Below the pieces are notes generated by a model, which saw only the letters and a list, made by a program, of their open reading frames with translations, had not been told where the DNA came from and ran no database searches. Below, one piece after another: positions 1-64,000 of a stretch of 64,000 bases of DNA. The translations under genes and the position numbers were made by a program. The stretch lies in assembly GCA_951406725.2 (NCBI GenBank), contig OX597821.1, forward strand, positions 65,906,001-65,970,000, written 5' to 3'. Position 1 is the first letter of the stretch, and every line of letters begins with the position of its first letter. The DNA comes from Octopus vulgaris. Taxonomy: Eukaryota.

Positions 1-159
1 TACACACACACATATGTGTATATATATATATATTAAATTGAATAAGGGTAGAAATTGATATTAATCAATTAAAACCAGTGGCCTAGCATATAAAAAAAAA
101 TCTGAAGATTAAAATATGTAAAAGTATGTAAAAAAAAAAATATATATATATATATATAT

Positions 160-370
160 ATGCATATACAGTTAATCCACATATGAACAAAGAGAAAAAA
201 CAACAATGCGAGGACGTGGGATAAGTACAGTGTTATTGGATGCTCAGGAAAGGAAAGAAAGAAGGAGGATTTCACGTTTCAAACAGAGCACTTTGTCAGA
301 AATATAGAAAAAGTCCAAAGAAGGGAAGACAGAGAAAGAAAATTGCCAACGACACACGTGCAGTCACATA
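160..370 (-). mobile_element. Penelope-like terminal-repeat fragment with decayed minimal hammerhead motif (270-302)
   Basis: Minus strand reads TTT-CTGACAA-A-GTGC-TCT-GTTT-GAAA-CG-TG-AAA; same layout as the motifs at 12893, 53388 and 54709. Confidence 0.5.
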
Positions 371-392
371 TTAAAATATATATACATAAATA

Positions 393-555
393 CAACGGGC
401 TTCTTTCAGTTTCCGTCTACCAAATCCACTCACAAGGCTTTGGTTGGCCCGAGGCTATAGTAGAAGACATTTGCGCAAGGTGCCACGCAGTGGGACTGAA
501 CCCAGAACCATGTGGTTCATAAGCAAGCTACTTACCACGCAGCTACTCCTATGAC
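393..555 (-). mobile_element. tRNA-derived SINE family A, 5' half
   Basis: Reverse complement of the family A head (GGTTCAGTCCC B box, ...GATTTGGTAGACGGAAACTGAAAGAAGCCC) seen in many copies in the window. Confidence 0.85.
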
Positions 556-854
556 TATGAAAAACAATAATGAACAACAAAACATTGGAGATGTTTACAG
601 CTAAGAACACCCACTCAATCAACACAGAGGTTTGAGGCTAAGTAGCAACATCAAAAACACCATATTAATGAATTTGTTTGTGCAGTTTATGCTGTCTGTT
701 TTAAAATTTGCAATTAGAAATGGCTCGTTAACTAATTATATTTCAATAAACTTTGACCAGAGAACTTAAAAGACACAGTAACACGTCCACTGTATACCTC
801 CATATCTGTCGCAATAATTTTCTTTTTCGCATGCATCTTTATATATACAAATAG

Positions 855-892
855 TATAGATAGGTAGGTAGGTAGGTATGTAGGTAGGTAGG

Positions 893-952
<60 letters not shown>

Positions 953-1150
953 TACATAGATAGATAGACAGACAGATAGATAGGTAGATGGAAAGTTAGG
1001 TAGATAGGTAGGTAGGTAGGTAGGTAGGTAGATAGATAGATAGATAGACAGATAGAAAATTAGGTAGATAGACAGGTAGGTAGGTAGAGGGATGGATGGA
1101 AAGTTAGTTAGGTAGATAAATAGATAGATAGATGGTAGGCAGGTAGTTGG
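855..1150. repeat. Compound (TAGG)n/(TAGA)n/(CAGA)n microsatellite
   Basis: Directly visible tetranucleotide arrays. Confidence 0.95.
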
Positions 1151-1856
1151 GTAAGTGGATGGAGCTCTGTGTGTGCATGTACACGCACACAAATATTATC
1201 AGCATCAAACTCAATTTTACATCTGTTTTTCTATGGTGGCATGAGTTAGACGAGTAATTATTGATCTGAGTTAGTTCATATTTAGAATTACTGCTTAGCT
1301 ACAAAGGGCAAAGAATCATATCTCCCTTGTTAAGGGGCTTTTCCTCTGCTAGACACCCTTTCTATCACAAACCACTTCGAAGTGGGTACTGGGTGTATTT
1401 TACTCTGGTGCCGACATGTGAGAAAGAGGAGAGAGGGGGAGAGAGGAAGTTGCTTTGCACTTTGGTTAAATTAGAGACTGCTCCCTACATTAGAGCTGGG
1501 ATATGATCAAAGACATTCTAGGCAGTACCACCACTACACACATGCATATGTGTGTGTGTGTGTTAATTGATGTGTGTTTCTCCTTGTGTGTGTTTGTATG
1601 AGCATGTGTGTTTGTATGAGTGCATGTGTGTGTGTGCATGTATGTTAATGCACTTGCGGGTGTATATACGTTTCAGTATTACAAGCAGCGGTGCAGTCTT
1701 TTGACTTACCAGTTCCTGTAGAACCGTCCAACCCATACCAGCGTGAAAAAAAACGAATGTTAAATGATGACGATGACGACAATGATGGTGATGTATGCAA
1801 GACTGCAGGACTTTGTGAAGATGGTAACGAACTCGAGTAAATGACGGTGGCAGTAG

Positions 1857-1899
<43 letters not shown>

Positions 1900-2271
1900 A
1901 ATGCTGATATTGATGATGGCGGTGGTGGCTTTTAAGGTTACGAGGGTGTTGGCGTGAGTAGTAGTGGCGGCAATAATAATAATGACGTTTTGAAATAAAA
2001 TGCCACATATAAAAGAATTATGTACAAAAAACAAGCAAAGAAGACACATTACCATGTGGTTTAGGTCACATGACTGTCTAAAAGCACCTCGGTCATTCCC
2101 TCCGCTTTTGTCTCGATCACATTTCCATCCACCCCAGCATAAAGCTTATAGAAAATCTTCAGAGTCCTATACAAATACTGGAGTCCATTCATTCTTCTAT
2201 AGCCTTAACTACTTATTAATCTGTGTTCCATACATAAAAAAAACAACATATATATATATAAATGTATATAA

Positions 2272-2314
<43 letters not shown>

Positions 2315-2430
2315 AGCACACATATACCTACATACGTACAAATATATACATATACATATATGCACACATGTATACATATATGTATATACACGCATATATA
2401 CATATACGTATATACAAACAAACATAGATA

Positions 2431-3200
2431 TACATGCGATGACTAAATTGTCGCCATTTTATATTTTGTTTGTTTTTGATTTTGTTGACTACACAGTATA
2501 GTAGGATCAGTTGGGCACCTTCTGTGAGAAAAACAACACCATGAGTAATTCACTCTGCCAGAAAGTTGGAAGTGACATGTTGTAATGCTTGGCATTCACG
2601 CCAGAAGTTCTAATACAAACATTTCAGAGTGTTTGGGTGTCAATCTGAGGACATGTACCGAAAGTGATAAAAATCAAACATCCAGTCAACATCAAGGTGT
2701 TTGGAGTGATCACTATTGACGCCGTGCCACCATTCATCTTCCCACACAGCCTTGGACTCAACATGGTGGCTTACATCAAGTGCTTGGAGGAGGTAGTGCT
2801 GCCTTGGGTCAAGAGGGTGGATGCTGGAGGACCCTATGTCTGGCAACAAGAATCTGCACCATGTCACACAAGCAGGAGAATCCATTCGTGGCTGTCAGAC
2901 AATTTCTGCGACCACATCACCACATCACTCCTAACATCTGGCCACCTAACTCCCCAGGCCACAACACCCTTGATTATTATGTGTGGGGCGCAGTTGAGCA
3001 AGAGACCAACAAAACTCCTTGTAACACAAGAGATGAACTGAAGGCAAGAATTATGGCAGCATTCACCAACTTAAACAAGGAGACCATCCAGAAGAGTTGC
3101 AGGAGATTCCGAGGTTGTCTGTAGGGTGTGGCTGAAGACAATGTTAATTTTATAGAATAAATTTACTCTTTAGTATTTCAAGATATTTTTATGTAATTTA
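2431..3200 (+). pseudogene. Decayed Tc1/mariner-superfamily transposase, DD37D (maT) type
   Basis: ORFs 2664-3041 and 2780-3124 join into YVWQQ(E)SAPCHTSRR...DHITPNIWPPNSPGHNTLDYYVWG; 37 residues between the second acidic position (here E) and the final D; frameshift from a tandem duplication of CACATCAC near 2912-2928; N-terminal part deleted. Confidence 0.85.
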
Positions 3201-3293
3201 CGAATATACACACACAGATATATATATATATATATATGTATATCATCATATCTATATATATGTATGTATATATATATATATGTATATCATCAT

Positions 3294-3337
<44 letters not shown>

Positions 3338-3429
3338 CACATATATTTATACATGCATATATACACACATATATATATACATATGCATATATACATACAC
3401 ACACACATATATACACACACACACACAAA

Positions 3430-3635
3430 CTTAGACAAATTTAGATATATTTCAACCAAAGATTGGCCTAGGCCATGTCTAACTTAATAGCACCATTTGA
3501 TAAGATAAGCTAAATCCTTTTTAAATGAAGTTTTGTTGTATCATGGGCCATTCAAGTAGGGAGTTCTTGTTGAGTGAGTTGTATCCAGGTATAGCTGGCT
3601 TACCTGGTATCCCTTGAAAAAATTTTTCCAGATTC
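3430..3635 (-). mobile_element. CR1-clade LINE 3' end fragment, related to 49337-50149
   Basis: Minus strand encodes LEKFFQGIPGKPAIPGYNSLNKNSLLEW (cf. [28 protein letters not shown]) and shares 3' UTR TGGTGCTATTAAGTTAGACATGGCCT. Confidence 0.8.
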
Positions 3636-3637
3636 TG

Positions 3638-3820
3638 TAAAAAGCACCCACAACACTCTCAGAGTAGTTGACACTAGGAAGGACATTCAGCTGTAGAAAC
3701 CTTACCAGATCAGATTGGAGCCCGGTGCCGCTTCCTGGCTTGCCAGTCCTCAGTCAAACCACCCAACCCATGCCAGGATGGAAAGCAGACGTTAAACAAT
3801 GAGGACGATGATGATGATGG
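3638..3820 (+). mobile_element. (GAT)n-tailed retroposon (family C, RTE-associated 3' module)
   Basis: AAAAGCACCC...AGGAAGGACATTCAGCTGTAGAAAC...CAACCCATGCCAG...ACGTTAAAC then (GAT)n; many copies in window. Confidence 0.8.
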
Positions 3821-4141
3821 ATAGGTGTCTTCACCTTGTTTGTTGTTACCACAATGTTTCGGCCGATGTACTCTCCAGCCTTCATTGGGTACACTGGTGG
3901 AATTTCGGACACCTATCCGTGCATTATAACTAATGTAAAGTAATATCTTCCAGTTCTATATTTAAGAGATCAGGAATTATGTACATTGTTTACATTATTT
4001 ACGTTTGACAGATATTTGTCCTCATCTTGTTTGTTGTTAACAAAACGAGGGTATATCAGCCGAAACATTGTGTTAACAACAAATAAGATGAGGACAAATA
4101 TCGGTCAAATGTAAACAATGTAAATAATGTAATATCTTCCA
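3819..4141. mobile_element. Penelope-like terminal-repeat fragments, including an inverted pair, with hammerhead-motif remnants
   Basis: 3819-3919: minus copy (CCAATGA-A-GGCTG...CGGCC-GAAA-CA-TT-GTGG) bounded by the IR GGATAGGTGTC/GACACCTATCC; 3953-4128: fold-back of the same repeat flanked by the 13-bp direct repeat GTAATATCTTCCA (3940-3952, 4129-4141). Confidence 0.7.
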
Positions 4142-4504
4142 ACAGCTAAACTAAACACGCTCTTTTCAGAAGACTGGAAATGAACTTGTATGATGATGAT
4201 GATGATGATGATGCTGCTTATTTTCAGTCATGCAGATAAGGACATGCACAAACACACATACACATACAACTGACACCGGCATCAAAGAGGTGCCATATTG
4301 AGAGAATGTGATGCGAAAGACATCAAGCAATAAAATTCATGCAAAAAAACAAAAAATATTAAATAAAAAAGCAAAATTATGAAGGAATGAACAGGGGTAA
4401 CATAAAGTAGATGGGACCAGTAGCTTTATATCTCATGTTCCGAAGCAATGTTCTTTTGTTCTGTTGACATATTTGTAGTGAGATAATAAAGAACCATGAT
4501 GAAT

Positions 4505-4938
4505 GGCGTAAGAGTGGCTGTGTGGTAAGTAACTCTCTTACGAACCACATGGTTCCAGGTTCAGTCCCGCTGTGTGGGACCTTGGGCAAGTGTCTTCTAC
4601 TATAGCCTCAGGCCGACCAAAGCCTCGTGAGTGGATTTGGTAGATGGAAACTGAAAGAAGCCCATCGTAGATATGTATATGTATGTATATTTATATATAT
4701 GTGTGTATGTGTGTATGTGTATATATTTGTGAGTCTGTGTTTGTCCCTCCAACATCGCTTGACAACTGATGCTGGTGTGTTTACATCCCTGTAACTTAGC
4801 GGATCGGCTTAAGAGATTGATAAAATAAGTACTAGGCTTACAAAGAATAAGTCCTGGGGTCGATTTACTTGACAAAAAGGCGATGCTCCAGCATGGCCAC
4901 AGTCAAATAACTGAGATAATTAAAAGAGTAAAAGAGAA
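4505..4938 (+). mobile_element. tRNA-derived SINE family A, full length (tRNA head, CORE-like segment, internal TA/TG tract, 3' module)
   Basis: A box TGGCTGTGTGG, B box GGTTCAGTCCC, CCTTGGGCAAGTG CORE-like motif, tail TAAAAGAG repeats. Confidence 0.9.
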
Positions 4939-5292
4939 TACATGTATATTTGTCAACAATTGACGAAGGGCGTGTCCCATACATTTATGCAAACACGCAC
5001 ACATACACACACACACATATATATAAATATATATATATATATACACACACATATATATATATGTATATACATATATATATATATTTATATGTATGGGTGT
5101 ATGTATATATGCATGTATGTATACATACATATACATACAGGTGTGTGTGTAAAAATTTGTTTGCCATAGATATGTATATTTATATATAACGTAAAGATTC
5201 TGGCGAAGGTGTATGTATTTATGCATTCATATGTCCACCTAGAGTCGCATACATTAACATGTCTATGCATATGCATATGTGTATATGCATGA

Positions 5293-5342
<50 letters not shown>

Positions 5343-5917
5343 TATATGAAAGCATAACTTCTACAACAGTGTCCTTCTATTTATTTGTACAATCTCCTTT
5401 GAATGGATTGTCTTGCAACACAAAGAACAATTTGAAGAATTCTGTAGAGTTAATCCTGTGTCTCCATCTCAATAGGTTAGTCAAACAATTCTTCACAATC
5501 ATCCTGTGTTTGGTCTCTTTTAACCAAATGCCATTCATTAAGTCTTTTCAACTGGCACCATGTGACAGGAGTCAATTTTTTTTTTCTATTTATTATTTTC
5601 TTTATGTTTTAAATTCTCTCTCTCTCCCTCTCTCTCTTTATTTTTACTTCGTTTTTAATATTGAAACTATCATAATCAAAATTTACTGCTATTCACTGAG
5701 AAATAAAGACATCATCATCATCATCATCATCATCATTGTTGTCGTCGTCATCATCATCATCATCATCATCATTATTATCATCACCATTTAATGTCTGTTT
5801 TTCATGCTGTCATAGGTTGGGCAGTTTGACAAGAACTGGTAAAACTAGGAGCTGCACCACGTCCGACTGTGTGCATTTGCATGGTTTCTCCAGCTGCATG
5901 CCCTTTATGAGGCCAAC

Positions 5918-6445
5918 CACTATGTGGGAAAATAAAGCATGAGAACGCAGGACCTGGCGCCAGTCCTGCTTCTCTTCAGTTCAAAGATTTGAGCAAAATC
6001 GACTCCAACATTGGGACCAACTTCATACAAGCATGAAGGCACGCTGGCAAAACGCTGCTCCTCTAAATGGAAACCTTACCTGTTATTGTGGGTTTGTGGC
6101 ATGAAGCGTGGTAGTTGCCAGTGCCACCAGACTGGCTCCCGTGCCGGTGGCATGTAAAAGTACCTTTTGCGTGTGGTCATTGCCAGAACCGCCTGACTGG
6201 CCCTCATGCTGGTGGCACATAAAAGCACCCACTACACTCTTGGAGTGGTTGGCATTAGGAAGGGCATCAAGCTGTAGAAGCTTTGCCAGATCAGATTGAG
6301 CCTGGTGCAGCCTCTGGCTCACCAGTCCTCAGTCAAACCGTCCAACCCATGCCAGCATGGAAAGCAAACATCAAACGATGATGATGATGATGATAAAACA
6401 AAGCAGGCTTCACCATCCACTGAAGGAAACACAAAGTAAATGATC
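5918..6445 (+). mobile_element. RTE (BovB-like) LINE ORF2 C-terminal fragment split by a family C insertion
   Basis: Translates TMWENKA*ERRTWRQSCFSSVQRFEQNRLQHWDQLHTSMKARWQNAAPLNGNLTCYCGFVA, resuming after 6394 as NKAGFTIH*RKHK (C2H2-like end). Confidence 0.7.
6106..6394 (+). mobile_element. Family C (GAT)n-tailed retroposon
   Basis: Two GGTGGCAYRTAAAAG units, then the family C body and (GAT)n tail. Confidence 0.85.
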
Positions 6446-7469
6446 CACAAGCACTCGAGAAACAGATTCCTCAACTTGTTCCATTTACCAAAAGGTTTGC
6501 AGGGAATCAGCAGGGCTCAAGAGACACATTTCTGTCCATAGAACATGAATTAAGAGGATAGAGTAAGAAGATATATGCAAATATATTAATTTTAGCATTA
6601 TAATGCATGGATCAGACAAAGCATCAAGACAAATATTCTACGGATGGATGCTCTTCCTCTTGCAAACCTTCACCTGTTTCCAAGTAAGGTAATATTTTCC
6701 TAGTCCTTCATGTTTGAACAACTATGCTGTGTGTGTGTGTGTGTGTATACAAAATTGAACACACATATGCAAGGTACATGTGTTGTTAGCTCGTTGGGCA
6801 GTTGTGTTTTTTATTTTGGCATAAAAGAATATATTCTCAAAGCCCCTGGTGTAAGACACCTGAAAGTTAGTCATAGACAAGTGGGACAAAGTCCTTTTTT
6901 TTTTTCAGTGCAACAGACATCAATGTTTTATCATTGCTTTGACTTATCAATACCACATTCCGAACAGGGCCTGCTGCAAGCTATCTCACTAACAATGACT
7001 ATATGCTATATGGTTTATGTATATATATGCTCTGTGTGTGTTTGTGTATGGCAAATGAAAGATGGAAGATGGAATATACGAGAATTTATTATTAATCACG
7101 TCAATTGTTTCGACACATCATGGGTGGAACACTCAACAACTGGTTCAGGAGCATCCAGCGGTGCAGATGTATCTCGTTGGGTGATAAATAGATACAACTA
7201 GTTAAAATAACAGTTCTGCAGTGTAACTTCTCATTTTGTAGAAAGCAAAACAGCCAGATGGAGGAAATATCTTCATTTATATAGAAGATCAAAAATAAAA
7301 TCACAGAGAGGAAAAAAAGAGAAATAAACACACAATATAGTGAGAAGGCTATTAAAAATAACCGTTAACAAATATGGATGTATAAACGCCCTTGGGCAAG
7401 CAGCACCGTGTGAGTATGTATGTATGTTTAAATTCAGAACCAACTAAAAAAAAATAGCCACTACAATAG

Positions 7470-7640
7470 TTGGAGTGGTTGGCGTTAGGAAGAACATCCA
7501 GCTGTAGAAAACCATAGCAAGTCATATCAGAGTCTGGTGTAGCCTTTCCAGCATGCCAGCCCAGTCAAACCCTGTCCAACCCATGCCAGCATGAACAATA
7601 GACGTTAAATGACGATGATGATGATGATGATGATGGTGAT
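7470..7640 (+). mobile_element. Family C (GAT)n-tailed retroposon, 5'-truncated
   Basis: GGAGTGGTTGGCGTTAGGAAG...CCAACCCATGCCAGCATG...GACGTTAAATGAC(GAT)n. Confidence 0.8.
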
Positions 7641-8524
7641 GACATGTAGTGTTTATTTGTTCATTGGAAGCTGATGCTTCAATTTATAGTTATTTGGAAT
7701 TTTGTGCTTTTGTACATTTTGTTTAGATATCTGGAGAAGAATGGTAAACCAATAAAGAAACTATTGATTTCTTTTTCTTCCTGTCCCTACGGAATTCATC
7801 CTACAGACGTAGAAAACAGGCAAATAAAAAAAAGGAAGAAAAAAAGAAAGTAAAATAAAACCAACAACAACTATATCTCACTCAGCAATTTGAGAGAACC
7901 AGAAAACAATGGTGGTTCTTCTTCTTGATCTTTCTTATCAGTTAAGATTCCTTACAAAGATGTTCCACAGCAGCACCAAGCTATAAATATGGTTTTAAGA
8001 TAACAAAATAACTTTGTATTTGATCCTCAGATCAGCCCCTGTATTGTTGATTTTAACCTTTACCATGCTAAGGCATGTTATGTTGCTATAGAGATTTCTG
8101 TAGCAGCAGCAGGTACATTGTGTCTCATTGAGAAGGGAGATAACTCATGCAGTGACATGATGCTCCTCCAGCATGTTAAAGGTTAAAAACTAAATCTTTT
8201 CAGGGCCACTGTGACTGGTAGAAGTAAGTTCCCCATTCTGAAAAAAGAGTGATCTCTCTTAAAGGTATCCAGGGGGTTGGCCAGATTATGATGTTAACGA
8301 GGGCAACAATTTAAGACCACCAACTGCTGATACAGTCAAGTACTGTTGTTGTTGTTGTTGTTTTTGTCTATGTTACTACCTACTGTGAACTTAAACTACA
8401 CTATAGTTCATTTATTAGAGCTTAGTGAAACTTAATCATTGACGGAGTCAGTGTGAGAAGAACACAAATTGCCAGCATAGTTTACTAATTTAGATTTTGC
8501 ATTTTCATTACAAGCATCAGAAAT

Positions 8525-8740
8525 AGTCCTTTCTGCTATAGACACAAGGCCTGGAATTTGGGAGAAGGGGATAATCGATTACATTGACCCCATAGTACAA
8601 GAGGTATTAATTTCATCGACTCCCGAAAATGATGAAAGGCAAAGTCGACTCTGGCGGCATTTGAACCCAGAATGTGAAGACAGACGAAATACTACTAAGC
8701 ATTTCGCCCAGCGTACTAAAGATTCTGCCAGCTGACTGTC
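8525..8740 (-). mobile_element. SINE family B with 17-bp TSD
   Basis: Family B core (GTCGACTTTGCCTTTCATC...GTCGATGAAATTAA); TSD TTACAAGCATCAGAAAT at 8508-8524 and 8741-8757. Confidence 0.9.
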
Positions 8741-9076
8741 TTACAAGCATCAGAAATGGTATCAGATTAAAATAGCCATGGCTCTTTTAATTTAATACTT
8801 CTTCTGTTGCACATAATGAGTTTTATTCAGCCAATCAGCTAATTGCAATAGTTTTTATGTTCCAAGTTCAAATTTCACAGGGGCTGACTCCACCTTTCAT
8901 GCTTTTGGGGTTGATTTAATTGGCTGACTCCTACTCTCTTTGAAACTGCTAGCCTTATGCCAACGTTTGAAACCAATATTTGAAGTAATATCTTATACAG
9001 GGTGGCCCAAAATTAGATTTACAGTTATTCAACTATCTCTTTTGCATTCATATATTAACGTCTAGATGTTAATTAT

Positions 9077-9373
9077 GTGAGAAAGGGCCAACATGGAGCC
9101 CATACATGCTCAGATTAGATGAAGGAAATGAAGATGGATTAGACACACACTGCAGAAAGAACCTTCAAATGTGACACAACAAGAACTTGACTGGAACCAG
9201 CAGGGGAAAAGGAAGCGAGGACGCCCAAAGCAGACATGGAAACGGAGCATTTTGGATGAGCTTGGGACCACCGGCCTGACATGGGAAGCAGCTACGAAAC
9301 ACATCAATGACTGCAAAAAGTGGAAAACAACTGTTGAGGCCCTATGCTCCACAAGGGGCAAAAAGAATTAAGA
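9077..9373 (+). mobile_element. 5'-truncated RTE-clade LINE with 13-bp TSD
   Basis: ORF ...QELDWNQQGKRKRGRPKQTWKRS...WKTTVEALCSTRG is a typical RTE C-terminus; TSD AGATGTTAATTAT at 9064-9076 and 9374-9386. Confidence 0.9.
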
Positions 9374-9470
9374 AGATGTTAATTATAAAAAAATATGAAA
9401 CCATTATTCTATGCTAATTTAGTTAATTTTGTCAAGCTCCCATTTCAGGTTGTAAGATAGAAATTTAAAT

Positions 9471-9900
9471 GCATTTGTCTTATGAAGAAAGGCATTTGTC
9501 TTATGAAGAAAGACTGAAGATGCTCGACCTTTATTCTCTTGAAAAACAACGCTGCCATGGTGATCTCATTCTCGCTCACAACATCATAAGCGGAAAGTGT
9601 AACCTCTCGAAAGAGCTGTTTTTTACTCCTGCTCCAGAGCGTCGGCTGCGGGGTCACTCCGAAAAGCTCTATCTGCGACGATTTCATCTCAATTGAAGTA
9701 GAGGGGCTTTCTCCATCCAGGTTGCGGATCCGTGGAATAAGCTGCTGGATGAGATAGTGAAGATGCTGATGACCGCTCGGTTCAAAGTCTTTCTCTGAAC
9801 TCTTTGCATGAACACCCTCGCTGTACATAATTCCATGTTCCCCTACATGGCCTTGCTTTTGCTTTTTGAGCCAAAAAATTAACTTAACTAACTTAACTTA
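9471..9900 (+). mobile_element. CR1-clade LINE 3' fragment
   Basis: HLSYEERLKMLDLYSLEK...GDLI...RLRGHSEKL...FS...WNKL; (TTAAC)n-like tail; 21-bp 5' duplication; possible TSD TTAAATG. Confidence 0.85.
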
Positions 9901-9999
9901 AATGTAATAAAATGTTTTAAAAGGAATTCCAACTGCTTATGTGATAACTGTAAACCTACTTTTGGGCCACCCTGTATAAGATTTGAGGTGACATTTTTG

Positions 10000-10290
10000 G
10001 AGATATTTGTCTTGGGGGTGGAAAAGTACATTGTTTATGTCATCAAATACAGGATATCTTTTCCAGCTTGTACTGTTTCCTCTTCTAGGCTGAGGACCCA
10101 GAACTGTGCCCTCTAGCATGCAGGAAAAGTTATACAGGATGAATAAGTATTTGTGCATGTTAGCCTACATGGCCTTCCTTTGGATGTGGTCTTGGATGAT
10201 TAGCACTAACTCAGATATGAAAGCAGTATTTATTCCCATTGAGGGTCTGACAAGAACTTTGTAGAGAGACAGCAATTTCTTTGAAAGAAG
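10000..10290 (-). mobile_element. Highly decayed CR1/L2-like RT fragment
   Basis: Minus-strand LLSLYKVLVRPSM...DHIQRKA resembles the LYKxxVRPxLEY...IQRKA motif. Confidence 0.5.
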
Positions 10291-10454
10291 AAAAAACAGA
10301 AAGAAAAAAAATGATATAAAACAACAAAAATAGCCTCTCTTGCTTGTTTTGAGAGCCAAACCGATGCACTCAATCCTGGCTATGCTATCTACTTCACTTT
10401 GAAGTTTGAAGATAAAGTGAGAGAAAATTACAAAAACAAATACAAAATAAAAAT

Positions 10455-10519
10455 GAATAATGATAATAATGAAAAGGATAATGATGATGATGACGATGAT
10501 GATGATGAAGAAGGTGATG

Positions 10520-10587
<68 letters not shown>

Positions 10588-11865
10588 GGTGATGATGGTG
10601 ATGACGATGGTGATAAAGTGTTTTTTTGTAAAATTTTCTTTTAAATGATAATAATAATAATAGTCTGAAATTATATAAAAAAAACAACAAAAAACAAAAA
10701 AATCAATGAAGCAATTTTTTTGAAAGTCAATCATTGAATTATTTTGCTAATCAAAATGATTTAATTGATAGATTTATTGAAGAAAAGAAATAATAATTAT
10801 ATTTAATAACAAAAAAAAACCCAAACTAAATAAATAACTAAAATGAATGAAAAAAAAACATTTAAAAGCAAAATTAAATAACTGTTTGTAGTAAAAATAT
10901 CAATAGTGAAAGATAATTAGGTTATTGAAGAACACTAGTAGAAGTAGTAGTAGTAGCAGCAGCAGTAGTAATAGTAGTAGTAGCAGTAGTAGTAGTAGTA
11001 GTAGTATTGGTGGTGGTGATGATGGTGGTGGTGGTGATTGCAGATGTGGTAGTGGACGTGGTGGTGGTGATGGCAGTGGTGGCAAAAGTGGTGGTGGTGG
11101 TGGTGGTAGTGGCGGTGGCAGTAAATGATGATGATAATGATGATGGTCACGATTGTAGTAATGGTAGCTGTGGTAGTAACAATGATGATGATGATAATGA
11201 TGATGGTGGTGATGGTGACAGAGATTATGATGATGATGATGACAGTGGTGATGGTGGTGATGACAACAGCAGTGGTAATGATGATGACGACGATGCTGAT
11301 GATTGTGGTGGTGGTGTTGAATTGTTAATTAATGCCGGGTGATGTAACTTTAATGTAAGAAGACATGCATTCATTTGATCAATGTTTCATTTTTTTTTTT
11401 CATTTTGAAAAAAAAAGCAAAATGACAAAAAAAAAAAGAAAAAAATAGACTCCAACAAACTTATCTAACGAGTGGGAAAAGGATTGCTAATTGAGAGAGA
11501 GAGAGAGAGAAATCAATTGGAAAAAAAAATTTGATATGGTTTTATAGTTTATTTTAGAATATCATCACCAACACCACCACCACCATCATCATCATCATCC
11601 ACATCATCATCCTCATCGTCATGATCACCGTCATCATCATCGTCGTCCCCATCATCATCACCATCGTCATAATCATCACCATTGTCATGACCATTATCAT
11701 CATCATCATCATCGTCATCACCATCATCACCATTGTCACCATCAGTCGTCATCATCCCCATCATCATCATCATCATCATAATGACCATGATCATCATCAT
11801 CATCACCACCATCACCACCATCACCATGGCAACATTGTTCGTTACTTTCTCTACCACCACCATTT
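10455..11865. repeat. Trinucleotide low-complexity blocks (GAT/GGT/AGT/CAT)n
   Basis: Visible arrays at 10455-10615, 10935-11320 and 11560-11865; source of the spurious poly-H/D/M ORFs. Confidence 0.95.
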
Positions 11866-11940
11866 TTGAGTTTGCTCTGTTACTTTACTCTGCTGGAATA
11901 TGTCCTGAATAGCAAAGTCTGGTTGAAAAGATATAATAAT

Positions 11941-12677
11941 ATAGGTGCAGGAGTGGCTGTGGGGTAAGTAGCTTGCTTACCAACCACATGGTTCCAGGTT
12001 CACTCCCATAGCATAGCACCTTGGGTAAGTGTCTTCTTCTATAGCCTCAGGCCGACCAAAGCCTTGTGAGTAGATTTGGTAGATGAAATTTGAAAGAAGC
12101 CTGTTGTATATATATATATATTATATAAAATCCGTTCTATCTGTCTGTGTGTGTGTCTTCTAGGATCTCAGGCATCCTCCATCCGATTGCGCTCAAATTT
12201 GATATGTAGATACCGACGGTATCAGGATGTGCATAAGTCTTGATAAAAATTACAAAAATCGATTCTAGGTGAGAATGCATTCGATAAAGCCTGCTTTTCT
12301 TCCATCAACCTGTACATACTGCACCTTCCATTTTTTGTCGTTTTTGTACTGCCTAAAGGCACGTTTCTTTCCTGCCAAGCTTACTGTTTAAACCATGTTT
12401 GTGTTCTCCTAGTCAACAGCCTTATCATTACTGGTACTTTAAACTCTTCGGTTGCATATTTGTGGGAATAAAAGCGTTTTTTCTTTGGAATAGGAAAAAA
12501 GTCTATCTTTATTTCTTCTTTTGCTGGTGTCTCAAATTTAGGTTAAATCAGTGTTTCTTTCTCAAAGGGGAAGCCTATGGGACAGTCAGACAAGTTGTTT
12601 TGAGAAAATTTGGTTTAAATGTTTGACATCTCAGCACCATCCATTGGATGGGGGACGTTTTGCTCATATATATATGT

Positions 12678-12724
<47 letters not shown>

Positions 12725-12815
12725 AGTGTGTGTGTATGTCTGTGTGTCTGTGTTTGCACCCCCACCATCACTTGACAACCAATGTTGGTGTCTTTACATT
12801 CCCATAACTTGGCAC
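11941..12815 (+). mobile_element. SINE family A interrupted in its internal TA tract
   Basis: Head 11941-12110; 3' module resumes ~12740. Confidence 0.85.
12119..12667 (+). mobile_element. Probable non-autonomous Helitron/Helentron-like element
   Basis: Starts ATTATATAAAAT...CTATCTGTCTGTGTG, then CCGATTGCGCTCAAATTTG, recalling DINE-1/Lep1-like 5' ends; subterminal palindrome CCATCCATTGGATGG at 12637-12651; sits in a TA tract. Confidence 0.5.
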
Positions 12816-12827
12816 AAAAAAGTGAAA

Positions 12828-12992
12828 GACAAAGACAGGTGGAGTAGACAACAAACAGATGTATTAGTTTAACGCTCAGGAAGTGAAAACGTCTTTAATA
12901 TTTCGAGCCTATGCTCTTCCACAGAAAGGAACACAGAAAGAAACAGGGAGAGAAAATAAAGAATGTGTAGTGGCTAGCGATCTATCATGGCA
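12828..12992 (-). mobile_element. Penelope-like terminal-repeat fragment with hammerhead-like motif (12893-12928)
   Basis: Minus: CTTT-CTGTGGA-A-GAGC-ATAG-GCTC-GAAA-TA-TT-AAAG; homologous to 53350-53515 and 54620-54805. Confidence 0.65.
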
Positions 12993-13424
12993 CACACACA
13001 TTCCTATGAATATTATATAGAAACACATACACACACATATGTACACACATGCACAGATACACATATATGCATATATATATGTGTGCACACACAACACAGA
13101 CCGCACAAGCATATATACATGTGTACACACACACACATACATATACAAAGTACCTTTTGAACATTGGGCCTCATAGAGGCAATGTGGTCATTGCTGGTGT
13201 TGCATGAGTAGTATGTATGCTGGTGGCATGTAAAAAGCACATTTGGAGTGTTGGGCCTCACGAAGGCAATGTGACTGACACTAGTGTCATGTAACTAGGA
13301 CCCATTGCTGGTGGCATGTAAAAAGAACCTTTCAAGCATTGGGCCTCACAGAGGCAATGACAAATGACCAAGACCTTTGGCAATGCGCTTTGCTTGAGAA
13401 GAAGACCCATCAAACCAAGTGAAA

Positions 13425-13608
13425 CTGAGTGCAGATATGAATAGCATATGGGAACCGGCATGAAGGAAGGGTAGGAAAATATTAGATTTATAAGCCCTAA
13501 AAATTCACTCCATAATTGCCAATGGGCATATGGTATAGTGGTTAAGAGCACGGGCTACTAATCCTAAGATTCCAAATTCGATTCCAGGCTGTGACCTGAA
13601 TAATAATG

Positions 13609-13662
<54 letters not shown>

Positions 13663-13802
13663 TTGAAAAATACCTTAGGAATGAGAACCCAGGTTCAAAA
13701 TTTCTCCAAGACACCTGATGAAGGCTGGAGGGTATATAAGCCAAATCATTGTGTTAATAACAAACAAGATGAGGACAAATATCCATCAAATGTAAATAAT
13801 GT
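13425..13802 (+). mobile_element. Composite insertion: tRNA-like head, (AAT)n, Penelope-like repeat with hammerhead motif
   Basis: A box TGGTATAGTGG (13531-41), B-box-like ATTCGATTCC (13576-85), (AAT)n, GACAC-CTGATGA-A-GGCTG...AAGCC-AAAT-CA-TT-GTGTT (13710-13755); flanked by AAGTGAAA at 13417-24 and 13803-10 within a family C element. Confidence 0.65.
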
Positions 13803-14163
13803 AAGTGAAATCATAGTCATGACAGATGCTGGTGTTATGCAACTGGTGGCATGTAACAGCATCCATCACATTCTAGGAGTGGTTGGCATTTGGAAGGATA
13901 TCTAGCCGTAGAAACCATGACAAATCAGACCCGAGTCTATTACAGTGTTGGAGTCTCAGACTGGAGTCTGTTACAGTGATGGAGTTTCAGCTTACTAGCC
14001 TTGATCAAATAATCCAACCCATGCCAGCATGGGCAATGGATGTTAAATGATGATGATGATGACATATAAACAGATATGTATACATAAATACATATGCACA
14101 CACACACACACACACACGCATACACACACCCATTTATGCAAGTGCATACAAACAGACAAACAC

Positions 14164-14644
14164 ACAACCATGTACATATTCTTTTCTACTCTAGGCACAA
14201 GGCCCGAAATTTTTGGGTAAGGCAGCCAGTCAATTAGATTGCCCTCAGTATGCAACTGGTATCTAATTTATCAACCCGGAATGTATGAAAGCAGAGTCGA
14301 CCCTGGCGGAATTTGAACTCAGAACGTAAAGACAGACGAAATACCGCTAAGTATTTCGTCCGGCGTGCTGAAGTTTCTGTCACCTCGCCACCTTAACAAC
14401 CGTGTACATATTGTTTCCTTCTCTAGGCACAAGGCCTGAAATATGTGGGGAGTGTGCCAGTTGATTAGATCGACCCCAGTACACAACTGGTACTTAATTT
14501 ATCGAACCTGAAAGGAAGAAAGGCAAAGTCGACCTTGGCGGAATTTGAACTCAGAACGCAAAAACAGACGAAATACCACTAAGCATCTCCTCCGGCGTGC
14601 TAACATATCTGTCAGCTTGCCGCCTTAACAACCATGTACATATT
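14164..14644 (-). mobile_element. Two tandem SINE family B copies bounded by three copies of a 17-bp target sequence
   Basis: ACAACC(A/G)TGTACATATT at 14164, 14396 and 14628 (232-bp period). Confidence 0.9.
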
Positions 14645-15139
14645 ACAAGACAACAAACATACATACAAACACTCATATGTCTTGGGTTATTTTCTTTATC
14701 TTTTTTTTTTTTACTTCATCTATTTTTAAATATAAGTTACAAAATACTCAAGGAAACGATCATGTGAAATTCCTCCAGGAGTGAGGAGCGGGTTGGTAGG
14801 GAGGGAGGGAGGGAGGGAGTATAGTGTTAGGATTCTGTTGGTTCATATAAACATGTGCTGTGAGGAGGACGGGGGTGTGGAGTGCGAGGACGGACTGGAT
14901 GCATTTATCTAATCAGTCTTTGATTAATGTTGGAGCTGATAGACTTTATAGAAATTGTGGCCTTCAGCACCGTGTGTGAGTGCCTGTGTAAGAGCCTGTC
15001 TGTGCATGTATGTGTGTGTGTGTGTGTGTGTCTGTGTCTGTCTGTATGTATGTATATATATATATATATATATATGTTTGTGTATATATATATATATACA
15101 CACATACATACATATATACACAAACACACATATATGTGC

Positions 15140-15194
<55 letters not shown>

Positions 15195-15275
15195 AACATG
15201 TGGATATGCATATATATGTGTGCATGTTTATGTACATATATATGTATGCATGTATATAATGATTATATGCACATG

Positions 15276-15319
<44 letters not shown>

Positions 15320-15430
15320 AAATGTATAAATCTGTCCATCTATATATATATATATATAGAGAGAGAGAGATAGATAAATAGATAGAGAGATTTATACATT
15401 GTATATATATATATATACACAATATATAAA

Positions 15431-15466
<36 letters not shown>

Positions 15467-15894
15467 CACTGAATAAATCTATCAATTTATCTATCTATCA
15501 ATACATACATACATATAAAGTATATATGTAATTGGTTATGCAGTTTTGCAGTATAATTTACTAAGTTAACAGCAAAGGAAGTCTTCCCCTGAAGGTTAAG
15601 TTAGTGGTTTTAGCAGACAGAAGACAGCCGCAAGGTATTTGCCAGAAGATCGTTTTGAGCAGATTGATGATATGGGCTGGATATCTTATAGTAGTACATG
15701 GTGTATATTTATGGCAAAGAAATATAATATTATTTTGGTGAGAGATGAAAGGGAGAGAGAGGGATGGAGGGAAAGAAACATGGGGACAGAGACATGGGTT
15801 GAATGAATAGAGAGAGGATGGAGATGAAATGAGAATGAGAAGCTGAGAGGAAGATAAGGTTGAAAGTAGGAAAAATAGAGAAATATAGACAAGT

Positions 15895-15910
15895 GATAGA
15901 TTAATTGATT

Positions 15911-15943
<33 letters not shown>

Positions 15944-15952
15944 AAGGATATG

Positions 15953-15983
<31 letters not shown>

Positions 15984-16150
15984 ATAAATGGATATGTAGA
16001 TAGATGGATGGATGGATGGATGGATAGATGGATAAATGGATATGTAGATAGATAGATAGATAGATAGATGGATGGATGGATGGATGGATGGATGGATGGA
16101 TGGATGGATGGATGGATGGATGGATGGATGGATAGATTGATGGATAGCTA
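15895..16150. repeat. (GATA)n/(GATG)n microsatellite
   Basis: Visible arrays. Confidence 0.95.
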
Positions 16151-16393
16151 GGTAAACAAAGAGAGAGAGAGAGAGTGGGAGGAGGGAGGGAAGGGAATAC
16201 ATGGAAATGTTATCAAGTTCCTGTAGAAAGAGAGAGATGGAGAGAAAGAAATATTGAGAGAGAGGGAGAGAGTGAAAGAGAGAGAGAGATTTGTGTAAAG
16301 GTACATAACGTGTGTGTATGTGTGAGAGTGTGTATAAGTAACATGTATGTACATATATAATGTGTGTGTGTGTGTATATACATACACACATGC

Positions 16394-16653
16394 TGAGACC
16401 CCCTTCAGTCATGACTGACCATGGGATTGCACTTAGAAAGTTACCCTCGCAGGCAAAGGGAAAAGCAAAGGGGCCAATACAGCTTGGCACCTGTGATGTT
16501 GCAACTCACTTCTACAGCTGAGTTAAATGGAGCAATGTGAAATAAAGTGTCTTGCTCAAGAACGCAACACACAGCCCGGTCCGGGATTCGAACTCACACA
16601 CAACCTCACAATCGTAAGCTTGACGGTCTAGTCACTGAGCCATGCGCCTTCAC
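16394..16653 (-). mobile_element. tRNA-derived SINE family D
   Basis: Minus head GTGAAGGCGCATGGCTCAGTG...GAGTTCGAATCCCGG then TTCTTGAGCAAGACACTTTATTTCAC; related body at 41120-41330. Confidence 0.8.
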
Positions 16654-18729
16654 ATATACACACACATACACGTACACACACACATATATATATACATACA
16701 CACCCACATATGTATGCATATATATAAATATATATATATACACACACAAACACACATACATATCAGAAAAAGTGAAATATAATAGAGGAAGAAGAATAAG
16801 AGAGGGGACAGTTACAAACAAATAGCAAACATGTCTCATTTCAATAATCATCATCATCATCATCGTTGTCGTCATCATCTTCATCTTCAACATCATCCTT
16901 GTCACTTTAACATTCACTTGTCCATGCTTACAATGGCCAGATGGAGTTCATTGATGCAGGTTTTTTTTATGGCCTGATGCCCTTCCTATTCCTGTCCTTA
17001 ACCTGTTTCCGGGCAAATTATTATTCCATCATATCAAGACATGTGTTCACAGAATATGCTAAATGAATGATATTCATTTATAACAATCACAAAAATATGG
17101 ATGAGAAGTGCTAACCAGCAATGTATGCAAATATAAACTCTATTAACAGTATTACTGGAGACATATTCATAACTCATTAGAAAGTCTTTCACTGTGTTTT
17201 GTCAAGAAGAAAAATTCTTGCTATGCACAAAAATATGTAAACACACCAAGTCAGTCCAGAGCGCCCTCTACCTGGATAGATGGATGCTTGCATTTTGGTG
17301 TAGTTATCTCCTCTTCAGCATTGAACACTGGAAGGAGAGGCACTCTGAATTGACTACAAGAGACCAGGCACATCTCACAAGTTACACCAACACCATTACA
17401 GTAACAAACCAGAATAACCACTACCACCAATACATCCACCACAGCACATTACAACGTTATCATAACTGCCACCATCACTATTGTAGAACATCTCACAAGA
17501 ACTACCATCAGCATTACTATAACAAACCAGAATAATGATAACCACCACCACCAACAAAACCATCACTGCCACCACCCCATTAGCATAAACACAACTACCA
17601 CCACCACCACCACCTCTATTATAGTACATCACACCATTACTACAACCATAACCAGCACAGTACATTTTATAAGTGCCACCAACAGCACTACCATAGCAAA
17701 CCAGAAAAACGATCACCACCACTACCTCTATTATACTACATTACACCATTATAACAACTATAGCCACCACCACAGCACAAACACCAACAGCAGCACTTCC
17801 ACACCAAGCCATAATAACGATTAGCATCAGCAATACCTCCACACAACTACCCAATCAAGTCACTACCACCATCAGCAGCACCATCACAACCACATCATGT
17901 CATACAAACATCACCACCACCACCACCACCACCACCACCACCACTGCCACCACAACCATTATGATCATCATCACCAGCAGAATCTTCAAACAAATAATGA
18001 TCCAACATTATTGAAGTCCAATTTCTGTGATCTTTGCCTTGATGTTCTTTGTTGCAGTTGTTGTTGTTGTTGTTGTTTTTGTAGTAGTAAAGATATTGGC
18101 AGTGGTGGTAGTGGTTGTGATGGAGGTAGTGGTGAAAGTGTAATGGTATTGATGGTGAGGGTAATTGGTGTTTGTGGTGGTGGTGGTGGTGGTGACGATG
18201 TTTTCAGTGAAAACAGCAACCACAGCAGAGGAGGGCAGCAGCAGCCATAGTAGACATGGTAAAGATACCTGCAAATGATGTAGTAGCAGCAGCAGCAGCA
18301 GTAGTAGTGGTAATAGTAGTAGTAGAAGTCGTAGTAGTAGTAGTCATAGCAGTAGTAACAGCAACCATAGTACAGGTGGTAAAGATACTGGCAAATGATG
18401 TAGTAGAAGTAGAAGTAGAAGTAGAAGTAGTAGCAGCAGCAGTAGTAGTAGTAGAAGTAGTAGTAACTGTAGTAGTGGTAGTAGTAGTAGTTGTGGTGGT
18501 GGTGATGGAAAGAGGTGGGTGCAGAATATTTGGTGGATATAAAAAAAGAAAAATGTGACTAACTAAAGTTGTGTCTTGTACAGTGATTGTTATCGTATTG
18601 GCTAGAGTATTGGTGGTTAGGAGGTTAGCAGAGGGTAGTAGATTTAATAGAGAGCTAATCTGTGTTGTTGTCATTATAGAATTGGCAAGGTGGTAGTGCT
18701 GGAAGCCATGTAGAAGCTCTGACCTTGTG

Positions 18730-18942
18730 CTTATAATACAAGTAATTCTTCAAAGGCTTGGCAGAAACATTGGAACTTTAGACAAAAATATCTGTATTTT
18801 CTACCTCTTTACGTGCTGAGTTCAAGTCCTGCTGTGGTCAACTTTGCCTTTTATTTTTTTTTTTGAGGGGTAAATTAATCTTTTCTTTTCAATATGACTC
18901 ATTTTGTTTCTAAATTACAAACAATTACTATCATCATCATCA

Positions 18943-18976
<34 letters not shown>

Positions 18977-20055
18977 AGCAGTGAGCTGGCAGAATTGTTA
19001 GCACACTGGGTGAAATGCTTAGCAGTATTTTGACTGTTTTTAACGTTCTGAGTTCAAATTCTGCCAAGGTCGACTTTGCCCTTCACCCTTTTGGGGCTGA
19101 TAAATTAAGTACCAGTGAAATACTGGGGTCAATGTAATCGACTAGTCCCCTCCCACAAAATTTCAGACCTTGTGTCTTTAGTAGAAAGCATCATTATCAG
19201 TATTATTATTATTACTATCAAGTCAACAAGCTGGCAAAATCGTTAGCATGCTGGACGAAATGCTCCATTCTGAGTTCAAATTCCACCGAGGTCAATTTTG
19301 CCTTTTATCTTTACAGGATTGATAAATTAAGTACCAGTGAAATGCTGGGATCAATGAAATCAACTAGTCCCTTCCCCAAAATTTCAGGCCTTGTGCCTTT
19401 AGGAGAAAGGATTATTATTATTATTATTATTATTATTATCATGCTGGGCAAAATGTTTAGTGGTACTTCATTTGCCTTTATGTTTTGAGTTCAAATCCCA
19501 CCAAGTTTGACTTTGCCTTTCATCCTTATGGGGTCGATAAAATAAGTACCAGTAGAATACTGGGGTCCAATGTAATGAACTTGACCCCCCCCTCGCCCAC
19601 CGCCGGACTGGCTGGCTTTGTTCCAAAATTTGAAATTAATTTCAATTGGCAGAATGGCTAACATGCTGGACAAAATGCTTAGCAGCATTTCATCTGTCTT
19701 AATGTTCTGAGTTCAAATTCCGCCGAGGTCGACTTTGCCTTTTATCCTACCAGGGTCAATAAATTAGGTACCAGTGACACACTGGGGTTGATGTTATCAA
19801 CTAGCCCCCTCCCCTAAAATTTCCGGCCTTGTGCCTTCAGTAGAAAGGATTATTGTAATTATTATTATTATTATTATCATCATCATTATCATTATTATTG
19901 AGTTCACATTCTGCTGGGGTCGACTTTGCCTTTCATCCTTTCAAGGTTGATAAAGTAAAGTACCAGCTGAGTACTAGGGTCAATGTAATCAACTTACTCT
20001 TAACCCGAAACTGCTGGCCTTGTGACAAAATTTGAAATCGTAATCATCATTATTA
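18730..20055 (+). mobile_element. Head-to-tail cluster of ~6-7 SINE family B copies separated by (ATT)n
   Basis: Recurring GAGTTCAAAT...GTCGACTTTGCCTTT...GATAAATTAAGTACCAG...CCTTGTGCC units, mostly ending in (ATT)n. Confidence 0.9.
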
Positions 20056-20078
20056 TTATAGGCACAGGAGTGGCTGTA

Positions 20079-20950
20079 TGGTTAGAAGCTTGCTTCCCAA
20101 CCATGTGGTTCTGGTTTCGGTTCCACTACGTGGCACCTTGGGCTGATCAAAGCCTTGTGAGTGGATTTTTTAGATGGAAACTGAAAGAAGCCCATCGTAT
20201 ATATATATATATATATATATATAAAATCAAAACAAAAAATATAACAATATAACAGGCTACAACAAAACATTCAGATTGTTAGATGATACAAAAACGGACT
20301 GGAAAAAACAAGGATGGGTCATTTGGTGCTTTCAGTCATCGGTTGAGAAGCAGATCGTCATTGCAGTTTCAGCCAGTTAATCTCGAGACTGCTCTAATCT
20401 GGCCGGCCCAAAGAAAATCTAAGCTAAGAGCACTAGATTCTTTGGAAGAAAGCAAGCGAATGTATACAAAAACAAGGATGAAAAAAATGGAGAAATGGTA
20501 CACAAATACAAATATAAACAACAGGACATTAACCACAGGTGTGTTTTGACTAAGGATGAATTAAAGTAAGCTGGTGTGTGTAGAAGTGAAGCCTTACGGC
20601 AGGAACATAGAAGATGAATGTCATGGGAAGAAATACAGGAGATGCTACACGGATGGTAGTTGAACCAAGAAAGAAAGGTCAGGCTTAGCTGAACTATGGT
20701 CACATTGAAGGACAGGAGGGCAGTAGTGGGTAGTGTAATATATTTGTGTGTGTGTCTGTGTTTGTCTCCCTACCATCACTTCACAACCAATGTTGGTTTG
20801 TTTATGTCCCCGTAACTTAGTGGTTTGGCAAAAAGAGACCGATAGAATAAGTACTAGGCTTGCAAAGAGTAAGTCCTGGGGTCGATTTGTTTGTCTAAAG
20901 ATGGTGTTCCAGCATGGTCACAGTCAATTGACTGAAACAAGTAAAAGAAA
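20079..20950 (+). mobile_element. SINE family A with a ~500-bp insertion (20225-20735) in its TA tract
   Basis: Head 20079-20200, 3' module 20745-20950; family of the insert not established. Confidence 0.8.
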
Positions 20951-21620
20951 GCAGCGAACTGGCAGAATTGTTGTATTTCATGCATCTGTAAGTCCAGAGT
21001 TCAAATACAGCCAAGGTTGACTTTACATTTTATCCTCTTGGGGCTGTGGGATTAATTCATTGAATTCTATCATTCTTTTAAATCTGAGACCTCGTATCCT
21101 ATTTCTGCTTCGTCTTCCCAGTTAGTCATAGCTGAACAGTCATGTTAATAAAGGCATTCTAATTGTGGCCATCCTGTCCTATTTCCATGTGTAGTGGATC
21201 CAGGATCACATCGTACATGTTCTTCAGTTTAAGATATCAGGTTGCAATTTGAGAGAGATTTTGTTGCTATTTCTAGCAGGTTGAGCAACTATGTAGAAAC
21301 CTTTTTAGCAACAACAGCAATAGTAGTAGTAGTAGTGGTAGTGGTGGTGGTGGTGGTGGTAGTGGTAAATGTTGTTAGCATAGATATCACACCTTAAGAA
21401 TATGACAATGTGAAAAAGAAATGAGGATAGAGGGATTGATAGGTAGAGGAAGAGAGAGGGAGAGAGAGAGATAGAAGGGAGAGAGAAGGAGCTAGAAGAA
21501 AGAGACAGCTTACAGAGAGATTGAGTGTGCTAGAGAGCTAGGGAGAGAAAGAGAGAGCTAGAGAGAAAGTGAGAACTAAAGGGGAGAGATAGAGAGAGAA
21601 AAAGAGAGATATAAAGAGAA

Positions 21621-21659
<39 letters not shown>

Positions 21660-22729
21660 ACAAAATAGAGTTAAAGAGAGAGCAGAAAGGAGAAGAGAAA
21701 GAAATAAAAGAGATTTAAATCTCAGCTACAAATATCAATCAATATTATTGAGTATTGATTTTTTGTTTTTGACACAAAACTGGGGCAACAGCATAGGTGT
21801 GGCTCTTTCTGTTGGAATGGATTGGAACGGTATGGAAATAACTGGTGTGTGTCTGAGTATGGGCAGAATGGGTGCGGTGGAGCAGCATAATTGAGTTGGG
21901 AAGGGGAAATATAGTGATATGGCTGTTCTTGAAGCCCCAGAAAATTACCGAAAGAGCAGACCTATGATCAAAGATATTCCAGCGGTAATTATCGTTTTTG
22001 TATTTTGCTTGATGTGCAAAGAACCCAGGATCAAACAGACCCCTATCATTTATCGTTTAACATTTACCGGGTTTCAGTCATTGGATAGCAGTCATTCTGG
22101 CTGTGATCCACTTTGAAGGGTTCAGTTGAACAAACTGACCCCAGGACTTATTTTCAAAGTCTGGTACTTACTATAGAAGTCGCTTTTTGCTAAATCTCAA
22201 AAGTTATAGGGATGTAAACAAACCAACACTGATGTTGGTCTGTTTATATCAAGCAATGATGGGGACACAAATACAAATACACACATACACGGGAGGCTTC
22301 CACACAGTTTCTATCTACCAAATTCACTCACATGTCATAGTTCAGTCCATGCATAGAGTAGAAGACACTTGCTCCAAGGTGAGACTGAATCCAAAATCAC
22401 ATGGTTGCAAAGAAAACTCCTTAACCACACAACCATATCCATGTCTACTTTTTAAATAAGTAATTTGAGGGAGATTTAGCTGTTATTTCTTGCAGGATGA
22501 GCGACCATGTAGAGGCTCTTCTCTCAGTGAGTAAGTGTTTTGTAGAGAGAGAGAAGTGAGGTGTATAGTTTGATAAGAAGGTATACACACATACCTATAT
22601 GTATATATATATACATACATACACATGCATACATACATATACATACATATATATATATACACATATATATACATATATACATACATATACTCTTTTACTG
22701 TTTTACTTGTTTCAGTCATTTGACTGTGG

Positions 22730-23062
22730 CTTTTCCTGTGGCACCAGCACTAGAGCTTTTTATGAGGCACCAGCACCAGTGCTTTTTATGTGGCACCAAC
22801 ACCAGTGCCTTTTATGTGGTACCAGTACCAGAGCTTTTCATGTGGCACCAGCACTAGAGCTTTTTATGTGGTACCGGCATCAGTGCTTTTTATGTGAGAC
22901 CAGTACCAGAGCTTTTCACATGGCACCAGCACCAGTGGTTTTTTATGTGACACTATCACCAGAACTTTTTATGTGGCTCCAGCAGTAATACTTTTTTATG
23001 TGGTACCAGCACCAGCACATTTTACATGGCACCAGTGATTTTTATGTGGCACCAGCACCAAT
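22730..23062 (-). repeat. Degenerate ~28-bp tandem array of the family C motif
   Basis: About 12 units like GCTTTTTATGTGGCACCAGCACCAG, the reverse complement of TGGTGCCACATAAAAAGC. Confidence 0.8.
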
Positions 23063-23234
23063 AGGGTAGCAAAAGGTAAACTTAATGAATATAGTAATAA
23101 CAAACATACATTTTTAGCCTTGCTGAGAAGAAGGAGATACCATGGTTAACCCATAGTTTAAATTCTTGTTTTGTGGCTCTCTGTTCATTCTTAATCCCAC
23201 TTCTCTCTTTCTCTCTCTCTGCACACACACACAC

Positions 23235-23335
23235 ACACACACACACATCTATAAAACAGCTAGCACACACACTCACACACACATCTATAAAACAGCTAGC
23301 ACACACACTCACACACACATCTATAAAACAGCTAG
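23235..23335. repeat. 36-bp tandem repeat x3
   Basis: ATCTATAAAACAGCTAG at 23247, 23283 and 23319 separated by CA tracts. Confidence 0.9.
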
Positions 23336-24055
23336 AAAAAAAAAGACTGTCTTTGCCAGTTTCAACATGTGTTTATGCTTCATCAGAGATCTTTTGCTCA
23401 TTATCTGTCTATAGAGAGAAGACAGACTTATAATTACATCTAGCAAATTATAGCCAGAAACTACCATTTTGTAAGTGGTCAGGAATGAGGAACTAGTCTC
23501 CGACAAAGTGTATATTATGTTGAATCTGGTGAAATCAATGTTTTCTTTTATTTCTGGTTGTAGGAAGAAAAGCCAGTGGTTTAACTATGATGTATACTTT
23601 TTCACAGCAAGACTAAAAAATATTTAAGAAAATATACAAATGTCAGTTTACCTGATGTTTTAATTTATATAATTGTTAAGTATTAGCTTATTAATTACAC
23701 AGACACACACATGGATGTATGTATACATATGTATGTAATTATGTAAATACACACATACACACACATATATATATATATATACATATATTAAGATACAGAC
23801 TCATGTGTGTGTATGTATACATGTATATATGTATGTATATGTACAGCAAGAGAGAGGAAGAATTTGTGCATGTGTGTGTGTTTCAATGGCTGACTAGCAG
23901 ACTGAGGTGAAAGGAGTGTATTTAGGTTCTTTAGGTACGGTGAGGTTTTTGGGTACTTACTATATTTCCTGTTGCCTGGGACATACAATAAGTAACCCAC
24001 AAACAAACTGAAAATTACAGATATGTGAGTGTGTATTCATATATATGTATCTAAG

Positions 24056-24096
<41 letters not shown>

Positions 24097-24614
24097 AAGT
24101 ATATAGATATATATATCTAAGTATATATGTAGAGAGAGAGACAGAGGTGGACACAGGCTGACAAAAATAGAGATAGCAAGAAAGAGATGATATGATTAAA
24201 GAATGGACAAACAGGGAAACACAATGCAAGAATTTGCAACAAAGAAACCCCATAGACACACACACACATACACACTGAATATATATTATATAAATAAAGA
24301 TAGGATAGATAACGATAGATAGTGCAGAATATATATAATGGCAAATTGGATAGAAAGAAAATGAGAGAAAATGAAGGCTGAAGTGGTAAGAATTCTATAT
24401 TTAATATGTTTCAAGCAGCAGACAAGACCTTGCTCTGATTGGCATCAATATATTAGACAGAGCTAGAGGACTTTGTACTTAGCCAATAGATGCCAATATG
24501 TTGACGGAATATTGAAATCTGTTTACATGTTCCTACAATACATTTTTACTAATAATTTTTACTAACAGTCAATAAATATTGTAGATATTGACTGTGTTGC
24601 ATTATATTATTTTA

Positions 24615-25250
24615 TTCTTTTACGAGTTTCAGTTATTTTGACAGTGGCCATGCTGGAGCACTGCCTTTATTTGAGCAAATAGTCACCAGGTCTTATTCTT
24701 TTGTAAGCCCAGTACTTATTCCATCGGTCTCTTTTTGCCGAACCACTTAAGTTAAGGTGATGTAAACACACCAACATTGGTTGTTAAGCGATGGTGGGTG
24801 GTGGGGGCAAACGCAGATGCAGACTCATACTCACACACACACATAAATATATATATATACGATGGGCTTCTTTCAGTTTCTTTATTGCCCACAAGGGGCT
24901 AACCATAGAGGGGACCAACAAGGACAGACAAAAAGATTAAGTTGATTACATTCACCCCAGTGCGTAACTGGTACTTAATTAATCGACCCCGAAGGGATGA
25001 AAGGCAAAGTTGACCTCAGCGAGATTTGAACTCAGAACGCAGCATCGGACGAAATACCACAAAGCATTTCACCCGGCGTGCTAACGTTTCTGCCAGCTCG
25101 CCGTCTTTCAGTTTCTGTCTACCAAATCCACTCACAAGGCTTTGGTCAGCCCAAGGCTATAGTAGAAGACACTTGCCCAAGGTGCCACGCAGTGGGACTG
25201 AACCCAGAACCATGTGGTTGGGAAGCAAGCTTCTTACCACACAGCCATTC
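24615..25250 (-). mobile_element. SINE family A containing a nested family B copy (24882-25103)
   Basis: Nested copy flanked by the 13-bp TSD TCTTTCAGTTTCT (24869-81, 25104-16). Confidence 0.9.
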
Positions 25251-25609
25251 CAGCTATTTTATGTTACTGTTTATCGTGGCATTTATTTATTTATTTATTA
25301 ATAATATTAGTCAAGTACTGGGGGTTGACTTAATCAATTAACCACCACACTACCCTAAATTTCTCATGTAGCACTTATATTAGAAACATTCATAACCATT
25401 GTTCTTGATGTTGTTGTTGATGTAGCTATATAATTTCATCTCGTTACCTCTTTTGGGAGGGGCAGGGGGAACTCTTCATTTCATTTGTTTAATGGTGGTT
25501 GCTTCTGACAGGGCACTATGGGGGTGATGCCTGAAGACTGTAGCCCCAAACAACCCTCTCGGGAACAGATGATAGCAAAAAGGTTTCTGAGTCACCTTTA
25601 TGCATATGT

Positions 25610-26130
25610 ATCATCATCATCATCATCATCGTTTAGTGTCTGCTTTCCATGCTGGCATGGGTTGGAAGGTGCAACTGGGGTCTGGGAAGCCAGAAAGCTG
25701 CACCAGGCCCAGTCTGATCTGGCAATGTTTCTACGGCTGGATGCCCTTCCTAACGCCAACCACTCCATGGGTGTAGTGGGTGCTTTTTACGTGCCACCGG
25801 CACAGGTGCCAGACGAGGCTGGCAAACGGCCACAGTCGGATGGTGCTTTTTGCGTTTCTCACACACACACACACACACAGATATATTTATATGCATGGTA
25901 TGTTTTACGTGCCGGTGGCACATAAAAAGCACCGTTGATATGTGGTCAGTGCCAGTGCCACCTGACTGGCTCCTGTGCCAGTGGCATGTAAAAAGCACCC
26001 ACTAGACTCTCGGTATGGTTAGTGTAAGGAAGGACATTCAGCTGAAGGAACCTTGCCCAATCAGATTGGAGCCTGGTGCAGCCTTCCAGCTTGCCAGTCC
26101 TCAGCCGAACCGTCCAACCCATGCCAGCAT
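25610..26130. mobile_element. Two family C copies in opposite orientation
   Basis: Minus copy 25610-25858 and plus copy 25908-26130, mutually complementary over ~190 bp. Confidence 0.85.
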
Positions 26131-27621
26131 TGTTTTCCAGGGATTACTGGAAATGAACAACATCGCTTGCATGACGATGACACTCGATTACAATGTATAG
26201 ACAAGGTCATACACATACAGAAATGATGTGTGTGTGTCCCCACCAACACACACATAGAGGCATATATCACAAGCTTCCTTGAGGTTCCATCCAACAAATC
26301 TACTTTCAAGGCTTTGGTCAGCCAGCCAGCTTGGGGTTATAGTAGAAGACATTTGCCCAAGGTGACATGCAGTAATACTGAACCTGAAATCACATGATCA
26401 GGAGAGAAGCTTCTTAACCACACAACCACTTGTACGTGTACGTAAATCCATGTTTATGTATGTATGTGTGTGTACGTGAGTGTGTGCACGCATATATTCT
26501 CACATATTCTGTAAGTCCTTTTGAAAGGACATTCTGTGTTGCCTGTATAGGCCCTGGTGGGTAACAAAGAACGAATTATTATAATAGTTTTTTTTTTCTT
26601 CCTACAATTTTCTTTTCGTTCATCAATAATTTACTAGCATTTTTTTTGTTTCTTTTTATTGTTTTTCTTCCTTTCTTTCTTTTGTTCTTTTAAACTTGCT
26701 CCATTGTCTTCTCTCTTTACATATTCTCTTCCCCGCCTCCACCACCACCACCACCACCACCACCACCTTCATTTCATTACCTCTGAGTTCCTCTCCTAAT
26801 CTCTTATTCCATATTCTTTTTCACTGCTTGCTCTGTCTTCCCTCATATTGTATTGCCACCACCACCACCGCCACCACCACTGCCACCACCACCACCACCA
26901 CCACCATCATTCCCTAACTTATATCCCCTTCCACCTGTCCTTCTCTCTCATACCATCACCACCATTACTAACCCGCCCCCCCCATGTACCCACCCCCATC
27001 ACCACCCTCTTCTATGTCACTCTTCACAAATGTTTACAGATTGCCACCAGTTATAACTAGAGTTCTGTATGTGTGTGTGTGTGTGTATCTGTGTGTGTGT
27101 GCGTGTTTATGTCCATTTGTGTGTGTGTGTGTGTGTATGCTCATGCATCTGTGCGCATGTGTCTGTGTGTTTGTGTGTGTACGAGCGTCTGCATCTGTGT
27201 ATGTGTGTGCCTGTCTCTGTGCATGCGTTTGTGTGTGTACACGTGTGTGTCTGTGTACGTGCGTTTGTGTGTGGATGTGTTTCAATTGCGTGTTCAGAAA
27301 GAATGGTTATAGAGTAATGGGTGGTGGTGGTCGTGGTTGTAATGGTAGTGATAATGCTACTGGTGGTGATGGTGGTGGTAGTGGTGATGGTGGTGGTAGC
27401 GGTGATGGTGGTGGTGGTAGTGACAATATTGGTGGTATTAATGGTGAAGGTATGTACCAAATATATATGTATATATGTACATAGGTATGTGTGCATGTAT
27501 GTATGTATGTGGCTATATGTAAATATGTGTGTGAGTGTGTGAATACGAGAGAGTATGAATGAATATCCATGTGAATGAATGCAGGAAGAAAGAGACTATG
27601 TGAATGTATGTGTGTATACAT

Positions 27622-27661
<40 letters not shown>

Positions 27662-27792
27662 ATGAATGTGTAACTATGTGTGTGTAAGAACACTTTTTTA
27701 TGCATATGTGTTTATAGATATATGCATCAGTGTGTGTGAATATGTCATGTCAACATATGTGTATATTCTTTTGATTGTGTGTGTGTGTGTGT

Positions 27793-27834
<42 letters not shown>

Positions 27835-28021
27835 TTGAAGAAATATTGAATGAAAAGCAATTGTCTTTGATAGTTCTGAAAAATGAATGAAAGAAAGGTG
27901 GATGGAAAGAAAGAAAGAAAAAAAGAAGGAAAGAAAGAAAGAAGGAAAGAAAGTGCCTTATACAAGACCATACAAGGAGATGAAAAAAATAAAAACCAAA
28001 CTGCAGCAATCCCCTCCCCAT

Positions 28022-28054
<33 letters not shown>

Positions 28055-28564
28055 GGGCATACCAACTCTTCATGTTATTTTCAGCAGTTTCATGCAAGTT
28101 CCTGCTGCACCACCAAATGCACCTCCGTATATATATTCCTGTGGTAGTGGCGGCAGCAGCGGCAGTGTGTTGTGCACATTGTTTAATGGGGAGAGATGCA
28201 GTATTGTGTTCCTATGCTGCATCTGTTGTGCATTGTTATCTCGTTGTTGTTGTTGTTGTTGTTGTGTACTATCTGCCTTTATTGTTTTGTGGGTCTCTCC
28301 CCTTTTATGCGATATAAATGGCCTACGCCCCCTCCCCACACCCCCAGTTTCCTGTTTGTTGCTTCCTTTTGTATTTTGCCTTTGTACTATCCCCCAAGGT
28401 CTTGAGTCCTTGAAACCAACAAAAGAAATCCATCATCACCATCACCATCATCATCATCCCCATCAACACCACCACCACCACCACCACCACCATCAACATC
28501 ACCACCACTACCACCATCACCATCACCATCACTATCATCATCATCATCATCATCATTATTATTA

Positions 28565-28838
28565 TTAGGGGCAGCAAGCTGACAGAATCATTACTAAGCC
28601 CAGCAAAAATGCTTAGCGGCATTTCTTCCAGGTTCATTTTTTATGTTCTGAGTTCAAATTTCACCAAGGTCGTCTTTGACTTTTCAGTCTTTCAGGATTG
28701 GTAAAATAAGCACCAGTTGAACACTGGGGATCAATGTAATCCTTCCACTCAAAATTCCTGGCCTTGTGCCAAAATTAGAAAGAATTATTATCATTAGTAG
28801 TATTGTTATTACTACTACTACTACTACTACAATTGTTG

Positions 28839-28875
<37 letters not shown>

Positions 28876-29281
28876 GGTGGTGAGCTGACAGAACCATTAG
28901 GATGCCAAGCTAAATGCTTAACAGTTTTCCGTTTGCCGCTACATTCTGAGTTCAAATTCCTCTGAGTTCGACTTTGCCTTTCATCCTTTCGGGGTCAGGT
29001 CAATAAATTAAGTACCAGTGAAACACTGGGATCAATGCAATCAACTTGTCCCCCCCCAAAAAAAAATTTCAGGTCTTGTGCCTATTGCAGAAAGGATTAT
29101 TATTATTATTATTATTATTATTATCATTATTATTATTATTATTGTTTTAAAATTCTGCTGTGGTTGACTTTGTTCTTCATCCTCTCGAGGTTGATAAAAT
29201 AAGAACTAGTTGAGTAATGGGGTTGATGTGACTTACTGTTCCCCTCCTCTGAAATTGGTGGCCTTGAGCCAAAATTTAAAA

Positions 29282-29312
<31 letters not shown>

Positions 29313-29498
29313 AATTATAATTATTATTATTATTATTATTATAATTATTATTATTATTATTATTATTATTACTTTTTTTTTCTTCTTTCAAATTTGCTTC
29401 CATTTCTTACCGAGTGTCTTCCCGACTCCTAGGGCAAAGAAACTCATAGTATACATTGGTAGGCCATTAAACCAAACTCAGTAGTTCGTTCTATGGCC

Positions 29499-29541
<43 letters not shown>

Positions 29542-29980
29542 AGGTGGCAAGCTGGCAGAATTGTTAGCACACCAGTTAAAAATGCTTAGTGGTATCCCCT
29601 CCGTCTTCACATTCTGAGTTCAAATTCTGCCGAGGTTGACTTTGTCTTTCATCATTTCAGGGTCAATAAACTAAGCACCAGTTAAAATCTGGGGTCGATG
29701 TAATTGACAAGTTCCCTCCCCCAAAATTTCAGGTCTTGTGCCTTTAGTAGAAAGGATTATTATTATCTGAGCTGGCAGAATCATTAGCACGCCAGGTGAA
29801 AAGCTTAGCAGTATTTCATCTGCAGCTACGTTCTGAGTTCAAATTCTGCCGAGGTGGACTTTGCCTTTCATCCTTTTGGGGTTGATAAATTAAGTACCAA
29901 TAGTGTACTGGGGTCGAACTAATTGACTAGACCTCGTTCCACCAAATTTTAGGTATTGTGCCTATAATAAAGATTATCAT
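28565..29980 (+). mobile_element. Cluster of ~5 SINE family B copies in (ATT)n arrays
   Basis: Repeated family B cores with (ATT)n spacers; a 130-bp unrelated insert at 29372-29500 (possible R4/Dong-like 3' end on minus). Confidence 0.85.
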
Positions 29981-30182
29981 TATTATCATTTAGACTGACT
30001 AAAGCTCTGTGAGTGAAACTGGTAGATGGAAACTGAAAGAACCTCATGTTGTATGTGTGTGTGTGTCCCCTCTTGTCTAGACATCACATGATGGCTGTAA
30101 ACGAGTGTTGTTGTCAGAGGGATAAGGTTGTTTTCGTTTCAGTCTTCAGTGAAAGGCATGTCTAACTATAGGAAAATATTAC

Positions 30183-31822
<1,640 letters not shown>

Positions 31823-32512
31823 AGTTATTTGGAAACAGGTGAGGATTGGTGAAAGGAGGGACATCCAGGCTGTAGAATATCTACCTGAACAAATTTCTCC
31901 AAAACCATGCAAACATGGAAACATAGCCATTAAGAGATGATAAGAACCATGCCATAAATGCTATGCAGTGGAACTTGAACATAAAACTGTGCCATTTCAA
32001 AACAGCAAAATTCTTAGGCAAACAGCCATGCCTAGAACCAGTAACCAGTTAGTAGTATTATATCAGTTTCAAAATCTCAAAGTGAAGAATTTTCCTCAAA
32101 GATGTAATGTGATCAGTGTGTATCTATAATCTAAGAATTGCATCAGGAACGTAACAAAGCGAAAAACTAGGAAACCTGTAGTGACTTCAAACTGTGCGAA
32201 GACTGTAAAGTGATAATCAATTGATTATATTGTGTCTGAATGTATGGTTTGTACAGAATACACTGTTGAACAGACTGATCGACACTAAAGCAAATAACCC
32301 CAAAATAACTGCTGATAATAGATAAACATATTATTGAAGTACGTAGGAGAGAGAATGGGAGAATGTGAGAATGTGGGGTTGTGAGAACATGAGAATGTCG
32401 TCTGACAAATGGCCGAGCTGCTATAATGTATGGTGACACTTGTGTGCACAGACACACATTCATATGCTTTTCTATAGGTGTGTGTGTGTGTATGTGTGTG
32501 TGTGTTTGTATA

Positions 32513-32544
<32 letters not shown>

Positions 32545-32844
32545 CATACACATGTACACAAACACACACGTGTACACACATACGCACATATATATATATA
32601 TACATACAAATGTACATGAAATGTATGTATGTATGTATGTATGTATGTATATATATATATATAAATATATATACATATATATATAAATGTACATGAAATT
32701 TTTTATATAAATATATATATATCAACAGCCTGCAGGCAGTTTAGCTTAATGTATATATATATTTACACACACACACACAAACGCACACAAACACACACAC
32801 ACATATGCACACATACATACACACATACACATATACATACATAC

Positions 32845-33285
32845 ATGACATGTCTCCAAGATAGTTTACAACACTATACATAAGGAAGATTCTCCTGCAA
32901 GCTGATACCAAAAGCACAAGCCAGATATGGCGGTAAGAGAGGAAGCAAAAGAAAAAAAAAAAAACAGTAAAGCATGCATAATTGCAAAGATCAGCTGACC
33001 AGCAGGTACGAAGAATTCTTCTTCAAACATTGGTAGGAGACAAGAACATCTATGGAGAATCGATAGGAAACTTACACCTCTTATATCTAGGCTACAGAGT
33101 TTTGTTCGTTGCTGCTATCATAGGCGCAGGAGTGGCTGTGTGGTAAGTAGCTTGCTAACCAACCACATGGTTGCGGGTTCAGTACCACTGCGTGGCATCT
33201 TGGGCAAGTGTCTTCTGCTATAGCCCCGGGCCAACCAATGCCTTGTGAGTGGATTTGGTAGACGGAAACTGAAAGAAGCCTGTCG

Positions 33286-33322
<37 letters not shown>

Positions 33323-33650
33323 TTGTGTGTCTGTGTTTGTCCCCCTAGCATTGCTTGACAACCGATGCTGGTGTGTCTACGTCCCCGCCACTTAGTGGTT
33401 CGGCAAAAGAGACCGATAGAATAAGTACTGGGCTTACAAAGAATAAGTTCCGGGGTCGATTTGATCGACTAAAGGCAGTGCTCCAGCATGGCCGCAGTCA
33501 AATGACTGAAACAAGTATCGTAGGTACTTTGGGCTGTGTTACTGATTTACAAAGGAACGTAGATGTGCATGGATTCTTCGAAAATAAACAGAAAATACTG
33601 ATCCACATCCTCAAGGTACAGTCAATCAGAGGAAGAATTAAGATTCCTCA
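32845..33650 (+). pseudogene. Decayed RLE-type (R4/NeSL-like) non-LTR retrotransposon, endonuclease region
   Basis: Fragments read HVSKIVYNTIHKEDSP, KHKPDMAV, CIIAKIS*PA, KNIYGESIGNLHLLY...FVAAI, then IVGTLGCV...QSIRGRIKI after the SINE; matches the RH-D...PD...E-x-S-x-P...PIIVGALG layout. Confidence 0.75.
33122..33516 (+). mobile_element. SINE family A, full length, inserted in the RLE LINE
   Basis: TSD TATC(A/G)TAGG at 33116-24 and 33516-24. Confidence 0.95.
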
Positions 33651-33718
33651 CCTGTACAGCCAGCCACTCACACCTTCAAATGCATATGTGTGGCTTTTTA
33701 AAGAAATGTACATATATA

Positions 33719-33832
33719 TTTCTCCCTTGATGAAATACGCAACTAACCAGTTTCAATATGCAATTTGTTAATTAATTTAATTTAATTTCTCTAATTGAAT
33801 TAATTGTATATGGAAACAGCTGTAGTGATAAG
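33719..33832 (+). ncRNA. Degenerate type I hammerhead-like motif with long stem II
   Basis: TTGATGA (33727), stem II AATACGCAACTAA/TTAATTGTATATG, GAAA-CAGCTG-TA (33813-24), imperfect stem I. Confidence 0.45.
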
Positions 33833-33944
33833 AATTGCATATTATATTGATTTGAATATCTTTGAATAAACTGATGTCTATACAGCAATTTCTCCATTTT
33901 CTTCTTTTTCTCATTCACAGATATTTTAAATACCAACAGATACC

Positions 33945-34055
33945 AGTTTTATATTTCGGAGAAGAGGAATTATGTGCATTATTTACATTTGATGGATATT
34001 TGTCCTCATCTTGTTTGTTGTTAACACGTTTCGGCTAATATACCCTCCACCCTTG
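33945..34055 (-). mobile_element. Penelope-like repeat fragment (family of 3819-4141 and 13710)
   Basis: Minus: GGAGGGTATATTAGCCGAAACGTGTTAACAACAAACAAGATGAGGACAAATATC. Confidence 0.75.
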
Positions 34056-34334
34056 TCTCTAGGTCCACTCTGAACCAGGGTAACAGCACCTGTCAGGGTG
34101 CCAATTATGGGTTAAATAGCATATGTGATGAAAATTTACCTGAGCAAAGGGAACAGAAATACCCTTGGTTGGTGTTAGGGTGCACAGTAAAACCACCGTG
34201 AGTGAGGGACCCTTAGCTGCTGTTAAAGCATTCTTCTAGGAGACATACACTCTGATGTAAAACCTGCAGTTTTACATGATTACTGGTCATCTCGCTTCAG
34301 CCTGTCACTAGATATTAATCACAGAAACTCAGAG

Positions 34335-34580
34335 AATGGGACAGAATAGTTATCAGAGAGGTCATGGATGGAAAGTCAGAAATGCTGTTGACACCAAGGA
34401 AGCACAAGGAGATCTCAACATGTACAGACCTAATGAGTTGGAAGTACACAATGAGTTAGAACTTACGTCTGCCACCTAATTCTTCAAAACATGCAGATCT
34501 GCAATGGGGCAGAATAGTTATCAGAGAGGTCATGGATGGAAAGTCAGAAATGCTGTTGACACCGAGGAAGCAGAAGGAGA
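34335..34580 (+). repeat. ~78-bp near-identical direct repeat, 168 bp apart
   Basis: AATGGG(A/G)CAGAATAGTTATCAGAGAGGTCATGGATGGAAAGTCAGAAATGCTGTTGACACC... at 34335 and 34503. Confidence 0.9.
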
Positions 34581-35108
34581 CGAAAATCATCAGTGAAGAT
34601 GGAACAATCTCCGTGCACATGTCAAAAATGACAAGAAACCAACAACAGTAAGAACAGCAATGATGACAATATTACATAATATGAGAAAAGGGTGGAAGTG
34701 CTGGGTGTTTGGCTGGAGATATCCAAGGGGAAATACACGTATATGAGGAATGACAGGAGAAGATGTGTGGTTGGAGATATTTAAGAGGAAATAAGAGTAT
34801 ATAAGAAGATTTATATAAGAAAATAAAGATTTCTTTTGAGAAGTGACAAAAAAAAAAAAAAAATGCCGATTGATTCAGAATGGAGAATGGCGAAAGGAGG
34901 TGTTTGGCAGTCATGGCTGAAATCATTGCATGAGAATACTAACACTTTATTATCCAATTGTATCAACTACCACCACCACTACAACCACAACCACCACCAT
35001 AACTACTACTACTACTACTCGGAATTGACAAAAAAAGGTGCCAATACCATCATTATCATCAGCACAAAAACAACCACCACAATCCACTACCATCACCACT
35101 ACCACCAA

Positions 35109-35150
<42 letters not shown>

Positions 35151-35817
35151 GACAACTTCCATTTAAACCACCACCATTACTGCTAATTCTACTTCCGCTA
35201 CAACCACTACCACTACTGCCTCTACTACTATTACCATCACCACAGCTACCACTACCAACACCACTATAACCATTAGTGCTACGGATACCACCATCACCAC
35301 CACCACCACCACAACTATCACCACCACCACCACCACCGCTACGACTACAACTACCATCACTACAAAAAACAATCACAATAACATCAACCCACCCATGCTA
35401 CAGCAACAACAACAACAACAGCGATGGCGACAAATTAACTTCAACACAAATAATTTCTATGACGACAACAACAACAACAACAAATGGTGTGGATAAGGTA
35501 AAAAAACAAACAAAAAAAAACAACAACAGAAAATAAAAAAAAAGAGCCCAAATTACGAAGCAGAGTGGCATTATTGCAAAGTTGTAATAAGATGTTGTGG
35601 GACAGATGTGATGGATTAAAGTTAATATTTTAAAGGACAGATCTATCACTGTACTGTTATTGGGAGCTGTCAGGAATGCAGAGTTGATGGTGGTGAGGGT
35701 AATGGGGGGGGATGTGCTTTAAAGACAATCTTATTGGTTTCTGATGATTATATTTATATATATATATACGTGTGAGTGTGTGTGTACATACCGACATAGA
35801 TTGTATGTACACAAGAG

Positions 35818-35865
<48 letters not shown>

Positions 35866-35909
35866 AATATACAATGCATAAATACACACACATATGTCAC
35901 ATATGTGTA

Positions 35910-35969
<60 letters not shown>

Positions 35970-36713
35970 AAGATAGATAGCAAGCTAGATAGATAGACAG
36001 ACGGCCAGATAGGTATACACATACATATATACTTTAAATATATAATAATAGTGTTATCATGTACATTGGTTTAGTCTTGGTATAAAAGATGGGCTACAGC
36101 AAATATTCAGAATGGAGCCTTGCGCAGTCACTGGCTTTCCAGACCTCAGTCAAACCATCCAACCCATGCCAGCAGGGAAAGCGGACATTAAACGATGATG
36201 ATGATGATATATATCTACACACACACACACACACAAACACATATATATATATATTTATAGGTGCAGGCATGGCGATGTGGTAGAAAGGTTGCTTTCCAAC
36301 CACATGGTTCCAGGTTCAGTTCCACATGGTGATACCTTGAACAAGTGTCTTCTACTATAGCCATAGACTAAACAAAGCTTTGGGAGTGAATTCACTCAAA
36401 AACTGGAAGAAATCCTGTCATTTATGTGTGTGTATATATATATATATTATATATATATATATATATACACACATGCACACTCACATGAGCGTGTATGTGT
36501 GGGCATGTGCGAGCATTGTTGTGTCTATGTTTGACAACCGGTGCTGGTCTGTTTATATCCTCATAGCATAGTGGTTCAGCAAAAAAGACCGATAGAATAG
36601 AGTGAATTTGTTCAACTTTCAACTAAAAATTCAATGCAGTGCCCCAGCATAGCCACAGTTTAATCACTGAAACAAATAAAAGAAAACATAAATATCACTA
36701 AGATAAGTATTTC

Positions 36714-36788
36714 AATTACCTGAAGATTGACTGTAACCATAACACGAATTATTACGAATTGGATAGCCATGAAACGATCGTAGTGTTT
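36714..36788 (+). ncRNA. Type I minimal hammerhead motif, canonical core
   Basis: AATTAC-CTGAAGA-(T)TGACTGT...ATAGCCA(T)-GAAA-CGATCG-TA-GTGTTT, followed by an AT-rich tail. Confidence 0.6.
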
Positions 36789-36919
36789 AACTCATTATCT
36801 TTTATTAAACTTTTAATACTTTTGATATATATTTAAAATAATATAAATTAATTAATTTTATGTATTGGCTTAAGTTTTTCATTGTTTGATTTGCCTAATA
36901 GTGTTTTATCTCTAATTTA

Positions 36920-36970
<51 letters not shown>

Positions 36971-37284
36971 TTCAATACAGAGCAAATAATTCACAAAAAA
37001 ATAATCTGTGAAGATATTGACTCTATTATCATCTTGTGTAACAATTCAAAAATGATAACAGAATCAATAATATAGGTGATTGCAGGCCCTCCAAAAAGCA
37101 TTAAATAGTTGAAGGATTAAAATTAATTAAAGGACATACTAAATATGTCTACATGTTGGAAATAACAGTCAAAACTCTTATTTAAATTGCCAAAATACAC
37201 TGATAATAACTACAGAAAAATCAACAGTCCCAAAGCAAGTGAGTTAAGACAATCTTTCGGTATATGTTCAAGCACACTTTATAT

Positions 37285-37518
37285 ATATTTCTTTACTACC
37301 CACAAGGGGCTAAACATAGAAGGGACAAACAAGGACAGACACAGGTATTAAGTCGATTACATCGACCCCAGTGCGTAACTGATACTTAATTTATCGACCC
37401 CGAAAGGATGAAAGGCAAAGTCGACCTCGGCGGAATTTGAACTCAGAACGTAACGGCAGACGAAATACAGCTACGCATTTCGCCCGGCGTGCTAATGATT
37501 CTGCCAGCTCACCACCTT
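37285..37518 (-). mobile_element. SINE family B variant, little diverged
   Basis: Near-consensus core with CpGs retained; alternative tail CCCACAAGGGGCTAAAC shared with the 24882 copy. Confidence 0.9.
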
Positions 37519-38082
37519 TATATATATATTACATACACATGCATCACGTGTGCGCGTTTGTGTCCCCTTGTCATGACATCATGTGATGGTGTGATGGTCA
37601 TTAATGTGAAGTACTTCATTTGCAGTCATCCAGCAAGAAAGGAAAAAAAAATGTATGGCTACGGGGTGGAAATATTACCGTGGAAACATAAGGGTTGACA
37701 ACAGAAAGGGTTTCCTAGCATAAAATATCTGCCTTGACAAATTCCATCTGACCCATGCTAGCAAGGAAAAGTGGATGTTAAATAATGATAAGGTTGATGA
37801 TGATGATGATGATATTAGATGATGGGGGTCATAAACGAAACTGACATTAACTACGACAGAATGGCCATCTTACATTACAGATGATGACTAAAGCACTTGA
37901 CTTTATGATTTCCAAATATACATCTTGGCTGGCCAAAAATAGCAGATGGAATCAAGAGAACATATTTACAGACGAGACAAAAGATGTCAAGAAGAACTGA
38001 ACATTTTTTTACAGGAAATGTCAAATGTGGCAAAAACGGTTTTTTTCTGGAAGGCACATACATACATACATACATACATACA

Positions 38083-38115
<33 letters not shown>

Positions 38116-38122
38116 TTATATT

Positions 38123-38233
<111 letters not shown>

Positions 38234-38368
38234 TATATCCTTTTATATATATAAAACATATATATATCTATCTCTCTCTCTATTTTTCTCTCTCGCTATA
38301 TATATATACATAATATTTATTTTTACTTTTATTTATATATATATGTATATATACAGAGAAAGACAGAC

Positions 38369-38421
<53 letters not shown>

Positions 38422-38457
38422 CATACATACATATATATATGAAGAAAGAGAGAGAGA

Positions 38458-38499
<42 letters not shown>

Positions 38500-38600
38500 T
38501 AGATAGATAGATAGATAGATATAGATATAAACATAAAAGTATATATGCATATATATATATACACACACACAGACACATGTACATGTGTATGTGCACACAT

Positions 38601-38649
<49 letters not shown>

Positions 38650-38659
38650 GTTGGAATTG

Positions 38660-39320
38660 TTAAGGCAGTGAGTTTGCAGAGTTTTTAATTGCCTAGGACA
38701 AAATGCCCAGCACTATTTCTTCCAACTCGTTATATTTGAGTTCAAACTCTGCCAAGGTAAATGTTTTCCTCTTCGTCATTTCTGAGTCAATGAAATAATG
38801 CTTGAGTCAAGTACTGGAGTCGATGGAATTAACTTACACACTCCTTCGAAATTTACTAGCCTTCTGCTAAAATGAGAAACAGTTAGCTGCATTTCTTCTT
38901 GGTCATTTTATATTCTGAGTTCAAATTCCACTGAGGTCGACTTTGCCTCTTATGTTTTCAGGGCCGATAAAATAAGTACCAGTTAAACACTGGGGTCGAT
39001 GTAATCGACTTGTTCCCAAACCCTCAAAATTTCAGGCCTTGTGCCTATAGTAGAAAGGTTTATTATTATTATTATAATTATGATTATTATTATTATTAAG
39101 GCAGTAAGCTGGCAGAACTGTTAGCACACTGGACGAAATGCTTAGCGGAATTTAGCTTGTGGCTACATTTTGAGTTCAAAATCCACTGAGGTCAACTTTG
39201 CTTTCCATCATTTTAGGGTCGATAAAATAAGTACCAGTTGAGTACTGGGGTTGAGATAATTGATTTACCCCCAACCTCTCAAAAATGTCAGACCTTGTGC
39301 CTTTTGTAGAAAGGTTTATT
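38660..39320 (+). mobile_element. Three SINE family B copies in tandem
   Basis: Repeated family B cores, (ATT)n spacer. Confidence 0.8.
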
Positions 39321-39431
39321 ACTATTACTACCATCACTACCACCACTACTACAAACAACTACTACTACTATAACTACCACCACTACCACCATCACCACCA
39401 CTAGTAATTGTTGACAATTAGTAGTGGTAGT

Positions 39432-39587
39432 AGTGTGGCTGTGTGGTAAGTAGCTTGCTTACTAACCACATGGTTCTGGGTTGAGTCCCACTGCATGGAA
39501 CTTGGGGCAAATGTCTTCTATTATAGCCTCGGGCCGACCAAAGCCTTGTGAGTGGATTTGGTTGACGGAAACTGAAAGACGCCCGTC

Positions 39588-39619
<32 letters not shown>

Positions 39620-39900
39620 GTATATGTATATATATATGTATGTATATATATATGTATGTATGTGTGTGTGTATATATGTGTGTGTGTATATGTTTGTGTG
39701 TCTGTCTTTGTCCTCCCCCCCCAACATCGCTTAACAACCAATGCTGGTGTGTTTACATCCTTGTAACTTAGCGGTTTGGCAAAAGAGACCGATAGAATAA
39801 GTACTAGGCTTACAAAGAATAAGTCCCCGGTGTCGATTTGCTCGACTAAAGGCGGTGCTCCTGCATGGCCGCAGACAAATGACTAAAACAAGTAAATGAG
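39432..39900 (+). mobile_element. SINE family A, full length
   Basis: Head, TA/TG tract and 3' module all present. Confidence 0.9.
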
Positions 39901-41084
39901 TATATATAAAATGAGTATAATGTTTAATTGTGTGTGCTTAGTATTGCATTTTGCTGTCTTAGTCTGTTCAGTTCCAGTTCGGTGTTTTATCACACTTGTA
40001 GCAATAAATAACATTAACTTGGACATCAAAAGTAACAATCATCACTCATCAACACAATAACATAACATTAAACACAACATCATCATCAGTCAACAGTCAT
40101 CATCATCATCACCATCATCATCACCATTATCAGCAACAGCAGCATGGGCACCATTGTTGTTTAGTTTGTTTTGTTAAGTTTGCTTTATTTACAGTCATTA
40201 GGTTTTACCATTTTTGTAGCTAATATGGTCAATGTTTATGTTGATGTTCTAGTTCTTGTTGCTGTTGTTGTTGGCATTGTTAGAAAACAGCAACAACAAC
40301 AACAAAGACCTCTCTTCCTACTTGCTACTTTACAAAACAAAACAATACCAAACAAACAGAGAAATAGGAAACCAGCCACTAAAACTTCTATCATCCAATC
40401 CAAATTTTGATTGATGAGCCAATAATACAAAAGGATTATTACCACATTATCTCAGTTTCCCTCTCTCTCTCTCTCTGTTTCTTTCTCCATATCTCCATCT
40501 TCCCCCCCTCTCTCTCTCTCTCTCTCTCCTTCTCCTTGCTCTGATTACAGAAAATGTTAAAACACTCTTATATAGATAAACTACTCTATGTGGTTTCCCC
40601 TAAGGGGTTCCTTTCTTACTTGTGTTAGTGAAAGGGTTTGAAGAGAAGGGTCTAACACAATTGCAGATCTCATCTTTCACTTTCTATTCTTCCAGCACCA
40701 TTTTAACCATCTTTGATAGGAACCATATGTAAAGGAAGATATTGATTGGTTCTTTCATGTTTAACCAAAGATTTTGGCAGAACTGCAACAATATGTTGGA
40801 GCCCATTGAAATAATATGCATACCATTGTGCATTGTACTGCATTATGGTCACGCCACATAAAAAGCGCTTGTGCTGGCAACATGTAAGAAGCAACCGTTC
40901 TGGTGCCACATAAAATCACCCATGCTGGTGCCATGTAAAAAGCATCTGTGCCAATGATATGTAAAAAAAAGCACCTGTAAAGGGAGGAAAGAAAAACTTG
41001 AGAGCAATGGCGAAATATGAGCTGTTCTGTGACAGATCAGGGGTTGAATAACTAGTGCGAGATGGAAGGATTTAAGCATCCTAC

Positions 41085-41124
<40 letters not shown>

Positions 41125-41368
41125 GCGCCCTTTTAAAGCCTAGCCAGGCTCATGGGCCTGGTTTCAATGGCGTATGTGATCCCCAGCTGGACGGGATGCC
41201 AGTCAATCGCAGTGTTACTCATTTTTGCCAGCTGAGTGGACTGAAGTATGGTGAAATGAAGTGTTTTGCTCAAAAACGCAACGCAACGCCTGTTCCAGGA
41301 ATTGAAACCACAATCTTACGATCATGATGCGTGTTTCGTTAGTTTTACAAATTATATTGAATTAGAAT

Positions 41369-41438
41369 GATTGTACTGAAGAGTCCGCGGACGTTGTTAC
41401 GTAAGTAAAATCGTTAATGATGAAACCAGATTACGATT
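41369..41438 (+). ncRNA. Degenerate type I hammerhead-like motif
   Basis: Stem I GATTGTA/TACGATT, CTGAAGA, stem II GTC...GAT, GAAA-CCAG-AT (stem III and UH decayed). Confidence 0.45.
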
Positions 41439-41791
41439 AATTCTTTATTTTTGTATATTTTCATCTGTCTTACCTGCTTATGTTCTGGTGTTTGCTGAAT
41501 TTCTCTAGAGAACATTCTTTTCTTTGTGGTTAGATCGTTGGAGATTTTCTTCTAGCATATTGGATGTCCACTTAGTGGTCATTCCTTATTATATGCATGT
41601 ATTACAATTTTTCTGAATTTTCAGATTTTTCTATATGCTGGGCTACTGGTTTTAAATTGATGTTAATTGAATTAATATTCAATTTATCACCCTCATTATT
41701 TAAATATATATATATATATATATAATAGAAATATTAAAATTACTAAGTCTCTATAAAAGGAATTACGCCAACGTTTACTGGAAATTAATTG

Positions 41792-41936
41792 TTATCGCCT
41801 TCGAACAGAGACGTCAGTGGAAACACCTGCGGGTCTGACTGCGCTACATTGACAAGGGGCAATACCCCGAAACGCGTCTGTAGTTGTCGGACTGGCAGTG
41901 TGAAGCGGCTGACCTCCCTTGTTCGAAGGTTATAAT
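41792..41936 (+). ncRNA. Type I hammerhead motif (41843-41884, U3-A8 core) capping a long hairpin
   Basis: GCTACA-TTGACAA-GGGG-CAATA-CCCC-GAAA-CGCG-TC-TGTAGT; flanks pair (CCTTCGAACA/TGTTCGAAGG, GTCAGT/GCTGAC, TGCGGGTCTGAC/GTCGGACTGGCA). Confidence 0.75.
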
Positions 41937-42049
41937 GGATACAGATCGTGTATCAATAGCTATCTTGATGGCGGTGGCCTCATGGAGCTGACCATGGCAG
42001 TGATTATTCTTATATCTATAAGAATGCCATATTAATATGGCGATAACAA

Positions 42050-42088
<39 letters not shown>

Positions 42089-42619
42089 GCACACACACAC
42101 ACGCACTAACATGCATGTTTTACTTATTGTCATGTATTGAGCATATATAAATGCATGCACACATACACATATACACATATACTCATACCCTGAGATTTAT
42201 GGATAGATGAATAGGGAGAATATGTGAGAGAAATATGGACAGACAGAGAAAGAGAGAGACAAAATGATCGATAAAAGTGCCTTAATTCCTGCTTCGATGT
42301 GTATAAGATACATGAAATTTGAAGATAAGACAAAGAAAACAAGAGGTGGTGGGGTGGGGTGCAAAGCATCTCAGATATCAAAAGAATAAAGATGAAGAAC
42401 CAAAGTGGTTGTGAAAAGGGAAGAGAGAAAGAGAATGGTGGAAGTAAAAGACAGAAGAGAGAGAGAGATGTAGTGAGATACACAGAAGAGAGAGAGAGAG
42501 GAGGTGATGGGAAAGATTACTCTTATGAAATACATAGGGCCTTAGAAGATAATTTCAGATGTGTTATTATTAGGGTCCGGAGGTACAATATTCATGATAT
42601 TGCTGCTCATCCTCTTTTT

Positions 42620-43740
42620 AATTTGGATAAAAAACTTGTTCCTCAACCACTTGGTTCTGGGTTCAGTCCCACTGTGTGACGCATTGAACAGCTGTCTTCT
42701 ACCATAGCCTCAAGCCTACCAAAACCTTGTGAGCAGAACAAGCCCATCATATATTTAATACATATATATACATATATATATATACACACATACATACATA
42801 CATGTATTTATATCTGTGTGTGTGTGTCTTTGTGACTGCGTTTGTCTTCCCACCATCACTTGAGAATCAATGGTGGTGTGTTTACATCCCTGTAACGTGG
42901 TGGTTCAGCAAAAAAGACCGATAAAGAATAAGTACTAGGCTTACAAAAAATAAGTTCTGGGGTCGATTTCCTTGGCTAAAAAAACCCCCTTTAAGATGGT
43001 GCTCCAGAATGGCCACAGTCAAGTGATTGAAACAAATAAAAGAATAAAAATATACACACACATACACACACACATACATGTACCCCTGAATATTGAGACA
43101 GGCCCAGATATGTATGTATGTATACATCTATGTATATATGTGTGTGTGTGCTTATGTCAGTATACATTAGCATGTGTTCTGGTCTGCACGTGTTGGATTA
43201 GGTGTGAACATAACAAATCGACACAACGACAATATTTGTATGTATGACAATATGCATACATTAACATACATTAGCAAACACAGATATACAGTACACTATC
43301 ATATCTAAACACACACACACACACACACGTGCATTATATACTCTTTACTCTTTTACTTGTTTCAGTTATTTGACTGTGGCCATGCTGGAGCACTGCCTTT
43401 AGTCAAGCAAATCGACCCCAGGATTTTTTCTTTGTAAGCCTAGTACTTATTCTATCGGTCTCATTTTGCCGAACCACTAGGTTATGGGGACCTAAACACA
43501 CCAGCATCGGTTGTCAAGTGATGTTGGGGGGGGGGGACAAACACAGACACACATACATATATATATATACATATATACGATGGGCTTCTTTCAGTTTCCA
43601 TCTACCAAATACACCCACAAGGATTTGGTCAGCCCGAGGCTATAGTAGAAGACACTTGCCCGAGGTGCCATGCAGTGGGACTGAACCCAGAACCATGTGG
43701 TTCGTAAGCAAGCTACTTACCACTGAGCCACTCCTACGCC
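42620..43740. mobile_element. Two SINE family A copies tail-to-tail
   Basis: Plus copy ~42620-43050, minus copy ~43340-43740. Confidence 0.85.
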
Positions 43741-45007
43741 TCAAGTTTTACACTCAATGTTGTGGCGTCTAACACTGGCATCACAGCAAGGTTCTTTCTC
43801 CATCACCTTAAACAAGATCTTCACCCTCACCACGTCGTTATCAATGACACCTTTGATACTGTAACCTGCCCCTCCTCACCATTATGGTCATCTTCACAAT
43901 CTGACGATTGTCCTCACTTCCCAGCATCCTTGCCACTAATACTAGCGACAGTGTCATCATTGTCGTTGATGTCGTCAGCATCATTATAATCGTCATCAAC
44001 AGCATCGTGATTTTCGTCGCAGTTCTCATTACCACTGACGCTCTCACTGCTAGCACCACTACCACCACCACCACCACCACCATCATCTTTGTCAGCATCT
44101 ATGCCACTGTCATCATTATCCTCACCACCATTGCCACCACCTCTACCATCATCATCACACCACCACCTCCACCACCGCAATCACTACTATCGTCACCACC
44201 ACCACTCACCGTCATTGTCACTACCACCAATTCCACTATCATTACTAACCAGCATTATCATCATTGATACCATCACTATTACCATCATCATCATCATTAT
44301 CATCATAATTCATTATCACACCTACTAACCATTATTACAAGAATTAGCACTAACATCTCCATCCAGCACCATCTTCATTACCATCATAATAATTTCATTG
44401 CCACCATCATTACAACCACCACCACCACCACCATCACCACTGCCATCACTGCTGCCACCACAATTTCTAGATGAATTTCGTGTCATTCCTCCTTCTGCCT
44501 ATACTTCTCAAACACCTCCACCTGAGATGCTACCGTCTTCAACCCCTATCTCACCCTACTCCTACACTGATCCTCCCTTCCATCTCCATTACCGTTCCAG
44601 GCCCAATTTCTTCATCTACATCAATTCCCAGAACTCCCAAAATATATTAAGCTCCAGAATGTTCCAATCCTAATTCAATATCTTTTCTAACACTTACCAC
44701 CGTATTTTGACAATTCTTCACACGTTCGTCTTATCTTATCTTCATGCCATTCCATCTATTCTCATCCCATGTCCTCATCACCTGAGTGTCCTCTTGCCAT
44801 GACCCACCTCCACCTAATCGGCCCAGATACTTACCATTCAAAAATTCATAGCATCATCATGGTGTCTAAATCCCCATGTTGCCAGGACATCATTTTCAAT
44901 TTGAATTATCTCAGTCAAGATGAGTGATGACTGTTTCCTTCAGTCAATCTTGCCTTCATTAACACTTTTGACACATCCACATATATAGACATATCTTTAT
45001 ATACATG

Positions 45008-45172
45008 CAGGGCCAGCTCCATGTACTGGCAACTCAGGCAGTTGCTCAGGGCACTATGTGTTAGGGGCCACCAAGGAGGGCATGACAAAGACAAGGAAAT
45101 TTCCATGACTGTCAACTTGTACACGCCCAAGCTCAGCTTGCCTGGGGCACCAGCAGCCTGAGGCCAGCCCTG
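45008..45172. mobile_element. hAT-type MITE, 165 bp, 8-bp TSD
   Basis: Ends CAGGGCCAGC / GCCAGCCCTG; perfect TSD TATACATG at 45000-07 and 45173-80. Confidence 0.9.
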
Positions 45173-46166
45173 TATACATGTGAACAGCAGCTCCACATAA
45201 GGTTATATTGAATGGTATCCAGCAAATATGGGGTTCAACTCTCACCAATGATCCTGCCTATATTTTTTCATATTATGCTCAGCTTACAAATGTATTTAAA
45301 CCTAAACATACCGTAATATGGTTGGCATTTGGAAGGGCATCCAGCTGCAGAAATCATGCCAAAGCTAACCTCACATGTGCTAGTGCCATGTAGAAAGCAT
45401 ACAGTCCACTCTGTGGAGTGGTTGGTGTTAGGAAGGGCATCCAGCTGTAAAATCCCTGCCAAAACAGACACAGTAGCCCAGAGTAGTTTTTTACCTGGGC
45501 TGCTCCTGTCAACCATCCTATTCATTACAGGCATGGAAGATGGATGCTAAACAATGATGATGATGATATTATATATATATATATAATGATGCCACCCACC
45601 AGATATATATATATATATATATATATATACAGCAGGGTGGCATCATTTGAAAGCTAAAACAATTTAAAGTGTAGTGTGACCAGCGATGTATAACAACATG
45701 TGACAGACTGATGTAATCTATATATATATATATATATATATATACACTTGCACACACATGTGTGTGTGTGGTAAGAAGCTTGCTTCCCAACCACATGGTT
45801 CTGGGTTCAGTCCTACTGCGTGACACCTTGGGCAAGAGTCTTCTACAATAGCCTCAGGCCAACCAAAGCTTTTCGAGTGGATTTAGTAGACTGAAACTGA
45901 AAGAAGCCCTTCATATATGTATGTGTGTGTGGGTGTGTGTCTTTGTGTTTGTCTTCCCTACCCCACTTGATAACCAATATTAGTGTTTAAGTCCCCAAAC
46001 ACACTGGGCCTTTTTTCAGCTTCTGCCTTCCCAGTCCACTCAGAAGACTGTGAGCCCTGGGGCTATAATAGAAAACATGGTGCTACACAGCAGGAATGAA
46101 CTCAAAACCACCCGGTTCAAAATTAAGCTTATTAACTAGACAACCACATGCATGCATATATATATA

Positions 46167-46586
46167 CTCTTTACTCTTTTACTCTTTTACTTGTTTCAGT
46201 CATTTGACTGCGGCCATGCTGGAGCACCGCCTTTAGTCGAGCAAATCGACCCCAGGACTTATTCTTTGTAAGCCCAGTACTTATTCTATCAGTCTTTTTT
46301 GCCAAACCGTTAAGTGACGGAGACGTAAACACACCAGCATCGGTTGTCGAGCAATGCTAGGGGGACAAACACACACACACAAACATACACACACACATAT
46401 ATATACATACATACATATATACGACGGGCTTCTTTCAGTTTCCGTCTACCAAATCCACTCACAAGGCTTTGGTTGGCCCGAGGCTATAGTAGAAGACACT
46501 TCCCCAAGATGCCATGCAGTGGGACTGAACCCGGAACCATGTGGTTGGTAAGCAAACTACTTACCACACAGCCACTCCTGCGCCTA
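46167..46586 (-). mobile_element. SINE family A, full length
   Basis: Complete reverse-complement copy. Confidence 0.9.
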
Positions 46587-46709
46587 TATATATATATAAA
46601 GAATACATCATCTAAGATATAAACAAATGAAAAATAATAGCATAATATTTTATGTAAATGGTTAACTGTTATTTCTAGCTGGTTGTTGTTGCTGTTTGTT
46701 TCTTTTTGA

Positions 46710-47000
46710 GCCATGCCTGGCTCATAATAAAGGCTGGTTTCCCGGTTTCATTGGTATATAGGTTCCTCACCTGGACGGGACACTGGTCCATCGCAGGGGG
46801 GCTGCTAGATGCAGGAAGAAAGAGTGAGAGAAAGTTGTGATGAAAGAGTCAGCAGAAGTTTGCCCTTATCTTCTGCTGGAGCCGCATGGAGATTTAGGTG
46901 TTTCACTCATAAACACAGACATCACCCAGTCCAAGATTCGAACCCATCATCCCTTGATTGCATGTCCGCTACTCTTAACCACTAGACCATGTGCCTCCAC
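46710..47000 (-). mobile_element. tRNA-derived SINE family E
   Basis: Minus head GTGGAGGCACATGGTCTAGTGGTTAAGAG...GGTTCGAATC; body shared with 59700-60020. Confidence 0.8.
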
Positions 47001-47159
47001 TCTATCAGGTTGATCAAAACCAAAGCTTCTGATGTAGTTGTTGCTCTTTAGCCCTTGGTTATGTCAGTCCTGTTGAAGCAGAGCTACTATTCATGTTATT
47101 CTTATCATTCAACAGACATCCTACATCTTAGTTCTTATTCCGTTTTTTTCTTTTTTTCT

Positions 47160-47368
47160 TCTACTTGTTACAGTCATTTAATAGTGGCCATGCTGGAGCA
47201 CTGCCATTTAGTCGAACAAATTCACCCCGGGACTTATTCTTTGTAAGCCTAGTACTTATTCTATCAGTCTCTTTTTGCCGAACTGCAAATTTACGGGGAT
47301 GTAAACACACCAACATCGATTACCAAGCAATGGTAGGGGGAGGAACACAGACACACACAAATATATGT

Positions 47369-47412
<44 letters not shown>

Positions 47413-47815
47413 TGTATGTATATGTGCGTATATGTTTATGTGTCTGTGTTTGTCTGTCCCCCACCCCCAACATTGCTTGACAACCAATGCTGGTGTGTTT
47501 ACATCCCCGTAACTTAGCGGTGCAGCAAAAGAGACTGATACAATAAGTACTAGGCTTACAAAGAATAAGTCCTGGGGTTGATTTGCTCGACTAAAGGCGG
47601 TGTTCCAGCATGGCAACAGTCAAATGACTGAAACAAGGAAAAGAGTAATATATATATATATATACGATGGGCTTCTTTCAGTTTCTGTCTACCAAATCCA
47701 TTCACAAGGCTTTGGTCGGCCCAAGGCTATAGTAGAAGACACACGCCCAAGGTGCCACACAGTGGGACTGAACCCAGCACCATATGGTTGGGAAGCAAGC
47801 TTCTTACCACACTCC
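47160..47815. mobile_element. Minus SINE family A with an inverted family A 3' module inside its TA tract
   Basis: Minus 3' module 47160-47360, plus 3' module 47435-47645, minus head 47660-47815. Confidence 0.85.
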
Positions 47816-48689
47816 TTTTCCTTTCTCAGAGTGGAAGATACAACTTGAAGGAAATTTGACTGCTATTTCCAGCCGATTAGACATACACAGAGACGCTCTT
47901 TGATTGCTAGAAATTTGCAAATTTTATCCAAATCAGGATAACACACATGAACACACACACACACACCCACACACACACATACGCACGTATGTTAATACAT
48001 GATCATGATGTTGGTGGTGATGATGATGGTATCAGGGTGGTGATGATGATGATGATGATGTCAACAAAGATGATGGCAATGACTGATGGTTGTGATGGTG
48101 ATAACGATGATGATGGTAATGAAAATATCAACAAAGACACTGATGATGACGATGGTAGTGATGGTGGTAGTGGTGGGGGTGTTGGAGTTGGTTGGGGTGG
48201 TGTGTGTGTTGATGCTGCTGCTACTGGTGATGATGATGATGATGAGAGAACAATAAGACTTTTAGTAACCAAAGACCCTTGGCACACTTGATATCTGTGA
48301 GCCCTATTGTGTGGTGGTGGTGGTGGAGGTAGTGGTGGTGAGCTGATGCAGGGGTCAGAGAGAGAGAGCGAGCGAGAGAGAGAGAGAGAGAGTAAATGAA
48401 AAGTGATTCCATGTTAATGATATGGGTTTTTGTGTTTGGGGTTGAAGACACATGACTTAGTCATGTGACATATCCGGATGCTTAACGTTGAAGTATGTAG
48501 ATGCGTATGTGTGTATGTTGATACGTGCGTTGTGTGTGTGTGTGTATGTCTGTGTGTGTGTGTGTGTGTGTGTATAAATCTGTGAATTTCTGTGTGTGCA
48601 GGAGAGTATCTACAAATGCATGCATGTGTGTGTGTGTATGCATGAAAGTGCATGTATGTATATATATATATGTGTGTTCATGGATGTGT

Positions 48690-48935
48690 AAGTTTGTGTG
48701 TGAGCAAGAGAGTATGTACAACTGTGTGTGTGTATGTGAAAGAGTATGTATGTATATATGTATGCATGTGTGAGTTATGTGTGTGTGTGTGCAAGTTTGT
48801 GTGTGAACAGGAGAGTATGTACAACTCTGTGTGTGTGTATTTGTGTGTGTGTGTGTGAAAGAGTATGTATGTATATATGTATGCATGTGTGAGTTATGTG
48901 TGTGCAAGTTTGTGTGTGAACAGGAGAGTATGTAC

Positions 48936-48945
<10 letters not shown>
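48690..48945. repeat. ~105-115-bp microsatellite-rich tandem duplication
   Basis: AAGTTTGTGTGTGA...GAGAGTATGTACAAC occurs three times. Confidence 0.8.
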
Positions 48946-48983
<38 letters not shown>

Positions 48984-49336
48984 CGATGCATTCTGTTGAC
49001 ATGGCAATACATGTATTAGTGAAGGTGTATGTGTATGTATCATATCAATTACTACCATGCATGCATGAATGTGTGTGTTCTCTATACCTATTTATGTACG
49101 AGTGAAGGTAGACAGATGGATAGATATATGGATATATATATATATATATATCCATATATATATACATATATATATATATATAAATATATACATATATATA
49201 CATATATATACATATATGCATATATTTATATATACATATATACATATATATACATATATATATACATACATATATATATACATACATATATACATACATA
49301 TACATACATACATATATATACATACATATACATACA

Positions 49337-50149
49337 AACTCCCATACTCTCTTCCTTCTGGAGAAATTCTCATGGCATCCAACAACATCAGAGACCTGGG
49401 AGTAACAGTGGACAACAACATAAGCTGGGCTACACATATAAGCAGCAAAGTTGACATGGCCCGCAGAATGTGTTCCTGGATTCTCAGAACCTTCCAGTCG
49501 AGAGATTCCCACGCTATTATCCTTCTCTTCTCCACTTTTGCCCGACCCCACCTTGAATACTGCTGTCCACTGTGGTCTCCCTACACAAAACAAAATATTA
49601 TGAGAATTGAAGCTCCCCAAAGGTCAATCACAAAAAAGATAGATGGCATGTCAGACCTTGACTACTGGGGTAGACTAGAGAAGCTGAAATTGTATTCACT
49701 CCAACGACGCCGTGAACGCTACATTATCTGTATGATGTGGAAAATATTCCATCAGCACTGTCCGAATGATGTTGGCATCACCTTCAAAATGCATCCAAGG
49801 CTTGGACCACGTGCCATCCGTCCACAACAAAAATCTAAATCGCATCACATAACGACAATACGGCACAACTATTTCACCTCAATTGGACCCGCTCTCTTCA
49901 ACATTACACCAGGACACGTCAAAAAAGAAACTGACCACACAAAATTCAAGAAGTCTTTGGACAAATTCCTTCAAACAGTACCGGACAAACCATCCACACC
50001 CGGATATGTCTCCGCAAACAATAACTCTCTGCTCGAATGGGCCTTGGTGCCCAAATCCTGAACTGAAAGACTTCGCCAGGTGGTGCTATTAAGTTAGACA
50101 TGGCCTGGGCCAATACTGGCCAAAAACCTTTCTAAGTTATTCTAAGTTA
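49337..50149 (+). mobile_element. 5'-truncated, young CR1-clade LINE (open RT C-terminal frame of ~240 aa plus 3' UTR)
   Basis: [40 protein letters not shown] motifs with no stops to 50061; tail (TTCTAAGTTA)x2; inserted in a TA/CA tract. Confidence 0.92.
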
Positions 50150-51214
50150 TATATATATACATACATATACATACATACATATATATATATATACATACAT
50201 ATATCATACATATATATACATATATATATAGAGAGAGATACATAGATAGAGAGAGAGATAAGTAGATTGATAGATAAAAATGGAGAGATGGAGAGAGAGA
50301 GAGAGAGAGAGAGGGAGAAATGGATAGATAGACAAATAGATAGGTAGATAGATAGATATATATATATATATTGATAGATAGATAAAGCTAGATAGCGAGG
50401 TAGTTAGATTGTCAGTATATTTGAAAAATATGTTGCATGTATATGCACGAATAGAATATAATTAACTGCGTGTATATATCTATGTATATATAAAAGGGTG
50501 TGTATTAGTGATGTGAAAGTAGTATGTAGTGTATATATCCCATATATGTGCATCTGTGGTGTATATCTGTATGTGTGCAAGAGATGTAAATATATGCACA
50601 TGCAGTTGTGTATGTGTGTGTATGTGTAAGATGCATGTGGTAGGTATTTGAGTGAATGTGTGATGCATGTGTTTGCATGATGTGTGTATGCATATGTAGT
50701 ATGCATGTGTATGTATAGGCATATAGGTGCATGTGTATGCACACATGTGTGTATGATGTATGAGGCTGGTATATGTGTTTGTGCAGTGCATGACTGCATG
50801 TGTGTGAAAGTGAAAGTTGTCATGTGTGCACCTATGTGGTATGTGTGTGCATCTGCAGTGTGCATGTATGTGTGCGTACATACGTTAAGCGGTACACCGT
50901 AAATATGCCTAGGTCATATGTGTGTGTGTATATGTAAGTGCATGTGCATGTGTGTTTATGTGTGAGTGCATGAGCATGTGTGTGTGTGTGTGTGTGTGTG
51001 TCTGTGTGTAAGTGCACACACATGTGTGTGTATGTGTGTGCAAGGTTCCTGACAGCAAGGTGACAATTTGGTCGACTAATTGGTGCTGAGCAAACATGTC
51101 TGCAGAATTCCGTGTCACCAGAACGGTGAGGTGTGGTATGGTCGGTAGTGGGTAGTGTAGAATCTGGTAGTGGCAGAGGTAGAGAGGGTATGTAAATGTT
51201 TAGGTACAGCAGCA

Positions 51215-51700
51215 GCAGTAGTAGTAGTGGTAGTAGTGACTGCGGTGGTGGTGGTGGTAGTAGTGGTGGTGGTGGTGGTGGTGATGATAGAGGGAATAGT
51301 AGTGGTAATAGTTGTGGTATTGGTGGTAGTAGTAGTAGTAGTAGTAGTGGTGATGGTAGTGGTAGTAGTTGTGGTTGTGATGGTAGTAGTGGTAGTGGTG
51401 CTGATGGTGGTGATAGTAGTGGTGGTGATAGTAGTGGTGGTGATAGTAGTGGTGGTGATAGTAGTGGTGGTGATAGTAGTGGTGGTGATAGTAGTGGTGG
51501 TGACAATGGCAGTGGTGATGGTAGTGGTAGTAGTGGCGGTAGTAATTGTGGTAGTGGTTGTAGTAGTAGTAGTGGTGGTGGTGGTGGTGATAGTAGTCGT
51601 AATAGTAGGAGGTGTGACTGTTATAGGTGTCAATAGGCGTTGCAGAGTGTGGCTGCAGTACAGCAGCATGTAGGGTGGTGGTGGTGGTGGTGGTGGTGTC
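51215..51700. repeat. (GGT/AGT)n block with a 15-bp unit GGTGGTGATAGTAGT x6
   Basis: Visible at ~51406-51500. Confidence 0.9.
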
Positions 51701-53073
51701 GTTTGGGGAGGAACCCATGGCAAAAGAGTGGCATGGAACGATAAAGCAGCAGAGGTGGTAGTAGGGTGGTGTGAAGTAATCAAGTAGTAGTGGTAACGAA
51801 GGTGTGGCCAGGGGGGGGGGGGTGTTGAGGTGCGGAATGGAAAGCCGAAGGTACAAATGATGAGTGACATGGAGGAGTAGAGACAGCAGCAGCAGCAGCA
51901 ACCATGACAACAAAAACAGCAACAACAACAACAACAGCACCAACAACAACATGTGATTAAAACTACATGATAGCAAAGTCCCTGATGGTTGTACTACAGT
52001 GGTGTGATAGTATTGTATTGGTAGTGGTGTTTTATGTGTATTAGTAGTGGCTACTGGGGCACTGTGGTGGCTGCGGTGGTAGTGTTGCTATGTGCTATGC
52101 TGTGTTGGTAGCAGTGTTGGTGGTAGACCTCTGTATGTAATTATGAGCTGTTGTAGTAGTAGTGGTGGTGGTGGTGGCGGTGGTAGTAGTAGTGTTGGTA
52201 GAGAGTCCAGTTTGCTGGACATTGTTGTAGAGCTGAAAAAGAAGTAATTTCTACTCTTCTCCTCTGGAAGCCATCTACTTGCAATACCAGAGGGCGCACA
52301 CTCTCCTACCCTGATGTAATCTCCAGGGATACAGGCATCCAGCATGGTGGTGGTGGTGGTGGTGGTAGTAGTAGTAGTGTTGGTGGTAGAGCTCTATGTG
52401 ATATTGATTCTACATTTTGGCCCCAAGCTAGCAAGATTGGTGAGAGGGTGACAGGTATTTATTTTATCGATCTCAACAAGATGAATGGCAAAGTCAACCT
52501 CAGTGGAATTTGAACTTGAAACGTAAAGACAGATGAAACGCCCCAAAACATGCTAACCATTCTCCCAGCTTGCCGCCTTAACTTTGTATGTAATACTAGC
52601 TTCAAATTTTGGCACAAGGGCAGCAAGTTCATTCGGAGTGAATAGGTTGAATACATCAACCCCAATATTCAACTGGTACTTATTTTATCAACCTTGAAAG
52701 GCAATGTTAAACTTGACAGAATTTGAACTCAGGAACCTAAGACCAGATGAAATGCCGCCAAGCTTTTTGCCTGGTACACTAATGATTCTGTCACCTTGCT
52801 TGCTGTCTTAATCCCTCAACTGTCCTTAATCCCTTGACTATTGGGGGTGTTACATTCCAAAACCCCCTGTGATAGGTAAAAATCCACGAAGTAGAAATAG
52901 TACTGTACTGTATATTTTCTTTTATTGTTTTTATAATTTGTATATATTCATTTTATTATAAATGCAAAACAACACCATGGAGAAATCGACGTAAAATTAA
53001 ATAATTAGCTGTAATAGGTGAATCGCGATGTGGTGAGGGATTACTACGTGTATGTATATATATATCAGTGCAC

Positions 53074-53121
53074 ATTCAAAGCCAGTGAACAGTAATTGAC
53101 GAAACCGGTTTGACTTTGAAT
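53074..53121 (+). ncRNA. Type I minimal hammerhead motif, G3-C8 core
   Basis: ATTCAAAGCCA-GTGAACA-GTAATTGAC-GAAA-CCGG-TT-TGACTTTGAAT; stem I 10/11 paired. Confidence 0.7.
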
Positions 53122-53308
53122 CATTTTAACAATTCATAGTAATGACTTTTATTCCTCTTAATTCTACTTCAGTTCATCTAATTGTGTATATTTATTGTTA
53201 CTTTTCATAAAAAAGCCTTTATTTTTTTTATATCCAATGTACATTTTCATTTTTTTCTTCTTAATTTCCCCATATCTCTTCCACATGAAGTTTCTATTTT
53301 CTTTTTGA

Positions 53309-53349
<41 letters not shown>

Positions 53350-53351
<2 letters not shown>

Positions 53352-53515
53352 TCTCTCCTTGTTTCTCTCATTGTGTTTTTTGCGTCCCTTTCTGTTGAAG
53401 AGTGTAGGCTCAAAACGTAAAAGACTTTTTCTATTCCTGAGCATTACACTAATACATCTGTTTGTTTTGTACACCACCTGTCTTCATCTTTTGGTTTTTT
53501 CATAAACTCTCCGTA
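53350..53515 (+). mobile_element. Penelope-like repeat fragment with hammerhead-like motif (53388-53423)
   Basis: CTTT-CTGTTGA-A-GAGT-GTAG-GCTC-AAAA-CG-TA-AAAG. Confidence 0.65.
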
Positions 53516-54524
53516 TATATATATATGTATGTATCATATATACAATGATCCCTCAACTATCCTGGTGTTACATTCCAAAACCACCCGTGATAGGTGAAAA
53601 TCTAGGATGTAGAAACAGTACTGTACTGTATATTTTTAAAATTATTTTTATAATTTGCGTATATTTTATCATAAATGCGAAACAACACTACGGAGGAATT
53701 GACATAAGCTTAAAAAATAAAAAGTGATAGGTGATCTACGATATGGCATGGGTTTACTGTATAAGTAATAGTACTAATGTAGTGAATGGGTAGAATTATT
53801 AGCATGTTGGGCAATGTGCTTAGAGGCATTTCATCTAAATCTCTATGTTCTGAGTTCAAATTCTGCCGTGGTTGATTTTGCCTTTTGTCCTACCAGGGTT
53901 GACAAAATAAGTACCAGTTGAGCACTAGGGTCAATGTAATGGACTTACCCCTACCCTCAAACTTCCTGGCGTTCAAGCCAATATTAGTTAATTGTAGTAG
54001 CAAGGTGGTGAGCTGGTAGAACTGTTACTGTACTGGAAAAATGCTTAGGAACATCTCTAATGATTACGTTCTTAGTTCAAATTCTGTCAGGGTTGACTTC
54101 GCCTTCCATCCCTTTACTTCAATAAAATAAGTACCAACTGAATATTGGGGGAGCAATGTATATGAATAGCCCCTCCCCACCAAATCACTGGCCATGTTTC
54201 TGACCTTGAAACTAAAGTTAGTGTTGGTGGTGGAGCTCTGTATGTGATATTAGCAGTGGTTGTAGGCATGGTGGTGGTAGTTGCAGTGATGGTGGTAGTA
54301 TTGTAGTACAGGTAAAGGTGGTCATCCTGTGACTCTTGTGATGGTAACAATATTGGGAGCTGAGTGGAAGGCGTTTCAACAAGGATGTGCTGGTGGTGGT
54401 GGTGTTGCCAGGAGGATGCAATAACACACATTGAAAACAAATAACACACACACACACACATGTGTGTATATATATATATGCGCGTGTGACTGTGTACATA
54501 TACATATGTGTGTGTGTGTATGTG

Positions 54525-54557
<33 letters not shown>

Positions 54558-54563
54558 ATATAC

Positions 54564-54619
<56 letters not shown>

Positions 54620-54623
<4 letters not shown>

Positions 54624-54805
54624 GGAATTCACAAAAAACAAAAGATGAAGACAGGTGTATAAACAACAAACAGGTGTATTAGTTTAACACTCAGGAAGGT
54701 GAGAAAGTCTTTTATGTTTCGAGCCTATGCTCTTTAACAGAAAGGAATACAAGAAAATAAACAGAGAGAGAATAAAAAAAAGCTTTGGTGGCTAGGGGTC
54801 TAGAG
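54620..54805 (-). mobile_element. Penelope-like repeat fragment with hammerhead-like motif (54709-54744)
   Basis: Minus: CTTT-CTGTTAA-A-GAGC-ATAG-GCTC-GAAA-CA-TA-AAAG. Confidence 0.65.
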
Positions 54806-54824
54806 ATAGGGAGGAGGAGAGAGA

Positions 54825-54865
<41 letters not shown>

Positions 54866-55486
54866 ACACACACACAGATGTCCACACAACAATATACAAG
54901 GATTTATACACACACACACACACACAATACACGCATACAGAGATGCCCACAGAGTTATATACAAAGATGCATACACACGTATATATATGCCTATACACAC
55001 ACACACACACATATATGTGTGTTTGTGTGTGTGTGCGTATGTGTATATATACGTGTGTTTGTATGTGTGTGTGTATATTGTGGTGTGGACATCTGTGTAT
55101 GTTTATGCACGTGCATCTCTCTCCCTATCTATTTCTTTCTCTCGGTGTGTGTGTGTGTATATATATATATGTGCGTGTGTGTGTGCATATATACGTGTGT
55201 TTGTATGTGTGTGTGTATATTGTGGTGTGGACCTCTGTGTATGTTTATGCATGTGCATCTCTCTCCCTATCTATTTCTTTCTCTCGGTGTGTGTGTATAT
55301 ATATATGTGTGTATGTGTGTGTGTGCGTGTGTGTATATATATGTGTGTTTGTATATATGTGTGTGTATATATATTTTTATATATATTTATATATACACAC
55401 ACACCGAGAGAAAGAAATAGATAGGGAGAGAGATGCACGTGCATAAACATACACAGATGTCGACACCACAATATACAAGGACGCAT

Positions 55487-55517
<31 letters not shown>

Positions 55518-55669
55518 GATGTCTACACAACCATATATAAGCATGCCTCTCCATATAGTCACACATGAGTACGCCCATTGAGAAACATCACTGTGGCTAT
55601 TGTTGTTATTGGTGACACTGTCGCCGCCACCACCACCACCACCACTGTGGTCATCACAATCTTGATGTA

Positions 55670-55718
<49 letters not shown>

Positions 55719-56307
55719 GTTTAAGGCTATCAGTAACATAACACACCAGCACTCCATGTGCGGCTCCTTACACTTACCCCCTCACCCATGAGCAAGAGGA
55801 ATGAAAAGGGGGTCGATTGTTCTCCCATTGTAAGGAAGATATTGACCTTGACCAATATAACAAGAATGGGGAGGGAGTTGGATGGACAGCAGGAGGGGTG
55901 ATGCCACTTGGTTTTTTAGAGAAAGGGTACACACCTTGTGAATACATATGAAGGCAACTTCACCCATTGTTTCAAAAATGCAGGCTTTAACCAGAGAGCT
56001 TCTGACAGAGGGCACTCTATTAAGAGAGCTCATTACAAACATATGTATATGTATGTGTGTTTATATATATGGCTGTGTTGTAAGTAGCTTGCTTACCAAC
56101 CACATGGTTCTGGGTTGCTAGGCGTGCTTAACCATTCTGCCAGCTCACCATCCTTATGTTCTGAGTTCAAACTCTGCCCAGGTCAACTTTGCCTTTCATC
56201 CTTTCGGGGTCGATAAATTAAGTACCAGCGAAAGAAACACTTGGCTCAATGTTATTGACCTGCCCCCTCCCCCCAAATTTCAAGGCCTTGTGCCTTTGGC
56301 AGTAATG

Positions 56308-56343
<36 letters not shown>

Positions 56344-56556
56344 ATTACTCTTTTATTTGTTTCAGTCATTTGACTGTGGCCATACCGGAGCACCGCCTCC
56401 AGTTGAGCAAATCGACCCCAGGAATTATTCTTTGTAAGCCTAGTACATGTTCTATCAGTCTCTTTTGCCGCACCACTAAGTTACGGGGATGAAAACACTC
56501 CAGCATCAGTTGTCAAGTGATGTTGGGGGGACAAACACAGACACACAAGCATACAA

Positions 56557-56592
<36 letters not shown>

Positions 56593-56778
56593 CCCCCCAC
56601 ACACACACACATACACACACCCACACACACACTTATCAAAGAATGTATGGAATGGTAAAAGTCTTAGATTTTTATTTGCCTTTTCTAACAACTTTAGCTG
56701 CCAAACTGGGATTTGTATAGGGACTTTCATCTTATCAAACTTTCTTCTAATTTCAATATCACTAATAATAATAATAAT

Positions 56779-56814
<36 letters not shown>

Positions 56815-56819
<5 letters not shown>

Positions 56820-57325
56820 AATTATTGTATACAGTGCTCAGGTGCACCACAACTTGTCAAAAGTGCGTATAAAGCATATGCAGTAATGTACAAATGTCTG
56901 GAAAGTGAACAGTGTATGAGTGAGATACATGCTTGTGTGTGGTATGGAGTGTAGAAAATCAGGTGTAGTGTTGGTGAATCTCAGGAAGCATGGAAGTTTT
57001 GAAGGATGCGGTGCTCCGACAACTAACAACTGATGCGGGCAGTTTGTTCCATACTTCAGCAACTCTTAGCGTGACGTGAAAAAAATGTTTCCGAAAGTCA
57101 TGGGAGCTGTGCTGTTTTCTGACTTTGTAAACATGTCCACGGGTGTTAGACAGGTGGAGTTTGAAAAGGTGCTCAGAGATATTGTTACTAAGATGGTTAT
57201 AATTTTATGGGTGTCTGCCAAGTCAGGTGCCAGACATTGGAGTTTCAATGTATCCATGCCCAAGGAAGTAAGACATTCAGAATATGGCAAATGTCTGATG
57301 GAGGGTATTCTCTTGGTTGCGATGG
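56815..57325 (-). mobile_element. CR1-clade LINE 3' fragment
   Basis: Minus: PYSECLTSLGMDTLKL...TRGHVYK...HFF...WNKLPASVV...FK; (ATT)n tail. Confidence 0.85.
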
Positions 57326-57779
57326 TTCATAAACTCCTTTTAACTGTAAATACTATCCACCTTTTGTTGTCTACAACAGTTGTATACATACTCGATGCTT
57401 ATTATAACTTTCAACACTGTGTTCTTTTCTTTTACTGTAATAACCTATTACTTTCACACACACACACACACACACACGCACATTATGTACACACCATACT
57501 TACATGTATACAAACATCTGACTTGTTTTCAGTGTTGAGTTTACTTATCAATAAATGTTCTGTTTTTATTCTTAAAATCATTTAAGATTAATAACTTCAA
57601 TCTAACATTTACATGCATGCACACATACATACACATATACATACATACATACATACATACATACATACATACATACACACATATGCACGTACATACACAC
57701 AAGCACAAGAATTTTTGGACACAGTTCTATGCAGCACATTACCAGAAATGTAAGTCTTGGACACATCAACCATCATTAG

Positions 57780-58330
57780 ATGAAGACGACAATGACAACG
57801 ATGATAATTGTGATGATGATGTTGATGATGGTGATAACAGAGCTGATCATGATGGTGATGATGATGATGATGATGATGATGACTGTGATGATAATGATGA
57901 TGAGGAGAAGGATGATGATGGTGGCTGGGGTTATAATTGCGATGGGATGGCATTGCTGATCATGATGATGATGATGATGATGGTGACGACAATGCTGATC
58001 ATGATGGTGATAATGATGATGTTGATGGCAATGATTGGGTGATGATAACTGTGATGATGATGATGATGATGGTGATGACATTGCTGATCATGATGGTGAT
58101 AATGATGATGATGATGATGATGATGAGGGTGGTGGTAATGATGATGATGAGAATGCCAAGGATGAAGATAAAGATGATCATGATGATGATGATTGGTTGA
58201 TGATGATGATTGGTTGATGACCATGATGACAATAATGACAATGACAACAGTGATGATGATGATTGTGGTGGTGGTGGTGGGTGGTGGGTGGTTTGTGGTG
58301 GTGGTGGTGATGATGATGATGATGGGGATG
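57780..58330. repeat. (GAT)n-rich low-complexity block
   Basis: Visible; source of spurious poly-M/D/H ORFs. Confidence 0.95.
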
Positions 58331-59274
58331 ACAGGCACCAACTACCAACAACATTATGGTCACCATCACAAATTTATTATCAAATAAATACTCCCCACCT
58401 TATCTGTCTGCTTCTCACCAAGAATGCCCTTCCCTCGCTTCCGCCAGACACACACCTCCCTGACAAATTGATTGTTGGTTCAGGGGGGGAGAGAGAGAAT
58501 GTTCTGGAAGTTTTGAGAAAGAGGGTGGAGGTGAAATAAATGCCTGGCCCTGTGTATGTGTGTGTGTGTGAGAGGAATGGGAGAAGGGGAGAAAAGCAGT
58601 AGTGTCAGAGAATAGAATGTAAAGAGTACGGGGGGGGGTATGTCACCATTGTCCACTGAGAGAGAGGGAGAGAGGAAGGAAGGGGGTAAAAGGAAAATGA
58701 CAGAGAGGAAGAGGATGAGGAGCAGAAACTAGAGGTTTGATGAGGGAGATGTGTGAGGAAAAGGAGGAGGAAGAACAAGCTGAAAGGAGAGGACTGATGA
58801 GTTGGGGGTATGGTTAGTGGGTCAGGGGTCTGTGTGTGTGTGTGTGTGTGAAGGAGACAAAACTAGGGAAAGGTTTAATCAGGGAGTTGTGAATGAAGGA
58901 AGGAGCAAAGGGGTGGGGAGAGAGAGAGAGAGAGAGAGAGGTTTGATGATCAGGATGTTGTATCCAGAGGGAGTGCCAGAGAAGGAGAGGAGGGGGCAGC
59001 AATTTAATAGGGAAGGTCGTGTGGGGGAGGGCTAAAGCAAGTATGTCTAACTACTGGGTAATTAAGGAACAACAGAAGCATCTTGTCATGACATGGCATG
59101 TCTACAAGACACAATAATGTATGGATATAGGAATGGAAGTGTACACATGTATGTATGGATAGATATAAGAATGAATGTTTGCATGGAATTTGTGTAAGTG
59201 TGTGTATGTATATATGTATATATATGAATATATATATCGATAAATATGTAGATACTTATGTATGTATATATAGT

Positions 59275-59435
59275 CACAAGAGTGGCTGTGTGGTAAGTAG
59301 CTTGCTTACCAACCACTTGGTTCTGGGTTCAGTCCCACTGCGTGGCACCTTGGGCAAGTGTCTTCTACTATAGCCTCGGGCCGACCAAAGCTTTGTGAGT
59401 GGATTTAGTAGACAGAAACTGAAAGAAGCCCGTCG

Positions 59436-59468
<33 letters not shown>

Positions 59469-59686
59469 GTGTGTGTTTGTGTGTCTGTGTCTATCCCCCC
59501 AACATCGCTTGACAACCGATGATGGTGTGTTTGTGGCCCTGTAACGATTTGGCGAAAGAGACCAATAGAATAAGTATTAGGCTTACAAAGAATAAGGTCT
59601 GGGGTCGATTTGCTCAACTAAAAGGCGGTGCTCCAGCATGGCTGCAGTCAAATGACTGAAACAAGTAAAAGAGAGTAAAAGAGAGA
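59275..59686 (+). mobile_element. SINE family A, full length
   Basis: Head, TA/TG tract, 3' module, TAAAAGAG tail. Confidence 0.9.
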
Positions 59687-59699
59687 GTATGTGTGTGTG

Positions 59700-60020
59700 C
59701 GTGGAGGCACAATTGCCCAATGGTTAGGGCAGCGGACTTGTATTAATAGGATCGCAGTTTTGATTCCCAGACCGGGCGTTGTGAGTGTCTATTGAGTGAA
59801 AATACCTAAAGCTCTAGGAGGCTCTGGCAGGGTGTGGTGGCAAACCCTGCTGTACTCTTTCACCACAACTTTCTCCACTCTTTCTTCCTGCTTCTGTTGT
59901 GCCTGTATTTCAAAGGGCCAGCCTTGTCACACACCGAGAATTACGATAAGTGTACACATGTCTGTGGAGTGCTCAGCCACTTGCACGTTAATTTCACGAG
60001 CAGGCTGTTCCATTGATTGC
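59700..60020 (+). mobile_element. tRNA-derived SINE family E
   Basis: GTGGAGGCACAATTGCCCAATGGTTAGGGCAG...TTTGATTCCCAGACC head; body matches 46710-47000. Confidence 0.75.
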
Positions 60021-61444
60021 CAACATATATATATATATGAGTGCCAACATATTTATTATTCTTTTTTTTTTTACTCTTTTACTTGTTTCTATCATTTGAC
60101 TGCAGCCATGCTGGAGCAACGTTTTTAGTCGAACAAATCGACCATATTACTTATTCTATCGGCTCCTTCGGCTGAACCACTAAGTGATGGGGACGTAAGC
60201 ACACCAACATTGGTTGTCAAGCGATGGTGAAGCAACAAACACTGACACAAATAACAAATACATACATATGTCCTCTACTATAGCATCAGGCCGATCAAAA
60301 CCTTATGAGTGAGTTTGGTAGATGGAAACTGAAAGAAGCTCATTATACAAAAGTTTCTTCTTTTTCAGATTGAAGTTTATTTTTGGAACATCTTCCCATT
60401 ATGCACCATTTTGGGTATTTATTCTCTGAAAATCTCTAATGTCTTGAAAACTACTTGTTTCATTCGATTTGTATTAACATTTCAGGGTAAACTTAATTCA
60501 TAGTATTTTCCCATCATGCGCCAGTTTTGCTGAGTAACATTACAAGCACATAAGCAAGATTGAAGCTGACTTTTAATGTATCATAGACACACACGCACAT
60601 GCAAATGTGTGTGTGCAAGAGTGATTTTGTATAATGTACGTGTATATTCTATTGCCCTCCCAAAAGGCTCAAGGCTTACCATGAAAGGCAAGGTTGACTG
60701 TGACAGAATTTGAACTCAAAAGTATAAAGATGAATGAAATAAGCAAAGACAATAGCATAGATATTAAAAACTTTGTTAAAGCTACAGTTCAAATTTAGGT
60801 TTCTCTTAACAACCAGAAAATTTCATGCTGTAAACTAGTACAACTTTTTTCTGGTCATTTCTCTCCAACCTATGCCAGGTGAGAAAGCAAGGATAAAATG
60901 ATGACGCCCATGCAAAAAGAATTATTACACCCAAATGAAGCTTGTTTTTTATTCATCATCTTCATCACTGTTTAATGTTTCCAAGCCGGCATGGGTTGGA
61001 CGGTTTGACTGGGGTCGATCTAATCGACTGGCCTCCTCTCTCAAAATTTCAGGCCTTGTGCCTAGAGTAGAAAAGTATATATATACAAACACATACACAT
61101 TTTTACATATACACACACACGCAAAAATATAAACACAGACATGCTCTATGTAAGTACATGACTGCGGTGTAGAATATTCAATGGGGAAATGGCAGAGAAT
61201 TTATTTGCACTGGAAGTTGTATTTATCTGAAATTTGAAGTTTCCACTGCATCAGGACTCCAGATATATGTGTCTGCATATGAGAAGAGTATTTACCTACA
61301 TACGCAAGGGTATATTTGTATCTCCGTGTGCATTGTGCTTGTATGTATATATGTATATATGTACATGCGTTTGTGTACATATATATAGGTATATGTGTGT
61401 GTATATATGTACGTGTGAGCATATATTTTTTTCTTTTTCTTTTC

Positions 61445-61829
61445 TTTTACTTGTTTCAGTCATTTGACTGCGGCCATGCTTGAGCACCGCCTTTAATCAA
61501 GCAACTCGACCCCGGGACTTATTCTTTTGTAAGCCCAGTACTTATTCTATCGGTCTCTTAAGCTGAACCACTAAATACCAGGGACATAAACACACCAGCA
61601 TCGGTTGTCAAGCAATGCTAGGAGGACAAACACAGACACACAAACACACACACACATATATATATATATGATGGGCTTCTTGCAGTTTCCGTCTACCAAA
61701 TCCACTCACAAGGCTTTGGTCGCCCCAAGGCTATAGTAGAAGACACTTGCCCAAGGTGCCACGCAGTGGGACTGAACCCGGAACCATGTGGTTGGTAAAC
61801 AAGCTACTTACCCCACAGCCACTCCTGCG

Positions 61830-61833
<4 letters not shown>
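61445..61833 (-). mobile_element. SINE family A, full length
   Basis: Complete reverse-complement copy. Confidence 0.9.
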
Positions 61834-61874
<41 letters not shown>

Positions 61875-62296
61875 GTACATGGGTGTATGTGTCTATGTGT
61901 GTGTGTGTATTTGTACATATTTGAGTGAGAATGTACATGAGTCTGTCAATGTGTATGCATGCATGTGCGCATACATAAATACACTCGCATCCACACATAC
62001 ATACACACACACACACACACTAATAAATGTACAGAGGACTCCAGAAGTGTTTCCATAACCTTTTTGTAAGCCATCAACACGACCCAACATTTCCCTCCAA
62101 TTATCTTGTCACTGGACTAGCCTCTACCTACCCTCACCCTCTGCAAACAAACATAGCAAGCAACTGTGGGGCCAACCTTTAAGTATTCAGTTACTTTACT
62201 CAATTCACTTTCCTCTAATCATATCTTTAATATTGCCAGTGTATTGGATAACTTGTCACTTTGTCAATGTATATGAACTGTGGTTTCTTTGTGTTT

Positions 62297-62620
62297 ATCA
62301 TCATCATCATCATTGTCATTTAACGTCCACTTTCCATGCTGGCATGGGTTGAACAGTTTGACTGAGGACTGGCAAGCCAGAAGGCTGCACCAGGCTCCAA
62401 TCTGTCTGGCAAAGTTTCTACAGCTTGATACCCTTCCTAAAGCCAACTACTCTGAGAGTATAGTGGGTGCTTTTATGTGCTAGTGGCATGAGGGCCAGTC
62501 AGGCAGTTCTGGCAATGACCATGCTCAAAAGGTGTCCAGTGGCACTGACATTGACCACGCTCAAATGTTGAGTGCCAGTAAGGCAACACTGGCAATGATC
62601 AGGTGCTTTTTACATGTCAC
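62297..62620 (-). mobile_element. Family C (GAT)n-tailed retroposon
   Basis: (CAT)n then TTTAACGTCCACTTTCCATGCTGGCATGGGTTG...GGGTGCTTTTATGTG. Confidence 0.85.
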
Positions 62621-62856
62621 AGTACGTATATCTTTGCAAATGTGAATATGTGCGTACATGCATGTATGTATGTATGTATGTGTGTGTATGTAAGTATGTA
62701 TGTATCTATGTATGTATATGTGTGTGTGAATGAAATTATTCAGTTTTATTTCAAGATTACTTGCCAATAGAGAAAGACCAGTTCCTAACCTAGATCCAAG
62801 GCTCTAAGCATTGGAATTTCAACATCAACAGGGTATATATTTTTTGTATGTATGTA

Positions 62857-62903
<47 letters not shown>

Positions 62904-63951
62904 ATGTATGTATGTATGTATGTATGTATGTATGTATGTATGTATGTATGTATGTATTCTCATACATTTAGCTGCATGTCTAGACATACCCATGTATCCT
63001 TAAATGATAAACTCCTGAAAAGTTTTACTGCTTTTTACAGTTCCAGTGATGGATTAGATCTGTAGTCTTCAAATCAGCTTGAGGCACACTCTTGTGTGTG
63101 TGTGTGCGTGCGTGCGTGCATCTAAAATTTATCAATGTCTAACATAAGCACAAGGCCACAAAGAGAACAGGCAACATGGGTGACAATTATTAAATCAAAC
63201 CTAATTCTTGGTTCATACTTATTTCAATAACTTCTGGAGGAATGTAATACAAAATTTACCACAGGAGAATTTGAACTCAGAACTTAAATTAGTCATGATT
63301 ACTTACTTGAACACATTTTATGCAGTGTTAACCCATGACTGAGTATCTATATGTATCTATGTATCTATGTGTGAGTGTGTGCATGTATTAAGATGACTTT
63401 ACCCCATCACAGCAAATTTTTATATTTTACATTTTTTCTTTTTCATTTGTTAAATGCAATGCTAACAAAGAATAGACAAGATATATTGAAATAGAACCCC
63501 ACTGTAAGGATTTCAGCCTCATGTAACAGAGTGGAGTGACATTATATTCTTTTTGTCACTTCCCTAAAGAAATCTGCTCCAGAATCTGGCTAGGGTATTG
63601 TAATATATTGTTGCTTTGTATTTCATCACAACTATTGCATTGTGTCTCTTGACAATAGAGTTAACTGTTTCATTTTTTATAATCATTGATTTGGTCTGAA
63701 GCAAGAGGCTGTGTCCTTGACCATCAGAAACACAATGAGACTAGTGTGGTCAATGCACTTACTGCTTATACAGAACCATTGGCAAGTAACAGCTATAAGG
63801 AAAATGCAAGCTTGATTTACTAAGCTGTGAACTGACAATGAGCACTGACAAAGGAGCCGGTATGTGATCACAAGTATGCTAGAAACAACTATCAAATATC
63901 ACTCATATACATATGTATATATGTACATACATACATACATACATACATGCA

Positions 63952-64000
<49 letters not shown>

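Follow-up and report, generated by a model that had tools for sequence, protein, structure and literature searches.

The stretch of DNA analysed here, referred to as the window, comprises 64,000 nucleotides of the Octopus vulgaris genome (assembly GCA_951406725.2, contig OX597821.1, positions 65,906,001 to 65,970,000 of the forward strand). Inspection of the sequence identifies a 48-nt hammerhead motif on the plus strand at 53074-53121, in which C3 and G8 of the core are replaced by G3 (53085) and C8 (53090). The other required core letters are present, namely U4, G5 and A6, A9, G12, A13 and A14, the A15.1-U16.1 pair and H17 (Table 1). Stem I has 11 positions with a single C·A mismatch (53082/53113) and stem II has 2 bp, just as an earlier reading made from the letters alone (the sequence-only reading) had quoted them. 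A descriptor with positions 3 and 8 left free matches at only two places in the window, at this site and at 41849, where the pair is U3-A8. Among 300 dinucleotide-shuffled windows searched with any Watson-Crick 3-8 pair, matches with at least 10 stem I pairs were absent (0/300) and those with at least 8 occurred at 0.037 per window; the motif thus withstands comparison with shuffled controls. Rfam, at gathering and E-value thresholds, has no match to the 53085 motif; since it also misses the more canonical 41849 motif, it is uninformative here. As a monomer the motif region shows no stability signal (folding z +1.15 relative to shuffles), as would be expected of a hammerhead that needs a partner molecule.

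Table 1. Coordinates of the hammerhead motif and of the element copy that carries it.
Feature	Position	Strand	Evidence
(TA)n at 5' junction, likely insertion target	53051..53065	.	sequence
5'-truncated 3' end (3' UTR/pseudo-LTR) of Neptune-type (by domain layout) Penelope-like retroelement, no ORF left	53064..53315	+	homology to other copies, 53064-53310
Hammerhead stem I, 5' strand	53074..53084	+	sequence; pairs covary across families
Core positions 3-9	53085..53091	+	G3 29/29, C8 27/29 other close copies; relatives have A3-U8, U3-A8 or C3-G8 at the corresponding site
Stem II (G10.1-C11.1 and one further pair) and loop II	53092..53100	+	sequence; 1-4 bp across families
Core G12-A13-A14-A15.1 (GAAA)	53101..53104	+	sequence; in all families examined except youngest subfamilies (1-nt insertion)
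Palindromic stem III (A15.1 to U16.1), predicted intermolecular pairing	53104..53109	+	stays palindromic across the lineage; cofold
N17 (U in window copy), predicted cleavage 3' of N17	53110	+	A in 25/29 other copies
Hammerhead stem I, 3' strand	53111..53121	+	sequence; covariation
(TA)n at 3' end	53312..53345	.	sequence; (TA)n or (CA)n likewise closes the majority of other copies

Host element and neighbouring repeats

A repeat of about 250 bp set between (TA)n runs carries the motif close to its 5' edge, and the motif is multi-copy in the genome (950 candidates, of which 40 were scored, giving 41 matches). Other copies share the 3' end and extend further 5' into an open reading frame that carries a reverse transcriptase (RT), a CxxxxCxxC linker and a GIY-YIG nuclease; for the window copy itself, no ORF match was found within the window. 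The 563-aa frame of copy L106 matches RVT_1 (2e-7) and GIY-YIG (3.8e-6), while four shorter fragments gave no informative match, and the translations show a CX2-5CxxC linker and a cysteine pair inside the GIY-YIG domain. A single ORF with RT and C-terminal GIY-YIG is typical of Neptune-type elements, the CX2-5CxxC linker being shared with Nematis (PMC8557442). Judged by its sequence, the host is a Neptune-type Penelope-like element, the clade name being taken from the domain layout rather than from placement against named Neptune or Nematis references. Copies of the element show 5' truncation, inverted partial copies and microsatellite targets. The Neptune clade is likewise described as having a GIY-YIG with two internal cysteines, the CX2-5CxxC linker, (TA)n targets and inverted truncated copies, but purine-3 hammerhead cores find no mention in the sections of that description drawn on here (PMC8557442). 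Penelope-like elements carry hammerheads on the sense strand, 3' of the RT-EN ORF (PMC4209133), and the motif here is also on the sense strand, about 180 nt beyond the ORF end (about 150-300 nt in the purine-3 families).

A direct pLTR-ORF-pLTR tandem was seen in none of 73 elements, from loci of 3-10 kb that rarely span a full element; 11 of the same 73 have inverted partial copies and 4 have short direct repeats. At least 120 protein homologues are listed, and the named ones are from bivalves; single-protein scans of two contig collections gave nothing, and alignment scans gave relatives. Contigs matching the window element show the family to be present in sequencing runs of two organisms, labelled C and D; one contig spans the 5' junction. 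Being assembled sequence, these contigs carry no information on RNA ends, strand or cleavage. A search of sequencing runs with a copy of a U3-A8 family (L165) listed no RNA run containing it. An alternative identity as the end of a Tc1-type inverted-repeat element was rejected, as homology runs upstream into the RT ORF.

The second motif of the window (41721-42050, core at 41849) is a U3-A8 type I hammerhead in a rearranged copy of a retrozyme-like repeat of about 360 bp, units of which are arranged in tandem at other loci (five to six at L266). Other tandem arrays, of 353-359 bp, have the canonical C3-G8 pair (L267, L269 and L271). The 41849 motif fits the class of non-LTR retrozymes, in which type I hammerheads lie in animal repeats (PMC7229834; bioRxiv 10.64898/2026.07.22.740005). 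Its repeat has no DNA similarity to the window element and no ORF match, and the two motifs are indeed unrelated, as the sequence-only reading had it. A retrozyme identity was rejected for the 53085 motif, which, unlike retrozymes (PMC7229834), is the 3' end of a coding element and not a short non-coding tandem repeat.

Two further repeats surround the element. One of about 230 bp flanks it with two copies (52811-53045 and 53548-53758) and resembles a pogo/Tigger-type miniature element. The other, of about 215 bp, is SINE-like, with tandem and inverted copies (52400-52790 and 53790-54150), and is presumably an octopus SINE.

The window copy differs from its subfamily majority at 16 of 239 positions. 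Position 3 is G throughout 29 other close copies and C8 is kept in all but two of them (Table 1). The stem I C·A mismatch is fixed in the subfamily of the window copy (subfamily A; C in 26/29, A in 28/29). At N17 the same copies have A 25 times and U and G twice each, and hence the family as a whole has the triplet GUA and a palindrome of 6 nt rather than 10. The GUU triplet and longer palindrome that the sequence-only reading pointed to are thus present in the window copy but private to it. With U17 the palindrome of the window copy reaches 10 nt, and in the cofold A13 and A14 become paired elsewhere; the change is predicted to be harmful and would represent private decay. The window copy itself is probably a dead relic. 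Rates of mutation in core and flank among close copies (5.1% vs 9.8%) were set aside as evidence because the copies had been chosen with a query covering the core.

Pair states at positions 3 and 8

A tight G3-C8 pattern has 114 matches in the genome as against 4 for the reversed control, falling into several subfamilies with differing loop II and stem I; the motif is therefore far from single-copy. A3-U8 cores number 1,686 (control 46) genome-wide; the leading contributor is a different family of this element type, whose triplet is GUC and whose stem I pairs are swapped (656 vs 0). The Y3-R8 pattern gives 13,187 matches against 1,181, with some places counted twice. The genome is very rich in hammerheads, with an excess of about 12,000 pyrimidine-3/purine-8 hammerhead-like matches, many of them U3-A8. 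With a looser G3-C8 pattern (249 vs 160), no second G3-C8 family appears among the 100 matches listed, and the excess belongs to the lineage of the window element. A loose core pattern was discarded as noise (1,715 vs 4,769).

The same pairing is found where the motif played no part in choosing the loci. In a motif-blind sample of 30 loci selected solely by the nuclease protein, the 3-8 state was A-U in 25, G-C in 3, G·U in one and deleted in one; leaving aside two loci that are non-homologous by eye (one A-U and the G·U), 3-8 is Watson-Crick in 27/27 homologous cores. When the flanks were fixed and positions 3 and 8 left free, a hand count of the matches listed (100 of 137) gave A-U 86, G-C 9, A·C 3, G·U 1 and U·C 1, with a Fisher p of 1e-9 for the 3-8 association, computed over copies that are not independent. 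Position 17 is A in 95 and U in 5 of the G3-C8 matches listed (100 of 114), and never C, as expected if G3 would mispair with C17. A G3-C8 hammerhead has been reported to perform worse with C17 than with G17, as data not shown (PMC3884650). A17 with G3-C8 counts as one event only, and A17 may predate G3.

Among relatives within the genome, U3-A8 families have the same short stem II and palindrome and lie 3' of ORFs that are about 55-67% identical. From other animals, 15 loci with at least 38% identity and a complete nuclease end were read by eye; nine have C3-G8, one U3-A8, one C·U and one a doubtful G·G, and no motif was found at three. All four Watson-Crick 3-8 pairs thus occur at the orthologous site across relatives. 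In the sequence-only reading, covariation was argued from the two motifs of the window; G3-C8 is in fact fixed in subfamilies and position 8 covaries with position 3 at an orthologous site, a stronger case than the one made there. The 41849 family is distinct, and in that sense independent families have varied the pair as that reading proposed, but the best evidence is variation within one lineage.

The stems change with the families. Stem I pairs swap identity between families by compensatory changes, while G10.1-C11.1 and the palindromic stem III are kept, as compared in representatives picked by eye and with L181 mis-parsed. The core of stem III grows from 4 to 6 to 8 nt along the lineage and remains palindromic, and stem II measures 1-3 bp in the purine-3 lineage. 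Between distant families the flanks match at shuffle level (42-55%) and the core letters are held. The youngest subfamilies have a 1-nt insertion in GAAA and have nevertheless spread; one of them has A3·C8 in three copies (L113, L116 and L123). Stepwise change of the GAAA region can be followed through L088, L091, L106, L122, L105, L113, L116 and L123, in which the stem III palindrome lengthens and stem I covaries.

Two other loci show an A3-U8 state of their own. At L156, adjacent inverted copies of one family (2621, minus strand, and 2717, plus strand) have the same stems, and one is U3-A8 and the other A3-U8. At L208:1969-2005, a single-copy A3-U8 hammerhead-like motif with a 6-bp stem II lies 3' of a distant Penelope-like ORF (31% identity) on a metagenome contig, and is possibly an independent flip.

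Trees and the order of 3-8 changes

In the protein tree (29 rows), the elements of the window genome form one clade (99/96) with U3-A8 families basal, and all purine-3 elements form one clade (98/91) inside the U3-A8 families; within the G-C/A-U lineage it gives no order of the states, and the outgroup chosen for it does not fall on one side of any single branch. The tree built from ORF DNA (73 rows) is ladder-like, with G3-C8 subfamilies basal and A3-U8 nested above them. On it, position 3 changes three times, each time together with position 8, and position 8 changes four more times (in two single decayed copies and twice for A3·C8). The G-C to A-U switch falls on a branch of 0.004 changes per site. 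AU tests, with groups named after the first tree had been inspected, reject monophyly of G3-C8 (p-AU 0.014) and the A3 rows as one side (p 3.7e-6). End branches measure 0.07-0.16 in one and 0.039-0.063 in the other of the two oldest G-C groups that are dispersed, and 0.010-0.046 at the ladder top; this shortening up the ladder fits the direction G-C to A-U, allowing that alignment to L106 may bias it.

With outgroups included, the 3-8 pair appears to have passed from C-G to U-A, then to A-U and then to G-C, followed, probably, by a return to A-U, for which reversal the DNA tree is the single source. The flip from pyrimidine to purine at position 3 (U-A to A-U) would then predate G3-C8. Since its immediate relatives are A3-U8, G3-C8 most likely arose from A3-U8 by two transitions, and not from C3-G8 by the two transversions of the sequence-only reading. 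That reading had excluded CpG decay, and this was correct, as neither the position 3 nor the position 8 site is a CpG. Micro-inversion of positions 3-8 was rejected because it would destroy UGA.

Function, alternatives and known hammerheads

We consider it fairly probable that the family hammerhead cleaves weakly as a predicted stem III dimer, with G3-C8 in place of C3-G8, and that the window motif is a decayed type I copy of it in a Penelope-like 3' UTR. In the predicted active dimer, stem III would hold two motifs together and each stem I would be built from one strand of either motif. Its likely role would be to cleave tandem or read-through transcripts 3' of N17 in the course of retrotransposition, perhaps with help from the protein of the element. 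In most examples the dimer is predicted to be favoured over two monomers; for the G3-C8 ones it is 4-11 kcal/mol less stable than the best predicted dimer fold, and thus low activity is predicted. Any Watson-Crick pair at 3-8 can reportedly cleave in vitro, a result of Przybilski and Hammann relayed by Perreault. The rescue of activity by a C3G/G8C double mutant, on which the sequence-only reading had leaned, holds in part, since in a Penelope-like hammerhead cleavage was restored only partially and with the help of protein (PMC11167929).

Positions 3 and 8 pair Watson-Crick in the active hammerhead (PMC3884650). As this is a tertiary contact of the active fold and is kept through repeated double changes, we infer that master copies were selected for that fold; the holding of the core between families whose flanks are at shuffle-level identity leads to the same view. 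Taken together, the sequences suggest that selection preserved the catalytic fold during repeated 3-8 swaps.

The fold might instead have been kept for a non-catalytic job, such as stem III RNA dimerisation, protein binding or template positioning, with the chemistry lost or dispensable in the purine-3 lineage, which we regard as rather unlikely. A very short stem II would suit such a job, as would the GAAA insertions and A3·C8 of the youngest subfamilies, in which stems I and III still covary. Minimal hammerheads of Penelope-like elements cleave slowly in vitro, and in the sole biochemical system insertion did not depend on them (PMC4209133, PMC11167929); in that system, the Anolis element, hammerhead mutants had no effect on in vitro insertion and RNA-seq ends were not seen at the cut site (PMC11167929). 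The in vivo role of the hammerhead has been called a mystery (PMC7761336). However, dimerisation needs only stems I and III, and would account neither for the invariant U4, G5, A6, A9, G12, A13 and A14 nor for four swaps of the 3-8 pair, which forms a tertiary contact in the active site.

The other two alternatives concern how the paired states came about. The double changes could have arisen in one step rather than by independent compensation, through a template switch or conversion that joined co-existing families at the core they share. The L156 copy of a U3-A8 family, alone among the matches listed (100 of 380), carries both changes to A3-U8, with no single mutants in that set, which hints that cores can swap between families, and positions 3-9 of the derived A3-U8 core match those of a sister family letter for letter. 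We nonetheless hold this to be improbable, given that the matches to the looser pattern described above include no other G3-C8 donor family, and that single-step intermediates exist (the three A·C and one G·U among the 100 of 137 fixed-flank matches listed); moreover, it would alter the route only, and the need for selection stays. Still less probable, in our estimate, is neutral drift in a few master copies, by which the paired states would be coincidental in a motif no longer functional. The number of events is small (about four), copies belonging to one subfamily are not independent, and the 25 representatives of a permutation test were chosen after viewing, so that the test is biased; its p-values are not relied on, the representatives having been picked by eye with L123, L204 and the insertion subfamilies omitted and L181 mis-parsed. 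Drift fits poorly, however, with a G-C to A-U switch on so short a branch (0.004 changes per site), with the same pairing in the motif-blind sample and the fixed-flank matches, and with a core that is conserved where flanks are unalignable.

The closest known counterparts of the family hammerhead are the minimal dimeric Penelope-like hammerheads (Cervera and de la Peña 2014, PMC4209133), which are also type I, lie in the 3' pLTR after RT-EN, and have G10.1-C11.1, a short palindromic stem III and mostly solitary truncated copies. Natural U3-A8 hammerheads are already published, including a covariant in that study (PMC3088659; PMC4209133). Its Fig. S3, however, has 56/56 representatives beginning the core with C or U, whereas position 3 here is G or A; stem II is usually 4-8 bp there and 1-3 bp here, and the extra nucleotide after A9 found there is absent here. 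Natural 3-8 covariation is likewise documented by Perreault et al. 2011, but as a pyrimidine-purine swap only, with neither a flip of orientation nor a within-lineage series in the portions of that paper on which we draw (PMC3088659). The G3-C8 core of the Penelope-like Anolis Poseidon hammerhead, with its partial, protein-assisted cleavage, is a laboratory mutant (PMC11167929), while several subfamilies here have that core naturally. Full-text literature searches on G3-C8, A3-U8, Neptune/Penelope and octopus hammerheads returned no natural purine-3 core in the texts they covered, with Lünse 2017 and supplements outside their scope.

What appears to be new is the natural occurrence of G3-C8 and A3-U8, which is well supported as covariation, catalysis being a prediction. 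The fuller claim, that these are the first natural flipped 3-8 hammerheads, in well over a thousand copies, and that one lineage traversed all four Watson-Crick pairs while staying active, we rate at even odds. If true, it would amount to direct evolutionary proof of in vivo selection for catalysis in Penelope-like hammerheads. Searches based on CUGANGA would then miss whole classes, perhaps including hammerheads of some elements said to lack them, such as Naiads. The string descriptor behind the statement that Naiads lack hammerheads required CUGANGA (PMC8557442), and therefore has a blind spot for other 3-8 pairs. Four swaps, nearly always Watson-Crick, would represent an evolutionary compensatory-mutation experiment at a contact of the active conformation, and the lineage supplies natural RNAs with all four pairs in near-identical backgrounds, as well as a testable rule of epistasis, namely that G3 needs a non-C at 17.

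Some minor observations concern the copies themselves. On one chromosome (C17, about 44-80 Mb), an old G3-C8 copy has multiplied locally as near-identical copies (L058-L062), likely by segmental duplication, and similar local clusters occur on C30 (L117-L119). Inversion or truncation junctions lie within or beside hammerhead stem I at L041, L042, L049, L055 and L066, in a sample biased by the search pattern. Penelope-like elements also appear under bacterial assemblies (L256-L265; proteins P0018, P0045, P0052 and P0073), where they are likely to be contamination from host animals.
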